Of a stretch of 64,000 nt of DNA, positions 1 through 64,000 are shown piece by piece. The notes below the pieces were generated by a model. The model worked only from the letters and a program-made list of their open reading frames with translations, was not told the DNA's origin and did not search any database. Each line of letters opens with the position of its first letter. Positions within the stretch are counted from its first letter, which is position 1. Source of the stretch: Eledone cirrhosa (Eukaryota). Both the position numbers and the translations under genes were made by a program. The DNA lies in assembly GCA_964016885.1 (NCBI GenBank), contig OZ024744.1, positions 79,050,001 through 79,114,000 on the forward strand, given 5' to 3'.

Positions 1-1255
1 CATTCTCAGCCGAAAGGAAGTAGTCACGGTTCTAGGACAGCATTCTTCACCATATGAGATGTCATCTGGTGTACCACAGGGATCTGTTCTTGGTCCTCTT
101 TTGTTTGTGGCATATATTAATGACATAGATGCCAACTTACAGAATGCCACGGTACTAAAATATGCAGATGACATCAAGCTGTACCTTGATATCAAAAGGA
201 CTGATCCTGAAATTTACAACTCTTTCCTACAATCAGACCTGGACACAATGCAGCAATGGATCACAGACTGGCAACTGAAGCTGGCTGTGGACAAGTGTAC
301 CACCATGCATTTTGGAAGGAAAAATCCAGCGTCCACATACTCCCTCCACAACACTGACATCAAAAAGTCCTCTTGTGAACGTGACCTGGGCATTACTGTC
401 AGCAACGATTTGCGTTGGACAAAGCATGTCTCTAAGATTGTCAAGAAGGCCGAGGGTGTCTTGGCATCACTCAGCAAGACCTTTGTTAGCCGCTCTCCAG
501 CCATCTATTTAAAACTGTATACAGCTATGGTGCGACCACACTTGGAATTTGCATCATCAGTCTGGAACCCCTATCTTGCTCGGAACATTGACCTCCTGGA
601 AACTGTTCAGAGACGTGCAACCAAGCGCATACCCTCCATCAGACACCTACCATACTCTGAACGCCTTGCTTCCCTGGGCATGGATTCATTGAAGCTCCGA
701 CGTCTGGCAATGGACATGGTGAATACCCACAAAGTTTTTAACCATCTCGCCAACTGCAACCCTGAGCGCCTCTTTGATCTCCATGTGTCTAACACACGTG
801 GACATGCCTACAAGATAAGAAAACAGCACAGCTCCCATGACTTTCGCAGACATTTTTTCACGCTCAGAGTTGCTGAAGCATGGAACAAACTGCCTGCGTC
901 AATTGTTAGCTGCCGAGACACTGCATCCTTTAAGACACTCATGCTTCCCGAAATACGCCAAAACTACACCTGATGTACCCCTTCCATACACATGCACACA
1001 TGACTCGTGCACTGTTCATTTTACTGATGTTTGTGCATTGCCCTATGTACTGTACATGCACTTTTTTGATGAGTTGTGGTGCACCTGGGCACTGTACACA
1101 ATATTTCATTATTGTTATTGTTATTATATCATGACTCATACACTGTTTATTTTCCTGACATTTGTACATTATTCTATGTACTATACATGTACCTTTGATG
1201 AGTTGTAGTGCACCTGAGCACTGTACACAATAATTTCATTATTATTATTATTATT
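1..1255 (+). mobile_element. CR1-clade LINE, 3' part (RT C-terminal half open over 59-973, 3' UTR, ATT-repeat tail)
   Basis: ORF has GVPQGSVLGPLLF, KYADDIKLY, ERDLGITVS, RPHLEFASSVWNPY and LETVQRRATK motifs typical of CR1/L2 RT. 3' UTR ends ctgagcactgtacacaataatttc(att)n, with an internal ~130 bp duplication. Confidence 0.92.
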
Positions 1256-2365
1256 CACACAAACACAGACATACATTCACACAAATACACACATACATTC
1301 ACACAAACACACACATACATTCACGCAAACACACACATACATTCCCACAAACACAGACATACATTCACACAAACACACACATACATTCACCCAAACACAC
1401 ACATACATTCACACAAACACAGACATACATTCACACAAACACACACATACATTCACACAAACACAGACATACATTCACGCAAACACACACAAACATTCAC
1501 ACATACACACACATACATTCACGCAAACACAGACATACATTCACGCAAACACATACATACATTCACACAAACACACACATACATTCACGCAAACACACAC
1601 AAACATTCACACATACATTCACGCAAACACACACATACATTTACACAAACACACACATACATTCACACAAACACATACATACATTCACGCAAACACATAC
1701 ATACATTCACACAAACACATACATACATTCACACAAACACATACATACATTCACACAAACACACACATACATTCACACAAACACACACAAACATTCACAC
1801 AAACACAGACATACATTCACACAAACACACACATACATTCACACAAACACACACATACATTCACACAAACACAGACATACATTCACACAAACACAGACAA
1901 ACATTCACACAAACACACACATACATTCACACAAACACACATACATTCACACAAACACACACATACATTCACACAAACACAGACATACATTCACACAAAC
2001 ACAGACAAACATTCACGCAAACACACACATACATTCACACAAACACACATACATTCACACAAACACACACATACATTCACACAAACACACACATACATTC
2101 ACACAAACACACACATACATTCACACAAACACAGATAAACATTCACGCAAACACACACATACATTCACACAAACACACACATACATTCACACAAACACAC
2201 ACATACATTCACACAAACACACACATACATTCACACAAACACAGACATACATTCACACAAACACAGACAAACATTCACGCAAACACACACAAACATTCAC
2301 ACAAACACACACATATATTCACACAAACACACACAAACATTCACACAAACACACATACATTTACA
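1255..2365. repeat. CA-rich minisatellite, ~22 bp unit cacacaaacacacacatacatt
   Basis: Direct tandem periodicity; explains the His/Thr ORF 1208-2440. Confidence 0.95.
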
Positions 2366-2519
2366 CCCCCTTCCTCGCTCTTGCCTTCCTTTTGCACACA
2401 TATATTCACACAGGCAGCAGACTTAAAGAGAGAGGAGTAGCATGAGGTAGTCAAACTACTCCTCTCTCTTTTTATATGTTGTAACAGAATCACAGAAATT
2501 TATATAAAGATTTTATAAG

Positions 2520-2771
2520 TCACCACCACCACTGCAACCACCATCTACCCCCACTTTAACTGTTCCTCTTCCTGTTCCTCCTCTTCCTACTCCTCCTCCT
2601 CCTCCATCCCATTATCATAATCATTGTCTTCATCGCCATCACCCTCATCACCACCATCATCCTCATTATCATCAACCTCACCACCACCACCACCATCACC
2701 ACCACCACCACCACCACCACCACCACCACCATTATCATCATTATTGTCATCGCCGTCATCATCATCATCAT
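2520..2771. repeat. Mixed (CAC)n/(CAT)n/(CCT)n simple repeat
   Basis: Seen directly. Confidence 0.9.
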
Positions 2772-2854
2772 TGTATTTCCAACCCATCACTTACGTAAAC
2801 ATATATGTATGCCTGAATTTGATTGGTCAGTTTCGTAACATATTGATGTTCTTC

Positions 2855-3330
2855 TAGGCGGGTTGTTGACCCTCCACAGAATAGTCGGATGATGGGGCAA
2901 AGAGGATTGACAGCTTCGATAGCAGAGCCTCGAGACCATCAAAAACATCAAAAGGGGACCACCACATTTCCTACAGTGTTGTGTGTACACGCATGCATCA
3001 GCCCACAACTTCCCACCTCAAAGCTATCTTCCACATGCGCTGGTATGGACATGTCCTCTACTTTCTACCAGATCATCCTACCAGGGCCTTAATCTCGTTC
3101 GACACAGCAGCTGCAGGCTGGAAAAGACCCCTCATCAGGCCCTGCACCAGATGGCTGAATGCCATCAGGGAAGATTTCCGGAGACTCGACATCACCTTGG
3201 AGGATGCAGAGGAGCTGACACAGGACTGCCAGCAATGTAGGGTGCTTGGTGGACCTGGTCGGCTCTACACACGACAATTGCTTCTAGGATTGCTGGCTTA
3301 TGATGAATCCCGGCCTCATTGAGCAAGCGC
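2855..3330 (+). mobile_element. Decayed RTE-like LINE 3' end
   Basis: Translation MRWYGHVL...WKRPLIRPCTRWLNAIREDF matches the LRWYGHV / GRPRTRW C-terminal motifs of RTE ORFs. Confidence 0.75.
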
Positions 3331-3800
3331 AAGAAGATGAAGTATTTGATTCTGTATGCAAACATGCAAGCATGGATATTATTGCATGTGTGGATCTCTG
3401 TGTGTTGAATGTATGTGTGTAAGCATGGAAAATAAATGTGAATGATGTTGATATATCATTATCATTATCATCATAGTTAATGTCTTTTTTTCCATGCTGG
3501 CATAGGTCAGATGAACTGTCATGTTATGAAGAGAGACAGGTCAGGTGACCACACATTGCTCATATGATCCTTTTATTGGCCTGGTTTTCTATGGCTGGAT
3601 GTCTTTTCTAATGCCAACCTACCTAACAAGGTGGAACGGAGACACACACAAATTAATATATATATATGCAGAAGTTATATTTAATTTATTGGGATTCCAA
3701 CAAGCTTAAAAGTTTATAACTGACATAAAGCACTCAACAGAATACTGGAGTAAATATTCAATATATTAATAAATGGAAACTATATTTATAAAACCATAAT

Positions 3801-3864
3801 TATTTTATTATATATATTTCGAGGACAACAAGGCAATCTTGGTGCGCTTTCATCAGATAAAATA
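3801..3864 (-). ncRNA. Mirror copy of hammerhead-like motif
   Basis: Reverse complement reads TATTTTAT CTGATGA AAGCGCACCAAG..CTTG..CCTC GAAA TATATA TA ATAAAATA; stem II closing pair is mismatched. Confidence 0.55.
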
Positions 3865-3946
3865 CAAGATTTGTTTTATAAATATTGACATAACCATGGA
3901 AAAAACAACCTTGACGGTTATGTCAATATTTATAAAACAAATCTTG

Positions 3947-4011
3947 TATTTTATCTGATGAAAGCGCACCAAGAATGCCTTGGTTGTCCTTGAAATATAT
4001 ATAATAAAATA
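3947..4011 (+). ncRNA. Type I minimal hammerhead ribozyme-like motif
   Basis: Stem I TATTTTAT/ATAAAATA; CTGATGA at 3955-3961; stem II AAG..ACCAAG/CTTGGT..CTT; GAAA at 3992-3995; palindromic TATATA stem III; UH site T4002-A4003. Confidence 0.65.
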
Positions 4012-4989
4012 ATTATGGTTTTATAAATATAGTTTCCATTTATTAATATATTGTATATATATATATATATGACTTGTGATGAAGTAATAAAAGCTGATCG
4101 AGATCAATTGTACCTCCCACATACGATGACACAAGACCAAGATCTCTGGGATTATGCAGAAATGCAGAAGGCCTGCCTTCCCATGGGCACAAGCTGAAGC
4201 TGAAGCAAACATATAGTATGCACAACTCTCACCTCCACCACACCTCACTCTTCCATACATTTCTCATGAGACCAGACTGAAGCATACATCTACTGAAGCG
4301 CCCACCCCACACTGTAAAGTGGTTGTGATGGCAACACAACAAAAAAGCACTCAGTCCACATGGTAAAATGGTCATGTAGGTGTCACAACAAGAAGCACCC
4401 AGTACACACTGTAAATGTGGTTGGCGTTAGGAAGGTCATCCAGCTGTAGAAACCAAGCCCAAATCAGTTCTGTTTGAGCAAGACATGGTTACCTGACCTG
4501 GCATTTCTCACAACTCGTCTAACCCATGTTAGCGTGGAAAAATGGATGAAGACAAAGGAAAAATACAAAGGAAAGACAGACAGTCCCATCTCCTCAGACA
4601 ACCTCTAGAAGTCACTGCAGTTTCGGTGCATGAAGGTTGATACCATTCATTCCAGTGTACATTTGGACAGAACAAAACAGGTAGAGACATGTTACACCCT
4701 TAAGCAAATTACATATATATAAATGAAAAAGTATCCCAAGTCTGTCATCTGACAATATAGTGAGAGAATGGTGTGCACAAGTTTAGCCAAAGGAGAAGGA
4801 AATATATAAAGGAGAGAAATAGTAAAACAGAAGAAAATAATACAGGCTGTAGTCCAACATGCAGACAAAGAAAATAATACAGGCTGTAGTCCAGCATGCA
4901 GACAAAGATGAATGACACTGAGGTGAAGAAAAGGTAAGAAGGAAGAATAGGCAGTCTGTGCAGTAACAAAAACCACAACCATCTCCAAA

Positions 4990-7160
4990 CTGCTCACTTT
5001 GACTGGAACAAAGCAGACTGGAACTGTTACTGCACCGAGCTGCAACGTCCAAATTGACTTGAGTTCTACAACTCTGGAGATGTCAACACTGTACTCGAGA
5101 ACATCCTGAACTCAATATAGACAGCATGTGCAGCATCAGTGCCATGTAAGCAGAAAAAACATCCCAAAAGTGCAATTTGGGAGACTGCAGCAGTCCATCT
5201 TGGCAGGAAAGAATATCATAATGCTGAACGTGAGTACAAACTGCAGAAATAAGATATCAGTAAGAAAAAGCGAAATAAATCATCCAACCGTGTCAAGCAG
5301 GTGACAAAAATACCAGTGCTTGAATTTGAACAGCGCATAGCAACCAACCCTGACAGTAAGGTGTTCTGGAAGTATGTTCACTCAAAGCAGAAGCCTCACT
5401 CTCCAGTTGGTCCTCTTCCCAATCTCCACACAAACCAGATTACTGATGACCCCAAGGAATGTGCAGAACTCATTGCTGAATGTTATGCAGGCATTTTCAC
5501 TGTTGAAGACCAGAGTGTACCATCTCCACTACCTCTGACATCGGATTCTATTACAACTATGGAATTTACGCCTGCAATGCGACATCACCTTAAAATTAAA
5601 CGCAACCATGCCTCTCCTGGTCTTGATGGTGTTATGTACTTGCTTCTCAAACGTGGTGGGTACTTACTTCTGCACCAGCTATCATGCTTCTTCCAATTCT
5701 GTCTGAACAATGGTGCTACACCAGAACAGTGGAAAACTGCCAGTGTCATTCCTCTGTTCAAAAAGGGTGACCACACATCACCTGTCAACTATCGTCCAGT
5801 CAGTCTTACTAGCTGCATTGCCAAACTGATGGAATCTTGTGTCAGAGAAACACTTTGGAACTTATGGAGCTCTCACAGCCTCATCCGGCCCTCGTAATTT
5901 GGATTTATCCCTAACTCCAGCTGTTGTGATCAACTTATCGAGTTTCTTGAAGACATCACCCGGATCACTGATGGCGGCTCATGGGTGGATGTTGTTTACC
6001 TTGACTTTGCTAAAGCTTTCAATTCTGTGCCACACAAAAGACTTATGGCAAAACTCTCTGCAATGGGTGTGAAAGATGATCTTTTTAACTGGTTGAAGTC
6101 CTTCATTCTCAGTCGAAGAGAGGTAGTCACGGTTCTAGGACAGCATTCCTCATCATATGAGATGTCATTTGGTGTACCACAGGGATCTGTTCTTGGCCCC
6201 CCTTTGTTTGTGGCATTAATGACATAGATGCCAACTTAAAGAATGCCACAGTACTGAAATATGCAGATGACATCAAGCTGTACCTTGAGATAAAAAGGAC
6301 AGATCCTGAACACTATAGATCTTTCCTGCAATCAGACCCGGACACAATGCAACAATGGATCACGGACTGGCAACTCAAGTTGGCTGTGGACAAGTGTACC
6401 ACCATGCATTTTGGGAGTAAAAACCCAATATCCACATACTCCCTCCACAACACTAATATCAAGGAGTCTTCTTGTTAACGTGACCTGGGCATTACGGTCA
6501 GCAACAATTTGCGTTGGACGAATCATGTCTCTAAAATTGTTAAGAAGGCCGAGGGTGTCTTAGCATCACTCAGCAAGACCTTTGTCAGCCATTCTCCAGC
6601 TACCTATTTAAAGCTGTATATAGCTATGGTGCGGCCACACTTAGAATTTACATCACCAGTCTGGAACCCCTATCTTGCTCAGAACATTGACCGCCTGGAA
6701 ACTGTTTAGAGACTTGCAACCAATCAAATACCCTCCATCAGGCATCTACCATACTCTGAACACCTTGCCTCCCTGTCTCCAACGTCTGGCAACTGACTTG
6801 GTAAACACCCACAAAATCATTAACCATCTTGCCAACAACAACTCTGAGCACCTTTTTGTATTCCATGTGTCTAACACACATGGGCATGCCTACAAAGTCA
6901 GAAAACAGCACAGCTCCTATGACTTTTAGAAACACAGCATGGGACAAACTACCTGTCGAGACTCTGCATCCTTTAAAACCTCCATGCTTCCTGAGATTCG
7001 CCAACACTACACCTGATATCCCCCCTCCTTACACATGCACATATGTATATCATGACTCATTCACTGTTCATTTTCCTGACATTTGTACATTATTCTATGT
7101 ACTATACATGCACCTTTGATGAGTTGTAGTGCACCTGAGCACTGTACACAATATTATTAT
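4990..7160 (+). mobile_element. Second CR1-clade LINE copy, disabled by stops and frameshifts
   Basis: ASPGLDG, WKTASVIPLFKKGD, NYRPVSLTSC, DVVYLDFAKAFNSVPH, GVPQGSVLGP; highly similar to 1-1255 with the same 3' tail. Confidence 0.92.
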
Positions 7161-8040
7161 TGGATTGGCAGTATCGGTAGAGGGTCGGACGCCATGCTTT
7201 GACACATAGACTTACGGCCCTTGCCATTCTGAGTTCAAATCCCGCTGAGGTTAACTTTGCCTTTCATCCTTACAGGGTCGATAAAATAAAATACCAGTAA
7301 TACACTGGAGTAATAGCTGGCCTTGTTCCAAAAGTAGAAACAATTATTATTATTATTATAAGTAACCGAATGGTCAATACATTTTTATTGCAAGGTTCAA
7401 AATGTATTGAGAAAATGGGTCAGCTTTTTGAACACTTACTTTAATTATATATTTTAAAACTACTTTTGTTTGATGCATTTATAATTTCGTAATATATGAC
7501 TAGAATTTTAGTAAATATTATGATTTGGAATTATATTGTTGACTGCCCGGTTACTTATGACTCACCCAGTTTAATGTATACATTTCTTGTACCGTTTCAA
7601 CCCATCTACTTAGTTCGTAGATATCACACAGCTAAAAGCCTCTAAGTCATTACGTATGTTAGACTTAACAGTATTATTGTGAATTGGCAGTATCGGTAGA
7701 ACGTCGAACAATACGCTTTGCGGCTTATAGTTACATCCCTATGGGGTCGATAAAATAAAGTACCAATAACACACAGGGATCAATATAATTGGCTCTCCCA
7801 TTCTAATCAAATTGCTGGCCTTGTGCCAAAAGTAGAAATAATTATTAGTTGCTTTGCGGAATATAGTTACGGCCCTTTACGTTCTGAGTTAAATCTCCCG
7901 CCATGGTTAGCTTTCTTTTTCATCCTTACGATGTATCATAGATAAAATAAAGTACCAGTTATGTACTGAGTCCATTTAATCGACTTTTCTCCTTTCTCTA
8001 CAAATTACTGGCCTTGTGCCAAAAGTAGATACTATTATAA
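7161..8040 (+). mobile_element. Cluster of tRNA-derived SINE family A copies (Meta-domain-like core). Other copies at ~9140-9325(-), 10663-10870, 13250-13612(-), 35220-35440, 39273-39490, 40665-40860(-), 49455-50065 (three in tandem), 51190-51305, 60150-60355, 62625-62815
   Basis: A-box-like tggcagtatcggtag, B-box gagttcaaatcc, conserved core ctttgcctttcatccttacggggtcgataaaataaagtaccag, and tail ggccttgtgcctaaagtagaaacaattatt repeated many times. Confidence 0.85.
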
Positions 8041-8049
8041 AACTTAATA

Positions 8050-8670
8050 ACAAATTTTATTAAGGCGTAACCGTCAACATAATATTACAAATAGGAAGAG
8101 AAAGAAAAGGAAAAAAAAAAAGAAAGAGAAAAAGAAAAGAAAACACACCAGCAGGTAATACACACATCTGGGACTACATACAACAAAAGGCAGGCGAAAG
8201 GGGTGGATAAACCAACCGCAGCCAGAGCAAAAAATAACAATATCGCGAGGAACACTGGGAAGCCTCTCTAATAATTTTTGAGGCAAGCCAGCATGCTCGC
8301 TGCGTTACCTCGGTGATGGCAAGACTGAGGTGCTGGAACAACCAAGCGCCCTCACGAGCATCACCAATTACCTCTGTTAGGTGAGCCGCCAGTGAAAATA
8401 AGAACCTCGCATTCAGTAGCCCGACTCCCCCAAATGTCTTGAACGTCGCAGGCTGGAAAATGTAGTTAGCCGACAGATCATTTCAGGATTTTGTTCCGTT
8501 CGGCTGCGGAAGCTGTAGCTCTCGCCCTAACCGCAGCATCCAGGATGTGGGAAGAAGCAAAAGAGTCACTAACTGCGACGTCCCAGACAAGACACCTGCT
8601 GTTAACCACCGGCGTGCAGAGCTCTGGTGATGCCCGGAGAAAATCTTGATTGTATGCCTCAAAGACTCAA
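8050..8670 (-). mobile_element. CRE-clade (restriction-like endonuclease) non-LTR retrotransposon 3' remnant
   Basis: Minus-strand translation across frameshifts: RCLVWDVAVSDS ... FQPATFKTFGGVG ... GDAREGAWLFQHLSLAI/RGNAASM, matching the CRE C-terminal pattern LFQRLSVAVQRGNA. Confidence 0.75.
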
Positions 8671-8719
8671 GAATAAGGCCTAATATACTGAGAAATATTA
8701 TGAGAAAAGAAAATATTTT

Positions 8720-9000
8720 GAATATGAAATAAACGCTTTATTCAATTTTAATATAAATTAATCAAATTTATTAAGTTCTTTTCCCCAAATGATGCCCGGG
8801 ACCCCCCCCCCCCCCCCTCCTGCACGCTACTGTTGTTAACCAGGGCACAGGGTAAGACCGCCAGGTCTTTCCCCATCAGTTCTGGACCATCTAGACGATT
8901 CCAAAATTGAGGGGATGTTTTCCTGGGCCAAAGTTCTCTTGATTCTACATCCATAACATCAGCCATTCTACATCATCAGCCATGGACGGTACTACTACTG
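8720..9000 (-). other. Candidate terminal exon of an unidentified minus-strand gene
   Basis: Acceptor tatatttag at 9001-9002; TGA at 8978-8976 in the frame carried from the two upstream candidate exons; minus-strand AATAAA at 8767-8772 and 8737-8742. Confidence 0.35.
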
Positions 9001-9650
9001 CTAAATATACGAATATCTTAGACCGCATAGAAAAAGAACAACAAACAAACAAAAATGTTATGGAATCATTCACTAACACATTCCAACATCTGATCAATTT
9101 AAAGCGAAGTTTTTGCTTATTGTGGAAGAGGATGATACTAATAATTGTTTCTACTTTTGGCACAAAGCCATCAATTACCCAGTGTATTACTGGTACTTTA
9201 TTTTATCGACCCCGTAAGGATGAAAGGCAAAGTTAACCTCGGCGGGATTTGAACTCAGAATGGCAAGGGCCGTAACTCTATGCGTCAAAGCATGGCGTCC
9301 GATCCCTAACGATACTGCCAATTCACTCTGGTTGGATATATAACTTTACTTCACTTCAACAAAAAGAATATGATTACTTCGAATCATAAATATAAAGTTT
9401 GATTGTAGAGTTCACAAATGAATATAGTGTTCAAAAAGGCTTCTGCGATGTTCCCTTAAAAAGTGAAAAGTTGTAGTCAGACATAACGTACCAGTATAGA
9501 TAGTAGTAAGCTCACACTGCAAGGAAGCTATGTTGTCTATATGAAGAAGCAGATGACTCTGTCGTTGAAGTGCCTATGGAAGAATTGCTGTCGGACCCTT
9601 GTCGAGAGGGCCAGATTTTTGTTTGTTTGTTTGTTAAATGCGACACTAAC

Positions 9651-9708
9651 TACTTGCTTGAGCAAATCGAAGTGATCCTGCTTTTCCGGGGAACCAGCGT
9701 TGAATGAC
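9651..9708 (-). CDS. Candidate internal exon (58 nt) of unidentified minus-strand gene
   Basis: Acceptor gtttttctttag, donor gttagt, GC-richer than flanks; frame ambiguous. Confidence 0.4.
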
Positions 9709-10004
9709 CTAAAGAAAAACTTATTTCATTTAACCTCAAGTTGGCCAGCCTCTCCAAACTACTCACGCCAACCGAGATAAAAAGAAATAGCAGCTAGATG
9801 GCATTCGGAGTTCAGTGTGTGCGAAGAGATTTTGCTATACATTTATATGTTGCTTCTTTTCCCTTGTCTTTTCTACTGCTGTTACAGTGTCCTCTGCTCC
9901 TCAGAGCCGGTTTGTCTCATGTAACCTTCACCTAAGCCCAGCCAATATCCTCATATTATGCGTCCTCTCCTACTCCATTAACCACTATTTCCAATTTTCC
10001 TCAC

Positions 10005-10104
10005 CAGAACGTCGGCCCTCTGGAATTCCGTTGATGAACATCGACCTCATCGGTCCTGGGGAGCTTGCAAAAGGCACAGATGTAGTACCTTCTTCCGAAC
10101 AAAA
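10005..10104 (-). CDS. Candidate internal exon (100 nt) of unidentified minus-strand gene
   Basis: Acceptor ttttgttttctaacag, donor CTG|gtgagg; two frames open (FCSEEGTTSVPFASSPGPMRSMFINGIPEGRRS or LFGRRYYICAFCKLPRTDEVDVHQRNSRGPTF). Confidence 0.45.
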
Positions 10105-10329
10105 CTGTTAGAAAACAAAAATATATATCTGAATATTAATATTTGTTATCGATCTGAGAGAGAAGAGATCACAGCTTCAATACTATAGGTATTTGGTTAG
10201 AATGTCTCAGGAAAGAATCACTGGACAGATTTTACAGGCAAAAACCAAGCGATCGTAGACTCAAGGGCAGATTCCGGTATTTTGACAGAAGAAGAAGAAG
10301 AAGAAGAAGAAGAAGAAGAATTACAAAAT

Positions 10330-10630
10330 AAACACTTAATGGTTCCAAGACCTCGTCCAGTGTACCAACATCTAAACCAGCCAGCTTTGACCTTCCCAGA
10401 AAGCAATGGGTGTCCCTTAATAGGATCTGCACAACACATGCTGGGACAGCCCATCGTCTCCGTCAATGGAAATAAGGGACGGCACGGCGTGGGACCCTGA
10501 CAGGACAGTGTTCCATGTTGTTCAGGATTGCCCCCTCAGACGTTTTCCCGGTGGCCTGGAGACAATCTATAATGCTACAAATGATGCCTTGGTCTGGTTC
10601 CCCGGTCTCAACCCGTCTCTATAGCTACTG
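10330..10630 (+). mobile_element. Isolated copy of the putative 3' UTR of the RTE-X-like LINE (inverted relative to 11285-11580)
   Basis: Diverged reverse-complement match, e.g. ctttgaccttcccagaaagcaatg vs cattgctttctgggaaggtcaaag. Confidence 0.7.
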
Positions 10631-11284
10631 TGTATGTCAAAATACTAATTCTTAAGAGAGCAGTGGATTGGCACTATCGGTAGAGCGTTGGACTTTCTGA
10701 CTTAGAGTTACGGCCCTTTACGCTCTGGGTTAAAATCCTGCCGAGGTCAACTTTGCCTTTCATCCTTACGCGGTCGATAAAATAAAGTACCAGTAATGCA
10801 CTAGGGTCGTTTTAATCAACTTTCCTCTCCCCCCAAATTGTTGGCTTTGTGCCTAAATCAGAAACCAGTTCTTTAGAGGAAGAATGTAAAAGTGATTGAA
10901 TTAATCCAGTGTTTATTTTATCGAGCTTGAAAGAATGAATAAAGTATAATACAGTCGAAGCAGCGTGCATTTGAACTGGCAATTTACTATTTCCTCATTG
11001 ACGTAAATCAATAATTTGAAAAAGAAGAAATATTAATGCAATATGGTTGTGTCCTATTTTCATACTATAAAAAAAAATAAAAACGAAAATATATAACGGA
11101 TGTTTTACTTTCATTTGTGTAAGTCTGTGTGTGTGTGTGTGTGAGTGGTGTGGTGTGCGTGGTGTGATGTGTGTGTGTGGTGTGTGTATGTGTGTGTGTA
11201 CATACAAGATGTTCGTTTTTTTTTTTTTACTTACGATGCAAAAAATAGGATGTAACCGGTCTTCTTGTCGTATGATACATGCAC

Positions 11285-12935
11285 AATGGTTAGAGAGGCA
11301 GATCGAGATTGGTGAGCCAGACTAAGGTGTCATTTATAGTATTATAGATTGCCTGCAGGTCGCCGGGAAAACGCCTGAGGGGAAAATCCCGAACAATATG
11401 CAGCACTGTCTGGTCAGGCACCCCACAGTCGCATGCTGGGATGGCTTTCATTTTCTATTGATGGAGATGACGGGCAGTCCTGGCATGTGTTGTGTGGATC
11501 CGATTAAGGGACACGCATTGCTTTCTGGGAAGGTCAAAGCTACCTGGTTTAGATGTGGGGTCCTAGACGAAGTCTTGGTTGACAAGTTTGGACTTATTTC
11601 ATGATCTTCGCCATTCTACCTTCAGATTAAAGTCTTGAAAGGTTTTCATTGATTACCAGAATGGTTTGCATGATTTCAAGCGCATGTTGGGAGGTTTTCT
11701 AGGTCTTCATGGATGGGAAGGTCGGGCTTGGATTTGATAAGAAGTGCTGACGTGCGGATCATCTCCTGATGCTGCATGTGAGTAGGAGGTATATAAGAAA
11801 GGGTTGGCAGCCACCGAGTACTCTCGAGTCCCAAATAATAGGGGGTGATGGAATAAGTGTGGAGGGGGATCGGTCATTTTTCGAGATTGTCTCCGTTGAC
11901 TTTTTTAAAAACCAGAATTAGTCGTTTAGTTTACATATTGTGACCCCAACCCATCCTATTTATTTTATGGGATTTCTAGTAATGTACTTTTTTGGGGTCA
12001 TGTAGAATGTTTTTTAATGTATAAAGAAAATTAATTGTCGCAGGAATGCTACCACTTGCAATAAAATTTCGCCAGAGATAAATTAGCAAAATTTAATAAG
12101 CAGGGGTGGTCTGAAAAATTAATTAGCGAATGGGAGAAGGGGGCATTATTCGAGACCCGAGAGCAGTTGTAGATTTTCATTGTCGAGTTGAGAATGATGC
12201 TGGTGAACAGTACTCTGCAACGGAGTACGCAAGTGCTAAGCACGCAGTTCGGAGTGTGTGCGCGTCAGATCCCCCAGCTGTTTTCTGCAAACTTGCGAGT
12301 GGTATTAATCTTCGTCTTGAACATTCCGGCAACCCTCTTTAGGTGCTCTCGGTAGGTCAGTCTGCGATCCAATGTTACATCAAGATATTTTGTGTGTGAT
12401 TCATTTTTGACAGGTCTACCACAGAACGAGTCCTTGAGTTCCGTCCTAGTTTGTCTGATGCTGAGATGGAAGGCTGTCACAGTGTCTGGGCCGAAGGCAC
12501 CAATAGGAGTAGTAATCCTCTATCTTCTTCAGGTCTTCTATGAATGTAGCCAAAGTAAGGTCATCTGCGTATGCAAATTTCTTCACTCCCGTACATGTTA
12601 AACAGCAATGGTGCGAGGACGGTACTTTGGGGAAGGCCATTAATCAGGGTTCTAGTTGAACTTGTTTGACCTCCAAGTGACACTCTGAATCTTCTGTAAC
12701 TGAATATAGAGGCAATGGTGTTCACAGCTGCCTGGCTCTTGATGATACGACAGGCCTTCAGAAGGAGGCCGCGTCTCCATACAGTATCATATGCAGAAAA
12801 CAGGCTGATCAAAGCAGTCCATCATGAGACCCCGTCGGTAGTCAGCCTCGATGAAAGTGGTAAGGGCGAGGATTTGATCAGTGCAACTCATTTGAGATCT
12901 GAAGCCTGCTTACTCCTTCGGCAGGGTTGATTCTA
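11285..12935 (-). mobile_element. Decayed RTE-X/Ingi-like LINE (RT fragments plus 3' UTR), interrupted by a MITE
   Basis: AYDTVWRRGLLLK, GLPQSTVLAPLLFNMY, KKFAYADDLTLA, KYLDVTLDRRLTYREHL in shifted minus-strand frames. Confidence 0.8.
11821..12163. mobile_element. Non-autonomous TIR DNA transposon (MITE); second decayed copy at ~59830-60145
   Basis: TA|CTCTCGAGTCCCAAATAAT ... ATTATTCGAGACCCGAGAG|CA inverted termini; internal sequence recurs at 59.9-60.1 kb. Confidence 0.75.
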
Positions 12936-13935
12936 CTAAAAGACCAAGCCTAACCAAGAGGAGCCATTCTGGTAATTGAATCAGTCCCATTATATATATT
13001 TTTGCTGTGTTTTTTTAATTGACCTTGGAAGAATTTAAAGAAAGAAATGAACACACACACCCCCAAACAACAACAAAACAAAAACAACAACAAACTATTG
13101 TGTATTTAAACATAGAAATAGACAAAATCAAAGAAACTGTGATGTGGAGAATGGTAAAGAATCTAAAACCATTCTTCGGACACAAAATATTTGTTTCTAA
13201 AACAGGTATAAAGCCACAGAAATTCTGGAGAAGAGGAAAGTCGATTACATCAAGTACAGTATTTTACTGGTACTTTATTTTATCGGGCTACTCCACCAGA
13301 AGGATGAAAGGCAACGTTGACTTCGGCGTTTTTGAACTCCGAAACACTAAATATTAATTTCTACTATAGGCACAAGGTCAGCAATTTTGGAGGGGAAAGT
13401 CGATTAAATCGACCTCAGTGTATTACTGGTGCTTTATTTTATCGACCAGATAACACTAAATAATAACGATAAGAATAATAATCGTTTCTGGCTTAGGCAC
13501 AAGGCCACAACAATTTTTAAGGATTAAATCGATACCAGTGCATGACTGGTACTTTATTTTATCGACTCCGTAAGGATGAAAGGCAAAGTTAACCTCAGCG
13601 GGATTTGAACCTATTACCAAATAATAATTAATTTTAGATAGGAATGAATGAATAGATTTGAGAAGCAACTAGTTCTCTTGGACTCCGCTGTTCGTTATTT
13701 GCTAAACACTCAAAGGCAATATTTGATCGGCACTGTATTATTCCTGCTACTACACAGTGCTTCACGTTGCCAATATTATAGATAATAATAATGACAATTA
13801 CTAAAATTGCACCAGATGGCCAGAAAATCAAACTTCAGTATCTGACTGTTATATTATTTACAAATAATTATAATAATTTAAATTTTTTTTCTTTTTTTCG
13901 CCCAAATCTCTTGATACTTGCGAATTGCAGTGAAT

Positions 13936-13968
13936 CCGGAAGTCGGTTTCGTTCCGGAAGTTACGTCA
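13936..13968. promoter_or_regulatory. Candidate promoter: tandem ETS motifs plus CRE-like site
   Basis: CCGGAAGT at 13936-13943 and 13954-13961, TTACGTCA at 13961-13968, within a small CpG-retaining patch in unique sequence. Confidence 0.5.
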
Positions 13969-14959
13969 AGCATGTGTTTCTTTCCTCTATCATTCCACTC
14001 CTAATCTCCCCCTCCTCCTCTACTATCATCATCACACTCTAATGTGCTGCTGCTGCTTCTGCTAACTCCAGCATATACCGAAAGAAGAAAGAGAAAATAA
14101 TGTTATTAAACCTTTAGTATATATGTTGAAGTGTATTGACACTAATTACCAATACATCGATACCCGAATATTACTTTGGAACGTCCTATCAACCTGGTTA
14201 GTAACTTGTATTAACAATATTTTACCACCCACTGGTCCTTTCACTTATAAATGTATATAAATGGATCATATATGCATTCATTTTCTTTTCCGTTTATACA
14301 TACATTATTTAATAACATTTTCATTTTTGATATATGTACTAATGAATGTATATAAATCTACGAGATTGTACATATACACATACATATATGCACGTATACA
14401 TACACATATATATGTGTATATACATATCGATATGCTTATAATTGTGTGTATACATTTATATATGGTGTGTACTCATACAAAACACGTGTGTGTATATATA
14501 TAAAATCACATGTATGTAAACATACACACGCATATATGTACATATACTCGTGTAGATGTATGCATGTATACATATACTCATCTCTATGTATGCATATATA
14601 CACACATTCATATGCATATATACATACGCTTATGTGACTATGCATATATGCACACACTTGTGTGCATATGTAAGCATATATACATATGTATATATTATAT
14701 ATATATACATACACACACATGTATATAAAGACTGAAACTCTTGCTCTGGTGTGGTTTCTTCTCTGAAGAGCTTCTGTTCAGTCCAGCTCTTATGAGAGTT
14801 ACTTACCAGCACTAAGCATATATACACATATGTATAATATATATGTAAACATACTGACACATATGTATGTAAGCATCACACTGTCTGAGTGTGAGTGTAT
14901 CCGTGAAACATCTATGTATATATATGTAGGCATATATGCACATAGCCATCGTAGGCAAT

Positions 14960-15330
14960 CCGTCGTTTGTCGGCAATGATAATTTAGTCGAAATGTCGTG
15001 TTTCGTAGAATAAAAAAATGAATCGATCTCCCTTCACCTCCACTACCAACTGATTACGGTCCTCAGCTGCTGTGGTCCAGCTACAGGCATCTCTCAATCT
15101 CATGTTATGTTGAGCCGCATCCTTGTTTTTTGTTCGTACTAGATCACTGTTAAGTAGAATATTTTGGTGTTTTGGCTTTGTTCAAAGAATTTTGGACATA
15201 GCATCTAAGTCGATGGAGGTTTCACTGAACCAAATGTTTGTTAGAGAGTTTGTGTTGTTATTTTTCCTTTGGGAGGATGAGATCGTTACTGACCTTGTCT
15301 TTCCATGTGATATTTAGGATCATCTGTCTT
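14960..15330 (-). mobile_element. Old RTE-like LINE 3' fragment
   Basis: Minus translation ILNITWKDKVSNDLIL and SWTTAAEDRNQ, typical LINE C-terminal motifs. Confidence 0.55.
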
Positions 15331-15332
15331 CT

Positions 15333-15366
<34 letters not shown>

Positions 15367-17100
15367 GAAAGGTATAGAAAACATTGTAGCAAAAAGCCAG
15401 CAGTATTCCATAATATATAATATATATATATATATATATATAAAATAAATATATACACACACATATATGTGCATGTATGAATATTCGACGTACTTGTTTG
15501 GCTAATCATTTGATCGTGTGTTAAGAATTAAAATAATGATTACAAAATAGCCATTTAAACCAATCATATAGGCCTCCTGTTTATATCTACTTATGTTTCA
15601 TGTCCTAATATTATTATTTACAAAGTGTCAATTTCATCGGATACCAACGTCCTGGCTATTGGCACACACACACACACACCTATTATCCAGTTATTACACA
15701 TATATACATATGTATATTTACATTCTATGTGTATATATGTACTATATTAGAAATACGCACATAAATGAGTTTATGTGTGAATTATATATACGTATACATA
15801 CACACACACACACACATATATATGTATAAATATCGTATCCATGTGTATGCATTTGAAAATATTCTTTTACTTGTTTCAGTCATTAGACTGCGACCATTCT
15901 GAGGCACTGACTTAAGGAATTTAGTCAATCACATCAACCATAGCACTTATTTCACTCTGGTATATGTATGATCGATAAAGAGACACAACCTTGATCAAGC
16001 AGACCTTTTGATCGTAGGCATGGAAGCTGTGATTCCCTTGTCGTTTTAGTGCGATATCTAACGACTATATTATTCAATTTATTTAAATGTGAGATTTAAG
16101 TCAGATTTAGGTATTTAAAAAAAATGTTAGTACTTCTGGTCTCTTTTTATTATTTAATAACACACTCACATATATACACACGCGCACACACATTATATAT
16201 GTCTGTGTGTGTGTACATATGTATATATATATATATATATAGTTCGATTAAAAATTAAAAAAAATCTATCATACTGTAGTTAATAACCGAGTATGTTCTA
16301 GATACATAATGTCACACTTCGATATTTAAATAGTGTATCGAACACTGAACACTGTATTGTGGCTAACATCTCTCCGCCAAGATAAAATTGTTTTAGTTCC
16401 AACACAAATCACTTGACATATCTGTGTAGTTTGTGTGTGTGTACATACATACACACACACACATATATATAATGTGTGTGTATATAAATGTGTCTATATA
16501 TGTACCTATATCTATAGCATGTAGGATCAAAAGAGATCAATGTAGACACAAAATAGACATATGTTATGTATGTATTTATCTATATATGTAAATATATATA
16601 TACATATTTACATGTCGATATATGTATATGTGTAGAATTGACAGAGTCGTTATAACGGTTTAAATTCCACATTATTTGCTCCTAATCATTGTGTTTTAAG
16701 TTCAAATCCTGCCGAGGTTAACTTCGGGGTTCAACGAGAAAAGTACCTGTCTAGGGGCAGCGAATTGGCAGAATTGTTAAAAAGAAGGACGGGATGCTTT
16801 TCTGTATTCGATCTGTCTCTATGCATTCTGCGTTCAATTCCTGTCTCCTTTTACCAAGAATTGTGACTAACAAATAGTATTAACATTGGAAAGACCGAAA
16901 CATTGTTTCTTTGTCCAATTTGATGATTGGCTTAAATATATGTATCAGCTCAACGTTATCATCTGTTTACGTCTATTTTTCATGCTTGCATGTTTGTTTG
17001 TGTGTGTGTGTGTGTGTCTGTACAAATGTAACATTAAATATGTTTGAATTATGTGCTTCTCAATAAATTAGTTCAATAGACAATATCCAGATCTACTTTT

Positions 17101-17153
<53 letters not shown>

Positions 17154-17235
17154 GGAGGTGAGTTTTATTGTAGTACAATAAAGCAATGCAGATATCGGAT
17201 AAGAAGCACTCTACAGTTTGTAGGACTGGAGTATA

Positions 17236-17328
<93 letters not shown>

Positions 17329-17395
17329 CTGCACTTTCTGATTGCATTCGTTGGCTTAGCTGCAGCTCGAGCTTCGACTATGCTGTACTTCCATT

Positions 17396-17433
<38 letters not shown>

Positions 17434-18174
17434 AATGTATATTATGTGACAACCACTTTATGCTAGATCTGTATGGGAAATGGTAATTTGATATCTTCCC
17501 TACCACTCTTTCACTGTCACAGTGTTGACAAGATGATCATCAGTGGGAACAATAGCTTTCTAGAGCTACCTATCTGTGTATTTCCCTCTACTGACAATAA
17601 AAAAGCAACATTTATATGTGTACCTCCTACCTAGCTCTCTATTCGTCTCTCAGGCTGTCTATCTATCCTATCTATCTACCTGCTTAACTGTCTATCTACT
17701 GACATATTTGTATATCTATCTGTCTGACTGTCTATATATCTACTTATCAATACTCTGTCTGACTGTCAGTCTATAGTTATCTGTTTATGTATATTTACCA
17801 ATGTATCTTCAGACAAGGAGAACAACAACAAAGTGCAAATCCCAATAGAAGTCCAAAGATAGATACATATATAGATAGATAAAAGTCATCGTAATTTAGT
17901 ACATACAGGTTTGATAATGATTAAAGAAAATACACAAGAAAATTATTGTAATTGATTTAAATCAATGTAAAATGGAATATGGCAATGGCCTGAGTGACAA
18001 GAGGGAGAAGGTCAAGGAAAATCGACGATTCAAACTACTTTACATAGAATGTTGTAATCATGGAATTTAGTCAAATATTTTTTACTATAAACCCTGTCAT
18101 TTTTGGAAGGTACTATACTAGTACACGCACACATATATATATATATTGGTGATCCAACAGTAACTTGATATTAC

Positions 18175-18251
<77 letters not shown>

Positions 18252-18253
<2 letters not shown>

Positions 18254-18594
18254 CACATGGCTTAGTGGTTAGAGCATTGGCCTTGCAATCGAAAGGTTGT
18301 GAGTTCAATTCTCAGACCGGGTGATGTGTTGTTTCCTTGAGCAAGACACTTTATTTCACATTGCTCCAGTTTACTCAGCTGTAGAAATGAGATGATAGGG
18401 ACTGGGGTCCCTATCATTCCACTGCAAAGTGGTCGTGGAGGTGCCACGGAAAAAAAGTACCCAGCACTCACTGTAAATGAGGTTGGTGTTAGGAAGGGCA
18501 TCCAGCTGTAGAAATCAAGCCAGAATCAGTTCCTGTCCCACCCTTGCAAGCAGGGAAAAGCGGACGTAAAATGAAATGATGATGATGATGATGA
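18252..18594 (+). mobile_element. tRNA-derived SINE family B (Deu/Nin-like core, RTE-derived body and tail); also in both arms of the 55 kb palindrome
   Basis: A box tggcttagtggttag, B box gagttcaattc, core tccttgagcaagacactttat, tail cccacccttgcaagcagggaaaagcggacgtaaaa(tga)n nearly identical to the RTE 3' end at ~34120-34170. Confidence 0.85.
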
Positions 18595-19019
18595 TATACC
18601 CAGTCTAACCTGTCTGTTGGTTGTTTTGGTGCCACAATAAATAGCACCCAGTCTACAAAGTAAATGAGGTTGGCATTAGGAAGGACATCCAGCAGTAGAA
18701 ACCAAGCCAGAAACAGTTCTGCATGAGCAAGATAAGGTCACCTAATCTGACATGTCTCAATGGGATAACTCGTGTAACCCGTGCTAGGTGCACATCCCGT
18801 GGTCGTTCGTGACAGAAGGCAGTCTTTACCCATTACCCTTTTACCTGGTGTTGCCTGTGTAAGAGATGATTTAGTCACCAGACAATTTCTTAGCATGTAA
18901 TAATTACAATTCTGCATAAATGTATTATTTGAAGCAAGTTTATATTGAGCATGTGTGTGTGTGTGTGTTCTTGCTGTTGACCTATAATGTAGTAGTTAGA
19001 CATATTAAGTTAAAAATGT

Positions 19020-19340
19020 ATACACCCAGCCCACACTGTAAAGTGGTCGTGATGGTGTCATGACAAAAAGCACTCAGTCCACACTGTAAAGTGGTCGTGT
19101 AGGTGCCACGGCAAAAAAGCACCCAGCCCACACTGTAAAGTGGTCGTGTAGGTGTCACTACAAAAAGCACCCAGTACTCACTGTAAATAAGGTTGGCGCT
19201 AGGAAGGGCATCCAGCTGTAGAAATCAAGCCAGAATCGGTTCTGTATGAGCAAGACATGGTTACCTGACCTGGCTTTCCTCACAACAGGATAACTTGTCT
19301 AACCCATGCCAATGTGGACAAATTGACATTAAATGGTGAT
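19020..19340 (+). mobile_element. Headless RTE-derived non-autonomous element with internal ~49 bp tandem units; relatives at ~3470-3640, 4300-4550, 18640-18785, 46220-46500, 50520-50790
   Basis: Repeated aaaaagcacccagcccacactgtaaagtggtcgtg units, then ggcgctaggaagggcatccagctgtagaaa and an aacccatgcca..tgatgat tail. Confidence 0.65.
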
Positions 19341-19659
19341 CATGATGATCAGTAAGGGTTGGCATTGATAAGATCGCTGAAACTGTATGCCCACAGAGAG
19401 GTGGAATGATTGAAACCAAATCATTGAAAGATCTGATTAATTTACATAGAATTTGAAGTTGGTGAAAAATTGTCAAAATATTAATCCACAAATATAGTCG
19501 GAACTTCCCTCCCCCTCTCACTTCTACCATCGATCTTTGGGGGCACATATTCCTTGGGTATGGCAGAAGTAACTGGGCGAGTAGTCAAAGAGACACGTTG
19601 AATTGGAGTGAGGAGTTTGAGATAGAGATAGAAGTAACAGGAGAGAGTGAGTTGGAGGG

Positions 19660-22600
19660 AGTAATATATGAAAGGTAGGGAGAGTATGATGGAAGATATA
19701 GTGTTGCTGGGAGGGGAGTGATAGATGAGAGGTAGGAAGAGTATGATGGGAGATATAGTGTTGGGGGAGGGGAGTGATAGATGAGAGGTAGTGAGAGTAT
19801 GATGGGAGATATAGTGTTGGGGGAGTGATAGATGAAAGGTAGGGAGAGTATGATGGGAGATATAGTGTTGGGGGAGTGATAGATGAGAGGTAGGGAGAGT
19901 ATGATGGGAGATATAGTGTTGGGGGAGTGATAGATGAGAGGTAGGGAGAGTATGATGGGAGATATAGTGTTGGGGGAGTGATAGATGAGAGGTAGGGAGA
20001 GTATGATGGGAGATATAGTGTTGGGGGAGTGATAGATGAAAGGTAGGAAGAGTCTGATGGGAGATATAGTGTTGGGGGAGGGGAGTGGTAGATGAGAGGT
20101 GGGGAGAGTATGATGGGAGATATAGTGTTGGGGGGAGTGATAGATGTGAGGTAGGGAGAGTATGATGGGAGATATAATGTTGGGGGGGAGTGATAGATGA
20201 GAGGGAGTGAGAGTATGATGGGAGATATAGTGTTGGGGGAGGGGAGTGATAGATGAGAGGTAGGGAGAGTATGATGGGAGATATAGTGTTGGAGGAGGGG
20301 AGTGATAGGTGAGAGGTAGTGAGAGAGTATGATGGGAGATATAGTGTTGGGGGAGGGGAGTGGTAGATGAGAGGTAGTGAGAGTATGATGGGAGATATAG
20401 TGTTGGGGGGGAGTGATAGATGAGAGGTAGGGAGAGTATGATGGGAGATATAGTGTTGGGGGAGTGATAGATGAGAGGTAGGGAGAGTATGATGGGAGAT
20501 ATAGTGTTGGGGGAGTGATAGATGAGAGGTAGTGAGAGTATGATGGGAGATATAGTGTTGGGGGAGGGGAGTGATAGATGAGAGGTAGTGAGAGTATGAT
20601 GGGAGATATAGTGTTGGGGGGAGTGATAGATGTGAGGTAGGGAGAGTATGATGGGAGATATAGTGTTGGGGGAGGGGAGTGATAGATGAGAGGTAGTGAG
20701 AGTATGATGGGAGATATAGTGTTGGGGGAGGGGAGTGATAGATGAGAGGTAGTGAGAGTATGATGGGAGATATAGTGTTGGGGGAGGGGAGTGATAGATG
20801 AGAGGTAGTGAGAGTATGATGGGAGATATAGTGTTGGGGGAGGGGAGTGATAGATGAGAGGTAGTGAGAGTATGATGGGAGATATAGTGTTGGGGGAGGG
20901 GAGTGATAGATGAGAGGTAGTGAGAGTATGATGGGAGATATAGTGTTGGGGGAGGGGAGTGATAGATGAGAGGTAGTGAGAGTATGATGGGAGATATAGT
21001 GTTGGGGGAGGGGAGTGATAGATGAGAGGTAGTGAGAGTATGATGGGAGATATAGTGTTGGGGGAGGGGAGTGATAGATGAGAGGTAGTGAGAGTATGAT
21101 GGGAGATATAGTGTTGTGGGAGTGATAGATGAGAGGTAGTGAGAGTGTGATGGGAGATATAGTGTTGGGGGAGGGGAGTGATAGATGAGAGGTAGTGAGA
21201 GTGTGATGGGAGATATAGTGTTGGGGGGGAGTGATAGATGAGAGGTAGGGAGAGTATGATGGGAGATATAGTGTTGGGGGAGGGGAGTGATAGATGAGAG
21301 GTAGGGAGAGTATGATGGGAGATATAGTGTTGGAGGGAGGGGAGTGATAGATGAGAGGTAGTGAGAGTATGATGGGAGATATAGTGTTGGAGGGAGGGGA
21401 GTGATAGATGAGAGGGAGTGAGAGTATGATGGGAGATATAGTGTTGGAGGGAGGGGAGTGATAGATGAGAGGGAGTGAGAGTATGATGGAGATATAGTGT
21501 TGGGGAGGGGAAGTGATAGATGAGAGGTAGTGAGAGTATGATGGGAGATATAGTGTTGGGGGAGGGGAGTGATAGATGAGAGGTAGGGAGAGTATGATGG
21601 GAGATATAGTGTTGGGGGAGGGGAGTGATAGATGAGAGGTAGGAGAGTATGATGGGAGATATAGTGTTGGGGGAGTGATAGATGAGAGGTAGTGAGAGTA
21701 TGATGGGAGATATAGTGTTGGGGGAGGGGAGTGATAGATGAGAGGTAGGGAGAGTATGATGGGAGATATAGTGTTGGGGGAGTGATAGATGAGAGGTAGT
21801 GAGAGTATGATGGGAGATATAGTGTTGGGGGAGGGGAGTGATAGATGAGAGGTAGTGACGGTATGATGGGAGATATAGTGTTGGGGGAGTGATAGATGAG
21901 AGGTAGTGAGAGTATGATGGGAGATATAGTGTTGGGGGAGGGGAGTGATAGATGAGAGGTAGTGAGAGTATGATGGGAGATATAGTGTTGGGGGAGGGGA
22001 GTGATAGATGAGAGGTAGTGAGAGTATGATGGGAGATATAGTGTTGGGGGAGGGGAGTGATAGATGAGAGGTAGTGACAGTATGATGGGAGATATAGTGT
22101 TGGGGGAGGGGAGTGATAGATGAGAGGTAGGGAGAGTATGATGGGAGATATAGTGTTGGGGGGAGTGATAGATGAGAGGTAGGGAGAGTTTGATGGGAGA
22201 TATAGTGTTGGGGGAGGGGAGTGATAGATGAGAGGTAGTGAGAGTATGATGGGAGATATAGTGTTGGGGGAGGGGAGTGATAGATGAGAGGTAGGGAGAG
22301 TATGATGGGAGATATAGTGTTGGGGGAGGGGAGTGATAGATGAGAGGTAGAGAGAGTGTGATGGGAGATATAGTGTTGGGGGAGTGATAGATGAGAGGTA
22401 GGAAGAGTATGATGGGAGATATAGTGTTGGGGGAGTGATAGATGAGAGGTAGGGAGAGTATGATGGGAGATATAGTGTTGGGGGAGGGGAGTGATAGATG
22501 AGAGGTAGGAAGAGTATGATGGGAGATATAGTGTTGGGGAGAGGGGAGTGATAGATGAGAGGTAGGGAGGAGTATGATGGGAGATATAGTGTTGGGGGAG

Positions 22601-25600
22601 GGGAGTGATAGATGAGAGGTAGTGAGAGTATGATGGGAGATATAGTGTTGGGGAGGGGAGTGATAGATGAGAGGTAAGTGAGAGTGTGATGGGAGATATA
22701 GTGTTGGGGAGGGGAGTGATAGATGAGAGGTAGTGAGAGTGTGATGGAGATATAGTGTTGGGGGAGTGATAGATGAGAGGTAGGAAGAGTATGATGGGAG
22801 ATATAGTGTTGGGGGAGGGGAGTGATAGATGAGAGGTAGGAAGAGTATGATGGGAGATATAGTGTTGGGGGAGGGGAGTGATAGATGAGAGGTAGTGAGA
22901 GTATGATGGGAGATATAGTGTTGGGGAGGGGAGTGATAGATGAGAGGTAGTGAGAGTGTGATGGGAGATATAGTGTTGGGGAGGGGAGTGTTGATAGATG
23001 AGAGGTAGTGAGAGTGTGATGGGAGATATAGTGTTGGGGGAGTGATAGATGAGAGGTAGGAAGAGTATGATGGGAGATATAGTGTTGGGGGAGGGGAGTG
23101 ATAGATGAGAGGTAGTGAGAGTATGATGGGAGATATAGTGTTGGGGGGAGTGATAGATGAGAGGTAGGGAGAGTATGATGGGAGATATAGTGTTGGGGGA
23201 GTGATAGATGAGAGGTAGTGAGAGTGTGATGGGAGATATAGTGTAGGGGGAGTGATAGATGAGAGGTAGTGAGAGTGTGATGGGAGATATAGTGTTGGGG
23301 GAGGGGAGTGATAGATGAGAGGTAGTGAGAGTATGATGGGAGATATAGTGTTGGGGAGGGGAGTGATAGATGAGATGTAGTGAGAGAATGATGAGAGATA
23401 TAGTGTTGGGGGAGGGGAGTGATAGATGAGAGGTAGTGAGAGTGTGATGGGAGATATAGTGTTGGGGAGGGGAGTGATAGATGAGAGGTAGTGAGAGTGT
23501 GATGGGAGATATAGTGTTGGGGAGGGGAGTGATAGATGAGAGGTAGGAAGAGTATGATGGGAGATATAGTGTTGGAGGAGGGGAGTGATAGATGAGAGGT
23601 AGGAAGAGTATGATGGGAGATATAGTGTTGGGGGAGGGAGTGATAGATGAGAGGTAGGGAGAGTATGATGGGAGATATAGTGTTGGGGGAGTGATAGATG
23701 AGAGGTAGGGAGAGTATGATGGGAGATATAGTGTTGGGGAGGGAGTGATAGATGAGAGGTAGGAGAGAGTATGATGGGAGATATAGTGTTGGGGGAGTGA
23801 TAGATGAGAGGTAGGAGAGTATGATGGGAGATATAGTGTTGGGGGAGTGATAGATGAGAGGTAGGGAGAGTATGATGGGAGATATAGTGTTGGGGGAGGG
23901 GTGTGATAGATGAGAGTAGGAAGAGTATGATGGGAGATATAGTGTTGGGGGAGGGAGTGATAGATGAGAGGTAGGGAGAGTATGATGGGAGATATAGTGT
24001 TGGGGGAGTGATAGATGAGAGGTAGGGAGAGTATGATGGGAGATATAGTGTTGGGGAGACCGTGATAGATGAGAGGAAGTGAGAGTGTGATGGGAGATAT
24101 AGTGTTGGGGGAGTGATAGATGAGAGGTAGGGAGAGTATGATGGGAGATATAGTGTTGGGGGAGGGGAGTGATAGATGAGAGGTAGTGAGAGTATGATGG
24201 GAGATATAGTGTTGGGGGAGGGGAGTGATAGATGAGAGGTAGTGAGAGTATGATGGGAGATATAGTGTTGGGGGGAGGGGTGTGATAGATGAGAGGTAGG
24301 GAGAGTATGATGGGAGATATAGTGTTGTGGGAGGGGAGTGATAGATGAGAGGTAGGAGAGTATGATGGGAGATATAGTGTTGTGGGAGGGGAGTGATAGA
24401 TGAGAGGTAGTGAGAGAATGATGGAGATATAGTGTTGGGGGGAGTGATAGATGAGAGGTAGTGGGAGTATGATGGGAGATATAGTGTTGTGGGAGGGAGT
24501 GATAGATGAGAGGTAGGGAGAGTATGATGGGAGATATAGTGTTGGGGGAGGGGATTTACAGATGAGAGGTAGGAGAGTATGATGGGAGATATAGTGTTGG
24601 GGGAGGGGAGTGATAGATGAGAGGTAGTGAGAGTATGATGGGAGATATAGTGTTGTGGAGGGGAGTGATAGATGAGAGGTAGGGAGAGTATGATGGGAGA
24701 TATAGTGTTGGGGGAGGGGATTTACAGATGAGAGGTAGGGAGAGTATGATGGGAGATATAGTGTTGGGGGAGGGGAGTGATAGATGAGAGGTAGTGAGAG
24801 TATGATGGGAGATATAGTGTTGGGGGGAGTGATAGATGAGAGGTAGGGAGAGTATGATGGGAGATATAGTGTTGGGGGAGTGATAGATGAGAGGTAGGGA
24901 GAGTATGATGGGAGATATAGTGTTGGGGGAGTGATAGATGAGAGGTAGGGAGAGTATGATGGGAGATATAGTGTTGGGGGAGGGGAGTGAGATAGATGAG
25001 AGGTAGTGAGAGTATGATGGGAGATATAGTGTTGGGGGATGATAGATGAGAGGTAGGGAGAGTATGATGGGAGATATAGTGTTGGGGGAGTGATAGATGA
25101 GAGGTAGGGAGAGTATGATGGGAGATATAGTGTTGGGGGAGTGATAGATGAGAGGTAGTGAGAGTATGATGGGAGATATAGTGTTGGGGGAGGGGAGTGA
25201 TAGATGAGAGGTAGTGAGAGTATGATGGGAGATATAGTGTGGGGGAGGGGAGTGATAGATGAGAGGTAGTGAGAGTATGATGGGAGATATAGTGTTGGGG
25301 GAGGGGAGTGATAGATGAGAGGTAGTGAGAGTATGATGGGAGATATAGTGTTGGGGGAGTGATAGATGAGAGGTAGGGAGAGTATGATGGGAGATATAGT
25401 GTTGGGGGAGTGATAGATGAGAGGTAGGGAGAGTATGATGGGAGATATAGTGTTGGGGGAGTGATAGATGAGAGGTAGTGAGAGTATGAGGGAGATATAG
25501 TGTTGGGGGAGGGGAGTGATAGATGAGAGGTAGTGAGAGTATGATGGGAGATATAGTGTTGGGGGAGGGGAGTGATAGATGAGAGGTAGTGAGAGTATGA

Positions 25601-27230
25601 TGGGAGATATAGTGTTGGGGAGGGAGTGTGATAGATGAGAGGTAGTGAGAGTATGATGGGAGATATAGTGTTGGGGGAGTGATAGATGAGAGGTAGGGAG
25701 AGTATGATGGGAGATATAGTGTTGGGGGAGTGATAGATGAGAGGTAGGGAGAGTATGATGGAGATATAGTGTTGGGGGAGTGATAGATGAGAGGTAGGGA
25801 GAGTATGATGGGAGATATAGTGTTGGGGGAGGGGAGTGATAGATGAGAGGTAGTGCGAGTATGATGGGAGATATAGTGTTGGGGGAGGGGAGTGATAGAT
25901 GAGAGGTAGTGGGAGTATGATGGGAGATATAGTGTTGGGGGGAGTGATGGATGAGAGGTAGTGAGAGTATGATGGGAGATATAGTGTTGGGGGAGGGGAG
26001 TGATAGATGAGAGGTAGTGAGAGTGTGATGGGAGATATAGTGTTGGGAGGGAGTGATAGATGAGAGGTAGTGAGAGTGTGATGGGAGATATAGTGTTGGG
26101 GAGGGGAGTGATAGATGAGAGGTAGTGAGAGTATGATGGGAGATATAGTGTTGGGGGGGAGTGATAGATGAGAGGTGGGAGAGTATGATGGGAGATAAGT
26201 GTTGTGGGAGGGAGTGATAGATGAGGTAGGGGAGAGTATGATGGGAGATATAGTGTTGTGGAGGGAGGTGATAGATGAGAGGTAGTGAGAGTATGATGGG
26301 AGATATAGTGTTGGGGGAGTGATGATGAGGGTAGGAGAGTATGATGGGAGATATAGTGTTGGGGGAGGGATAGATGAGAGGTAGGGAGAGTATGATGGGA
26401 GATATAGGGTTGGGGGAGGTGAGTTGAGAGGTAGGGAGAGTATGATGGGAGATTAGTGTGGGGGAGTGGATAGATGAGAGGTAGGGAGAGTATGATGGGA
26501 GATATAGTGTTGGGGGAGTGATAGATGAGAGGTAGGTGAGTGTGATGGGAGATATAGGGTGGGAGGGGAGTGATAGATGAGAGGTTGGGTGAGTGTGATG
26601 GGAGATAGTGTGTGGGGGAGGGTCGGAGTGAGAGGAGAGGTAGGGAGAGTGTGATGGAGTTAGTGTGGGGGAGGGGAGTGAGTGAGAGTGTAGGTGAGGT
26701 GAGGGGAGTATAGTGGTGGGGGGGAGAGTGATAGAGGAGAGGTAGGTGAGGTGTGATGGGAGATAGAGTGTGGGGGTGGGGAGTGAGAGGAGAGGTTGTG
26801 AGAGTGGAGGGGAGATAGGGTGGGGGAGGGAAGTGGGTGGGAGGGAGTGGAGGATGGAGATGAGTGTGGGGGGGAGGGGTGGGAGTGTGATGAGGGAGGG
26901 TGAGGATGAGGGGAGTGAGTGGGGGGGGGGGAGGGTGAGTGGTGTGGGTGGGTGAGGAGGTTGGGTGAGTGAGGGTGGGGAGGGTGGGAGTGAGGGTGAG
27001 GAGTGGTGAGGGGAGTGAGTGGGGGGGGGGGTGTGATAGAGGTGTGGGGGGTGGTGAGGGTGTGGTGGGGGGGGGGTGGGTGGGTGTGTGGTGTGGGAGG
27101 GTGTGGTGGAGGGGTGTGTGTGGGGGGGGTGGTGGGTGAGTGGAGAGGGTGGGTGTGGAGGTGGGGTGTGTCACTGGGTGCTCGGGGTCTGCGCGAGGGA
27201 GGACGAGGGGGGGGGGGGGGTGTGAGAGGC
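19660..27230. repeat. Satellite 1: 56/51 bp unit GTGATAGATGAGAGGTAG(T/G)GAGAGTATGATGGGAGATATAGTGTTGGGGGA(GGGGA), more than 100 copies, decaying to G-rich sequence after ~26.4 kb
   Basis: Period 56 read directly (e.g. 20941 vs 20997); the + strand almost lacks C. Confidence 0.97.
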
Positions 27231-27239
27231 TAGGGAGCT

Positions 27240-29804
27240 CGGGGGTGAGAACTGATGTAGCGCTAGTACGAGCTGAGTGATAGAAGAACCTTATCGTGTG
27301 AGCACTGATGTAGAGATAGTAAGAGCTGAGTGATAGAACAGAACAATTCTAGTGTGAGACATGATGTAGAAGATAGTAAGAGATGAGTGATACGAACAAA
27401 TTATAGTGTGAGAAATGACTGTAGAGAAAGTACGCGATGAGTGCACTAGACACAACTTACTAGTGTGAGAAATGATGTAGAGCTAGTAAGAGATGAGTGA
27501 TAGCAACCATATAGTGTGCGACATGATGTAGAGATAGTAAGAGATGAGTGCTAGAAAGAAAATTATAGTGTGAGAACATGATGTAGAGATAGTAAGAGAT
27601 GAGTGCTAGCAAAACATACTAGTGTGAGCAATGATGTAGAGATCGAAAGAGATGCGTGCTCGAAAGACAAATTATAGTGTGAGAATGATGTAGAGAAAGT
27701 AAGGGATGAGTGATAGCCAGAAACTTATAGTGTGAGCCATGATGTAGAGAAGTAAGAGCTGAGTGATAGAAAGCAAACTTATAGTGTGCGAACTGATGTA
27801 GAGAAAGTAAGCGCTGAGTGATAGACACGACACATTATAGTGTGAGAAATGATGTAGAGAAAGTAAGAGATGAGTGACTAGCAAGAATTATAGTGTGAGA
27901 CATGATGTAGCGACTAGTAAGAGATGAGTGATAGAACAAATTATAGTGTGAGAACTGATGTAGAGACAAGTAAGAGATGAGTGATAGAAAAATTATAGTG
28001 TGAGAATGATGTAGAGAAAGTAAGAGCTGAGTGATAGAACAAATTATAGTGTGAGAAATGATGTAGCGAAAGTAAGAGATGAGTGATAGAAACAATTATA
28101 GTGTGAGAAATGATGTAGAGAAAGTAAGCGCTGAGTGATAGAACAACATTATAGTGTGAGAAATGATGTAGAGAAGTCAGCGATGAGTGAAGAAAGCAAT
28201 CTATAGTGTGAGAATGATGTAGAGAAAGTCAGAGATGAGTGATCGAAAGCAATATATCGTGTGAGAAATGATGTAGAGAACGTAAGAGCTGAGTGATAGA
28301 AAAATTATAGTGTGAGAAATGATGTAAGCGATAGTAAGAGATGAGTGATAGACAACGCAAATTATAGTGTGAGAAATGATGTAGAGAAAGTACGAGATGA
28401 GTGATAGAAACAATTATAGTGTGAGAAATGATGTAGAGACACGTCAAGAGATGAGTGATAGAAACGAAAATTCTAGTGTGAGACAATGATGTCGAGATCG
28501 TAAGCTGAGTGATAGAAAGAAACATTATAGTGTGAGAACTGCTGTAGAAGTAAGGCTGAGTGATAGAAAAGAAAATTATAGTGTGAGAAATGATGTAGAG
28601 ATAGTAAGAGATGCGTGATAGAAAGCACACATTATAGTGTGAGAAATGATGTAGAGAATCGTCAGAGATGAGTGATCAGACACGACAATTATAGTGTGCG
28701 AAATGATGTAGAGCTAGTACGAGATGAGTGATAGAAAAACTTATAGTGTGAGACATGATGTACGAGAAAGTAAGAGATGAGTGATAGCAAAAATTATCGT
28801 GTGAGAAATGATGTAGAGCAAGTAAGAGCTGAGTGATAGACAACAATTATAGTGTGCGACAATGATGTCGCGAAAGTACAGAGATGAGTGATAGAAGAAA
28901 ATTATCGTGTGAGAAATGATGTAGAGCTAGTCAGGCTGGTGATAGACAAACTTATAGTGTGAGAACTGACTGTAGAGATAGTAAGAGATGAGTGCTAGAA
29001 CAAATTATAGTGTGAGAATGATGTAGAGAAGAGCTGCGTGATAGAAACAATTATAGTGTGAGAACTGATGTAGAGAAGTAAGAGATGAGTGATAGAAACA
29101 ATTATAGTGTGAGACATGATGTAGAGAAAGTAAGAGATGAGTGCTAGAACAACACTTCTAGTGTGAGAAATGATGTAGCGAAGTCAGAGCTGAGTGACTA
29201 GAAAAACAATTATAGTGTGAGAAACTGATGTAGAGATAGTCAGAGCTGAGTGATAGACAAAGAAAATTACTAGTGTGAGAACAGATGTAGAGATAGTCAG
29301 ATGAGTGACTAGAACAAATTATAGTGTGAGACATGATGTAGAGAACGTAAGAGATGAGTGATCGACAACAATTATAGTGTGACGAAATGATGTCGAGAAA
29401 GTACGAGATGCGTGATAGAAAACACATTCTAGTGTGAGACAATGATGTAGAGATAGTAAGAGATGAGTGATAGAAGAACATTCTAGTGTGCGCAATGATG
29501 TAGAGAACGTACAGAGCTGAGTGATAGACAACCTTATCGTGTGAGCAATGCTGTAGAGCAAGTAAGAGATGAGTGATCGACACATTAATAGTGTGAGACA
29601 CTGATGTAGAGAAAGTCAGAGCTGAGTGATAGAAAAATTATAGTGTGCGAAATGATGTAGAGCATAGTACGCGCTGAGTGACTCAAACAGAAACATTATA
29701 GTGTGAGAATGATGTAGCGACAGTAAGCGATGAGGGTTAGAAAAGAACACATTATAGTGTGAGCAATGATGTAGAGAAAGTAAGAGCTGAGTGATAGAAA
29801 AGAA
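27240..29804. repeat. Satellite 2: ~52 bp unit GATGTAGAGAAAGTAAGAGATGAGTGATAGAAACAATTATAGTGTGAGAAAT
   Basis: Tandem periodicity with many scattered A>C changes and indels; runs into the gap. Confidence 0.92.
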
Positions 29805-30004
29805 NNNNNNNNNNNNNNNNNNNNNNNNNNNNNNNNNNNNNNNNNNNNNNNNNNNNNNNNNNNNNNNNNNNNNNNNNNNNNNNNNNNNNNNNNNNNNNNN
29901 NNNNNNNNNNNNNNNNNNNNNNNNNNNNNNNNNNNNNNNNNNNNNNNNNNNNNNNNNNNNNNNNNNNNNNNNNNNNNNNNNNNNNNNNNNNNNNNNNNNN
30001 NNNN
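29805..30004. other. Assembly gap (200 N)
   Basis: N run; true size unknown. Confidence 1.
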
Positions 30005-30070
30005 TCTTTGCAGTGGAGTGGTGGGGGCAGGTATACCTAGCCGGGCACCAGCTGGACGGGTCAGCTAGTA

Positions 30071-30775
30071 TAGTATATTTATGAAATATATTATCTATGT
30101 ATATAATATAGAGTATATTTATGAAATATATTATCTATGTATATAATATAGAGTATATTTATGAAATATATTATCTATGTATATAATATAGAGTATATTT
30201 ATGAAATATATTATCTATGTATATAATATAGAGTATATTTATGAAATATATTATCTATGTATATAATATAGAGTATATTTACGAAATATATTATCTATGT
30301 ATATAATATAGAGTATATTTATGAAATATATTATCTATGTATATAATATAGAGTATATTTACGAAATATATTATCTATGTATATAATATAGAGTATATTT
30401 ATGAAATATATTATCTATGTATATAATATAGAGTATATTTATGAAATATATTATCTATGTATATAATATAGAGTATATTTATGAAATATATTATCTATGT
30501 ATATAATATAGAGTATATTTATGAAATATATTATCTATGTATATAATATAGAGTATATTTATGAAATATATTATCTATGTATATAATATAGAGTATATTT
30601 ATGAAATATATTATCTATGTATATAATATAGAGTATATTTATGAAATATATTATCTATGTATATAATATAGAGTATATTTATGAAATATATTATCTATGT
30701 ATATAATATAGAGTATATTTATGAAATATATTATCTATGTATATAATATAGAGTATATTTATGAAATATATTATT
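30071..30775. repeat. 40 bp minisatellite ATGAAATATATTATCTATGTATATAATATAGAGTATATTT, ~17 copies; resumes at 34170-34270 with decayed units at ~34730-34830
   Basis: Near-identical tandem units. Confidence 0.97.
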
Positions 30776-30829
30776 TAAAAAATATATTCTTCAGGCATTG
30801 CACGATTGCATTAATTAATAATTATTGAT

Positions 30830-30868
<39 letters not shown>

Positions 30869-30879
30869 GTTATGATCAT

Positions 30880-33800
30880 GCTATAAAATGGAGGGGTAGA
30901 GAGGGCCCATGAGTCCAGTAAGACATCCTGTCTAGTGCTGGTAGCACCCAGTCCATGCTGTAAAGTGGCTCCTGTGTTAGGAAGGGCGTCCAACCAGTAT
31001 ATATACTACTGCCAAAAACTATGAGCACAACAAATGAGAATTGTAACAACTGCACCAACAGCAATAACACTAACCATGCTAGGGCTGCGCACAGTAGTGG
31101 GGTGGCTGGTGCGGCCATGTGCGAGAACACCCAGACCGTCATCAAGCAATCGCACTACAGGAAAAGGAACAAGAATGTTGGCACTCTCACAGATAGATCT
31201 GCTGAAATAGTGGAGATGCTGGAGAGAAGGCATGTGGATGTGTGCTGCGTGCAAGAGGTGAGATGGAGAGGTGCCTCTGCAAGACTAATTGCACGAAAAC
31301 ATCTTAGTTATAAGCTTTTCTGGGTAGGTAAGGATGATGGGTTAGGGGGTGTAAGCATTTTCCTGGCTGAGAGGTGGATCAGTAAGACAATAGAGGTAGT
31401 TTGAGTTAGTAATAGAATAATTAAGCTTAGATTAGTTGTAGGCAGGAGACTACTGACAATCATCTCTGCCTATGCTCCTCAGGCAGGACTAGGCAAAGAT
31501 GAGAAAGACTGCTTTTACGAGCAACTTTTACAAACAGCTGCAATGACAGAGGACGGAGACATCGTTATGCTAGCAGGGGACTTCAATGGTCGTGTTGGAC
31601 AGCTCCAGGATGGTTACACTGGGGTACATGGTGGGCACGGTTACGGCTCAAGAAATGAAGAAGGAGTGAGACTTCTTGAATTTTGTGATGCGAGTGCACT
31701 AACCATTTGCAACTTCCAGAAACCTGCCAACCACCTAATAACCTACAAATCAGGCGGGCACATAAGCCAGATTGACTTCTTGCTAGTTAGGCAGCGGAAC
31801 AGGCAGATGGTGTCAAATACCAAGGCATACCCTGGGGAAGAATGTACCCCACAGCATAGGTCAGTCATTAGTGATATCTCAGTAAGCAAGAGATGGAATG
31901 AGACATATAGGAAGGTGTGGAGAAGAAAGGTCTGGAAGCTAAAAGACCTTTCACTAAAATTCAAATTTAGGAAAGCCCTTCAAGACATGTATGATGAAAA
32001 AGAAGTTGTATGACATAGATGATAACTGGAATTTCTTACGTGACAACTTACTGCAGGCTACTGAAGAAACTTGTGGCTGGAGCAGAGCTCTAACCAGACA
32101 GAGAGTGACCTGGTGGTGGAACAGCACAGTTGATAGGGCCATTAGAGACTAGCATGGAATACTTTGAAAAATGGTGGGAGTAGAGAAGGATATACAGCCG
32201 CTAAGAGAGAAGCTAGATGTCAGGTGTACTTAGCACGCAGGGATGCTGAGAGTAGGAGGTTTGCCAATGTTCCACATTACAAGGCAGTGTGTCAGTGCAA
32301 ATCAGGATGTTGTTGGAGATAAATGTGTCCGGGATGATGCCAGTGTACTTAGTGTCACAAATGATCAGAAAAAGGAGACCTGGAAATGTCATTATGAGAG
32401 ACTGATGAATGTGGAGAACGAATGGGAGAGAGAGAAATTACCCTTAGTAGATCCGTCAGAGGGACCAGTTATTGTGATTGACGAATATAGGGTCCAAGAG
32501 GCGATTAAGGAAATGAAAAATGGTAAGGCTGCTGGACCATCGGGAATAGTTGCTGAGATGCTGAAGGCATCAGGGGACGTAGGCACTAAACTAGTTGCAC
32601 GCATCATTAATCAAGCTATATATGGTGGTGTCATACCCAAAGACTGGTGCAGCAGTATTCTCATAAATTGCTACAAAGGTAAAGGGGATGCTCTGGAGAG
32701 GAGCAATTATAGGGGTATAAAACTGATGGATCTGGTTATGAAAGTGGCAGAAAGGATATTAGCGCACCTAATTAGAGAAAGGGTCAAACTAGATGAGATG
32801 CAGTTTGGTTTTGTACCTGGGAAAAGTACAACAGATGCCCTCTTCTTAGTGAGACAATTGCAAGAGAGGTTCTTAGAGAAGAATAAGCCACTATACTTAG
32901 CCTTTGTTGAACTAGAGAAGGCCTTTGATAGGGTACCCCGATCTGGCATCTGGTGGTCCCTAAGGAAACTAGATGTTGAGGAATGGCTTGTGAGGACAGT
33001 GCAAGCTTTGTACAGAGGTGCTGTCAGTAAAGTGAGGGTAGGAATGGAGTTTAGTGAGGAATTCCAGATACAAGTAGGAGTACATCAAGGTTCGGTCCTC
33101 AGCCCGCTCTTGTTCATTATAGCCCTCCAAGCCATAACAGAGGAGTTTAAGACTTGCTGTCCATGGGAACTTCTCTATGCTGACGATCTGGTTCTTATAG
33201 CAGAATCAGTAGAGGAGCTAGAGAATAAATTCTGGCTATGGAAACAGCAGTTGGAAGCAAGAGGACTGAGAGTGAACCTAGCTAAGACAAAAGTGTTGAT
33301 GAGTAGAAAAGAGGACAAAACTCTGATTCCGTCAGGGAAATGGCCATGTTCGATATGCATAAAAGGAACTGGCATAAATTCTATAAAATGTACATAATGC
33401 AGATCTTAGGTAAACAAGAGATGTAGTGGGATAGCAGGCAAACTAACAGGTAGGGAGAAATACGTATGCAGTAGATGTACAGGGAAATTTGACAGTAGTA
33501 GTCGCATTGATAGACACATTTTTCCAATGCAGGTGGGTGCTATAGAAGTGGTTGATAGCTTCTGGTACCTAGATGATCAGATTAGCATGGCAGTGGGGTG
33601 TTCCGATGCCATAGTATCTAGTATAAGGATGGGTTGGAAGAAGTTTAGAGAGCTGCTTCCTCTGCTGACGAAGAAGAGTTTCTCCCTGCATACGAAAGGC
33701 CGGTTATATGATGCCTGTGTGAGGAGCGCGATGCTGCATGGTAGTGAGACATGGGCAGCAACTGCAGAGGAAATGTGACGGCTGGAGAGAAATGAGGCAA

Positions 33801-34171
33801 GCATGCTCTGTTGGATGTGCAATGTCAATGTGTGTGAACGACCGAGCATGGATGTGTTGAGAGAGAAACTGTGTCTGAGAGGAATAAATTGTTGTGTGTG
33901 GGAGAGGAGACTGCGATTGTATGGACATGTGATGCGCATGGAGGATGACCGATGGGTAAAGAAGTGCCAGGAAGTCCCAGTGGAGGGAAGACGCAGTAGA
34001 AGTAGACCACGAAAAACATGGGTGGAGGTGGTGAAAGCAGACCTCAGATCGCTGAAACTCACCGTGGAGATGACGAAGGACTGTGTCAAGTGGAGAGATG
34101 CTGTGCTGAATAGGACCCGTCCCACCCTTGCAAGCAGGGAAAAGCAGATGTAAAATGATGATGATGATGAT
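30880..34171 (+). mobile_element. Near full-length RTE-clade LINE (AP endonuclease + RT + Cys cluster), inactivated by stops and frameshifts
   Basis: NVGTLT..VCCVQEVRW, AGDFNGRVG, SQIDFLLV, PQHR (APE); GKAAGPSGI, NYRGIKLM, QFGFVPGKST, GVHQGSVLSP, LLYADDLVL (RT); KWPCSIC; LRLYGHV; (TGA)n tail. Confidence 0.95.
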
Positions 34172-34860
34172 TATCTATGTATATAATATATAGTATATTT
34201 ATGAAATATATTAACTATGTATATAATATAGAGTAGATTTATGAAATTTATTATCTATGTATATAACATAAAAAATTCAACAGATATTTCTAGCTGCTTT
34301 ACAGCTTCCCTTGTTATCCATTAAAAAAAAAAATGTTTATGCTTATTATGCCACCCATTGGCCTTCCCTATTTTAAAAAAATTCTTATTTTTGTATTCAC
34401 TTATCCCTGTCAATCTTGTTTTCTGTTTCTCAACTAAAAGTAGTACTAGAAACTTCTAGTCTGTCATGTAGAAACTTCTAGTCTGTCTATCTATATTTAT
34501 TATTTTATTTTCATGGTAAAGGCTTTATCTCACATAATTATCTCATAATATCGAATCTATGAGATTTTGATATTATTTATTTTGAGAACAATACCTTAAC
34601 ATAAATATGAGCAGCTGGTTACAACCAGTTTGAACAAAAAGAGGTGAGGGAATTCTGGCTGGATATGGCTGGTTTAAATGCTAAAGGCTTAAATTAATTA
34701 AATAAATAAATAAATAAATAAATATAAAATATACTATCTATGTATATAACATATAGTATCTTTATGAAATATATTGTCTATGTATATAACATGGTATATT
34801 TATGAAATATATATCAATACATATAAGAATATATAAAATATATTGTTTCCTATGCGTATA

Positions 34861-35549
34861 ATAGGAAGAGGCTATGTAGTCAGTCCCAGTAAAATAGACT
34901 CCCTGGCTATTTAGCCAGTAAGAATGTCAGACACCATGAGTTGCAGCCCAAGTTAAGACGATTGTTAAGACAATTTAAATCTTTTCCACCCTCAATTGTT
35001 AAAAAAAAGAGTTAAAATCATTTAGTCATCATCTTATAATTCTGCTTGTGTTTCGTTCATTTGTAACGTACGTTACACTACTGAATTCCAGGGCTTAAGA
35101 ATTTTAGCAGAGTCAATATTTTCGAAATTAAGAATTTTAGTCGAAGTCACGGCCTGGGTTAAAGATAGTAGTCACTACCTGGGTTCTAAAACACTATTTA
35201 TTATTTAGCTTCTGGATAGGACGGTGGTTTAGCAGTATCGGTAGAGGGTCGGACAACATGCTTTGCAGCATAGAGTTACAGTCCTTTATGATCTGAGTTC
35301 AAATCCCGCCGAGGTTAACTTTGCCTTTCATCCTTACAGGGTTGATAAAATAAAGTACCAGCCACGCACTGGTGTCGATTTAATTGACTGTCCCCTGCCC
35401 CAAAATTGTTGGCCTTGTGCCTATATAAAAAACCATTATTTAGCTTCTGAGACCCCCAGCTTCTGATCCCTTTAGGGATTACTGGTATAATTAGCTTAAA
35501 AAGCATCTTTGTCTATTTTGCCGGGACCGGCTACGTAGCCTATTCCTAT
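34861..35549. mobile_element. Non-autonomous DNA transposon with ~39 bp TIRs, containing a nested SINE A; superfamily unassigned
   Basis: ataggaagaggctatgtagtcagtcccagtaaaatagac vs reverse complement of right end ataggaataggctacgtagccggtcccggcaaaatagac. Confidence 0.75.
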
Positions 35550-35941
35550 ATAATAATGTATAGTGTCTATTTCCATCGTAGTTAGAATTCTCACTATTCA
35601 TAACAGTGTTGTTTCAAGTAAGTGATTAGCAAAGTTATATTATGTAATGTGTAGGATCACTGTGGAGTAACATTGACTGAGACTTAAGGATCACTTTGGA
35701 GTAACGATATTGTGTAATAGTGACTGATCACTGTGTCGGATCACTTTGGAGTGATATTGTTGTGTAATATTGACCGAGACTGAACTGATGGAACTAAATA
35801 TGTTAACCAGTACGACAAAACTTAGCTACAGCAACAGAAGCTAGGAGAATGTGAACCAGATTTTTCTCAATATTGATCATGTTGATGATATTTCAGTAGC
35901 AGAATCTGCCAAGTACTAGAGGAGAATAGTATGAATATGTT

Positions 35942-36003
<62 letters not shown>

Positions 36004-36149
36004 ACAACTACTGATGCTTTTGTGAATTAACTGCAGCTTCGTGCCATCCAAATGTTTAGATCTTCTCACTACTCATTTTAAGATACAATTGCACATGCGA
36101 CAGTGAATAGGGCCTTTTTATAATTGATTCGTTAAAAAAAAAAGATGTT

Positions 36150-36540
36150 TACTAAGTGAGTCTAAATATCTGTTAAGTTGTGCTCTTACGGAGTGAGTCT
36201 AAATATGTATTAAGTTGTGCTCTTATGGAGTAAGTCTAAATAATATGTTAAATGTCTTACTAGGTGTATCTAAATATATGATGTGGTCTTGCTGTTTGTC
36301 TAAATATATGTGAAGTTGTGGTCTTGCTGTCTGTCTAAATATATGATGTGGTCTTGTTGTCTGTCTAAATATATGTTAAATTGTGGTCTTGCTGTCTGTC
36401 TAAATATATGTTAAGTTGTATTCTAAGTGAATGAATCTAAATATCTGTTAAGCTGCAGTCTTACTGAATTAGTTATTTTAAATATATATTAAGTTGTAGT
36501 CTTGCTGAGTATGTCAGGATATATGCTAAGTTGTGATCAA
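36150..36540. repeat. Degenerate ~36 bp minisatellite (gtctaaatatatgttaagttgtggtcttgctg-like)
   Basis: About ten diverged tandem units. Confidence 0.75.
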
Positions 36541-36643
36541 TAGATATTGGCTTATATACTGCATAAACACACCCTGCCACCCTGGATAGTCAAGGGAGAA
36601 GTGAAGTGAAGTGAAATGGTGAACTAGTAGAAACAAAATATCT

Positions 36644-36870
36644 TTAACCTTTTAGCATTTACATTACTCTATATTTACTATTGTATTTTCATGGTATAGG
36701 CTATTTCACATAATTATCTCACATAATATCAAATCTACAAGATTTTGATATTATTTATTTTGAGATCAATACTTTAATGCCAGTATGAGTAGCTGGTTAC
36801 AGCTGGTTTGAACAGAAAGAGGTGAGAGAATTCTGGCCAGATACAGCCTGCTTAAATGCTAAAGGGTTAA
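36644..36870. mobile_element. piggyBac-type MITE family 1 (~225 bp). Copies at ~34490-34692, 41063-41288, 47372-47480, 48042-48262, 58490-58716, 59558-59715, 60380-60606, 63241-63456
   Basis: TTAA|CC(C/T)TTTAGCATTTA ... TAAATGCTAAAGGG|TTAA termini; shared internal gaacagaaagaggtgagagaattctggcc. Confidence 0.85.
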
Positions 36871-37479
36871 AGTGTTATTGTGGCTGTTTAACACCAGGTC
36901 AGTCTTGACTCAGCAGACTTTATGGACCACTCCATCTTTTATTCAAGCATTATGTATCTCACCCTACATTATCTATAGTAGTTAGTATTGCTTGCCTAGT
37001 TATATGTTCTTCAGTCACCCCTGGCTGAGCAGGTCTATGATGAAATACATTGTTACTAGCTGTTACTTTCCTGTCATTTTGTACATCAAGGACTTCCTTT
37101 TTAGGATTCGTAGGGTGTGATTCAAAAGAAATTTGGTTATTTCTAACAGATTGATGAACACTTAGTTTCTCTTGTAGTATTTTACTATGCCAATCTACAA
37201 TCTACAATTCATGTTGACAGTTGACATTGCCTTACATCTTTGGAATTCTCTTTGTATATTTGATTTAGAACAGGTACACTGTATCCCTGTGTAACTAAAA
37301 GAGTTAGTGTCAATAAGGGCATCCAACTATGAAACATTGCCTCAAAAAGTCCCATTTAACCCATGCCAGCATCTAAATGTTGATGTAAAAGTGATGAAAC
37401 GATATGTATCAGAGTTTCTTCAGTTGACCCTTCTTACGTATATTTACTTGTACTGATGTCAGCATTCTCCCATGGTGGG

Positions 37480-38420
37480 TCGAGCAGGCTCAAACCAGTG
37501 CATCCACAGCACTGCCTACAGAGGCCACACATGCACCTCAATCACAAACGCCCAACATAGTCACAATTCCAAAAGTGGACACCATATATGTGAGGACCAA
37601 ATATAAACTCAAGATCTGACTTGATTGTGCCAATACATTTTTTTAACTATCCACCTTTCTGTTTATGTTATTCCATGAGAGGCTCAGGTGCTACTAACTG
37701 CATTACAGAAAGGTTCACCTTGTGGATGGTTAAAAGTACCTTGTGGATGGTTAAAAGCATATTTTCAGTAGATGCTATTGATGGGAATTGACTCAGCAGT
37801 GATAACAAATTTTGGAGTTTGACACAAAATCCAATGCAAAAATATGGAAGATTCAGTAAAGGCAAAAGTTGTCAAAAACTACCAGCTTGTGTAAATCTGT
37901 CTCTGTCATTGGCCATTCTTGTAGCTATAGAGGAAAATGGTGTGAAAAAGTGTTCAATAAATATGTTTTTGTGGCCAGATGGATCTCTGTCCTAGACCAG
38001 AACTGGCTTTGAAGACAGCAGAAGAATGCTGCATGTGTATGACTGAAGTGAATATCTATCTCATCTTTATTTTGGTCTATGGCAGTAAAAGTAACAGTGA
38101 GATGCTTCAATTGATCAATTTCTTAGAAAATGTCAATATTTTCAAGTGATATTCCAATATTCCAGTAGATAGTAACTTCGACTTCATTGTATTGATTTCC
38201 ATCTCAACATGTGACTATACACACATTGAGGTGTTCAATGCCTAATTGAACATTGACATAGTTATTTTAAATTATCACGAAGTTGTCTGCGTAGTCAAGG
38301 TCAATGACACAGAAGTCTTGTCCCACAACAATGCTTGGGAAATCCTTCAGAGCATATTCTGCAATCCATTTGATAAAATATTTGAAAAGTGTTAGATACA
38401 GAACACAACCCTGCCAGACA
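37480..38420 (-). mobile_element. Heavily decayed LINE RT remnant
   Basis: Minus-strand DLDYADNF motif at ~38280-38303; the rest is fragmentary. Confidence 0.5.
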
Positions 38421-38514
38421 CCTGAATGAATTTCAGAGGAGTCAGATTCCTCACTGCATCCTTTTATATTCTATGTTCAAATCCCCTTTTCATCTTTTCA
38501 GAGTAGATAAAATA

Positions 38515-39130
38515 AAGCTCTGGTGTGCAGCACCCAGGAACAGGCTCTTTGAACTAACTACATTAAACATCATATTGACAAAACAATAAAATCACCATTA
38601 TGTAGAATGTGTGAAACAAAAGGAAAAACAGTCAGCCATATTATAAGCGAATGTATTAAGTTGGCACAGCTAGAGTACAAAAGATGAGATGATAAATGTT
38701 GTCAGATATATCCATTGATGTTATCTGAGAAATGTGGGTTTGTTGAGCAATTAAATGGTATGCACAGAAATCATTAGGGCTGTTAGAGAATGACAAATTT
38801 GAGCTTTTGTGGGATTTCACCATTCATTGCCATAGAGCCAAGAAAGCCAGACATTTTAGTTGTGGACAAGAAAAAAAGAGGCTGAAATTATCGATATATT
38901 TGTCCCAGGTAATAATAGAGTGAAGGATAAAGAGCATGAAAAGATGGAGAAGTAGGAGTTACTGAAGGAGGAGGTTGTAAAGAAAGTTTTAGTGATTCTA
39001 GGGGGTGATCGGAGCATTGAAATGCGTATTGGACAGAAATAGAATCAGAATTGATGCTAAATTACAGGTCATGCAGAAGACAGCACTTTTAGGTACAGCA
39101 GGGATTTTTAGGAAAGTCTTAAATGTGTAA
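38515..39130 (+). mobile_element. R4/Dong-clade non-LTR retrotransposon 3' remnant (zinc knuckle + restriction-like endonuclease)
   Basis: Across frameshifts: QEQAL/TNYIKHHIDKTIKSPLCRMCETKGKTVSHIISECIKLAQLEYKR, LENDKFELLWDFTI, KPDILVVDKKK, IIDIFVPGNNRVKDKEHEKMEK. Confidence 0.85.
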
Positions 39131-39879
39131 AACACCGGAGAGACTGCAGTGAGGGACCTTTGTCAACTTGTTGACTGCTCCCTAACTGAAATATCCAGAT
39201 TGTTTAACATCTAAGATTCTGAGAATTATAAAAATGAACCATATCAATAATATCATTATTCCAAAGATCAAGGGTGATGGATTGGCAGAATTGTTAGAGC
39301 GTCATATGGAATGCTTTACAACATTTGTTCCTGCTCTTTACATTCTATGTTCAAATCCTGCCAAGCTTAATTTTGCCTTTCATCCTTCCGGGGTTGATAA
39401 AATAAAGTATCATTAAGCACTGGGGTCAATTTAATCGACTTTCTTCCTTCCCTTCAAATTGCTGGCCTTGAGCCAAAAGTAGGAACCAAAATTATTATCC
39501 CAAATTGATCATATGGATGTCATTTAATCTCAGATTCCAGGAACAGAAATCTCTCCTCCACTCTCAAAGACTGCATGAAGGATTCTTGCAGAATCTCTAC
39601 TACCCTGATCTCACTTCTTGTGTCACTGAGTTTCTTTAACTCTTTTGATACCAACCTGTATGAAATTAACCTTGGTTATATGATACGAAACTGTTTATTT
39701 TAAAAGTGTTTATATTTATCTAAAAACCTTCCATCATAATTTTAGTTGAGAGCCTTTTTTTAAGTTATGTTCCAAGAACAGTATTATTACTAACTTCCTG
39801 CAAATTCTTGATAATTTTCAAAATTATTTGTAAATCATTATCATGGTTGATTTGAGAACACGTCTCTGTGTTCATTATC

Positions 39880-40265
39880 ATGATCATCATCATTTTACGT
39901 CTGCTTTTCCCTGCTTGCAAGGATAGGATGGGTCCTATTCAGCATATCATCTCTCCACTTGTCACGGTCCTTCGTCATCTCCTCTGTGAGTTTCAGCAAT
40001 CTGAGGTCTGCTCTCACCACCTCCGCCCATGTTTTTTGTGGTCTTTCTCTACTGCGTCTTCCTTCTACTGGGATTTCTTGGCACTTCTTTACCCAGCAGT
40101 CATCCTCCATGCACATCACATGTCCATACCATCTCAGTCTTCTCTCCTGCACACCACAACTTATCCCTCTTATACCCAGTTTCTTTCTCAACTCGTCTAT
40201 GCTTGGTCGTTCACGCACATTCACATTGCACATCCAACAGAGCATACTTGCTTCATTTCTGAATT
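39880..40265 (-). mobile_element. 5'-truncated copy of the RTE LINE, inserted in a piggyBac-type MITE; shorter copy at ~51515-51685
   Basis: ORF 39895-40245 is nearly identical to 33803-34153; same (TGA)n tail. Confidence 0.9.
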
Positions 40266-40508
40266 CAAATCTCGCTGAGTATCTTTAATTAGAAATATAG
40301 TAACAGAAGGGTTAATGGTTGTTTTAATGTTACCTCCAGCATTTCTATATGAATGGATTTCATTGACATGTCCCAGAGTCTTCTCTGTTCCCCAAATACT
40401 TTTAAATATTTTTCTGCTCCTTCTTCTCATTTACTGAAGACTATCGTTTAGATTCTTGTTTGTATTTACATCCTTGATAATACAATTTGACTTACTTGAG
40501 GCTCTTAT

Positions 40509-40988
40509 TTAACCTTTTCATACTAAACCACCAGAAACGGTCCCTGGTTTTATTTATGATACAAAATTCCCCATTTTTAAATATTCATATTTATATTAAA
40601 ACCTTCCACCAAACTTTTTAAAAGAAACTTTTGTAAAGTGATATTCCAAACATCAACTTAATAATGTTTTCTGATTTGGGGAGGGGGAAGTCAATTAAAT
40701 TGATTCCAGTGTATTACTGGTACTTTATTTTATTCACCCTGTAAGGATAAAAGGCAAAGCTAACCTTGGTGGGATTTGAACCCAGAACGTAAAGGGCCGC
40801 AACTCTATGCCTCGAAGCACAGTGTCCTACGCTCAACCAACACTGCCAATGCACCGCCTTAAACATCGACTTAATTATCAAAAGGTTAATTCATATACTA
40901 AATTCCTCCAAGAAAATGATTTTCAAACTTAATTGAAGCAGACATAAGTAGTGTATTTCATTAAAAAATATGATAACGAAAGGGTTAA
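40509..40988. mobile_element. piggyBac-type MITE family 2 with nested SINE. Copies at ~39636-40315, 47478-47840, 48839-49203, 57220-57507, 58800-59026, 61500-61990
   Basis: TTAA|CC(C/T)TTT ... AAAGGG|TTAA ends; shared internal aaaaccttccatca...ttatgttccaa and agaaatatggtaac motifs. Confidence 0.7.
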
Positions 40989-41856
40989 TTGGAGTTAGAT
41001 TCCATAGTGTGGAAACAAGAAATTGTTGCCACCAACCATCACCCCAGAATATCAAGAAGATGTTAACCATTTACCATTTAAACTGACCGTATCCAGCCAG
41101 AATTCTCTCACCTCTTTCTGTTCAAACCAGCCATAACCGGCAGCTCATACTTATGTTATGGTATTATTCTCAAAGTAAATAATATTGAAATCTCATAGAT
41201 TCGATATTATGTGAGATAATTATGTGAAATAAAGTGTTTACTGTGAAAATATAGTAAATATAGAGTAATATAAATGCTAAAGGGTTAATCTGTAAATGAG
41301 GAGTGAGGTGATTACCATTTCCACTATGTACTGAATTATGAGTTGAAAAAGGATGTGCTTTTTAATTGGTTGTATTTAATGGAATTTCTAAACATTTCAC
41401 AGCTACTTGATAGAACTTTAAACTATTGGTTAAAAATGGAGATACAGAAATACACAGGTTATATATGAATGGTTAATGGTTGTATTTGGTACTTTATCAA
41501 ACCAGATATAATGTTGTGTATGTTTATGTGCCTTCTGTGAGGAATATGTGTTGTAAATGTGTGATGTATATATGTGATGTTTATAGATGTGTGATGTATA
41601 TATGTGATGTTTATAGATGTGTGATGTATATATGTGATGTTTATAGATGTGTGATGTTTATAGATGTGTGATGTATATATGTGATGTTTATAGATGTGTG
41701 ATGTATATAAATGTGTTATATGTGTGATGTATATAGATGTGTTATATGTGTGATGTATATATGTGTGTTATATATATATGATGTATATATGTGTTGTATA
41801 TGTGTGTTGTATGTGTGATGTATATATGTGATATGTATATGAGTGAGTTGTATATA

Positions 41857-42748
41857 CAGGGTGCGGACGATATTTGTTCGCAAGATTACTGTCTAGGAAA
41901 AAATAACACAGTAGTTTTATTTTTTAAGATATATTTATCAAACTTGGGTCAGTTTGTCTTCATGACTTGTTCTTTCGACCTCACTCGATAAACCTGCCAT
42001 TGGCTTTGATGACGGCCTCAAGGCGGCCTCGGAACCGGCTACATGCCTTTGTCACTGTCCCCCGACTTAGGCCCCTAAAGGCACTTGTGATCCTGGCCTT
42101 CAGATTGTCTTTCGTATTGCAACTAGATCTGTTGGTGTCTCGTTCCACTGCGCCCCACACAAAGAAGTCGAGGGGGTTGCAGTCAGGCGAGCTGGGAGGC
42201 CAGATGTCAGGTGAAGTGTGGTCGACGAAGTTCTCTGACAGCCAGGCTTGGGTCTTTCGGCTGGTATGGCATGGCGCTGAGTCTTGCTGCCACACGTACG
42301 GCCTACCTGCAGCTACCTGGTCGATCCAGGGCTTTACTACCTCGCTCAGAACGTGGATGTTTAGCCATCGGTGTTCAGCTTGAGGCCCTCAGGGAAGAAG
42401 TGAGGTGGCATGACGTCACCTTGACTGTTGACGACACCTAAGACCAATGTTGTCGCTGGAAACTTTGTCTGCATGACTCTGGGCACGTCTTTGGATGAGA
42501 CAGCAAGCCACCTGTTGTTCTGAGAAAGTCTGAAATTTCTTTATTTGTCCTCCCGGCGCGGATTCCAAGAAGAACTCTGTCTCTTCTACAATTTTGGAGG
42601 TTCAAAATTATTCATAATCAATTATTCTGAAAATAAATAATGGAAATATAGTCACTGTTTTTATGAAGACAAGAGTGACAATGGAAGTAAAAAATATTTG
42701 CATAAAATTAGCAGTTGAAAATTGCAAACAAATATCGTCCACACCCTT
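41857..42748 (-). mobile_element. Internally deleted Tc1/mariner-superfamily transposon, DD37D (maT) family
   Basis: TA-flanked ~27 bp TIRs CAGGGTGCGGACGATATTTGTTCGCAA / AAGGGTGTGGACGATATTTGTTTGCAA; ORF 41981-42295 QQDSAPCH...WPPSSPDCNPLD with 37 residues between the last two catalytic Asp. Confidence 0.9.
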
Positions 42749-42749
42749 T

Positions 42750-43660
42750 ATATGTATGTATATATGTGTGTTGTATATATGTGTTATATATATGATGTAT
42801 ATATGTGTTGTATATGTGTGATGTAAATATGTGATATGTATATGAGTGAGTTGTATATATGTGTGTTGTATATATATGTGATGTATATGTGTGTTGTATA
42901 TGTGTGCTGTATATATGTGTTGTACGTATATGTGTTGTATATGTGTATTGTATATATGGCTATTGGGAATATGTGTGTATGGTGTTGGGAGAGTGTGTGT
43001 GTGGGTTGTATATGTGTCTGTTGGTGGTGATGCATGTGTGTGTTGTGTGTGTGTTTTGTATGTGTCTGCTGGTGGTGATGTGTGTGTATGTTGTATATGT
43101 GTCTGCTGATGGCAATATGTGTTTGTGTGTTGTGTGTGCATGTATGTATGAGTGTTTGAGTGCCTGTTGGGAAATCTGTGTATATGTGTGTGTTGTGTGA
43201 GTATGTGTAAATGTCTGCTTGTCAATGTGTGTTGTGTGTATGTGTGCCTACTGTTGGCTGTATATGTGTATATGTGTGTTGTATATATATCTGCTGTTGG
43301 CAATATGTGAGTTGTGTGTATATGTGAGTTGTGTGTATATGTCTGCTGTGTTGTATATATGTCTGCTGTGTTGTATATATGTTTGTTGTATGTGTGTATA
43401 TGTGTGTGCTTTATGTGTATGTTTGTCTGCTGTTTGCAGTATGTGTGTGTAGTATGTAGTATGTGTGTATATGTGAGTTGTGTATATATGTCTGCTGTTG
43501 GCAATATGTGTGTGTGTGTGTGTTGGATGTAGTATATGTGTATTGTGTATGTATGTCTGCTGTTGGCAATATGTGTATGTATGTCTGCTGTTGGTAGTAT
43601 TTGTGTATGTATGTCTGCTGTTGGTAGTATGTGTATATGTATGGTGAGTATATATGGTTG
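42750..43660. repeat. TG/TA-rich low-complexity tract (also 41560-41855) hosting the maT element
   Basis: Seen directly; source of many spurious ORFs. Confidence 0.9.
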
Positions 43661-44961
43661 CTGTTGGGAAAATGTATGCTTTCGTGGGATGTGTAATTTT
43701 TTCTCTGTTTTTTTTTTAAACAAATGACTCAAGTTAAAGAAAATACTTTGTAGGTTAAAATATTACATCAGTTTAGTTTTTTTCTTTTACTTCTGTTAGT
43801 TTTAGAAAAGGTAGCACAATAACTATAAGGTGTTCTTAAAATGAAAGATGGGTAGGAATAACTAGAATGAAGTTTGAGTTGTTATAATTTAGATAATAGA
43901 GATCATAGCTCCGATATTATAGGCATGTCGTTAGAATGTCTCAGGAAAGAATCGCTGGACAGATTTTACAGACAAAAACCAATTGGTAGGAGACCCAGGT
44001 GTCAACCTTGAGCAAGATGATTGTATAACATCCATGAGTTTGGCTGTTCTCGGTTGGGGATCTAGCCAGATAAATTGGAGATGGTTGTTTCTGGCAGTAC
44101 CCACTGGAAGGAGTCTTTGAGAGGAATCTGCTCCCCATAACACTCTCAGGATAAATGGGAGAAGGGGAAATAAGTTGGGGAGGATATTTAGTGAGATGTA
44201 TTGCTAGGGTAAGAGGATTGACCAAATGTGAAGGTTAGTGGTTGCACTCTTGATCTAAAGGTTGTGGGTTCAATTCCTGAACTGGACGGCACATTGTGTT
44301 TTTTAACAAGACACTTCATTTCACATTGCTCTTCATGGATACTATTAAAACACTGAAGTAACCTCCTATGAGATGTAACATCATAGGAGGCCAACTAAAC
44401 CTGCATATGTGTGAGGTGTAAAATAAACAAAAAGAACAAAATACCATGTAAAGGTATTTAATGGTGTGGTAATGGGTTGATGGGGAAGCATGTGATTACA
44501 ATTTTGAATATTCACCAGATAATACTGTAGGATTGTCTCTTCAATTTGGTTTAATTAATTTATTTATTTATTTTACTGTGCTCTAGCATTGAGTCCTTTA
44601 TATGGAAAGGACTTCTGTCAGTTTCAACAATGAGTGTTCCAGTAGTTTGGTCAGTGGAACAACCTGCTCATGAAATTAATATGCAAATGGCTGAGTATTC
44701 CACAGACACGTGTACCCTTATTATAATTTTCAGGGAAATTCAATGCAACACAGTGTGTGACAAAGCTGGCCCTTTGAATTACAGGTAGAGTCCATCAAAT
44801 GAGCTTCCAAACAGTTTCCATTTACCCAGTTTTACTCACACAGCATGGGTCGATCCAAGGCTATGGTAAATGGCACTCACCTAAGATGTCATACTGCAGG
44901 ATCAAACTTGAGACCTAATGATTGTGAAGCAAACTTCTTAACTATTCAGTTATGCTACATC

Positions 44962-45242
44962 CAGAGCTGGATTTAATGGAGGGCAAAGGGGGAAATTGCC
45001 CTGGGCCCCCTGAAGGGGAAGGGGGGGGGGCACACCTGTGACAGCCATAGCTATTTATTTCTGCCCTCAGCTGAGCTTTTTAGTTTTAGGATGGTTAGAA
45101 TGTTTGAATTTAATACCTGTATGTATAACTTTTCAATTCCAATTACTTGTGCCAAGCTGTGTATTTTATTTTTTTTGTGTATGAGCCCCCCCCCCCCCCC
45201 CCCCCCCCCCTCCCCTCCTCCCGAGGTCTAAATCCGGCCCTG
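44962..45242. mobile_element. hAT-type MITE; decayed relative at ~50150-50412
   Basis: TIRs CAGAGCTGGATTTA / TAAATCCGGCCCTG and 8 bp TSD GCTACATC / GCTGCATC. Confidence 0.85.
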
Positions 45243-45975
45243 GCTGCATCCATTGTATCTTTTATAATTGTGTGCATATGCACATCAGTACAATATTACA
45301 GTATTTTATATCACAATCTAATGTGTTTGTATGAACCAGAGTGTTATTGGGGAGACAGAAGTGCAATTTATCTTAAGTTATTATGAAAAGAGACAACCTT
45401 CCACAACAGGTCCTCTGGAACGTGCTCATATGCCTTTTTGAGGTTTACAAAACAAGCATACACCTCTTGATAACATTATAAGCTCGGATGGTCTTTCTAA
45501 ATGATCCTACTGGATTAATTGGAGACAGTTGCTTCTGACAGGAGGACTCTTCCCCCATGACCCTCCCAGGAATAAGTGGTTGAAGATGTAGAAGAAAGTT
45601 TGAAGAAGCCTGCCATGCATAATATGTATGTGTATGTATGTGTGTGTTTTCATAACAACACCATTTAAAGCAAGCAGTGATGTTTCTTTATGTGCCGCAT
45701 AACCAATGTCTTGCAGCTTAGCGCTTAAAGGAATGTCAACTGTATAAATCATACTTAAAAATAAAGGCATACCTGAAAATACAGGTATACCATACTTAAA
45801 AATAAAGTACAGGTTGGTATCAGGGAGGTTGTAGAATATTGAGACTGAAGAATATTGCCTCAAAAAAATCTCATCTAGCTTAGAAAAGCAGGCATAAAAA
45901 CAATTATGTATATATATATATTTATGTTTAAATATTCTTTTCAATACTCAGTTTTATGGAATCATTATTTTTCAG

Positions 45976-46093
45976 GATGTCTTTGTTCGTGAAGGTTTAA
46001 GTCGGTTATGGAACGATTTGGTTTGTAATGGAGAACTGGTCAACAGTTCTGCTAAGGATGTTGTCAACTGCGCTGGAGTCCTAGCCAAAAAAG
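45976..46093 (+). CDS. HERC2: HERC2 coding exon (DVFVREGLSRLWNDLVCNGELV...)
   Basis: tttttcag acceptor, G|gtaagt donor; matches recalled human LAFTRDGLCGLWNEMVKDGEIV; phase 0 to 1. Confidence 0.88.
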
Positions 46094-46136
46094 GTAAGTC
46101 TGCTGCACTTTGAACATCTTCTCTTACTTTTATCTA

Positions 46137-46216
46137 TAGGGTGTCCCCCCAAAAATGGATACTCACTTCAACAACATTCTAATAAATGTGTGTATACATT
46201 TTTTGGCGATACCCTG
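46137..46216. mobile_element. 80 bp hairpin MITE, Tc1/mariner-type ends
   Basis: TA|tagggtgtccccccaaaaatggatactcac ... gtgtgtatacattttttggcgataccctg|TA. Confidence 0.65.
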
Positions 46217-46639
46217 TATCATCATCATCATCATCATCGTTTAACGTCTATCCTCCACGCTAGCATGGGTTTAGACGGGAATTGTCCCACTTGAGGCAAG
46301 ATTGGTTGTCTTGCTCGTATAGGACTGTCTGGCAGGTTTTCTACAGCTGGATGCCCATCCTAACACCAACCACATTTACAGTGTGGGGCTGGGAGGTTTT
46401 TACTGTGTTACCTACACGGCCACATTACAGCGTGGACTGTTGTGTTATTTTGTCCTGACACCTACACGACCTCATTTATTTAGGACTGGATGTTGTGGTA
46501 CCAACATAACTTTACAGAGAAAAGGGTGGGGGAGTTAAGGTAGTGGATTGGGGTGTATATTTGATTAAGAGGTGCCTACTCTACTGACTGTAGGTTTCGC
46601 TTTGTACTTAGGCAAGGTGGGTCTTCTGTATTACTGTGT

Positions 46640-47368
46640 AGCGCCAAAGATCTCAGTCCAGTGACATTGTCTTGGAGAGGTGTAAGTGTGTAAGGTCAGA
46701 ATTTATCAAGTCGTCCCAGGTTTTTCTGGGTCTACCTACTCCGTAGCTTCCATAAATTTTTATCGCCCTGCACTTTTCTATACAGCTGTCGTCTTTCATG
46801 CGCATCACGGGACTATACCAACGTAGTCTTCTCTCAAGTAAACAGCATCTGATCCCTCTTATACCTAATTTCTCACTTAGTTCATTTATGCTTTGTTGTT
46901 CATGTATATTACTATTACACATTCAATGGAGCATGCATGCTTCGTTCCTCTCCAGTCTGCGCAATGCCCATGTCTCACTGCCATGTAGCATTGCTGTTCG
47001 TATGCAGGCATCATACAATCTGCCTTTCATTTTTAGAGAGAAAGCTTTTGTGGCCAACAGCGGTATAAGCTCTCTGAACTTTTCCCATCCCGTTCTGACT
47101 CTGTCTACTGTACTTTCAGAGCACCCTCCACCACTGGTGATTTGTCACCCAGGTAACAAAAGGTGTCCACTATTTCTCTAGAGCCATCTGGGCAATAGAA
47201 GGAGCTAGTATCCTGTGGGTACTTGCTACTTATTTCACCTGAGCACTGGTCACATATAAAATCTACGTTCTTAGATAGCTTACCTGTGATCCCACTACAT
47301 CTTTTATGCACCCATACTTTGCATTTGGGACATAAAATGGAATTTCTGCCTACTCCTTTCCTACTCAT
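46640..47368 (-). mobile_element. RTE LINE fragment of a related subfamily
   Basis: RKGVGRNSILCPKCKVWVHKRCSGI, RRLRWYSPV, GRPRKTWDD. Confidence 0.85.
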
Positions 47369-50300
47369 AATATTGAATCTATGAGATTTTGATATTATTT
47401 ATTTTGAAAATAATACCATAACATAAGTATGAGTAGCTGGTTACCGGTGGTTTGAACAGAAAGAGGTAAGAGAATTCTAACCCTTTTGATATTAACCTAC
47501 CCCAAACCACCACAATTCTATGATAACAAACCTCTAGTTGTAAAGTATTAATATTTAAATACAAAATTAAGGGGTTAACTTTGCCTTTCATCCTTACGGG
47601 GTCGATAAAATAAAGTACCAGTAATGTACTGGGTAATTGCTGGCCTTGTGCCTAAAGTAGAAACAATTAATATTTAAATACAAAATAATGTTATGGAAGA
47701 ATATCTTTAAGTTTTGTACTAAACACCAGTTTAATAATATGTTTAGTTATTTCACTAAATTACTTTAAATTGTTGATTACTTACAGATTTAATTGAAAAA
47801 CATAGATGTTTCATTAGAAATATGGTCATAAAAGTTAAACATTGTCAGTAAGACGTAGACTCAACATGTTGCATTGCAGGGAGGAATAACTCTAAATTAA
47901 AATTGATAGACATTTCTAGTGGATTCTTTACTCCTATGGCATGGCGATAACATCTCTAATACTGGTGGTATGATAAAAAAACATCTTGTCCACACTGTAA
48001 GGATATTAAGTGAATTCGTTTTTAGGTTCTCTATTTGTTTCTTAACTCTTTAGCATTTAAACCAGCCATATCCGGCCAGAATTCTCTCACCTCTTTCTGT
48101 TCAAACCACCCGTAACCGGCTACTCATACTTATGTTATGGTATGATTTTCAAAATAAATAATATCAAAATCTCATAGATTCAATATTATGAAATAATTAT
48201 GTGAGATAAAGCCTTTACCAGGAAAATACAATAGTATATATAGAATAATGTAAATGTAGGGTTGTTAGAATGAGAGTGAGAGGTTAACAACGTTTGTTAT
48301 TGTTTCAGCTCACTGCACTTTGATTTCAAATCCTGCCATGGTCAATTTTGTTTTACATCCTTTCAAGGTTGGTAAATAATAAATTATCAATCTAGGACTG
48401 AAGCCAATTCTTTCTCTTTTACTCTTTATCTTGGAGAGGAATGGGCACTGCCAAGTTTAAAATGCTCAAGTATGTCAGGCCGACGCCCCTATGACTCAAT
48501 CAAGAGTTAATCACTCTTTACTTTTTTCTTTTTTACCTATTTGTACACTCATCAAAGTCTACTCATTCCGTTCCATAGTTAAGGTTGTTAAAAGCATAAC
48601 CTCATGACCAGTAAGATAACATTATAGATTCTAGAGCAGTGGATTGGCATAAATGACAGTGCTAAACTAAATACAATGTTATGAACAGTAGTACTGTCTC
48701 ATTACACCATATTGATTTTTTATTTTTTATTTCTCTGTGATCAATAACATAGTTATCGGGTATGTACTAACATTGATTCAATTGATTTCCTTTCTTCTTC
48801 TCCTCCACATCCATAAAGTGTCTGTCTGACCTTGAACTAATTAATCTTTTAATAACAAACTGCCTGAAACTGCCGATGGGTCTATTATACTATTTTGTTT
48901 ATTTTAAAGTGATTATAATTATCTAAAAACCTACCATCAGAATTTTATGTAAGAACCTTTGTTAAGTTATGTTCCAAGCAAACTCCATCTTATCATTCAT
49001 TTTGCTTTGTTTAGCCTTATATCACTTTCCATATTATATATTATATACAATGCTTCAAGCAAACTACGACATTTTTTAAACCAGATAAATAACGAGGGAG
49101 TTAGTTATTTTAATAGATCCTTCCAAATTTTTGATTATTTTCAAAATTATTTAAAAATCATAGGCAGTGGCTTTCGTTAGAGATATGATTAGCAAAAGTA
49201 TTAAAGTGTGAGTACCACTCCACTCCACTCCCCATAAAATATCTGACCTTGAATTAATCAAAGTGAAATTCCTCCCCGCTCCTGCTGATCTTCAACAAAT
49301 TAAATCTGAGATTCCACCCTCTCTTCACCTCCCACCACCATAGAATATCTTACTTTCTACTAATTAATGTACGACTACCATTCCCCTTCCTTCTGCATCA
49401 AATCTCTGACCTCCTCAAACTAATAGGAGTGATTACTATTATATAACAATTCAATGGATTGGCAGTATCGGTAGAGCGTCAGACACCATACTTTGCAGCA
49501 TAGAGTTACATCCTTTTACATTCTGAGTTCAAATCCTGGTGTGGTTAGCTTTGCCTTTCGGGGGTCGATAAAATAACGTACCTGTAATGCACTGGGGGTC
49601 GATTTAATTGACTTTACCGTCCCCTAAAATTGTTTGTTGGCTTTGTGCCTATATCAGAAGGCGGGTTGGCAATATCAGTAGAGCATTGGACAACTTGCTT
49701 AGCGACGTATAGTTATGGTCCTTTACGTTCTGAGTTCAAATCCCACTGAGGTCAGCTTTGCTTTTCATCCTGATGGGGGGAGGGGTCGATAAAATAAAGT
49801 ACCAGTAATGCACAAGGGTTGATTTAATTGACTTTCCCCTCCCCAAAAATTGTTGGCCTTGTGTCTAAATAAATCAGAAACCATTATTATTATTATTGCT
49901 TTCCAGCATAGTTACGTCCCTTTACGATCTGAGTTCAAATCCCGCCGAGGTTGACTTTGCCTTTCATCCTTACGGGGTTGATAAAATAAAGTACCAGTAA
50001 TGCACTGGGTAATTGCTGGCCTTGTGCCTAAAGTAGAAACAATTATTATTATTATTATTATTATTAGGGAGTGCACACATTATGAAGAGTACTCTCAACA
50101 CAATAGAAATAACAACTCCAAAACAACACTACACATACCCAAGCCACTCAGAGCTGTGCTCGGTAATGTAGTGAAGATATGCATTACCGGTGATGCCCAC
50201 ATCAATTTATTTGTGCCCTCAACACAGGATGGTTAGAATTTTTGAATTTAATATCTATATGTATAAATTTTCAATTCCAATTACTTGTGCCAACCTAACT

Positions 50301-50834
50301 TCGATATGTAAAATTTGGTGGATTTTGTTGTGTATGAGTGCCCCCCCACCCCCCACCCTCCGCAAACCTGAAGTGCCCCGGGCTCCCACAAGGCCTAAAT
50401 CAATCCAACTGTGGTTGAGAGTACTATTTGTAATATATGTGCTGTTCCTACTAGTGCTATTTTCTATATGCTGTATATATTTGTCACTCCTGGGATTTTG
50501 GTTATATACTCTCATCATCACCGTTTAATGTCAATTTTCCCAAGCTGGCATTGTTTAGACAAGTTGTCCTGCTAGGTCAGGTGACCATGTCATGTTCATA
50601 CAGAACCAATTTTGGCTTGATTTCTACAGTTGGATGCCCTTCCTAGTGCCAACCTTATTTACAGTGAGTATTGGGTGCTTTTTGTTGTGCTACATGATCA
50701 CTTTAAAGTGTGGACTGGGTGTTTTCTGTCATGACAGCTACATGGCCACTTTACAGTGTGGGCTGGGCACTTTTGCCATACATGACACTTTACTGTCTGT
50801 GTAATTTTTTTTTATCATTCCCAGAGCACCTATC

Positions 50835-50893
50835 ATTATAATGACTAGCAGAAAAACCACCCTTAAGGTGGTTTTTCTGCTAGTCATTATAAT
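50835..50893. repeat. Perfect hairpin, 27 bp arms, loop CTTAA
   Basis: ATTATAATGACTAGCAGAAAAACCACC / GGTGGTTTTTCTGCTAGTCATTATAAT. Confidence 0.92.
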
Positions 50894-51809
50894 TGACAAA
50901 ATTCACAGAAATTGAACGAAGTCTGTGTTACACTGTCTTATGTAATCAGTAACGTAATCCATGATACATTAAAAAAAGACGATATTATATATAAACTGCA
51001 TTAGGAGAAAATTACCGACAGAAATATATGCAATATTTTTATAAGTGTTATAATATAACAGACGCTAACCGGAAGTGTTGACATTTGAAGATTTTTAAAG
51101 AAGTGAATCTTTAAATAAGCTATAAAATATATATTTAATCACCAGCCACGAAATTTAGCACATAAATTATGTAATATTCATTCATTATTTATTCAAATCC
51201 CGCCGAGGTTGACTTTGCCTTTCATCCTTACGGGGTCGATAAAATAAAGTACCAGTAATGAACTGGGTAATTGCTGGCCTTGTGCCTAAAGTAGAAACAA
51301 TTATTTATTCAAAGTAATCCAACTTATTTTACAAACGGGGTAAACAAATATATTCAGAACGCAGTCCCGCACTCCTTTCTTTATTATAAATACATCAATT
51401 AGAAGACATATTTTTTTCTTTGTGGTCTTTGACTATTATTACATGGTGGCAGATTGGTAGAATCATTAGCATGTTGAACAAAATGCCTTGTCATATTTAG
51501 TTAAAGTCCCTTACATCATCATCATTATCATCATCATCATCATTTTACATCCTCTTTTCCTTGCTTGCAAGGGTGGGACGGATCCTCTTTAGCACAGCAT
51601 CTCTCCATTTGTCACAGTCCTTCGTCATCTCCTCCAGCAATCTGAGGTCAGCTCTCACTGCCTCTGCCCATGTTTTTTGTGGTATTTGTTTACACCACTC
51701 AAATCCTCCTGAAAACAACATTGTCTTTTATCGTTCCAGGAGTTGATAAATTTAAAGTACCAGTCAAAGTTACTGTCTATGTGCTGAAATTAGAAACCAT
51801 TAAAACCAT

Positions 51810-51845
<36 letters not shown>

Positions 51846-51881
51846 CACTAGTGCCACCACCACTGCTGCTACTACTACTAT

Positions 51882-51920
<39 letters not shown>

Positions 51921-51955
51921 CACTACTACTACTATTGCCACCACCACTGCTGATG

Positions 51956-52004
<49 letters not shown>

Positions 52005-52053
52005 CACTACTACCACCACTACTACTGCCACTACCACTACTACTGCCACCACC

Positions 52054-52142
<89 letters not shown>

Positions 52143-52150
52143 TACTACTG
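51810..52150. repeat. (ACT)n/(ACC)n microsatellite
   Basis: Seen directly, ~50 nt upstream of a HERC2 acceptor. Confidence 0.95.
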
Positions 52151-52202
52151 TTGTTGTTGCTATTGTTTTATAAATGGTGTTTGTATTCTTTACTGTTTGC
52201 AG

Positions 52203-52397
52203 GTGAATCTGGCCTGTATTTCTGTGGAAGTGCTACATACGGTTGCACCGAAGAAACCTGTCAGCCAGATTACGGATGCAACTGCGCACCTTGCCAATAT
52301 CTTGACCATGCAGACCAGGAAGAAAAAGAAAAGGAATTCAAACGACCAAAGGTTGCATCTTCCATGATTGATTCTTGGACTTGGGATTCACAGCCAG
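52203..52397 (+). CDS. HERC2: HERC2 coding exon with Cys-rich segment (GESGLYFCG...GCNCAPCQ...SMIDSWTWDSQP)
   Basis: tttgcag acceptor, G|gtcagt donor, phase 1 to 1; end matches human SILDSWVWGKQP. Confidence 0.9.
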
Positions 52398-52489
52398 GTC
52401 AGTAATTTCTGCTGTAATCCATCTTATAGAGGTTAAGGTGGAGGACGAGGATCATCGTCTCCTCCTCCCTCTCCTCTTTTCCCACTTAT

Positions 52490-52860
52490 TTCTGAGAGGG
52501 CTATGGGGGACAGAGTCCTTGAACACTCCTCCCAGCGGTTCATGTTAGAAGCAACCATCTCCAACTGATCCAGTTGGATCCCCAAGCAAGGCCAGCCAAG
52601 CTCATGGATGTTATCCAACCATCTTGCTCTGGGGTCCAGTCCTGGGTATCCTGCCAGTTGGTTTTTGCCTGTAAAATCTGTCCAGTGATTCTTTCCTGAG
52701 ATATTCTAACCACATGCCCATAGTATCAGAGCTGTGATCTCTCAATTTGGAGAAGTAGAGGCTCTACCTGGAGAGACTCTCTGATCTTCGAGCTACGCAC
52801 TTTATCGAGTAACGTTACTCCAGAGACTGTTCGGCTGCTTGTATTCGCAAGCATATTTTT
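52490..52860 (-). mobile_element. RTE-like LINE 3' fragment; related pieces at ~10160-10270 and 43895-44140
   Basis: YYGHVVRISQERITGQIL..PRARWLDNI motif; the ttagaatatctcaggaaagaatcactggacagattttacag segment recurs. Confidence 0.65.
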
Positions 52861-53369
52861 TCGGTCATTACCCAAGATTCTCCTCCTCCTCCTTCACTTC
52901 ATCTTCCACTTCCTCGTTTTCATATTTTTCCGCCCCTCCCTTCTTTTATTCTTCCTTTTCCATCTCTTCCTCCTCCTTTCTGTCTTCAGTTCCTTTTGCT
53001 CCCTATGGAGCATTAGGCAATGAGAGACCTTTAATGATTGGATCTGTAGTAAATTTTGATTAATGGAGGAGGTAACGTTGCTAGTCTTGCTGTGCTACAT
53101 CCCTTCCTCTCTTCTCAACACATATCAAAAACTAACCTAGCATTTTGAAGTCAGAGGTGCAGGTTCTGTAACCCTGGATTGGGGTCTGTTCCAGGTACTG
53201 CCACCTGGAATCAGCTGAACCTGGAACTTGTTTTTAGAAATTTTCTGTTAAGAGTTAAATTAATGTTATGAACAAAGAAAGTTCCTATAGTAAAATTATG
53301 ATGGATGGCTTTGGGGGTGGGGCTATGAGTAAGGTTAAGTGACAATTCTTATTTATTTTTTTTTCACAG

Positions 53370-53589
53370 ACATAAACCACCTAAAAGAATGTTTAGAATC
53401 TCTACTATATGAACACCACCAATTCTCAGTTGGAGCGACATCAACAACCCTGTCAAGTGTTAAACTGCTACAGAGACTTGTAATACTAGAAAGATATTTA
53501 ATTGCACTTTCCAGACATTCACAAAATGAAGGTAAAGCGCCTTTAAGAAAAAAACAGGCAGACCAAACAAATCTAAACAAACAAAAGGG
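53370..53589 (+). CDS. HERC2: HERC2 coding exon (DINHLKECLESLL...LQRLVILERYLIALSR...)
   Basis: ttttcacag acceptor, GG|gtaagt donor, phase 1 to 2; matches human ELKECLSVL...QRLVILERYFIALNR. Confidence 0.95.
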
Positions 53590-53639
53590 GTAAGTTTCCT
53601 GGAAAACTAATTTTTCAATTGTTGCTTGTTGTTTATTGT

Positions 53640-53824
53640 CGTCATCATCAACATCATCATCAACACCATCATCATTATCATGGTCATCATCAACACCATC
53701 ATCACCATCATCATCATGGTCATCATCATCATCATCATCATCAACACCATCATCATTATCATGATCATCATTATCATGATCATCATCATCATCATCATCA
53801 TCAACACCATCATCATTATCATGG

Positions 53825-53855
<31 letters not shown>

Positions 53856-54345
53856 GGTCATCATTATCATCATCATCATCATCATCAACACCATCATCAT
53901 TATCATGGTCATCAACATCATCATCATCATCAACACCATCATCATTATCATGGTCATCATGGTCATCATTATCATCATCATCATCAATATCACCAACATC
54001 ATCATCATCAACACCATCATCATTATCACGGTCATCATTATCATCAACATCACCATCATCATCATCATCAACACCATCATCATTATCATGGTCATCATTA
54101 TCATCAACATCACCATCATCATCATCATCAACACCATCATCATTATCATGGTCATCATTATCATCAACATCATCATCATCATCATCAACACCATCATCAT
54201 TATGATGGTCATCATCACCATGGTCATCATTATCATCAACATCATCATCATTATCATCATCATCGACATCATTATGATGAACACCATCATTGACATCATC
54301 ATCATCTTCATCATCATCATTGTCGACAACATCAACATCAACATA
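53640..54345. repeat. (CAT)n-derived compound microsatellite
   Basis: Seen directly; gives the poly-M/H/I ORFs. Confidence 0.95.
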
Positions 54346-55287
54346 TAATGTCCATTTTTCCCTGTTATCAAAAATTGATTGGGTCTTCTCAAACTGACTC
54401 AGTATTCAAGTAGAGCTACTGACCCCTAATATTGGTCATGGGCCCAACAACGTATGGACGAGAAAGACATTCCTTTGATAATTTACAACCAAAATCTGAG
54501 GCTGGTGCATGAGGTCAGATTCACTAATTGATATGTTGATAACACCTCGCTCCACAAATTATAAACACAATAGCTGGAAGAACCCTTTAGGAACTCACAT
54601 GTCAGCCGGGACACGAGAAGAAGAAGGACGGGTTTTTACCTGCAGTATATCACAAAATTGGATTTTCATCTGAAGATACTGTTTCCATAGCAACAACGTT
54701 ACATCTTGGATTGCATAAGGGAACCATTGAATTAATTATAATGAATAAACAATTTATGAAACATCAGCATCTTTTTTAATGTTATTTCACACACACATAT
54801 ATATATATATATTTAAATGCCTCTATATTCAATTCATATATATACGTATATGTGTGTATGTGTTATGTATTTCTGTAGAAAAGGTAAAGGAAAGAGTGCT
54901 CTATGTATCGTACAGAGCTATTTAATTACATAATAAACATCATCATCATTTTCATCATCATTTTACGTCTGCTTTTCCCTGCTTGCAAGGGTGGGACGGG
55001 AACTGATTCTGGCTTGATTTCTACAGCTGGATGCCCTTCCTAACACCAACCTCATTTACAGTGAGTACTGGGTGCTTTTTTGCCGTGGCACCTCCACGAC
55101 CACTTTGCAGTGGAATGATAGGGACCCCAGTCCCTATCATCTCATTTCTACAGCTGAGTAAACTGGAGCAATGTGAAATAAAGTGTCTTGCTCAAGGAAA
55201 CAACACATCACCCGGTCTGAGTATTGAACTCACAACCTTTCAATTGCAAGGCCAATGCTCTAACCACTAAGCCATGTGCAATATAAA

Positions 55288-55365
55288 TATTTCATCTGAT
55301 GAGTGTACTGGATGTTTCTGTTAAAATCGATCATCTAGTTTCCTGAAACCTTTGGTAATGGAATA
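55288..55365 (+). ncRNA. Type I hammerhead ribozyme-like motif in HERC2 intron (sense strand)
   Basis: Stem I TATTTCAT/ATGGAATA; CTGATGA at 55296-55302; stem II ACTGGATG/CATCTAGT with imperfect base; GAAA at 55345-55348; stem III CC-TTT-GG; GUA cleavage triplet ending A55357. Confidence 0.65.
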
Positions 55366-55465
55366 ATTATATTGTGTTGTTTATTATGTAATGAAATATA
55401 TATATATATATATATATATATATTTCATTACATAATAAATTAATTATTCCATTACCAAATATAAT

Positions 55466-55543
55466 TATTCCATTACCAAAGGTTTCAGGAAACTAGATGA
55501 TCGATTTTAACAGAAACATCCAGTACACTCATCAGATGAAATA
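55466..55543 (-). ncRNA. Mirror copy of hammerhead-like motif
   Basis: Reverse complement of 55288-55365. Confidence 0.6.
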
Positions 55544-56112
55544 TTTATATTGCACATGGCTTAGTGGTTAGAGCATTGGCCTTGCAATTGAAAGGTTGTG
55601 AGTTCAATACTCAGACCGGGTGATGTGTTGTTTCCCTGAGCAAGACACTTTATTTCACATTGCTCCAGTTTACTCAGCTGTAGAAATGAGATTATAGGGA
55701 CTGGGGACCCTATCATTCCACTGCAAAGTGGTCGTGGAGGTGCCACGGCAAAAAAGCACCCAGCACTCACTGTAAATGAGGTTGGTGTTAGGAAGGGCAT
55801 CCAGCTGTAGAAATCAAGCCAGAATCAGTTCCCGTCCCACCCTTGCAAGCAGGGAAAAGCGGACGTAAAATGATGATGATGTTTATTATGTAATTAAATA
55901 GCTCTGTACGATACATAGAGCACTCTTCTTTCCTTTACCTTTTCTACGGAAATACATAATACATACACACATATACGTATATATATGAATTGAGTATAGA
56001 GGCATTTAAATATATATATATATATGTGTGTGTGAATTGAGTTTAGAGGTAGTTTTATATATATATATATATTATTTTATTAATTCTAAATTTGTTTTGT
56101 TTTGTTTTTTAG

Positions 56113-56373
56113 TTCTGCGAAACCAACAGAAAAAGCAACACATGGACTTGCACGTGTGGGATCGAGAGCTGCCCTTAGTTTTGCTTTTGCATTCTTGTAT
56201 CGAGCATGGCGTAGTAGTGAAGATTCTGATCTTTGTAGTGAATTACTACAAGAATCTCTAGATGCACTTAGATCACTACCTGAAGCCACTCTTTTTGATG
56301 AGAGTTCTGTATCTCCAGTCTGGCTTGAAGTTGTTGAAAGAGCATCTAAATTTTTACATTCCGTTGTGGCAGG
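56113..56373 (+). CDS. HERC2: HERC2 coding exon ([54 protein letters not shown]...)
   Basis: Nearly identical to the recalled human HERC2 segment; tttttag acceptor, GG|gtaagt donor, phase 2 to 2. Confidence 0.97.
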
Positions 56374-57661
56374 GTAAGTCTGAGAGTCCATGTTTCTTCA
56401 TCATTGAATTAAATATTGATTTCTATGAGTCAACGAGGAATCCTCTTTGTTGTCACTTGGCCTACTAGAAATAGTAACCAAATCTCCCTTGTACCAAGAA
56501 AGGTAGGAGCAATGGCATGTTGGATAATGTAGGCCTGGATAGATACGCTGTCTGAGAAAAAAAAAAGATGGGATGGTCACAACTAGAATGCCTTTGATAA
56601 TAGATTTGCTGGATATGGGCTAACCTGTGACTAAACAACATATTGACTTCTTTGATAAACATAAAGTCTAAGAGACAATGCAATGACACTTTCTCAAGTG
56701 GCAATCTGGCACATTCGGTGACTAACCCAGGCATGACTGCTTGACAAGCCTAAAATTGCAAGCTGTCGAAGTATTGGTCGCTCTCTGTTAGGTTTATGGT
56801 CGAACCTATGGAGACATCTGGCATTCTTGGTCCCCAGTCCACTTCCCTGCTCACTACTATTGGGGTGGAGTTGGCCATCTGCAGGTGTGAGCCCCATGAG
56901 CTGGAATGGCTATTTGGCCACATTCCGGGGCACAATTTTCTCCATTCTGTCTGCTGGGTCCATGAAGTGGCCTTGTATATGGGATCCTGCATGCCAGAGA
57001 ATGCTCCCTATACCTTCAGGGCCCCATATCATTGGGGTAGGGATGTTGAGATGTATAATTTGACACATAATCACATGTATTTCTAGTGAACATTTTGAAA
57101 AGGGATCACTAGAAATTGTTACAATGAGGACATCTTCAATTTTAGAAGTGATGTAAAGAAAAATGAAAAAAAAATGTTAGAATCATGGATTGAAATCAAG
57201 TGATGGACTGCCGGAAGTTTAACCCTTTTGTTACCTTATTTTTAATGAAAACCACTACTTATGATTTTCAATCATTTAGGAAATAATCAAGGGAGTTAAT
57301 AACATAATTAATTTTCTCATTATTAAGCTGATGTTTGGAATATAACTTAATACAGGTTCTTATGTAAAATTATGATGGAATAACCCAAACATGCATGGAA
57401 AATCAGGTGTAATAGAATAATACTGATAAACATTTTAATATAAATCATTTTGTATTATAGAATCGGGGGCAGTTTTAGGCAGTTTGTTATCTGTCTTACG
57501 GGTTAACTTATGTGCTGCAATAGTTATTACCATTGAACTAAGTATTGCATAAGGAATAAAGTTTATTGAATTGACTCAAGTATATTGCTGGTGATGCTCT
57601 AGCATGGCCAGAACTAACTGGTTAGGACCAGTAAAAGGGCAAGCAGTTGAGGAAGTTGTCA

Positions 57662-58000
57662 TCTATATATAAATTTGAGCGACTTCCGTCTGTCACACAA
57701 TGTGTGTGTTTGTGTGAATGTATGTTTGTGAAAAAAACTATAGCAAAACTGGCATTTCATTTGCTACACTGTGTGTGTGAGTGAATGTGTCTGTGTAAAT
57801 GTATGTGTGCACGTTTGTGTGAATGTATGTCTGTGTGTGTGTGTATTTCTGTAAGTGTGTTTGTGTTTGCACATTTATATTTATATATTCATACATATAA
57901 ATGTATGTATATGCACATATATTCATACATACATATGTATGTATATGCACATACATACACACATATACACTTAGTGTCAGCATGCTGAAAAAAATTCTAG
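57662..58000 (+). mobile_element. Non-autonomous Helitron
   Basis: A|TC 5' end, subterminal hairpin TCAGCATGCTGA, CTAG|T 3' end, no TSD; second copy at 61560-61901. Confidence 0.8.
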
Positions 58001-58122
58001 TGTTCAGTATAATAGTGGACATTTGGTCTTGTACTTCTTCATAGATAATAAATAGGTGATTGCAAATAAATATGCTTCTTATATATGTGGTCCATAATTT
58101 TTTTTTTTTTTTTTTTATCCAG

Positions 58123-58441
58123 TGAATTAATTGGGAGTGGTGGCATAGCCTCTGCAGGTTCTTCATCTGTGTCATCTTCTCGTTACACAAATCACATCCC
58201 ACTTCCAGATCAACAGCGGGCACTTGCTCTTCTACTTGAATTAGCAGTACAGAGAGGTTCTTTGAGCCACATTCTTGGGGGTGTACTTCTATTGCTGAGT
58301 CTTTGGGAAAACAGCTGCCATGAAAGAGACAACAGAGTTACAAGTAATCTGACTTCGGCTCCACTGGTGCCACTATTAAAGAGATTCTTTGGAATACAGC
58401 CAAACAAAGCAAAGAACTATGAAATGACAAAATGGGATGAA
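58123..58441 (+). CDS. HERC2: HERC2 coding exon (IPLPDQQRALALLLELAVQRGSLSHIL...TSAPLVPLLKRF)
   Basis: Poly-T..ccag acceptor, GAA|gtgagt donor, phase 2 to 0; matches human IPLQDQHLALAILLELAVQRGTLS. Confidence 0.96.
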
Positions 58442-60734
58442 GTGAGTCACACATTTCTTAAATATATATATTTTTTTAAAATATTTATTTTATCCTTTAG
58501 CATTTACATTACTCTATATTTACTATTGTATTTTCACAATAAAGGCTTTATCTTACATAATATCTCACATAATATCAAATCTATGAGATTGTTATATTAT
58601 TTATTTTGAGAACAATACCTTAACATAAGTATGAGTGGTCAGTTATAGCCGGTTTGAACAGAAATAGGTGAGAGAATTCTGTCCAGATATGACCGGTTTA
58701 AATGCTGAAGGATTAAAAAAAAATGGATTTGTCTTGTTTTTCTTTGTGTTAGTAGAAGCCAAAATTACTGGATTAATTTTATTTTCTCTGAATTAATATA
58801 CTTTCCCCCTTTTTGTTACCATATTTCTAATGAAAGACATTGCTGCCTAAAATTTTAAAATAATCTTGAAAATATTAAGTTGGTGTTTGGAACATAATTT
58901 AACGAAGGCTTTTACATAAATTATGATGGGAGGGTTTTTAGATAAATATAAACACTTTAAAAAATAAACAATTCTGTATCATGGAACCAGGGTCTGTTTC
59001 AGATTATTTGGTATCAAAAGGGTTAAAAGAAATTATGGGACTGCAATCTAAGCAATATTAATTGAAATTTATTTCATGTGAAGTCAGTCGATTGGCATAG
59101 TCATATGGGATTTAGTTATGGCTCTTTATGTTCTGAGTTCAAATCCTGCCAGGGTCAACTTTGTCTTTCATCATTTTGGGATTGATAAAATAAATTACCA
59201 GCCACATATAGAGGTCACATCCGAGAGTGTGTGTTTTATTTTATTTATCTATTTATTTATGTGTTTATTTACTTGTCACTAATTGTTTGTTTGTTATATC
59301 TGTGTGTGTCTGGTTTGTTATATTAGTTTGGTTTTTGTGTGTTTCTGTAAGTCTTCATTTTGTCCTTAATTACTAGTTGTCATGATACTATTCCACCCAT
59401 GTTTTCTGTTTAATTTTGGTTGGAGTTTATTTATGTTTGTCGCCTCTTTAGAAATACAATGATGAAAGGGCTTAAAAGTAGTGGAATCAAAGAGTTGATC
59501 ACACGTGAAATGAATGTTTAACCCTTTCAACATGTAACCCTGTCTGAACTGTCTCTCTTAATCCTTTAGCAATTACATTACTCTATATTTACTATTATAT
59601 TTTCATGGTAAAGGCTTTACCTCACATAATTATCTCATACAATATCAACTCTATTATTTATTTTGAGTTTGAACAGAAAGAGGTAGAGAATTCTGGCCGG
59701 ATATGGTCGGTTTAAAGTGGGAAATTTTAAAAATTTCAAATCTTCAACTAATATCTCATTGTTACATGAAAGATAATATTAGATTTCAGTAGTTAAATAT
59801 TTGTTTACAATTATTAAGTTGAAAGTTGTGGGGTGAGGGCTCGGAATAAGCAGGGTGGAGGTGGAACAAGCAACAGGGTTGGAAAATCAGTAATTTTCCT
59901 AGGTTGTTCCCGTTGATTTTAAAAAAAAACAGAATTAGTCATTTAGTTTACATATTGAGACCCACAAACCATCCTATTTATTTTATGATGTATGGGATTT
60001 TTAGTAATGTACTTTTTTTTATATGTATAATGTTTTTTTATTGTATAAAGAAAATTAATTGTCGCAGGAATGTTACAACTTAAAATAAGATTTTGCCGGA
60101 GACAGATTAGCAAAAATTAATAAGTGGGTGATTGTTGGAGACCTGAAAGTAATTGTTAGAGCAACGGACAAAATGCTTTGTGGTATTTGTTGCAGTTCTT
60201 TACATTCCGATTTCAAATCCTGTTGAAATCAACTTTACTTTTCATCTTTACAGGCTCGATAAAATAAAGTACTAGTAACACACTGGGTTGATTTGGTTGA
60301 CTTTCTTCCCTTCCCTTCAAATTGCTGGCCTTGCACCAAAAGTAGCAACAATTATTAAGTTGAATGTTGAGTTATTTCATTAATCCTTTAGCATTTAAAC
60401 TGGCCGTGTCCTGCCAGAATTTTCTCACCTCTTTCTGTTCTAACCACCTGTAACTGGCTGCTCATACTGATGTCATACTAATGTTAAGATATTGTGCTCA
60501 AAATAAATAATATCAAAATCTCATAGATTCGATATTATGTAAGATAAAGCCTTTGCCATTAAAATATAATAGTAAATTTAAAGTAATGTAAATGGTAAAG
60601 GGTTAAACATCTCATGATTCTGGATTATTTTTAAAAGTTAAAATGCTATGGTTATATGTTCTTGTTAGAAATATGGCTACAAATTGGTTAATATTTTGGG
60701 TGAAAGTGAGGTGTCCTAAACTGATATTTTGATT

Positions 60735-60965
60735 TATAATAATAATAATGAAATTATTGTGTAAAGTGCTCAGGTGCACTACAACTCGTCAAAGGTGTAT
60801 GTATAGTACATAGAATAATACACAAATGTCAGGGAAGTGAATAGTGTATGAGTCATGATATACATGTGTGTATGTGTATGGAGGGGGAACATTAGCTGTA
60901 GTGATGACGGATCTCGGGAAGCATGGAGGACTTAAAGGATGCAGTGTCTCGACAGCTAACAACTG
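60735..60965 (-). mobile_element. CR1 3' end fragment (same family as 1-1255)
   Basis: Reverse complement of the CR1 ORF end, 3' UTR and (ATT)n tail. Confidence 0.85.
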
Positions 60966-61285
60966 ATGCAGATAGATTGTTCCATGCTTCAATTTGAGTA
61001 TAGATCAATTCTGTATGTGTGTGTGTGCATATATGTGTATATGTATATACATATGTGCATGTGGGATATGAGTTTGTGTATATTTGTTTGCATGTATGTA
61101 TATGGATTTGTGTATTTATTTATTTGTGTGTGTGTGTATAAATATAGATGAGTTTGTGTATATATCCATCTGTGTATATCTATAAACATATTTTTTTGTG
61201 TGTGTATGTATATATGTACAGATGAGTTTGTGTATATATGCATTTGTGTACAATCTATAAACATATATTTTTTCTTCTTTTCCAG

Positions 61286-61450
61286 CAAGCTGATGTTTAC
61301 CTTGTGAGTCCAACTGAATGTTTTCTGAGATACATCACAGATCTTGGAGATGAAAATGCTCCTGTTGATCTTCAGCAATGTGCTGTTGTCATCATGTCCC
61401 ACCTAGATCGACTGGCTGCTCCTTACCTACCACCAGCAGCCTCAAACAAG
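61286..61450 (+). CDS. HERC2: HERC2 coding exon ([11 protein letters not shown]...[24 protein letters not shown])
   Basis: ttttccag acceptor, AAG|gttatt donor, phase 0 to 0; matches human SPNESFLRYL...IDLRQTAVVVMAHLDRLATP. The gene continues beyond the window. Confidence 0.95.
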
Positions 61451-61559
61451 GTTATTATGTCTTCATGCAATTAATTAGCTTTAGAAAAGAAAAAAATAAT
61501 TAACCCTTTCAATAACAAACTACTTGAAACTAGCTCTGGTTCTATGAGAAAGTTAGTTA

Positions 61560-61901
61560 TCTATATATAAATTTGAGCGACTTCTGTCCATCACACAATG
61601 TATGTGTGTTAATATATGTGTATGTAAAAGGAAGGAAAGGGATGGTGGAAAAACTATAGTAAAACAGTATCTGGCATTCCATTTGCTATGCTGTGTGTGA
61701 GTGTATGTATATGTATATGTGTGTTTGTGTAAATGTGTGTGTTAGTGTGAATGTAAGTGTGTGTTTGTGTAAATGTATGTGTATTTGTGGGAATGTATGT
61801 CTATGAGTGCGTATTTTAGTAAGTGTAAATGTATACATATGCAATTACACACATGCACACACATATACACATACACTTCAGCGTGTTGAAAAAACTTCTA
61901 G
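61560..61901 (+). mobile_element. Non-autonomous Helitron, nested in a piggyBac-type MITE
   Basis: A|TCTATATATAAATTTGAGCGAC ... TTCAGCGTGTTGAA hairpin ... CTAG|T. Confidence 0.8.
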
Positions 61902-64000
61902 TATTATTATATCTCTTCAAATTCTTGATTATTTTCAAAATTATTTTAATATCATAGGCTGTGTCTTTTATTAGAAAAATGGTGAATAACCAAATATAGT
62001 AATACTAAACAATCTTGGTCATGCTGGCACACCATCTTCTAGCATATAATTGATTACATTAAGTCCTCTTTGTGCTTGAATTGAACTGTCTTAAACATGA
62101 TTTGAACTTGAAATACGAATAAATACCACAAGGTATTTTATTTGACACTGCCAATTCTGCCATCCATTCACCCACCACATCCCTATCTATATTGTATTTA
62201 TGGTCCCATAACTCCTAATAGAGTCGTAGGGGTGCTGTATGTCAATACAGCGTTTCTTGGGCATTTTAAGGCTGGCTAATCCCTATCCAGGCTTGATTAC
62301 AGCAGATTTCTTCCAGAGAAAGATAGAAAGTGAGAAAGAGATATTAGAGGAAGAACTGACCCCAATACTAGACTTGTAATTTAAAAAAAAAAATTCATCT
62401 TTTTTTTTTTTTTTTAATTGAACTGCGAGAGCAGAGAGCCAGAATGAATACCATCAAACATTGTATCCGACGTTCTAATGACTCTGCCAAAGCATAGACC
62501 TTGCAGAAGTTCTGCATGTTAGCTCAACCTGCTAGAAATAGCAGCCAAATTTTCTTCAACTTATACCCAATCAACATCTTACAATAGATCGTACTAGATT
62601 ATTGTAGCATTATATACAAGATAGGGCGGTGGATTGGCAGTATCGGTAGAGGGTCGGACGCCATGCTTCGCAACAAAGAGTTACGGCCCTTTGTGGTCTG
62701 AGTTCAAATCCCACCAAGGTTAACTTTGCCTTTCATCCTTACGGGGGTCGATAAAATAAAGCACCAGTAATACACTGGGATAATTGCTAGCCTTGTGCCA
62801 AAAATAGAAACAATTATATACAAGATACTTGGAAATAAGGTTGTGATGGTCATGGGTGAAACACTTTTGATCATAAGGCTGATTTGGAGCATTACAAAAA
62901 CAACAACAAACTTAATCACCCACATCAATTTTATGTCCATTTTTCAATCTTAGTTATTTCAAATATTTTATCCCACCTTTTTTTACAAATATTTCATCCA
63001 AATTTTAAAGGCTATTTCATTTCAGTTTTCAAAAAGATATATTTTATCTGTTTTTAAAAAATATCTCATCATATTTTAAAATATTTTGTTTTAACATATA
63101 GTTTATCCTAGTTATTTAAAATATTTTATCCTATTTTTTTTCTTATTATTATTTCAGCCTAGTAATTAAGAATATGCTTATTTTATTCCATTTCAAACCA
63201 TTTTGTCACAGTTATTTTTTAAAGCTATTTTTGTTTATGTTTAACCCTTTAGTATTTAAACCAGCTGTATCCAGCCAGAATTCTCTCACTTCTTTCTATT
63301 CAAACTGGCCTTAACTAGCCGCTCATACTGATGTTAAGGTATTGTTCTCAAAATAAATAATATCAAAATCTCATAGACTTGATATTATGTGAGGTAAAGC
63401 CTTTACCATGAAAATACAATAATATATATAGAGTAATATAAATGTTAAAGGGTTAAAGTTGTCTTTTATTATATATCAAGTAGTGTATTCAGCGACTAAT
63501 CCACACTTTGTTGCTCATCGGGTTGAATTATCAGTCACTCTCCAATCAGTTTGTAATTGAACCTGTAGCTGTAGAGACTTACTCCAGACCACATCCCTAC
63601 TCACTGCTATCAGGGCAGAGTTGGAATGGCTATTCTAACACATCCCCCTTGCCATCCTCTGGGAAGGAGGGCAGGGGAAAGGTTTTCTCCATTCTGTCAG
63701 CTTGAACCATGAGGCAGCATACACATGAACTGTCACACACACACACACACACACACTGAGAACGACCCCACCTCACCCACCCCGCGCATTACTAAGGCAG
63801 CAAAGCTGAATCAGTCAACAATAAAACAAGGACTATCTGTTTATAAACATATGTATATAATCACACATGAGCGTGGATTGATGCTAGCGCTGTGGAATCT
63901 TGCATGCATTAATTTCAGTTCTTATTATTAATAACTGCATTGCTTCTTTCCACGGACTATGTTGAAAAACCAACCTCATTTGGTCATTCCATGAGAGTAT

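Follow-up and report, generated by a model that had tools for sequence, protein, structure and literature searches.

Why should two identical hammerhead ribozyme motifs face each other near the center of a long palindrome within an intron of HERC2? In the 64,000-nucleotide stretch of the Eledone cirrhosa genome analyzed here (the window), an earlier note had read this arrangement as a recurring one, in which Penelope-type ribozyme and reverse transcriptase (RT) activity generates inverted duplications that can capture neighboring DNA, and in which the ribozyme might act as a switch in pre-mRNA. We arrive at another account, to which we assign a probability of about two in three: the hammerheads form the 3' terminus of an abundant dispersed repeat, which is likely a Neptune-type Penelope-like element (PLE), and the convergent pair is an in-place inverted duplication, likely produced by the fold-back of DNA at a TA run.

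Results

A palindrome in a HERC2 intron

The convergent pair lies in a HERC2 intron (GT...AG, 53590-56113, + strand), within a 1.25-kb palindrome (54786-56036) whose arms of about 625 nt meet at an AT run and differ by 8 substitutions and 3 indels; in an arm-versus-arm alignment, the inner 178 nt show no differences. The palindrome ends 77 nt before the splice acceptor, and the exon that follows (56114-56374, + strand) matches HERC2 proteins at up to 87%, the best matches being molluscan. Four more HERC2 exons were placed on the + strand of the window. Pfam, PDB and the atlas were blank for this exon, and one public contig spans 56119-56373 and runs on beyond that stretch.

A descriptor scan of the whole window, together with a sequence check, placed the sense hammerhead, its mirror copy and a 19-nt duplication near the palindrome center where they had been reported. 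The + strand copy (55288-55365) is a minimal type I hammerhead motif with a broken stem II base: stem I has 8 bp (one G-U) and a 3' strand that reaches 55365, CUGAUGA is at 55296, and GAAA-CC-UUU-GG-UA is at 55345-55357, with the predicted cut after A55357 (a GUA triplet). The mirror copy (55466-55543, - strand) is identical to it and is antisense in the HERC2 pre-mRNA, and the HERC2 transcript therefore carries no second ribozyme.

From the center outward, each half of the palindrome consists of (AT)n, a tail-less hammerhead arm, a SINE, a tail-bearing arm of the element and about 75 nt of local flank. On the left, these parts are the tail-less arm (55283-55396, + strand), 5'-truncated at the base of an extended stem I; the SINE with a (GAT)n tail (54943-55279, - strand), delimited by the window scan and the arm alignment; the tail-bearing arm (54859-54942, - strand; reference positions 189-273); and an inverted copy of local, non-element flank (54786-54858, - strand). 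The center is (AT)14 (55396-55423), a run of the kind at which the tail-less arm usually ends in family copies. On the right, and in this arm only, there is the 19-nt duplication of the stem III/stem I end (55441-55459, - strand, with its second copy at 55462-55480), and farther out are the SINE (55552-55881, + strand), the tail-bearing arm (55882-55963, + strand, from the family alignment and a comparison with the sister tail) and the local flank (55964-56036, + strand, from the arm alignment). Because its parts follow this order, one half amounts to an ordinary divergent insertion whose joint is occupied by a SINE; locus L011 holds a divergent insertion of this form that lacks the SINE. The head of the SINE has a weak tRNA match in the copy at 18258, and ARAGORN reported no tRNA in the SINE.

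Immediately to the left of the palindrome (54640-54786) is another repeat end with a degenerate CUGANGA-like stretch, which is also present in L044 (77% over 154 nt) and L062. Elsewhere in the window, about 8 kb (20001-28000) have a GC skew near +1 and evidently form a simple repeat array.

A dispersed repeat and its insertion pattern

The motif belongs to a dispersed repeat, of which it is the 3' end. A genome search with 55282-55385 returned 1,105 candidates, 40 of which were scored and yielded 52 matches, so that the parent family for which the earlier note had suggested a search does exist. In its copies, the hammerhead is preceded by AT/TG-rich sequence, and the 3' end, usually at a TA or CA run, is located either just past the ribozyme or about 60 nt beyond that point; inspection of the flanks shows copies ending at (TA)n or AT-rich targets.

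Inverted pairs are frequent in this family, as had been anticipated: an inverted partner lies directly upstream in 34 of 60 tail-anchored copies (two of the 60 being the query copies), and 33 of these 34 partner arms have no tail, i.e., they stop at the short end, such that the tail of about 60 nt is present at one end only. The convergent layout, in contrast, does not recur in the manner proposed. Among 127 places, to which 136 loci were reduced, 68 have a divergent neighbor within 1 kb and 7 have a convergent one, which makes the convergent pair an exception (18 loci outside the 60-copy pairing count are included in this one). Three of the 7 convergent places are same-copy duplications. The same duplication as in the window occurs in L013/L014, L229 and L259, with arms of about 200, 34 and 30 nt, and all four same-copy convergent cases, the window included, are at the tail-less end.

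The window copy is 5'-truncated at the base of the extended stem I, like a cluster of other family arms (13 of 94 at reference 101-103, and 29 of 94 at 95-113); an RT stop, an RNA end or a short master copy are candidate causes. The notion that copies start at the cleavage site was rejected, as reference 167-177 accounts for 10 of 94 arm ends and shows no sharp peak. Head-to-tail arrays and direct tandem pLTR-ORF-pLTR copies of the family were both absent from the fetched loci, among which there were only two weak same-strand pairs. The tails of some copies, and window positions 55925-55950, have a polypyrimidine run ending in CAG that resembles a splice acceptor, and an intron in the pLTR is possible on this sequence.

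PLE insertions have been described as taking the form of an inverted, 5'-truncated copy with a tail at one end (excerpts of PMC8557442 and PMC3846280), a form that can be accounted for by two RT start sites observed in vitro (excerpt of PMC11167929). The back-to-back arms, one-sided tail and TA-run targets of the present family match this signature.

A common source for the two arms

Several features are private to the two arms of the palindrome. Both contain a loop insertion that is found in 0 of 63 other copies, a tail variant found in 0 of 75, and a SINE variant found in none of 19 other aligned copies. The SINE-hammerhead junction is spanned by 2 of the 40 scored matches, both in the window palindrome, and the local flank finds a close match (97-100%) only between the two window arms; among the family copies compared, the sequence of 54786-54858 is downstream of no other tail. 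Because the private mutations, the junction and the local flank are all shared, both arms come from one local, SINE-containing insertion, which is duplicated in place around (AT)14.

Departures from the family majority bear on the order of events. In the element parts, 5 of 165 columns are changed in both arms and 2 in one arm only, and in the SINE, 2 of 305 columns are changed in both arms and 4 in one arm only. This pattern suggests that the element came first, the SINE second and the duplication last, an order that rests on 2-5 substitutions per part, which variation in the source copy could mimic. The SINE, rather than being captured by the element as previously suggested, would then have arrived after the element and before the duplication.

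These differences also count against the palindrome being a fold-back artefact of assembly or library preparation. Such an artefact might explain the identity of the inner 178 nt and the fact that no public contig spans the palindrome (one 55-nt public contig matches the SINE-hammerhead junction exactly, but its 21 nt on one side are too few for it to count as bridging). However, the arms differ by substitutions and indels, departures from the family majority occur on both of them, and similarly aged palindromes are common in a 790-kb sample of the genome (see below). We therefore regard an artefact as very improbable.

The parent element

The family's own ORF was not found: in an upstream walk, similarity among the 7 longest copies broke off at microsatellite-like sequence, and no RT/endonuclease match was present in four 10-kb stretches upstream of family copies. 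As a result, parentage rests on the insertion pattern and on a sister family that is about 75% alike in the tail. In this sister family (L088), the end of a GIY-YIG-type ORF is followed by two hammerhead-like motifs and then by a tail that shares 64 of 85 columns with the window tail. The sister family's open frame of 546 aa contains RT motifs, a Zn-finger-like linker and GIY-YIG-type motifs, and has atlas scores of 0.94-0.98 with RVT_1/GIY-YIG/HTH_animal clusters; there was no Pfam match on three related ORF pieces, and PDB was also blank for related ORF pieces. The sister family is young (99-100% identity; 1,493 candidates; L088, L330-L359). A hammerhead-like core lies 3' of the ORF in 29 of 30 sister copies, and the terminal tail is within reach in 1 of 30. 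The two hammerhead-like motifs 3' of its ORF are on the same strand; in the first, the cleavage position is mostly UG, a sequence that does not fit NUH and is hence non-cleavable.

Related endonuclease sequence is very abundant (49,739 candidates in a genome search). Endonuclease fragments beside L023 and L066 were rejected as the family's ORF, since they are part of another family, whose 3' end is different. About 2 kb past the right end of the window (L327:1943-3169), there is a broken Penelope-like RT/endonuclease ORF.

The Penelope-type origin favored in the earlier note is thus supported by the back-to-back arms, the one-sided tail and the RT/GIY-YIG ORF of the sister family. Judging from these sequences, the window family is likely a Neptune-type Penelope-like retrotransposon, the Neptune label being given for the Cys-rich linker only, as in the excerpt of PMC8557442; the missing ORF of the family and the blank Pfam results on the three related pieces argue against this part of our reading. 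Literature searches on octopus hammerheads, octopus palindromes or inverted repeats, and cephalopod Neptune, conducted at title level and mostly in open-access sources, returned nothing on the window family or on palindrome density. The supplements of PMC4209133 and PMC8557442 may list the family or its relatives.

Hammerheads and palindromes across the genome

Both hammerheads and palindromes are very dense in a sample of 79 evenly spaced 10-kb stretches (790 kb; L123-L201), which contains 31 strict hammerhead matches (about 39 per Mb) and 34 tight palindromes (arm length ≥100 nt, spacer ≤50 nt). The strict descriptor found 0 matches in each of three doublet shuffles and 0 in the complement, and the hammerhead motif is therefore not due to chance.

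The claim that both long palindromes of the window hold hammerheads is correct, but the pair in the second one (3751-4061) is divergent, not convergent, and derives from another Penelope-like family. Its hammerheads are at 3864-3801 (- strand) and 3947-4011 (+ strand), this palindrome is the window's only other tight long one, and by inspection its end is of the same kind as that found 3' of an RT/GIY-YIG ORF fragment in L126.

If hammerheads marked palindromes in general, as the earlier note implied, inverted repeats should be enriched for them. Among 52 sampled inverted repeats (arms of at least 80 nt, spacers of at most 300 nt), 47 have no hammerhead and 5 contain a hammerhead-like copy, as against 1.5 expected (7 of 500 random placements); all five are divergent, and two of them overlap. 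For spacers of at most 50 nt, the count is 3 of 39 against 1.14 expected (56 of 500 placements), which is not significant. When spacers of up to 1.5 kb are admitted, hammerhead-like copies are no more often in arms (12 of 35) than are SINE pieces (18 of 54), the corresponding values for spacers of up to 100 nt being 7 of 35 and 4 of 54. Palindromes are thus only weakly a hammerhead phenomenon. Six of the 34 tight palindromes are TA-centered (8% background), and L143, L164 and L173 have TA-centered in-place duplications with no hammerhead. The SINE palindromes in L159 and L191 were considered as fold-backs and rejected, as they look like independent insertions; at these sites (L159:9135-9859 and L191:3329-4010), the same SINE is paired head-to-head and tail-to-tail at one microsatellite.

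Predicted activity of the ribozyme

Under the switch model put forward earlier, only prior pairing with the downstream arm would keep the sense ribozyme from cutting the HERC2 pre-mRNA. The sense strand of HERC2 does carry the + copy, whose core (CUGANGA, GAAA and an NUH site with helix I) and GUA site are intact. An 8-bp stem II is also present, but it is parted from the core by a loop (G-U, U/C, G-C, U/U), such that the closure of helix II by G10.1-C11.1 is replaced by G-U and then mismatches. This broken base is the commonest type in the family, in which it is fully paired in 10 of 55 copies, and as the majority state it does not indicate local tuning. Across 20 aligned copies, helix I is paired in 100% of cells, and covariation is no higher than in shuffles. 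A palindromic helix III/loop 3, which would allow dimers, is absent from the window copy (loop UUU), with near-palindromic variants in 11 of 55 copies.

In constrained folding of the monomer, which leaves aside tertiary contacts, magnesium, dimers and protein help, the predicted probability of the active fold is 6e-5 for the window copy, as opposed to 6e-3 and 2e-2 for two intact copies, i.e., 100-400 times lower. With the RNA end at 55380-55440, stem I has a predicted probability of about 0.8, which would favor a switch, but that of the 10.1-11.1 pair is 0.001, and stem I is predicted to be lost again when transcription has proceeded to about 55455. The predicted time window for the + ribozyme is less than about 90 nt of transcription, and at the speed of polymerase II, transcription to about 55455 takes a few seconds. 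Rfam gave no hammerhead match in the window or in an intact family copy, and its miRNA and snoRNA matches were rejected as below the gathering score. The folding predictions indicate that the ribozyme is probably inactive, as the earlier note had itself suspected from the imperfect base of stem II. Moreover, single minimal hammerheads gave no detectable cleavage in the experiments described in the excerpt of PMC4209133. A kinetic switch at this locus is, in our estimation, extremely unlikely.

Discussion

We propose that the element inserted at a TA run as back-to-back arms, both 5'-truncated, one with a tail of about 60 nt and the other with none; this pattern is observed, and the enzyme responsible is putative. 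A SINE would, to judge from divergence, have then landed at the joint between the two arms. Finally, a broken or stalled strand may have formed a fold-back at the tail-less end, where (AT)n is self-complementary, whereupon about 625 nt (the hammerhead arm, the SINE, the tail arm and about 75 nt of flank) would have been copied and rejoined, a mechanism that is presumed for a local duplication that is itself observed. The ribozyme, being predicted inactive, would have no role in this duplication. Once transcribed as part of the HERC2 pre-mRNA, the palindrome would fold into a double-stranded hairpin about 600 bp long, which stops just short of the splice acceptor.

Alternatively, the second arm might have been made by Penelope enzymes: the endonuclease would have nicked the TA run alongside, and the RT would have used a read-through RNA such as the HERC2 pre-mRNA as template, beginning at the tail-less start site and copying hammerhead, SINE, tail arm and flank into the nick tail-to-tail. 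Both arms do stop at the short end that is usual in the family, the center holds no other flank, related endonuclease sequence is plentiful, and a young family exists; the excerpt of PMC3846280 further describes unrelated DNA captured between pLTRs and expects 3' self-priming to yield tail-to-tail repeats. The restriction of the four same-copy convergent cases to the tail-less end is a point against fold-back, in that element enzymes could make them, as is the small proportion of tight sampled palindromes that are TA-centered. However, the tail-less end always adjoins TA, and DNA fold-back therefore predicts the same place, such that the position of these cases, which are few and include the ascertained window, fits both readings alike. 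Less compatible with an enzymatic origin are the TA-centered duplications that exist without any hammerhead, the occurrence of the SINE-hammerhead unit nowhere else among the 40 scored matches, and the arms in L013/L014, both of which include about 12 nt of flank past the element end. On balance, we consider enzymatic synthesis of the second arm possible but doubtful. It is also unlikely that the Penelope endonuclease and RT constitute a local palindrome-making machine, which re-cuts the TA runs that adjoin the tail-less ends of old insertions and copies upstream SINEs or host intron into tail-to-tail hairpins.

Fold-back, our preferred reading, has a counterpart in the inverted duplications that form at DNA breaks, where self-pairing at a short inverted sequence likewise copies local DNA (excerpt of PMC3907307). 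Those are much larger events, whereas the duplication in the window is about 625 nt long, interstitial, and centered on a TA microsatellite with no spacer. The underlying insertion differs from the Neptune-clade EN+ PLE units in excerpts of PMC8557442 and PMC3846280 in its tail (about 60 nt, versus a published 30-40 nt), in the SINE at its joint and in the absence of a recovered ORF, and also in that the whole unit and its flank are duplicated tail-to-tail, the rarer orientation.

The hammerhead itself resembles the minimal metazoan PLE hammerheads in the excerpt of PMC4209133, where dual motifs are about 100-700 bp apart on opposite strands and copies are mostly truncated; it likewise has a type I core, a long helix II and a short helix III. 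It departs from them in lacking G10.1-C11.1 (the window family has G-U or A-U), in having no extra preceding nucleotide in the pairing used, and in its 3-bp helix III, non-palindromic UUU loop and mismatched stem II base. Non-LTR retrozymes (excerpts of PMC7229834 and bioRxiv 10.64898/2026.07.22.740005) are likewise non-coding repeats with a type I hammerhead and are related to PLE ends, but the window family differs from them in that no head-to-tail arrays were found in the fetched loci and the canonical short-helix architecture is lacking.

Taken together, the locus is likely ordinary transposon debris, of a kind already described and with a single secondary duplication added to it, rather than a ribozyme switch. 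It is of use as a clean natural record: in 33 of 34 inverted pairs the tail is one-sided, in agreement with the two RT start sites that were measured in vitro. According to the excerpt of PMC11167929, cleavage is dispensable for insertion, though cleavage there is protein-assisted, and protein help was found necessary for the ribozyme of an anole element; that a subfamily with a mismatched stem II has spread widely is consistent with dispensable cleavage. If element enzymes do make tail-to-tail duplications, Penelope elements would have a new way of giving rise to double-stranded RNA in the host: through a palindrome-making machine of this kind, host genes such as HERC2 would gain long double-stranded RNA in their introns, and some of the very high palindrome density in this genome (34 tight palindromes in 790 kb) could be accounted for.
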